A stretch of DNA of 5,525 bases from a virus. Under the pieces are notes generated by a model. It had not been told where the DNA came from. It did no database searches and was given only the letters and a program-made list of their open reading frames with translations. How positions within the stretch are numbered: position 1 is the stretch's first letter; every line of letters begins with the position of its first letter. Location of the stretch: UHGV virus genome UHGV-0388295; one strand, written 5' to 3'. This document shows positions 1 through 5,525 of this stretch, in pieces. Position numbers and translations under genes: made by a program.

Positions 1-560
1 ACTACGTATGCTTTTTCTTCTTGTTTGTTGGCATAGTAGTTTTTGAATATATCCCAGTACGCCAGATTGAATATCGCAGGAAATCTTCGGAGGTATTGAT
101 TTACATTGGATCGTCCGAATCCTTTTATTCCCAAGTATGAGAGCAGCGAGCTCGGATTGACTTGCCCTCTGTTGGTGTCGTTTTCATAGATTGATGTATT
201 GGCTGTGTATACTTGAAATTGCGGCAGCAGCACCTTGCTCATGTTCAACCCTACTCCTAACGCGTTGTTGTGCAGCGCTGCTATATAGAGTCTGATCGGA
301 ATTACGAATATGTCGATTTGATGTTTGAAGCTGCCGAATACAGGTCCGGTCGTCGGCAGTGTTTTTACTTTTGTCGTGATATCGATGTAAAATGTCGTTC
401 CGTCCATACCTATCTGGCACCAATAGGGAACGATTGTACCGCATGCTTGTGATGTTCGGATTATTTTTCCTACGTTATGCGATGATCTGCCGAAATTAGG
501 CAGATATACTTCCATTTTGCTTTCGCTTCGGATTCTGTCTCCTCCTAATGTTTTTTTCAT
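1..560 (-). CDS. VP1: Major capsid protein VP1, N-terminal part. The gene is split by linearisation of a circular genome and continues in frame at 5525..4040.
   Basis: The reverse-strand translation from ATG 560..558 runs to position 1 with no stop: MKKTLGGDRIRSESKMEVYLPNFGRSSHNVGKIIRTSQACGTIVPYWCQIGMDGTTFYIDITTKVKTLPTTGPVFGSFKHQIDIFVIPIRLY... It has the Microviridae VP1 N-terminal jelly-roll signature (…IVPY…GDxF…FVxPxRLxW). This differs from the 86-aa ORF in the track at 184..444, which is in another frame. The two nucleotides left over at position 1 plus the complement of 5525 form GTC, and the frame continues into ORF 4040..5491. Confidence 0.85.
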   Translation of the reverse strand, partial: MKKTLGGDRIRSESKMEVYLPNFGRSSHNVGKIIRTSQACGTIVPYWCQIGMDGTTFYIDITTKVKTLPTTGPVFGSFKHQIDIFVIPIRLYIAALHNNALGVGLNMSKVLLPQFQVYTANTSIYENDTNRGQVNPSSLLSYLGIKGFGRSNVNQYLRRFPAIFNLAYWDIFKNYYANKQEEKAYV

Positions 561-563
561 GGC

Positions 564-869
564 TTATTTTGTTTGATTGTTTTTCATTTCTTCGTTTACG
601 TGCAGGATGAATATGAATGTTGCGGTCAGGATGTCTTCCCATTCTTTTTTGGCTATGTGTTCTTCGGCTTCCTCTTTAGTGTCGAATTCCTTTCCGTTCA
701 AGAGCGATCCGCACATTGTGATCACCCATTTGTTTTTTTTGTTGCGGATCAGCACGAATATGCCGTTTTCCGATTGCTCTCTTTCTTCGATTTCGAGGTT
801 TACGCTTTCGATTTCGTTCTCTTTTTTTCCGCTTTCAGCAAGTAGCTGTTTTCTGAATTTTTTGTCCAT
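564..869 (-). CDS. Hypothetical protein (101 aa). The C-terminal half resembles an AP2/Arm-type DNA-binding domain.
   Basis: The segment NKWVITMCGSLLNGKEFDTKEEAEEHIAKKEWE fits the GkW…G…fxTkeEAe…a pattern of integrase Arm-DBD / AP2 folds. The stop (TAA 566..564) lies 3 nt before the VP1 ATG. Confidence 0.55.
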   Translation of the reverse strand: MDKKFRKQLLAESGKKENEIESVNLEIEEREQSENGIFVLIRNKKNKWVITMCGSLLNGKEFDTKEEAEEHIAKKEWEDILTATFIFILHVNEEMKNNQTK

Positions 870-870
870 G

Positions 871-1041
871 TTACTTGGTTTTTGTTGTTGTCGATACTTC
901 GATTGTGTCGATTTTGATTCCGTTTGCTTTGAGGTAGTGTTTGTGAGTGCATCCTTGCTCCATGATTACGGCAGCTGCGGCGCCGATTGCGGCTGCTATT
1001 ACCGCGATCCATTTTACGATTTTCTTTGCTTTTTCATTCAT
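871..1041 (-). CDS. Small membrane protein (56 aa) with an N-terminal TM helix. It is not in the supplied ORF track, which appears to omit ORFs under 60 aa. Candidate lysis or membrane-anchor protein.
   Basis: Translated by hand: MNEKAKKIVKWIAVIAAAIGAAAAVIMEQGCTHKHYLKANGIKIDTIEVSTTTKTK. A basic N-terminus is followed by a 20-residue hydrophobic stretch. The start overlaps the upstream stop (tATGAaTGA), and the stop is followed after 1 nt by the next gene's ATG (TAAcATG). Both junctions are classic translational coupling. Confidence 0.5.
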   Translation of the reverse strand: MNEKAKKIVKWIAVIAAAIGAAAAVIMEQGCTHKHYLKANGIKIDTIEVSTTTKTK

Positions 1042-1393
1042 AGTTCAATGATAATTGAGTGTCGGTTTTTTTGATCATTACTATCCTTCTGATAATAGGT
1101 TCGTACAGTTGTTTTTTTTCGTTGTATATCCAGTTGCTTACCTCGTAGAAGCTGATGCCGGTTCTTTGTGGTTTTTGAGTTTCTACGTATTCCTTGTCGA
1201 ATGTTTCTCCGTCTTCTGTCACGTAGAATGTTCCTTCGTATTTGAAGTTTTGTTTGGATACTGCTTCTACACCGATTAGTTTTACAAGATTAGTGGATCT
1301 GTCTCCGATGTCTCCTCTTCCTTTGGAGATTTTATTATCCTGTTTCTGGTCAATATATTCTCTATTTTCCTGATTGCGAATTCCGTTTCCCAT
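1034..1393 (-). CDS. Hypothetical protein (119 aa) in the accessory region.
   Basis: The ATG lies 3 nt after the Rep stop (TGAaatATG). The protein has a polar, basic N-terminal third followed by a beta-rich segment (FKYEGTFYVTEDGETFDKEYVE). Codon usage matches the neighbouring genes. No homology was recognised. Confidence 0.55.
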   Translation of the reverse strand: MGNGIRNQENREYIDQKQDNKISKGRGDIGDRSTNLVKLIGVEAVSKQNFKYEGTFYVTEDGETFDKEYVETQKPQRTGISFYEVSNWIYNEKKQLYEPIIRRIVMIKKTDTQLSLNYE

Positions 1394-1396
1394 ATT

Positions 1397-2308
1397 TCAC
1401 GAATTAATTTCTCTTTCTTTATGATCAGGTCCGCATATGCCTTGCATACTTCTTTCTTTTCTCTTTCCGTCATACTTTTTGATTGACTGCCAATATTTTA
1501 CTGCGTGTACATACTCTTTATATTGCTCTATTGTTTCTACTTTGATAGGAGTTTTGTTGTAGTACTTTACTTGTTTTTCCTCTTTTATGATCCGGAGGGC
1601 TTCGCGTTCTTGATCCGTCCATATTTTTTGTCTGTAGTATGCTGGTAGTGCTGTTTTTATTCCTGAATTTGTTCTGTATGTTTCTTCTGTGAGTTTATCC
1701 TGATATCTATGTCTGTTGAGTGTGTTTTTGTTTATGTAGCTTATTCCGATTTTTTTTGAGGTGAATATTTTTCCGTTGAATTCAGGGTTGTCTTCGTCTT
1801 TTTTCGTTATGTATTTTATGATATAGTTTATTGTTCTTTCGTTTACTTCATACCCGAAGAATACCCAGCCGTACCCCCATTCTTTTTCGAATTGTTCCTC
1901 TGTTAGTTCTGTCCATATAATGCCGTGTAGATGTATTCTTTTGGTATTGTCGTGTCCCATTTCTGTGATTAGCCAGTGTTTGAGTGGTTTTTTATGCTTT
2001 TTCCACCATCGTTTTCTGAATAGGCTGATTGCTTTTTGAGGTGTTTTGTTCGGTTCGTTTTCGTCATATTCTAATTTTTTTAGGCTTTCTTCGGAGAACG
2101 TCAGCGTTGCAAATATAGTATTTCTTGGATTGGATTTTATTTCTTCCATCAATCTTACTCTCCATTCATTTGCTTTTGCGCGTCTGCATTCTTCGCAGTG
2201 TCCGCATGGAATTTGGATCCATCTCAGACGACGGTCTCTTATTCTTTTAGCATTTTCGTTCGATTTGGCGTACTTTGGATTCTCTATGGTACTTGGATAT
2301 AGACACAC
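1397..2308 (-). CDS. VP4: VP4 replication initiation protein (rolling-circle HUH endonuclease, 303 aa). The apparent start codon is GTG.
   Basis: The protein begins MCLYPSTIENPKY. A Cys-rich element (IPCGHCEECRR) is followed by motif I (IFATLTF), HUH motif II (HLHGIIW) and motif III with two Tyr residues (NYIIKYITKK). These are hallmarks of Microviridae Rep. Between the in-frame upstream stop (TAA, 2335..2333) and the GTG at 2308 there is no ATG. Confidence 0.9.
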   Translation of the reverse strand: MCLYPSTIENPKYAKSNENAKRIRDRRLRWIQIPCGHCEECRRAKANEWRVRLMEEIKSNPRNTIFATLTFSEESLKKLEYDENEPNKTPQKAISLFRKRWWKKHKKPLKHWLITEMGHDNTKRIHLHGIIWTELTEEQFEKEWGYGWVFFGYEVNERTINYIIKYITKKDEDNPEFNGKIFTSKKIGISYINKNTLNRHRYQDKLTEETYRTNSGIKTALPAYYRQKIWTDQEREALRIIKEEKQVKYYNKTPIKVETIEQYKEYVHAVKYWQSIKKYDGKRKERSMQGICGPDHKEREINS

Positions 2309-2346
2309 TGCTTTTAATTGAATTTTCCCCCTTTAAAATCATTTTT

Positions 2347-3555
2347 CTACCATTTTGTTGTTACGGTTTTATCTACTCCTTTAAATTTCATCTCCGGATC
2401 GTAGTGTTGTGTTACTGTCGATGAATTCTTGGGGGGTGTTTCGTTCATCCTTCTTTCCGTGTATTCTCTGATTGCTTTTCCTGTTTTTCCGCCGATTGCC
2501 AGGTTTCCCACTAATTGTGCCAGTTTGATGATTGTATTCGCTATTTCGGTCCAATATTGGAGTTCTCGCAGGTCTGCGGTTGCTTCTTCGGTTCTCTTTT
2601 TTGCTTCGAGTACTTTTGCTTCTGCTTTTTGGGTTTCGCCTGCTGCGTAGAAGTAAGCTGCTTGAGCCATTGCGCTGCATGCGTCCGCGTTTATTTTTTT
2701 GATTTCTGTCGATAGTTTTTCGTCTGCATATATGCTTTCCAGAGTTTTGATTGCCGCTGTTCCTTCGAGGATTTGTTTTTCGGCTTTCATCATATCGCCC
2801 TGGAATGATTCTTCTCCGAATACGATCTTTCCGAATTTATCGTCTTCTATTTCGAAGTATTTAGGTATCTCGACTTCTTTGCCGTCGATCGTCGTTTTTT
2901 TCGTGGGTTGCCATTTTACCATTTGGTCCCATAGTTGGTTTGCCGTATCGATGAAACCTTTCCACCCTTCGAACATCTCTTGTTTTACTTGCCACAGTCT
3001 TTTTTCGACTATCGATTGGGTTTCCTCTTGGTTTTTGCCTGCTTCCGCTTCGAGTGCTTCTGCTTGCGTATTGAGTAGTTTGATTTCTGCCTCGTTCTTT
3101 CGTTCGTTCATCCGCACCTGTCGCAATGACATCAATGCCTGCAGTTGCATATTCGGATCGGCTGCTGATCCTGCTCCTGTAGCTCCTGTTGCACCCATTG
3201 GAGCACCTGTTGTCGAACCGGCTCCTCCGCCTCCGGCACCTCCTTTGCCGTACATCAGACCGGGAGACAATCCCGCTGCATCCATTTGCGCGACTTGGTT
3301 GGCGTAACTTTGGTCTTGATAGGTCCTGTTGTATAATACTTGCTGTCTTTCGAATGCATTCTCCGCCGCCATTTCTCCGTATTTGTAATTTATTTTGGCT
3401 GCATTCTCTGCCATCTCTTTCTGCTGCCTTATCTGTCTTCTTCTGCCTATGCCCAGCGTGTTGAGGATTCCCGATGCATTACCTATGATTCCCGATAAAG
3501 GGTCCATAACATCCTCTCCCTTTTCGAGTAATTCTGTTAGTTTTTTAAAGCTCAT
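2347..3555 (-). CDS. VP2: VP2 minor capsid / DNA pilot protein (402 aa).
   Basis: The N-terminus is MSFKKL…GIIG…QQKEM…AENAFERQQ…AAGLSPGLMYG. A Gly/Ala/Thr low-complexity linker follows (GGAGGGGAGSTTGAPMGATGATGAGS), then a long K/E/A/Q-rich predicted coiled coil. The size and position (after VP1, before Rep) are typical of Microviridae VP2. Confidence 0.75.
   Translation of the reverse strand: MSFKKLTELLEKGEDVMDPLSGIIGNASGILNTLGIGRRRQIRQQKEMAENAAKINYKYGEMAAENAFERQQVLYNRTYQDQSYANQVAQMDAAGLSPGLMYGKGGAGGGGAGSTTGAPMGATGATGAGSAADPNMQLQALMSLRQVRMNERKNEAEIKLLNTQAEALEAEAGKNQEETQSIVEKRLWQVKQEMFEGWKGFIDTANQLWDQMVKWQPTKKTTIDGKEVEIPKYFEIEDDKFGKIVFGEESFQGDMMKAEKQILEGTAAIKTLESIYADEKLSTEIKKINADACSAMAQAAYFYAAGETQKAEAKVLEAKKRTEEATADLRELQYWTEIANTIIKLAQLVGNLAIGGKTGKAIREYTERRMNETPPKNSSTVTQHYDPEMKFKGVDKTVTTKW
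3163..3249 (-). repeat. Low-complexity imperfect tandem nucleotide repeat (gctcctgt/gcacctgt/gctcctcc units) encoding the Gly/Ala/Thr-rich linker of VP2.
   Basis: Read directly from the sequence. It corresponds to VP2 residues about 103-131. Confidence 0.5.
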
Positions 3556-3650
3556 TTTCGTTCTTTTTTTAAAAAGAATTTATACCTATAGTTCTTGTTA
3601 TATATGTATAAATGTCTACCGCTCTGTGCCACATATATTTACGAGGGTTA
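3556..3650 (-). promoter_or_regulatory. AT-rich leader upstream of VP2, a putative promoter/operator region. It includes the AT palindrome ttcttttt-tt-aaaaagaa at 3561..3578.
   Basis: This is the only noncoding stretch longer than 40 nt. The palindrome abuts the VP2 ATG at 3555. No exact Bacteroides-type TAnnTTTG -7 element was found, only near-matches (TAAATTCT). Confidence 0.3.
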
Positions 3651-3681
3651 AAAGAGGGGGGCGGAAATATCCCCCCTCTTT
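3651..3681. terminator. Perfect 11-bp stem (aaagagggggg / cccccctcttt) with a 9-nt loop (cggaaatat). Putative intrinsic terminator, or a candidate replication-origin or packaging hairpin.
   Basis: Read directly from the sequence: 3651-3661 pairs with 3671-3681. The G6/C6 runs are unique in an AT-rich genome. T-runs follow the stem on both strands. It sits 30 nt downstream of the stop of the 107-aa ORF, inside the only large intergenic region. Confidence 0.4.
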
Positions 3682-3711
3682 GAGTTTTTGGTAGATCTTT
3701 ATACGACTGCT

Positions 3712-4035
3712 TTAGCTTTTTTCGGGATCGGTTTTTCCTTCTGTCTCGAAATTTTTCGCAGCCTCGGTTTCGCCTTTGTTTTTTGCGATTTGGCTTGCTG
3801 CGCTTTGGTTGATTTTATCCATTGCGTCTATCGCTACTTCGAATCGATCTGTTCTTATGTCGTATTCGGGTCGCACTCCATCTTTTTTTTCCGTGTAGAT
3901 TGTCGGGAATACTCCATCCTCCATGTTACTGGCTTCTCCGCTGATTATCTTTCTTAGTTTTACTTCCCTCGGTTCTGCCTCGTAGGTAAGGTCTGGATTA
4001 TCGATACATCCTTTTCTACTTTTTGCTGTTTTCAT
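3712..4035 (-). CDS. Hypothetical K/E-rich protein (107 aa) between VP1 and VP2. Possibly a scaffold or internal protein; this is by position only.
   Basis: The ATG at 4035 lies 4 nt after the VP1 stop (TAAtaccATG), suggesting translational coupling. The strand is consistent with the other genes. No homology was recognised. Confidence 0.5.
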   Translation of the reverse strand: MKTAKSRKGCIDNPDLTYEAEPREVKLRKIISGEASNMEDGVFPTIYTEKKDGVRPEYDIRTDRFEVAIDAMDKINQSAASQIAKNKGETEAAKNFETEGKTDPEKS

Positions 4036-4039
4036 GGTA

Positions 4040-5525
4040 TTATAAATTTGGAATTTGTTTTGCTGACATTACTCGACGTGCTGTTACGTCGAACGCTACT
4101 TGTACCCAGAAGTTCTGTGAACTTAATCTCGACTCTGCGAATATGCTGTTGTATATTGTAGGGTCGATGTATGTCGATGCGTTTTTGATCGAGCCGTTAG
4201 TATTTTCTTCGTATACTCTGTTTAAGCACATGAATGCTAAAGGCATTCCCGCGGCGAATTCGCCGTACGTTTCGTTCACGTCTGTTGTGTATTCGATCCA
4301 TGACGGTTGTTTTCCTAATGATTGGTACGTTTGTTTGTAGTTTTCAGTGGTTTCTGTGCTCCATGCAGCTGCTTCTTCTGCTATCAGTTCTTGAAATCCG
4401 ATTGCGTCCAACGTTGGCTTATGGAAGTCATCCATATTTTGCAGTCTTGTCCACCATTTGTTGCCTTGGCTGTAATCGATTCGGGGAGTAATCGATCCTA
4501 AGGCCATGATCATGCTTGGTTCTGTGCATTTGATTTTCAAGCCCCTTCCGGATTTGTACATGGTTGCGACTCCTCGGCCGGCAAGTGTTCCTAATGGCTC
4601 TTCCTCTGTTGCTGAGTTCGATACGATTTCGTCGAATGCGATTTCGCTCTGCATTCCGCCGCAGAATATAGGAGATTCGGGTAGTGTCGTGCTTCTGATT
4701 CCGTATGTCGCCTCTCTCCATGCCTGGTAGGTACCGTCTGTAATGGCTACGCGGTTCAGCATGTTGAAAATCTTCTTTTGGAGGATCAGAGCATCCATCG
4801 TAAGTTTTCCGTCGCTCACATCTACCGCCGTGATCGCGTTGATCCCTCCGGTCGTTCCGTCGATCCATTCGGTGTTCAGCCAGTTGTTGAACCTGTCGCT
4901 GAGGTATGTTTTTACCGCTAATCCCGCTTGCGAGAACCATGCGTTTGAGCTGTGATATGTTTTTGTGCGGTCGTAATTCGGCAGGTCGAGAGTCCCTGTT
5001 GCTGCCCCGTATGGCAATTTTCCATTATTCATTATATATGCCGAGGAGCTGGGTGCTGCTAAGATTGCACTCCGTTCGTCGTCGATGTTTTTTAATGGAA
5101 ATTGTGTTAGTTTGATTTTTTGGTTATTCGGCATTGTTATCGGATGTTCTCCGTCTAAACCCATGTTGTATGCGATCTTGATGCTCTTTTTGATTTTGTA
5201 TGCGAAGACTTTGGTTGCCTTCTTCGGGTCCTTCGGCTCCCTGAGCCCCAGCGCTTCCGGATCTGTTCGTTCGAATATAAAAGAGTCTCCGAGTTTTGTT
5301 AGTTTGTTGGTTTTTAATGTAGGATTTTCCGGATCATTCGTTAGAAACTGGATTTCATTGACCGTTTCGGGTGAGACGTTCTCCTCGAACTCTATCTTGA
5401 TGTACTTCGGAAGTTTTTCCGACGGTTCGATGTGGTATGTTGTAGTCTTGTTGGTCTTCCATGTTGTTGCCCAGGTGACTCCGCCTCCCATGCTGATGCT
5501 CTTCCAGATATGGTCTACTCCAGTG
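4040..5525 (-). CDS. VP1: Major capsid protein VP1, C-terminal part (stop TAA at 4042..4040). The ORF stays open to the window edge.
   Basis: The 483-aa ORF carries VP1-like motifs: AWFSQAGL…Y, LQKKIFNMLNRVAITDGTYQAWREATYG, LGTLAGRGVAT, PSWIEYTTDVNETYGEF, and a C-terminus …RRVMSAKQIPNL. The 34 nt upstream of the annotated Met, out to position 5525, are stop-free in the same frame (…VTGVDHIWKSIS-MGGG…). This part joins the N-terminal part at 1..560 to give about 681 aa in total. Confidence 0.9.
   Translation of the reverse strand, partial: TGVDHIWKSISMGGGVTWATTWKTNKTTTYHIEPSEKLPKYIKIEFEENVSPETVNEIQFLTNDPENPTLKTNKLTKLGDSFIFERTDPEALGLREPKDPKKATKVFAYKIKKSIKIAYNMGLDGEHPITMPNNQKIKLTQFPLKNIDDERSAILAAPSSSAYIMNNGKLPYGAATGTLDLPNYDRTKTYHSSNAWFSQAGLAVKTYLSDRFNNWLNTEWIDGTTGGINAITAVDVSDGKLTMDALILQKKIFNMLNRVAITDGTYQAWREATYGIRSTTLPESPIFCGGMQSEIAFDEIVSNSATEEEPLGTLAGRGVATMYKSGRGLKIKCTEPSMIMALGSITPRIDYSQGNKWWTRLQNMDDFHKPTLDAIGFQELIAEEAAAWSTETTENYKQTYQSLGKQPSWIEYTTDVNETYGEFAAGMPLAFMCLNRVYEENTNGSIKNASTYIDPTIYNSIFAESRLSSQNFWVQVAFDVTARRVMSAKQIPNL

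Follow-up and report, generated by a model that had tools for sequence, protein, structure and literature searches.

The closest described systems to the DNA analyzed here are two microviruses from animal faeces. Bajarodmic virus 724 (PQ006946.1, kangaroo-rat faeces) is circular, 5,528 nt long and has an annotated major capsid protein, and Microviridae sp. 7879-1612 (MG945452.1, civet faeces) is 5,728 nt long; both carry VP1, an ORF of ∼107 aa, VP2, VP4 (303 aa) and small ORFs in this order on one strand. The 'Alpavirinae', a proposed name absent from the NCBI taxonomy, comprise the Bacteroides/Prevotella proviruses BMV1-7 and human-gut genomes (Krupovic & Forterre 2011; Roux et al. 2012) and are Family 5 of Kirchberger et al. 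2022. They have been characterized by having only VP1, VP2 and VP4 in common with other microviruses, together with a conserved ORF downstream of VP1 (Roux et al. 2012; Krupovic & Forterre 2011), and a scaffold role has been proposed for the ORF at this position (Krupovic & Forterre 2011). Suborder III was delineated by the order VP1-VP2-VP4 and a hypervariable insertion in VP1 (Kirchberger et al. 2022). Further reference points are the Gokushovirinae (EC6098, PDB 8DES; Gokushovirus WZ-2015a, KT264754) and the phiX174-type viruses (Bullavirinae).

The window (the whole stretch of DNA that was analyzed, 5,525 nt) is, almost certainly, one whole circular genome of an uncultivated member of the Microviridae, linearized inside VP1 with nothing lost. 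As written, the window is complementary to the coding strand, all conserved ORFs being located on the minus strand. On the circle, the coding order is VP1 (681 aa), orf107, VP2, VP4, orf63, orf119, orf56, and orf101. An earlier note on this DNA had described VP1, VP2 and VP4 plus small ORFs on one strand of ∼5.5 kb; consistent with that description, the gene order equals that of circular GenBank microviruses. As in other Microviridae, there are an F/VP1-type capsid protein, an A/VP4-type HUH initiator and an H/VP2-type pilot protein, and the length lies within the range of the family (circular genomes of about 4.4-6.5 kb with genes on one strand). As in the 'Alpavirinae', only VP1, VP2 and VP4 are common with other microviruses and a conserved ORF follows VP1; as in Suborder III, the order VP1-VP2-VP4 is accompanied by a hypervariable VP1 insertion. 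None of the accessions of the relatives was present in the supplements of Kirchberger et al. 2022. No homologues of gokushovirus VP3 (scaffold) or VP5 were found, and the small ORFs gave no PHROG or Pfam hit even at E-values up to 10.

VP1, encoding the major capsid protein, is present in two parts. The 5′ part (1..560, minus strand) begins with ATG at 560-558 and runs to position 1 through 186 codons without a stop (MKKTLGG...EEKAYV), leaving G and T (window positions 2 and 1) as the first two bases of codon 187. The 3′ part (4040..5525, minus strand) reads on from 5525 as C|ACT GGA GTA GAC..., where the C at 5525 completes codon 187 (GT+C, Val), followed by codons 188-681 and the stop at 4042-4040; up to the window edge, the frame 5524..4043 contains no stop. 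Linearization has split codon 187 after its second base, and the peptide across the junction is ...KAYV-VTGVDHIWKSIS-MGGG.... The earlier note had claimed an ORF open from ATG 560 to position 1, a second one (4040..5525) open to the window edge, and an in-frame join of the two, all of which were borne out by translation. On the circularized sequence VP1 is exactly 681 aa, and the identical protein (P0001) is already recorded as a single contiguous gene in public assemblies. VP1 thus looks broken yet is intact, the ordinary outcome of writing a circle as a line. Naive translation in frame 1 starting at 5525 runs into stops, since this position holds the last base of the split codon.

The ORF track of the window gives only a 483-aa part of VP1, starting from the internal Met199 (4040-5491); this part is listed alone because the ORF tool omits ORFs running off an end. 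The earlier note had regarded both this ORF and an 86-aa ORF (184..444, minus strand) as misrepresentations of one capsid gene. This holds for the 483-aa ORF, which is part of the 681-aa gene, but not for the 86-aa ORF, which is not a gene but an out-of-frame ORF within the VP1 coding region. It is read in a frame shifted by 2 against that of VP1 (560-444 = 116, which 3 does not divide), stops interrupt it in all 21 relatives, and 79% of the substitutions in its region hit the first position of its codons, corresponding to the third position in VP1. The different frame and the lack of conservation rule it out as a VP1 fragment.

Profile searches were in agreement with a single capsid gene. The microvirus capsid profile PHROG 514 matched VP1 with an E-value of 1.6e-39; when the pieces were searched alone, the N-terminal one matched profile positions 21-165 (E 3e-9) and the C-terminal one positions 244-514 (E 3.8e-30). 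Likewise, the solved gokushovirus EC6098 capsid (8DES) matched the VP1 profile in two colinear blocks (E 1.4e-13), with the 5′ piece matching 8DES residues 25-95. The proposal that the two ends hold complementary parts of VP1 is thus upheld, PHROG 514 and 8DES being matched colinearly by both. Pfam PF02305 (Phage_F) scored 42 bits (cutoff 25), its match covering the C-terminal 210 residues only. By tblastn, residues 1-681 of the joined VP1 aligned in one piece to the capsid of bajarodmic virus 724, the nearest curated relative, with 56% identity, and at least 80% of the query was covered in 82 phage records. When the two parts were concatenated, translated and aligned, the joined protein matched annotated microvirus capsids end to end, without insertions or deletions where the two parts meet; an alignment of 8 sequences runs gapless through residues 186/187, and the column of Val187 is V in 7 of the 8. 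In this alignment, columns ∼205-400 are variable and lie between conserved blocks, and the cut point is at the border of the N-terminal conserved capsid core and a long variable insertion (residues ∼190-390). In gokushoviruses, the capsid insertion forms a surface protrusion. AlphaFold2 modeled the joined VP1 with low confidence (mean pLDDT 45.7, core regions <50), and although microvirus capsids (8DES, 1KVP, 2BPA) were the top Foldseek matches of this model, they were not significant (best E 0.038, TM ≤0.19). The jelly-roll fold of VP1 is therefore a prediction from sequence-profile evidence alone.

Circularity was assessed from independent assemblies of the identical sequence and from relatives, rather than from the window's own reads. 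Over its full 5,525 nt and across the junction, the rotated window had a 100% identical, uninterrupted counterpart in each of two ENA contigs. One of them, a 10,040-nt scaffold (L003), repeats the unit 1.8 times in tandem, the period being exactly 5,525 nt; the other, a 5,634-nt contig (L004), has a 109-nt terminal overlap, giving a 5,525-nt unit. These derive from two separate ENA analyses (ERZ28579091 and ERZ19649719), and their cut points differ. Moreover, 21 IMG/VR relatives (83-85% nt identity) have exact terminal overlaps of 25-127 nt and units of 5,522-5,535 nt, and in all 21, when circularized, VP1 is 680-682 aa, including in contigs that cut VP1 elsewhere. At the ends of the window, no direct repeat of at least 8 nt is present, so any assembler overlap had been trimmed beforehand. 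The claim of a complete, circularly permuted genome was confirmed by the tandem scaffold, the overlap contig and the 21 relatives, and the terminal overlap that had been suggested as a check, missing from the window, is present in the 5,634-nt contig and the relatives. The earlier note had also named observations that would speak against a split gene: stops or unrelated host sequence in flanking DNA, or a joined protein failing to align across the junction. Both ENA contigs show the same phage on both sides of the junction, with no stops and no host DNA, and none of these in silico checks went against the split-gene reading.

Two other explanations of the window were considered. It could be a section of a bacterial chromosome that carries an integrated provirus or a tandem array of it, with the continuity of the frame arising from tandem copies. 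Relatives in this lineage can integrate, given that a related provirus (L012, VP1 41% identity) sits between host genes in Dysgonomonas sp. 521 (Bacteroidales), and the 10,040-nt scaffold has 88 unrelated nt at one end of its tandem copies. However, the window is exactly one unit without host sequence, and both the 5,634-nt contig and the 21 relatives are unit-length contigs with overlaps of the assembler type. The 88-nt foreign end adjoins the middle of VP2, an implausible attachment point, whereas the junctions of the Dysgonomonas provirus lie elsewhere, outside VP4 and upstream of the small ORFs. We thus consider integration extremely improbable as the origin of the window. To the second explanation, that the window is a linear contig lacking some bases between two ends that lie close together on the genome, we give practically no credence. 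It would make the in-frame join a 1-in-3 coincidence, and it draws on the fact that the window itself lacks a terminal overlap proving closure. Yet in both ENA contigs, window bases 1 and 5525 are directly adjacent at 100% identity, the gapless protein alignment spans the same point, and the unit length equals that of the relatives. A misassembly common to both public contigs would be needed, which is unlikely because the ENA analyses and the cut points differ. The window is accordingly read as a complete circle.

The genes of this circle are under purifying selection, and an excess of substitutions at third codon positions was found in VP1 (64%, 21 relatives), orf107, VP2, VP4, and orf56. VP2 (2347..3555, minus strand; 402 aa), the DNA pilot or minor capsid protein, is Gly-rich over one stretch and has charged helical regions. 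It was matched by seven PHROG 'pilot protein for DNA ejection' families (best E 1.5e-6), its frame was open in 21 of 21 relatives, and 71% of substitutions were at third positions. Its assignment to the H/VP2-type DNA pilot proteins is the weakest of the three hallmark matches. VP4 (1397..2308, minus strand; 303 aa, start GTG 2308) is the HUH rolling-circle replication initiator, with the motifs FATLTFS, HLHGIIW (HUH) and YIIKYITKK (YxxxY) and an N-terminal Cys cluster (CGHCEEC). It matched Pfam PF23343 (REP_ORF2-G2P) with 46.3 bits (cutoff 27.8) and PHROG 942 with an E-value of 1.1e-31, and its FxTLTF, HLH and YxxxYxxK motifs align with gokushovirus VP4. The PQ006946 Rep, also 303 aa, aligns with VP4 from residue 1. 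The relatives L015, L018, L019 and L023 have ATG at the start codon position, and L016, L021 and L026 have GTG as the window does; the 53-codon N-terminal extension had no stop in any of the 21 relatives, and third positions took 61% of its substitutions. The last ∼25 codons of VP4 overlap orf63, and there the evolution of the VP4 frame is not coding-like.

Directly downstream of VP1 lies orf107 (3712..4035, minus strand), a conserved acidic ORF with homologues at the matching position in PQ006946 (49% identity), MG945452 (51%), the Dysgonomonas provirus (44%), and L013 (45%). It was open in 20 of 21 relatives, 64% of its substitutions were at third positions, and it gave no PHROG or Pfam match; its position makes it a candidate internal scaffolding (VP3-like) protein. 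Of the non-coding regions, just one is sizeable (3556..3711, minus strand; 156 nt). At 3651-3681 it contains a G/C-rich hairpin of 11 bp (AAAGAGGGGGG-loop-CCCCCCTCTTT, then T), whose arms are 100% complementary and whose DNA fold is -20.6 kcal/mol (z = -3.8 vs shuffles). Downstream of the hairpin, at 3592-3622, is the block GCGGTAGAC(A/G)TTTATACATATATAACAAGAA. Among 22 aligned genomes, this block is invariant and the stem arms are almost invariant, with the loop varying; PQ006946 has another perfect hairpin, of 12 bp, in the same place. Putative roles of this region are a terminator after the capsid and scaffold genes and/or a promoter or replication-origin region.

Four small ORFs complete the circle. 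The small conserved gene orf63 (MTEREKKEVCKAYADLI...; 1282..1473, minus strand) overlaps the VP4 tail and the orf119 start; it encodes 61-65 aa in 22 of 22 genomes, is uncalled in public contigs, and had no family match. Its own third positions took 58% of substitutions over the VP4-tail overlap and 42% over the orf119 overlap. The fast-evolving orf119 (1034..1393, minus strand) has an equally placed ORF of 119-121 aa in each of 8 inspected relatives and 66% aa identity to L011; outside the overlap, only 44% of its substitutions were at third positions. Its 5′ third, which overlaps orf63, may be untranslated. Next, orf56 (871..1041, minus strand) encodes a small predicted membrane protein with the hydrophobic stretch WIAVIAAAIGAAAAVIM (maximum 17-residue Kyte-Doolittle hydropathy, 2.44). 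It was open in 21 of 21 relatives, with 89% aa identity and 68% of substitutions at third positions, and had no significant family match; orf56 is a candidate lysis or membrane-anchored factor. Finally, orf101 (564..869, minus strand), which ends 3 nt before the VP1 ATG, was open in 21 of 21 relatives and has syntenic homologues in PQ006946, MG945452, L012 and L013.

Compared with PQ006946.1 and MG945452.1, the window showed identities of 56-63% in VP1, 46-50% in VP4, 49-51% in orf107 and 31-45% in orf101 (45% with PQ006946), and a common strong A-over-T skew of the coding strand. However, there is no megablast-level DNA similarity, the syntenic VP2, annotated as DNA pilot protein/VP2, is just 31-34% identical, and orf119, orf56 and orf63 have no detectable counterpart in either genome; these two viruses are a different species from the window and probably a different genus. 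By their descriptions, the 'Alpavirinae' resemble the window in having only VP1, VP2 and VP4 recognizable, a conserved unassigned ORF after VP1, a large VP1 with a long insertion, a gut habitat, and a related provirus in a Bacteroidales genome, but the window (5.5 kb) is smaller than BMV1 (6.3 kb). A genome-contig scan with the window returned no Bacteroides/Prevotella provirus, suggesting that these proviruses are more distant, and no provirus of the window's own species. The host is likely a member of the Bacteroidales. A stand-alone, unintegrated contig in an Acinetobacter lwoffii assembly is an 83%-identical genome, which neither supports nor fits a Bacteroidales host. The Gokushovirinae share Rep motifs and the VP1-VP2-VP4 order with the window, but gokushovirus VP4 is only 26% identical to window VP4, which adds the N-terminal Cys-cluster region. 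Window VP1 exceeds the 8DES chain (566 aa) in length by ∼115 aa, and the AT skew of the coding strand is +0.42, opposite in sign to that of the gokushovirus comparator (-0.13). Like the phiX174 type, the window has an F-type capsid, an HUH/YxxxY initiator and overlapping genes on a small circle, but it lacks homologues of the external scaffold (D), spike (G) and J.

By analogy with phiX174 and gokushoviruses, 60 copies of the VP1 jelly-roll would form a T=1 shell round single-stranded DNA, VP2 would pilot this DNA into the host, and the HUH/YxxxY site of VP4 would nick the double-stranded replicative form, leading to rolling-circle synthesis of progeny strands. The coding strand of this gut clade is ∼41% A and 17% T, with an AT skew of +0.18 to +0.52 in about 60 relatives. 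PhiX174 is T-rich, and to our knowledge every characterized microvirus packages the mRNA-sense strand and not its complement. If T-richness marks single-stranded exposure of the packaged strand, this clade might package the strand complementary to its mRNAs, which we regard as very unlikely; the A-over-T skew may reflect merely a distinct mutational or selective regime. Were the complement indeed packaged, the clade would be unlike every characterized microvirus.

The reading frame of VP1, the gene for the major capsid protein, was followed on the minus strand through both ends of the window. From an ATG at 560-558, 186 stop-free codons run to base 3 (VP1 5′ part, 560..1, minus strand), and the bases G and T are left over at window positions 2 and 1. 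From position 5525, the minus strand reads C, then ACT GGA GTA GAC CAT ATC TGG.... When base 1 was joined to base 5525, codon 187 became GTC (Val), and the circularised sequence contained one VP1 ORF that is exactly 681 aa long and stops at 4042-4040 (minus strand). The coding-strand DNA over the junction reads ...GCATACGTAGT before the cut and CACTGGAGTAGAC... after it, and the encoded peptide is ...EEKAYV-VTGVDHIWKSIS-MGGG.... An earlier note had proposed this in-frame join through GT + C = Val, with a junction peptide ...KAYV-VTGVDHIWKSIS-MGGG...; the single 681-aa ORF bears out the former, and the latter is identical to our translation. Because the ORF tool leaves out ORFs that run off an end, the ORF list gives VP1 solely as a 483-aa ORF (4040-5491) beginning at the internal Met199. 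No terminal direct repeat was found in the window when both ends were compared.

The 681-aa VP1 has an exact match on record as a single gene, and this protein (P0001) is carried by ENA contigs from two different analyses, L003 (10,040 nt) and L004 (5,634 nt). Along its full 5,525 nt, the rotated window was 100% identical to positions 2566-8090 of L003, and the junction lay inside this stretch. L003 consists of tandem copies whose period is exactly 5,525 nt. The ends of L004 overlap perfectly by 109 nt, again giving a unit of 5,525 nt. Both contigs are thus contiguous through the junction and 100% identical there, with neither stop codons nor unrelated sequence. Positions 1-88 of L003 are AT-rich, unrelated to the phage and adjoin the middle of VP2; this start of the contig is probably a scaffolding chimera. 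A VP1 scan of IMG/VR returned 66 loci. Among them were 21 contigs with 83-85% DNA identity to the window whose ends overlapped exactly by 25-127 nt, which gives units of 5,522-5,535 nt. VP1 was 680-682 aa in all 21 once they had been circularised and rotated. Some of these contigs (e.g. L034-L050) themselves cut VP1 at other residues, and the splitting of VP1 is therefore a routine accident of linearisation.

The joined protein was also compared with VP1 homologues. Bajarodmic virus 724 (PQ006946.1) has an annotated major capsid protein to which the joined protein aligned by tblastn in one piece over residues 1-681, and hence over the junction (56% identity); in 82 phage records, query coverage was at least 80%. 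When VP1 was aligned with seven diverse relatives, residues 186/187 were ungapped and the Val187 column held V in 7 of the 8 sequences. Three independent lines of evidence, from the ENA contigs, the IMG/VR relatives and the protein alignment, establish that the join of 1 to 5525 is real and that the window is a closed circle of 5,525 nt that was linearised at an arbitrary point. The earlier claim of a complete circular genome was correct.

The two pieces of VP1 matched complementary stretches of PHROG 514, in agreement with their earlier reading as one capsid protein, with the N-terminal 186 residues by themselves at positions 21-165 (E 3e-9) and the 483-aa piece at positions 244-514 (E 3.8e-30). 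Against Pfam, the joined VP1 scored 42 bits with Phage_F (cutoff 25), whereas the N-terminal piece alone scored only 12.4 bits and the 483-aa piece gave no capsid (Phage_F) match at all. This is the practical cost of the split: with the genome cut inside VP1, a truncated 483-aa capsid ORF is reported and the N-terminal 198 residues are hidden. An eight-sequence VP1 profile matched the solved capsid of gokushovirus EC6098 (8DES; E 1.4e-13) in two colinear blocks, profile positions 22-92 with chain positions 25-95 and 426-573 with 318-465. Between the conserved blocks, residues ~190-390 were hypervariable among the relatives in the eight-sequence alignment. This hypervariable region is the counterpart of a VP1 insertion that is reported in the literature to form the surface protrusion of gokushoviruses. 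The window is cut at the start of the insertion. AlphaFold2 was run on the joined VP1 with a shallow alignment of 30 sequences that were mostly 84-94% identical; the mean pLDDT was 45.7, and confidence was confined to residues ~190-330 (insertion domain). A second database search with the diverse VP1 profile, intended to deepen the alignment, brought back mostly the same abundant cluster. Foldseek against the PDB with this low-confidence model ranked microvirus capsids at the top, none significantly, and therefore we make no fold claim for VP1.

Around the circle, the coding-strand order is VP1, orf107, a non-coding region, VP2, VP4, orf63, orf119, orf56 and orf101; 3 nt separate the end of orf101 from the VP1 ATG. 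On the minus strand, orf107 (3712-4035) directly follows VP1, VP2 (2347-3555) matches PHROG pilot-protein families, and VP4 (1397-2308) passes the cutoff of Pfam REP_ORF2-G2P and also matches PHROG 942. The VP4 motifs FATLTFS, HLHGIIW and YIIKYITKK line up with a gokushovirus VP4. Across 22 aligned genomes, third codon positions carried 59-71% of the substitutions in VP1, orf107, VP2, VP4 and orf56, and these are therefore real genes under purifying selection. Scans of the window for tRNAs and Rfam families detected neither. Public gene calls place the VP4 start at an ATG further downstream and give 250 aa; the gene truly begins at GTG 2308 and encodes 303 aa. The start codon position holds ATG in several relatives, and the 53-codon N-terminal extension (2150-2308, minus strand) is under purifying selection and contains a conserved Cys cluster, CGHCEEC. 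An exact-protein look-up found no record of the 303-aa VP4.

Alternative-frame ORFs, considered as possible overprinted genes, were rejected because their frames hold stops in most or all relatives. The 86-aa ORF (184-444, minus strand) and the 170-aa ORF were each interrupted in 21 of 21 relatives, and the 99-aa and 70-aa ORFs in most of them. The earlier note had held that the 86-aa ORF misrepresents the capsid gene. In spirit this holds, but the ORF lies in another frame than VP1 and is no fragment of it. The 170-aa ORF (4428-4940, minus strand) lies inside VP1, is Arg-rich and belongs to a frame open for 198 codons, a length far in excess of that predicted by our own base-composition estimate. 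The sole alternative-frame candidate to pass the conservation test was orf63 (1282-1473, minus strand; 63 aa, MTEREKKEVCKAYADLI...), which overlaps the tail of VP4 and the start of orf119. All 22 genomes retained it at a length of 61-65 aa, substitutions fell at the third codon positions of its own frame, and it looks like a real gene that is absent from public gene calls. Among the small ORFs, orf56 (871-1041, minus strand) was the best conserved, at 89% aa identity. Its 56 aa include a single strongly hydrophobic segment, after which comes ..QGC, and the protein may be a lysis or membrane factor. No lysis gene is known in this phage group.

The sole sizeable intergenic region is the 156-nt stretch at 3556-3711 (minus strand). 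It contains a G/C-rich hairpin of 11 bp (3651-3681; fold z = -3.8) with T's after it; the hairpin stem was nearly invariant and the loop variable over 22 genomes. Downstream, an AT-rich 31-nt block (3592-3622) was invariant. We read the hairpin as a putative terminator that follows the capsid and scaffold genes, whose products are needed in abundance, and the block as a putative promoter or origin element. A scan for sigma-70 promoter and terminator consensus gave no more matches than expected from shuffled sequence and did not pick up the hairpin.

The three hallmark microvirus genes, the conserved small genes and the conserved non-coding region are thus demonstrated in this genome. By analogy with phiX174 and the gokushoviruses, VP1 would form a T=1 shell, VP2 would pilot the DNA into the host, and VP4 would nick the replicative form and drive rolling-circle replication. 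The product of orf107 may be a VP3-like internal scaffold, a role proposed by Krupovic & Forterre for the ORF at this position.

A megablast search of GenBank phages with the complete window gave no match; relatedness to them showed only in the proteins. Among curated genomes, faecal microviruses come closest, with VP1 identity of 56-63%. The circular genomes PQ006946.1 and MG945452.1 (Microviridae sp. 7879-1612) share the order VP1, ~107-aa ORF, VP2, VP4 (303 aa) and small ORFs. Suborder III of Kirchberger et al. (2022) is characterised by the order VP1-VP2-VP4 and a hypervariable VP1 insertion, and the features of the window fit it. By description, the window also resembles the proposed 'Alpavirinae', with only VP1, VP2 and VP4 recognisable and a conserved ORF after VP1; this name is absent from the NCBI taxonomy. 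It does not fit Gokushovirinae, since PHROG and Pfam searches detected no VP3 or VP5 homologue in the window. Accessions of the relatives appear neither in the supplements of Kirchberger et al. (2022) nor in the text of Wang (2019).

A more distant relative (41% VP1 identity) is integrated as a provirus in Dysgonomonas sp. 521 (Bacteroidales), between ROK/MeaB and Usp/TPR/GyrA genes. It occupies about 3200-8700 of NZ_QVMO01000010.1 in the order orf100, Amidase_2, VP1 (694 aa), orf105, VP2 and VP4, with the Amidase_2 gene instead of orf56 upstream of VP1. Moreover, a whole microvirus genome with 83% DNA identity forms a stand-alone contig (scaffold_75, 5,673 nt) in the isolate assembly of Acinetobacter lwoffii SU1904; it is probably a contaminant and no sign of host range. 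Bacteroidales are therefore a lead as hosts, not a result.

The coding strand of the window contains 40.8% A and 16.9% T (AT skew +0.42), and T occupies only 11% of VP1 third positions. In all of about 60 relatives (among loci L001, L002, L011 and L014-L079) the skew was +0.18 to +0.52, and in the Dysgonomonas provirus it was +0.26, compared with -0.06/-0.14 in the host flanks; a gokushovirus comparator, in contrast to the window, had -0.13. A literature search found no discussion of coding-strand A/T skew.

VP1 relatives in public metagenomes number in the thousands, with at least 120 clusters at ≥87% identity among the matches listed, and identical and near-identical sequences are already present, unannotated, in public metagenome assemblies. 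The finding of a split VP1 is correct and ordinary, and its practical value lies in annotation, as rotation to the VP1 start brings back the correct gene set. The lineage is very common in public metagenomes, without a close curated GenBank phage representative; the best VP1 identity among those records was 56%. In architecture the virus is an ordinary microvirus, and the sole unusual feature that we observed, a lead to follow, is the strong, clade-wide skew of A over T on the coding strand.

Follow-up and report, generated by a model that had tools for sequence, protein, structure and literature searches.

A 56-codon gene between the Rep and capsid genes of a complete circular microvirus genome, p56, is under strong purifying selection and is the best candidate for the lysis gene of these phages. 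Its product belongs to an uncharacterised protein family for which no model exists. Judged by sequence, it is homologous to a second family of small microviral proteins that carry a canonical lipobox, and it is more likely than the first-pass annotation had assumed to be a lipoprotein or a derivative of one. We rate the chance that its function is related to lysis in any form as about even, or slightly better.

The genome corresponds to the window, that is, the whole stretch of DNA that was analysed (5,525 nt). It contains seven genes, all on the minus strand (Table 1). Besides p56, these encode the capsid protein, a VP3-like (scaffold-like) protein, the pilot protein, Rep and two soluble accessory products, p119 and p101, for which no significant family was found in Pfam, NCBIfam, PHROGs or PADLOC. 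The position of p101 just upstream of the capsid gene is conserved in distant relatives, and homologues are present in L047, L048 and L049; in the latter two genomes, p119-like ORFs adjoin ORFs with a lipobox. Scans with PHROG, Pfam and NCBIfam models did not reveal a muralytic domain or an endolysin in the genome, p119 and p101 included.

A megablast query of INPHARED with the whole window resulted in zero matches, as did a tblastn query with p56, so the genus is absent from deposited phage records. The closest deposited matches are 50% identical in Rep and 56–63% identical in the capsid protein, and all of them are vertebrate faecal microviruses. Many relatives with approximately 83–85% nucleotide identity could be retrieved from IMG/VR and other public assemblies. 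Going by their IMG identifiers, we take them to be mostly from human-gut metagenomes, although the sample metadata were not checked. The contigs encoding p56 are free genomes of about 5.6 kb, none of them with host flanks. The sole match among genome contigs is a free contig of 5,673 bp in an Acinetobacter lwoffii draft assembly, which is probably a contaminant.

Table 1. Genes of the microvirus genome and sequence features of p56. Positions refer to the window; dN/dS values of the genes are pooled Nei-Gojobori (NG86) estimates.
Feature	Position	Strand	dN/dS	Remarks
Major capsid gene	start 560, through position 1 and 5525, end 4040	-	0.14	681 aa
VP3-like ORF	4035-3712	-	0.11	107 aa
DNA-pilot protein	3555-2347	-	0.09	402 aa; PHROG pilot families
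Rep protein	2308-1397	-	0.10	303 aa; phrog_942, E=1e-31
p119	1034..1393	-	0.50	119 aa; upstream neighbour of p56; fast-evolving accessory gene in the Rep-to-capsid module
p119/p56 start/stop overlap	1034..1041	-		8 nt, ATGAATGA; stop of p119 and start of p56
p56 coding sequence	871..1041	-	0.083	56 codons and stop; intact in 35/35 relatives
p56 basic n-region	1012..1041	-	0.023	MNEKAKKIVK, codons 1-10; predicted cytoplasmic; K4, K6, K7, K10
p56 Ala/Gly-rich hydrophobic helix	961..1011	-	0.042	WIAVIAAAIGAAAAVIM, codons 11-27; signal-peptide h-region or transmembrane anchor
p56 lipobox-like E-Q-G-C	949..960	-		codons 28-31; Cys31 = TGC, 949-951
p56 cationic tail	874..948	-	0.167	THKHYLKANGIKIDTIEVSTTTKTK, codons 32-56, 25 residues; weakly predicted beta-hairpin
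p101	564..869	-	0.27	101 aa; downstream neighbour of p56; just upstream of capsid gene

The coding sequence runs from an ATG at 1039–1041 to a TAA at 871–873 and specifies the protein MNEKAKKIVKWIAVIAAAIGAAAAVIMEQGCTHKHYLKANGIKIDTIEVSTTTKTK. The first-pass annotation of this DNA had proposed that the ORF is real, had pointed to its tight coupling to both neighbours and had suggested looking for a conserved small ORF in related genomes. All of this was borne out. The start of p56 overlaps the end of p119 by 8 nt, which suggests translational coupling, and a single nucleotide separates its stop codon from the ATG of p101 (TAAcATG). Each of the 42 related genomes that we checked likewise has an overlapping or abutting junction; at the p119/p56 overlap, relatives have a 4-nt ATGA. 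The same ORF, always of exactly 56 aa, is intact in 35 of the 35 usable relatives. Its dN/dS is the lowest of the seven genes, and its nucleotide diversity is concentrated at third codon positions (0.044/0.029/0.222 at positions 1/2/3). The ORF must therefore be regarded as a genuine gene. Since it comprises only 56 codons and matches no known family, one could imagine a spurious ORF whose apparent conservation is due to an overlapping element and not to a protein. However, neither the low diversity at the first two codon positions, nor the dN/dS value, nor the unbroken reading frame would be expected in that case, and a distant genus has a homologue that is encoded elsewhere in the genome. 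We consider this explanation effectively refuted.

The ORF had also been described as unlisted. It does fall below a 60-aa cutoff, but public gene calls and one nr entry already contain it. That entry, 'MAG TPA: hypothetical protein [Microviridae sp.]', is the sole name attached to any p56 homologue. A search of 5.8 billion proteins yielded homologues in 186 clusters at 90% identity, nearly all of them 56 aa long and located on contigs of about 5.5 kb. When 1.84 billion representative proteins were searched with a profile, the same tight family was recovered, together with one further protein of 769 aa (P0131). Its Cys/Pro-rich repeats resemble residues 36–56 of p56, and we judged it to be a chance match amplified by five repeats. 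No significant family in Pfam, NCBIfam, PHROG or PADLOC was found for p56, nor for the three families of small lipobox ORFs (B, C and D) discussed below; the best PHROG match of p56 (E=0.039, function unknown) is not significant. A literature search did not return a paper describing the protein.

The basic N-terminus, the hydrophobic stretch, the polar Thr/Lys-rich tail and the Cys31 following ...VIMEQG, all noted in the first-pass annotation, are present in the sequence. The proposed N-terminal transmembrane or signal segment is supported: the stretch from I8 to M27 reaches a peak Kyte-Doolittle mean of 2.33 (19 residues), and AlphaFold2, run with the family alignment, predicts a helix from residue 3 to 29 (pLDDT ~85). 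A beta-hairpin of two strands (31–37 and 47–53) is weakly predicted in the tail (pLDDT ~50). Over the entire genome, no other segment in any of the three frames of the coding strand reaches a 17-residue Kyte-Doolittle mean of 1.5. With 41% A and 17% T on the coding strand, hydrophobic segments are compositionally rare. As the only one sits in p56, this protein would be the virus's only candidate for a membrane-spanning or exported product. Four positive charges precede the helix and a Glu follows it, so that an orientation with the N-terminus inside and the C-terminus outside is predicted by the positive-inside rule.

Selection is not evenly distributed along the protein. Residues 1–31 show a dN/dS of 0.026, compared with 0.167 in the tail, and the Ala codons of the helix display heavy synonymous variation. 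Disposable signal peptides are seldom the region of a protein with the highest conservation, so a sequence-specific role of the helix is probable, whether it stays uncleaved or serves as a 'stable' signal peptide.

The hydrophobic helix is followed by the E-Q-G-C motif. None of the 35 nucleotide sequences changes any of its amino acids, although all four codons vary synonymously. In the 35-protein alignment, Gly30 and Cys31 are invariant, and E28 and Q29 are conserved at 90% or more. One variant has Asp at -3. The PROSITE lipobox pattern PS00013 allows [AGS] at -1, [LIVMFYSTAGCQ] at -2 and [LIVMFWSTAG] at -3. p56 agrees with the rule in its n- and h-regions (Lys at K4, K6, K7 and K10, hydrophobic residues 11–27, Cys31 between residues 15 and 35), and the -1 Gly and -2 Gln fit as well, but the Glu at -3 lies outside the pattern. 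Because this Glu is not part of a classical lipobox, cleavage by LspA or even modification by Lgt may fail. Cleavage by signal peptidase I before Q29, following the 'Q-rule' of Bacteroidetes (PMC5837995), is ruled out by E28 at -1; the same enzyme may cleave after the AAAA run.

The first-pass annotation had considered a lipoprotein less likely on account of the mismatch in the lipobox. This is probably wrong. A 58-aa ORF, MEKVPFYRKKSFWTLLISILTALSVYFAASCTRKLVYRSSGVHCDTVQLDVRSNLKLP, occurs in microviruses whose Rep is only ~30% identical (L042–L045). This family D comprises 136 clusters on microvirus contigs of ~5.8 kb, and its gene sits at a different genomic position from that of p56. It aligns with p56 (family A) over the full length with 30–34% identity. 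Both families share an n-region of the form M-(N)EKV..KK..W, an h-region of ~20 residues, a Cys at position 31 and the tail pattern T-[HR]-K-x4-[AS]-x-G-[IV]-x2-D-T-[IV]-[EQ]-[VL]. A gapless, Cys-anchored alignment of the A and D tails scores 37–39 (BLOSUM62), against -17 +/- 10 for shuffled tails, and none of 20,000 shuffles reached this score (p<5e-5). In the hhalign comparison, the two profiles match over 42 columns, Cys on Cys (E=6.7e-5, probability 64%). By these sequence criteria, p56 and family D are homologous and form one family of small, putatively exported microvirus proteins, whose 186 plus 136 clusters all come from contigs of microvirus size.

The lipobox of family D is canonical (A-A-S-C), with A/S/V/G/T at -3, S/A at -1 and an invariant Cys. 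The -2 position is mostly A/S/T, with Glu in 6 of 107 sequences and Gln in one. The simplest interpretation of the sequences is that p56 stems from a lineage of small microviral prolipoproteins and that E-Q-G-C is an unusual lipobox. Since family D has a canonical lipobox at the identical Cys31, and since relatives carry lipobox ORFs at the equivalent locus, p56 is more likely to be a lipoprotein or a derivative of one. Between families A and D the helices have diverged, whereas the key residues of the tail and the place of the Cys are retained. As the helix is constrained within family A and the tail and Cys are kept between the two families, both parts of the protein appear to matter.

We could observe two more, apparently unrelated families of small lipobox ORFs, B and C, in Rep-related microviruses, mostly in the Rep-to-capsid module beside p119-like and p101-like genes. 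Family B is found in L048 (MG945511), L049 (PQ007273), L052 and L058, and in L088 as a variant with Lys at -1; family C is found in L039, L071, L072, L074, L079, L084 and L092. L061 carries a single further small lipobox ORF. In the two GenBank records checked, MG945511 and PQ007273, the lipobox ORFs are unannotated, and PQ007273 has other overlapping CDSs there instead. We do not call families B and C homologous to p56: the hhalign probabilities of 78% and 56% are driven by helix and lipobox, and the tails align no better than shuffles. The two families are therefore classed as analogues in position and architecture only. In L072 the lipobox gene seems to be present twice in tandem, but the two ends of this contig share 86% identity over 357 nt, so that an assembly artefact is the probable cause. 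Small hydrophobic ORFs of L059, L063 and L076 were discarded, being located inside DUF5675 genes in another frame. These examples show that small lipobox ORFs are a recurrent component of related microvirus genomes.

Other relatives carry a peptidase gene instead. In Alpavirinae-like microviruses, M15 genes occupy the same accessory locus between Rep (VP4) and capsid (VP1) as p56. The M15 peptidase is a soluble, horizontally acquired enzyme, in contrast to the small membrane protein p56, and the two types of gene never occur together in the sampled genomes. An M15 peptidase was present at the p56-equivalent locus in nine relatives, none of which has a lipobox ORF or any small transmembrane ORF. 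Conversely, none of the at least 16 relatives with a lipobox ORF has an M15 gene. This exclusivity is statistically marginal (hypergeometric P ~0.06) and confounded by phylogeny. A wider search for M15-bearing microviruses gave mostly tailed-phage fragments and one more usable relative, L100. The closest outgroup, L047 (Rep 50% identical), has no lipobox ORF, and a lipobox ORF and a recognisable lysin are both missing from many relatives. Lysis-associated accessory genes are known to lie between VP4 and VP1, and most such microviruses have no known lysis gene (PMC9239249, PMC3394797). The statement in the first-pass annotation that no lysis gene is known for gokusho/alpa-type microviruses holds only in part: in some of them, M15 peptidases have been proposed as endolysins or to serve a lysis function (PMC3394797, PMC9239249, PMC13064476). 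One such phage is phiHBP1, a B. fragilis microvirus with an M15 peptidase (PMC13064476).

Several observations argue for a role of p56 in lysis. As the only membrane-targeted product of the genome, it is a natural candidate. A lytic virus with seven genes needs an exit function, and the other six products are without a muralytic domain. The M15 peptidase, a proposed endolysin, takes the same locus in relatives that have no lipobox ORF. Finally, differing small membrane ORFs at one locus resemble the single-gene lysis genes of ssRNA phages, for which this pattern has been described (PMC7693330).

We infer export, topology, lipidation, a lysis role and a target for p56 as follows. The Sec pathway would insert the protein into the host inner membrane in such a way that its N-terminus stays in the cytoplasm and its C-terminus faces outward. 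Cys31, which lies where the hydrophobic segment emerges on the outer side, would most likely be diacylglyceryl-modified as in bacterial lipoproteins. Whether the helix is cleaved or retained, a cationic, beta-hairpin-prone peptide of ~25 residues would then be tethered at the periplasmic face. This peptide, possibly together with the helix, would act as a single-gene lysis effector that disables a conserved step of envelope biogenesis or peptidoglycan-precursor synthesis, leading to cell lysis and virion release. That p56 is an exported, Cys31-lipidated, membrane-tethered lysis effector is our tentative reading, to which we give clearly less than an even chance.

In a literature search, we found neither a small lipoprotein or transmembrane lysis protein described in Alpavirinae-like microviruses nor any report of a lipoprotein-type single-gene lysis protein. 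With p56 and family D, single-gene lysis by a lipoprotein-type product might be seen for the first time in any phage, and the Alpavirinae-like (Bacteroidales-associated) gut microviruses might gain their first identified lysis genes. The products might act as periplasm-tethered cationic beta-hairpin lipopeptides of ~25 residues that kill by binding to a conserved envelope-biogenesis machine (Lol, Lpt, Bam, or a peptidoglycan synthase or flippase), for example by beta-strand augmentation. We regard this more specific proposal as rather doubtful at present.

The closest functional analogy to p56 may be the colicin and cloacin release lipoproteins rather than phiX174 E. Lysis proteins such as pCloDF13 BRP and ColE1 Kil are made as precursors of ~45–55 aa with a signal peptide that ends in Cys, the mature part being about 25–35 aa long. 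One such small gene suffices for (quasi-)lysis, and the signal peptide is reportedly stable and contributes to lethality. p56 is of similar size (56 aa, 25 residues after the Cys), with lipidation as a candidate property, and the very strong conservation of the p56 helix recalls the stable signal peptide of the colicin proteins. Neither Pfam (including the colicin lysis models) nor NCBIfam revealed any sequence similarity between them. Colicin lysis proteins are plasmid-borne in Enterobacteria, have a canonical lipobox and act through OmpLA activation, whereas p56 is viral and has Glu at -3.

The first-pass annotation had compared the ORF to amurins such as phiX174 E. Both are indeed small microvirus proteins with one N-terminal hydrophobic helix, in which constraint is strongest, and neither virus has another membrane protein. 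The likeness does not extend further. No homology was detected (no Pfam match at E<=1, no PHROG lysis family). p56 is free-standing except for the 8-nt start/stop overlap, whereas the E gene is overprinted in another gene. E has an essential Pro in its transmembrane helix and inhibits MraY in a SlyD-dependent manner; p56 does not contain Pro anywhere. p56 also differs in its predicted N-in/C-out topology, its short exported tail, the conserved lipobox-like Cys and its lipobox-bearing homologues. By sequence, it is not a member of the phiX174 E family.

Other small phage proteins are similarly distant. The ssRNA-phage lysis proteins (LysM/MurJ, MS2 L) are, like p56, very short membrane proteins of minimal genomes and labile between lineages, but they share no similarity with it, and p56 is strongly conserved within its genus and not fast-evolving. 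Cor (phi80/T1/N15) and Llp (T5) are likewise small and phage-encoded; these exported lipoproteins of tailed coliphages have larger mature domains (~50–60 aa) and no homology to p56. Rz1, a small lysis-related phage lipoprotein, works only with an inner-membrane spanin as its partner and together with a holin and an endolysin. In contrast, the p56 genome encodes no second membrane protein, the p56 tail lacks Pro while Rz1 is Pro-rich, and no PHROG spanin matched. Unlike a holin gene, p56 has no adjacent endolysin gene, nor is there one elsewhere in the genome.

Lysis could also be achieved without lipidation. p56 might be an uncleaved bitopic 'amurin' whose helix stays in the inner membrane and, in the manner of phiX174 E and LysM, itself binds to and blocks an integral-membrane enzyme or flippase of the lipid II pathway such as MraY or MurJ, with Cys31 only in a juxtamembrane position. 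The low dN/dS of n-region, helix and EQGC relative to the tail is in line with this, as are the small-xxx-small spacings in the helix (A13/A17, A16/G20, G20/A24), the Glu at -3, which disfavours signal peptidase II, and the status of p56 as the genome's only membrane protein. However, it is the tail motif and the Cys position, and not the helix sequence, that are conserved between families A and D. Canonical lipoboxes occur in family D and in the positional analogues B and C, and both the homology to E and the helix Pro are missing. We consider an uncleaved bitopic inhibitor unlikely. A mode of action like that of a holin or pinholin is quite improbable. In this scenario, the p56 helices would assemble into oligomers and abolish the membrane potential, and host autolysins, or a viral muralytic partner that has escaped recognition (p119 or p101), would be released or activated. 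In its favour are the small size and single membrane pass of p56, its glycine/alanine-zipper-like helix and charged tail, and the translational coupling to both neighbours. Yet the family scans showed no muralytic domain in either neighbour, and the M15-bearing relatives lack a small transmembrane ORF, so that no holin-endolysin pair is seen in this lineage. Such a mode of action would explain neither the conserved Cys nor the lipobox homologues.

The main alternative outside lysis is that p56 is a small exported lipoprotein that alters the host surface or envelope, for example by receptor masking or inactivation, which would bring about superinfection exclusion or the protection of progeny from debris. 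The known small phage lipoproteins of comparable size, such as Cor and T5 Llp, mostly have a surface-modifying or exclusion role. The strong purifying selection suggests a specific protein-protein interaction, and the absence from the nearest outgroup is expected of an accessory function. On the other hand, this explanation would leave a seven-gene genome without an identifiable lysis function and would not predict that lipobox ORFs and M15 genes do not co-occur. p56 did not match any defence or exclusion model in PADLOC. Its mature part of ~25 residues is short and does not contain the acidic signal after the Cys that directs lipoproteins to the surface in Bacteroidota (PMC5080379). Such a non-lysis role seems improbable to us.

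Microviruses of this kind are among the commonest phages in the human gut. Of the microviruses outside the phiX174 group, only some carry an M15 peptidase (PMC3394797, PMC9239249). p56 offers a concrete candidate for a lysis gene: it is under the strongest selection in its genome, is the only membrane-targeted product and has a lipobox-bearing homologue in a second abundant genus. Even if p56 had no role in lysis, small lipobox ORFs would still be a recurrent part of these genomes. If p56 does lyse cells, it would represent a new class of single-gene lysis protein and would point to a druggable step in the Bacteroidota envelope. If the lipopeptide reading is true, nature would have provided a 'protein antibiotic' that hits a new target in Bacteroidota.

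The two small ORFs that flank p56, the 56-aa ORF of the window, between the replication (Rep) and capsid genes have no family match. The upstream one, p119 (1034-1393, minus strand), evolves fast (dN/dS 0.50). The downstream one, p101 (564-869, minus strand), has a dN/dS of 0.27 and is kept directly upstream of the capsid gene, even at about 47–50% Rep identity. In the window, the stop codon of p119 falls 8 nt inside p56 (1034-1041, ATGAATGA), whereas in four relatives with called genes (L096-L099) the two ORFs overlap by a 4-nt ATGA, for example at 2345-2348 of L096. The p119 terminus therefore appears to have been shifted in the window lineage by one codon-plus-frame change. In most of 42 relatives, the sequence directly 5' of the p56 ATG is unlike that of the window, consistent with the 4-nt overlap.

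In nine relatives (L037, L038, L040, L053-L055, L064, L086 and L100), the region that separates Rep from the capsid gene encodes an M15-type peptidase of about 105–130 aa, a putative endolysin. The assignment is based on a Pfam Peptidase_M15_3 match in most of them, and on jackhmmer alone in L064 and L086. No signal peptide was visible on the peptidases of these nine relatives, nor did we see a small transmembrane ORF in any part of their genomes. Three environmental relatives have a gene for a DUF5675 protein in the post-Rep accessory region, which may be a further alternative lysis or accessory module.

Selected accessory genes of microviruses related to the window
Feature	Genome	Coordinates	Detail
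M15-type peptidase	L037	4707-5078	
M15-type peptidase	L038	2196-2576	
M15-type peptidase	L040	1000-1380	
Lipobox ORF, 70 aa	L048 (MG945511.1)	1088-1300	site LLSS|C
Lipobox ORF, 63 aa	L049 (PQ007273.1)	4925-5116	site LMQS|C
DUF5675 protein	L059	4472-4972	Pfam E about 1e-17
DUF5675 protein	L063	4774-5247	Pfam E about 1e-17
DUF5675 protein	L076	4386-4874	Pfam E about 1e-17

The small lipobox ORFs of L048 and L049, two microviruses akin to the window, share the tail ...YNTATGDSI[IV]I[RK]YEQ and are annotated in neither GenBank record; PQ007273 gives instead two CDSs (4792-5022 and 5113-5328) that overlap the ORF. Another relative, the 6,279-bp contig L072, contains a lipobox ORF of family C in two diverged copies (95-298 and 6017-6220). 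Because the two ends of this contig share 86% identity across 357 nt, the pair probably represents a terminal redundancy that is chimeric between two strains rather than a true duplication. P0131, a 769-aa Cys- and Pro-rich protein from the representative library, has five copies of a repeat ('...PLKVNGVCVDTIQVSATHKLKC...') similar to p56 residues 36–56 (LKANGIKIDTIEVSTTTKIK; E=5e-12, summed over the repeats), a likeness that is probably coincidental. L095 (NZ_JACWEU010000076.1), a free contig of 5,673 bp in the draft genome of the isolate Acinetobacter lwoffii SU1904, is a complete genome of the window's microvirus genus (capsid 83% identical); its presence there most likely reflects contamination, not a host link.

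Homologues of p56 with a canonical lipobox (family D) are found in L042-L045. They have a second, nearly invariant cysteine, C44, that is absent from family A, to which p56 belongs. Their gene is located between the VP3-like and pilot genes (e.g. 5072-5248 in L042), not between Rep and capsid. It follows from this difference in locus that the p56/family D gene has moved, or was exchanged, between distant microvirus genera.
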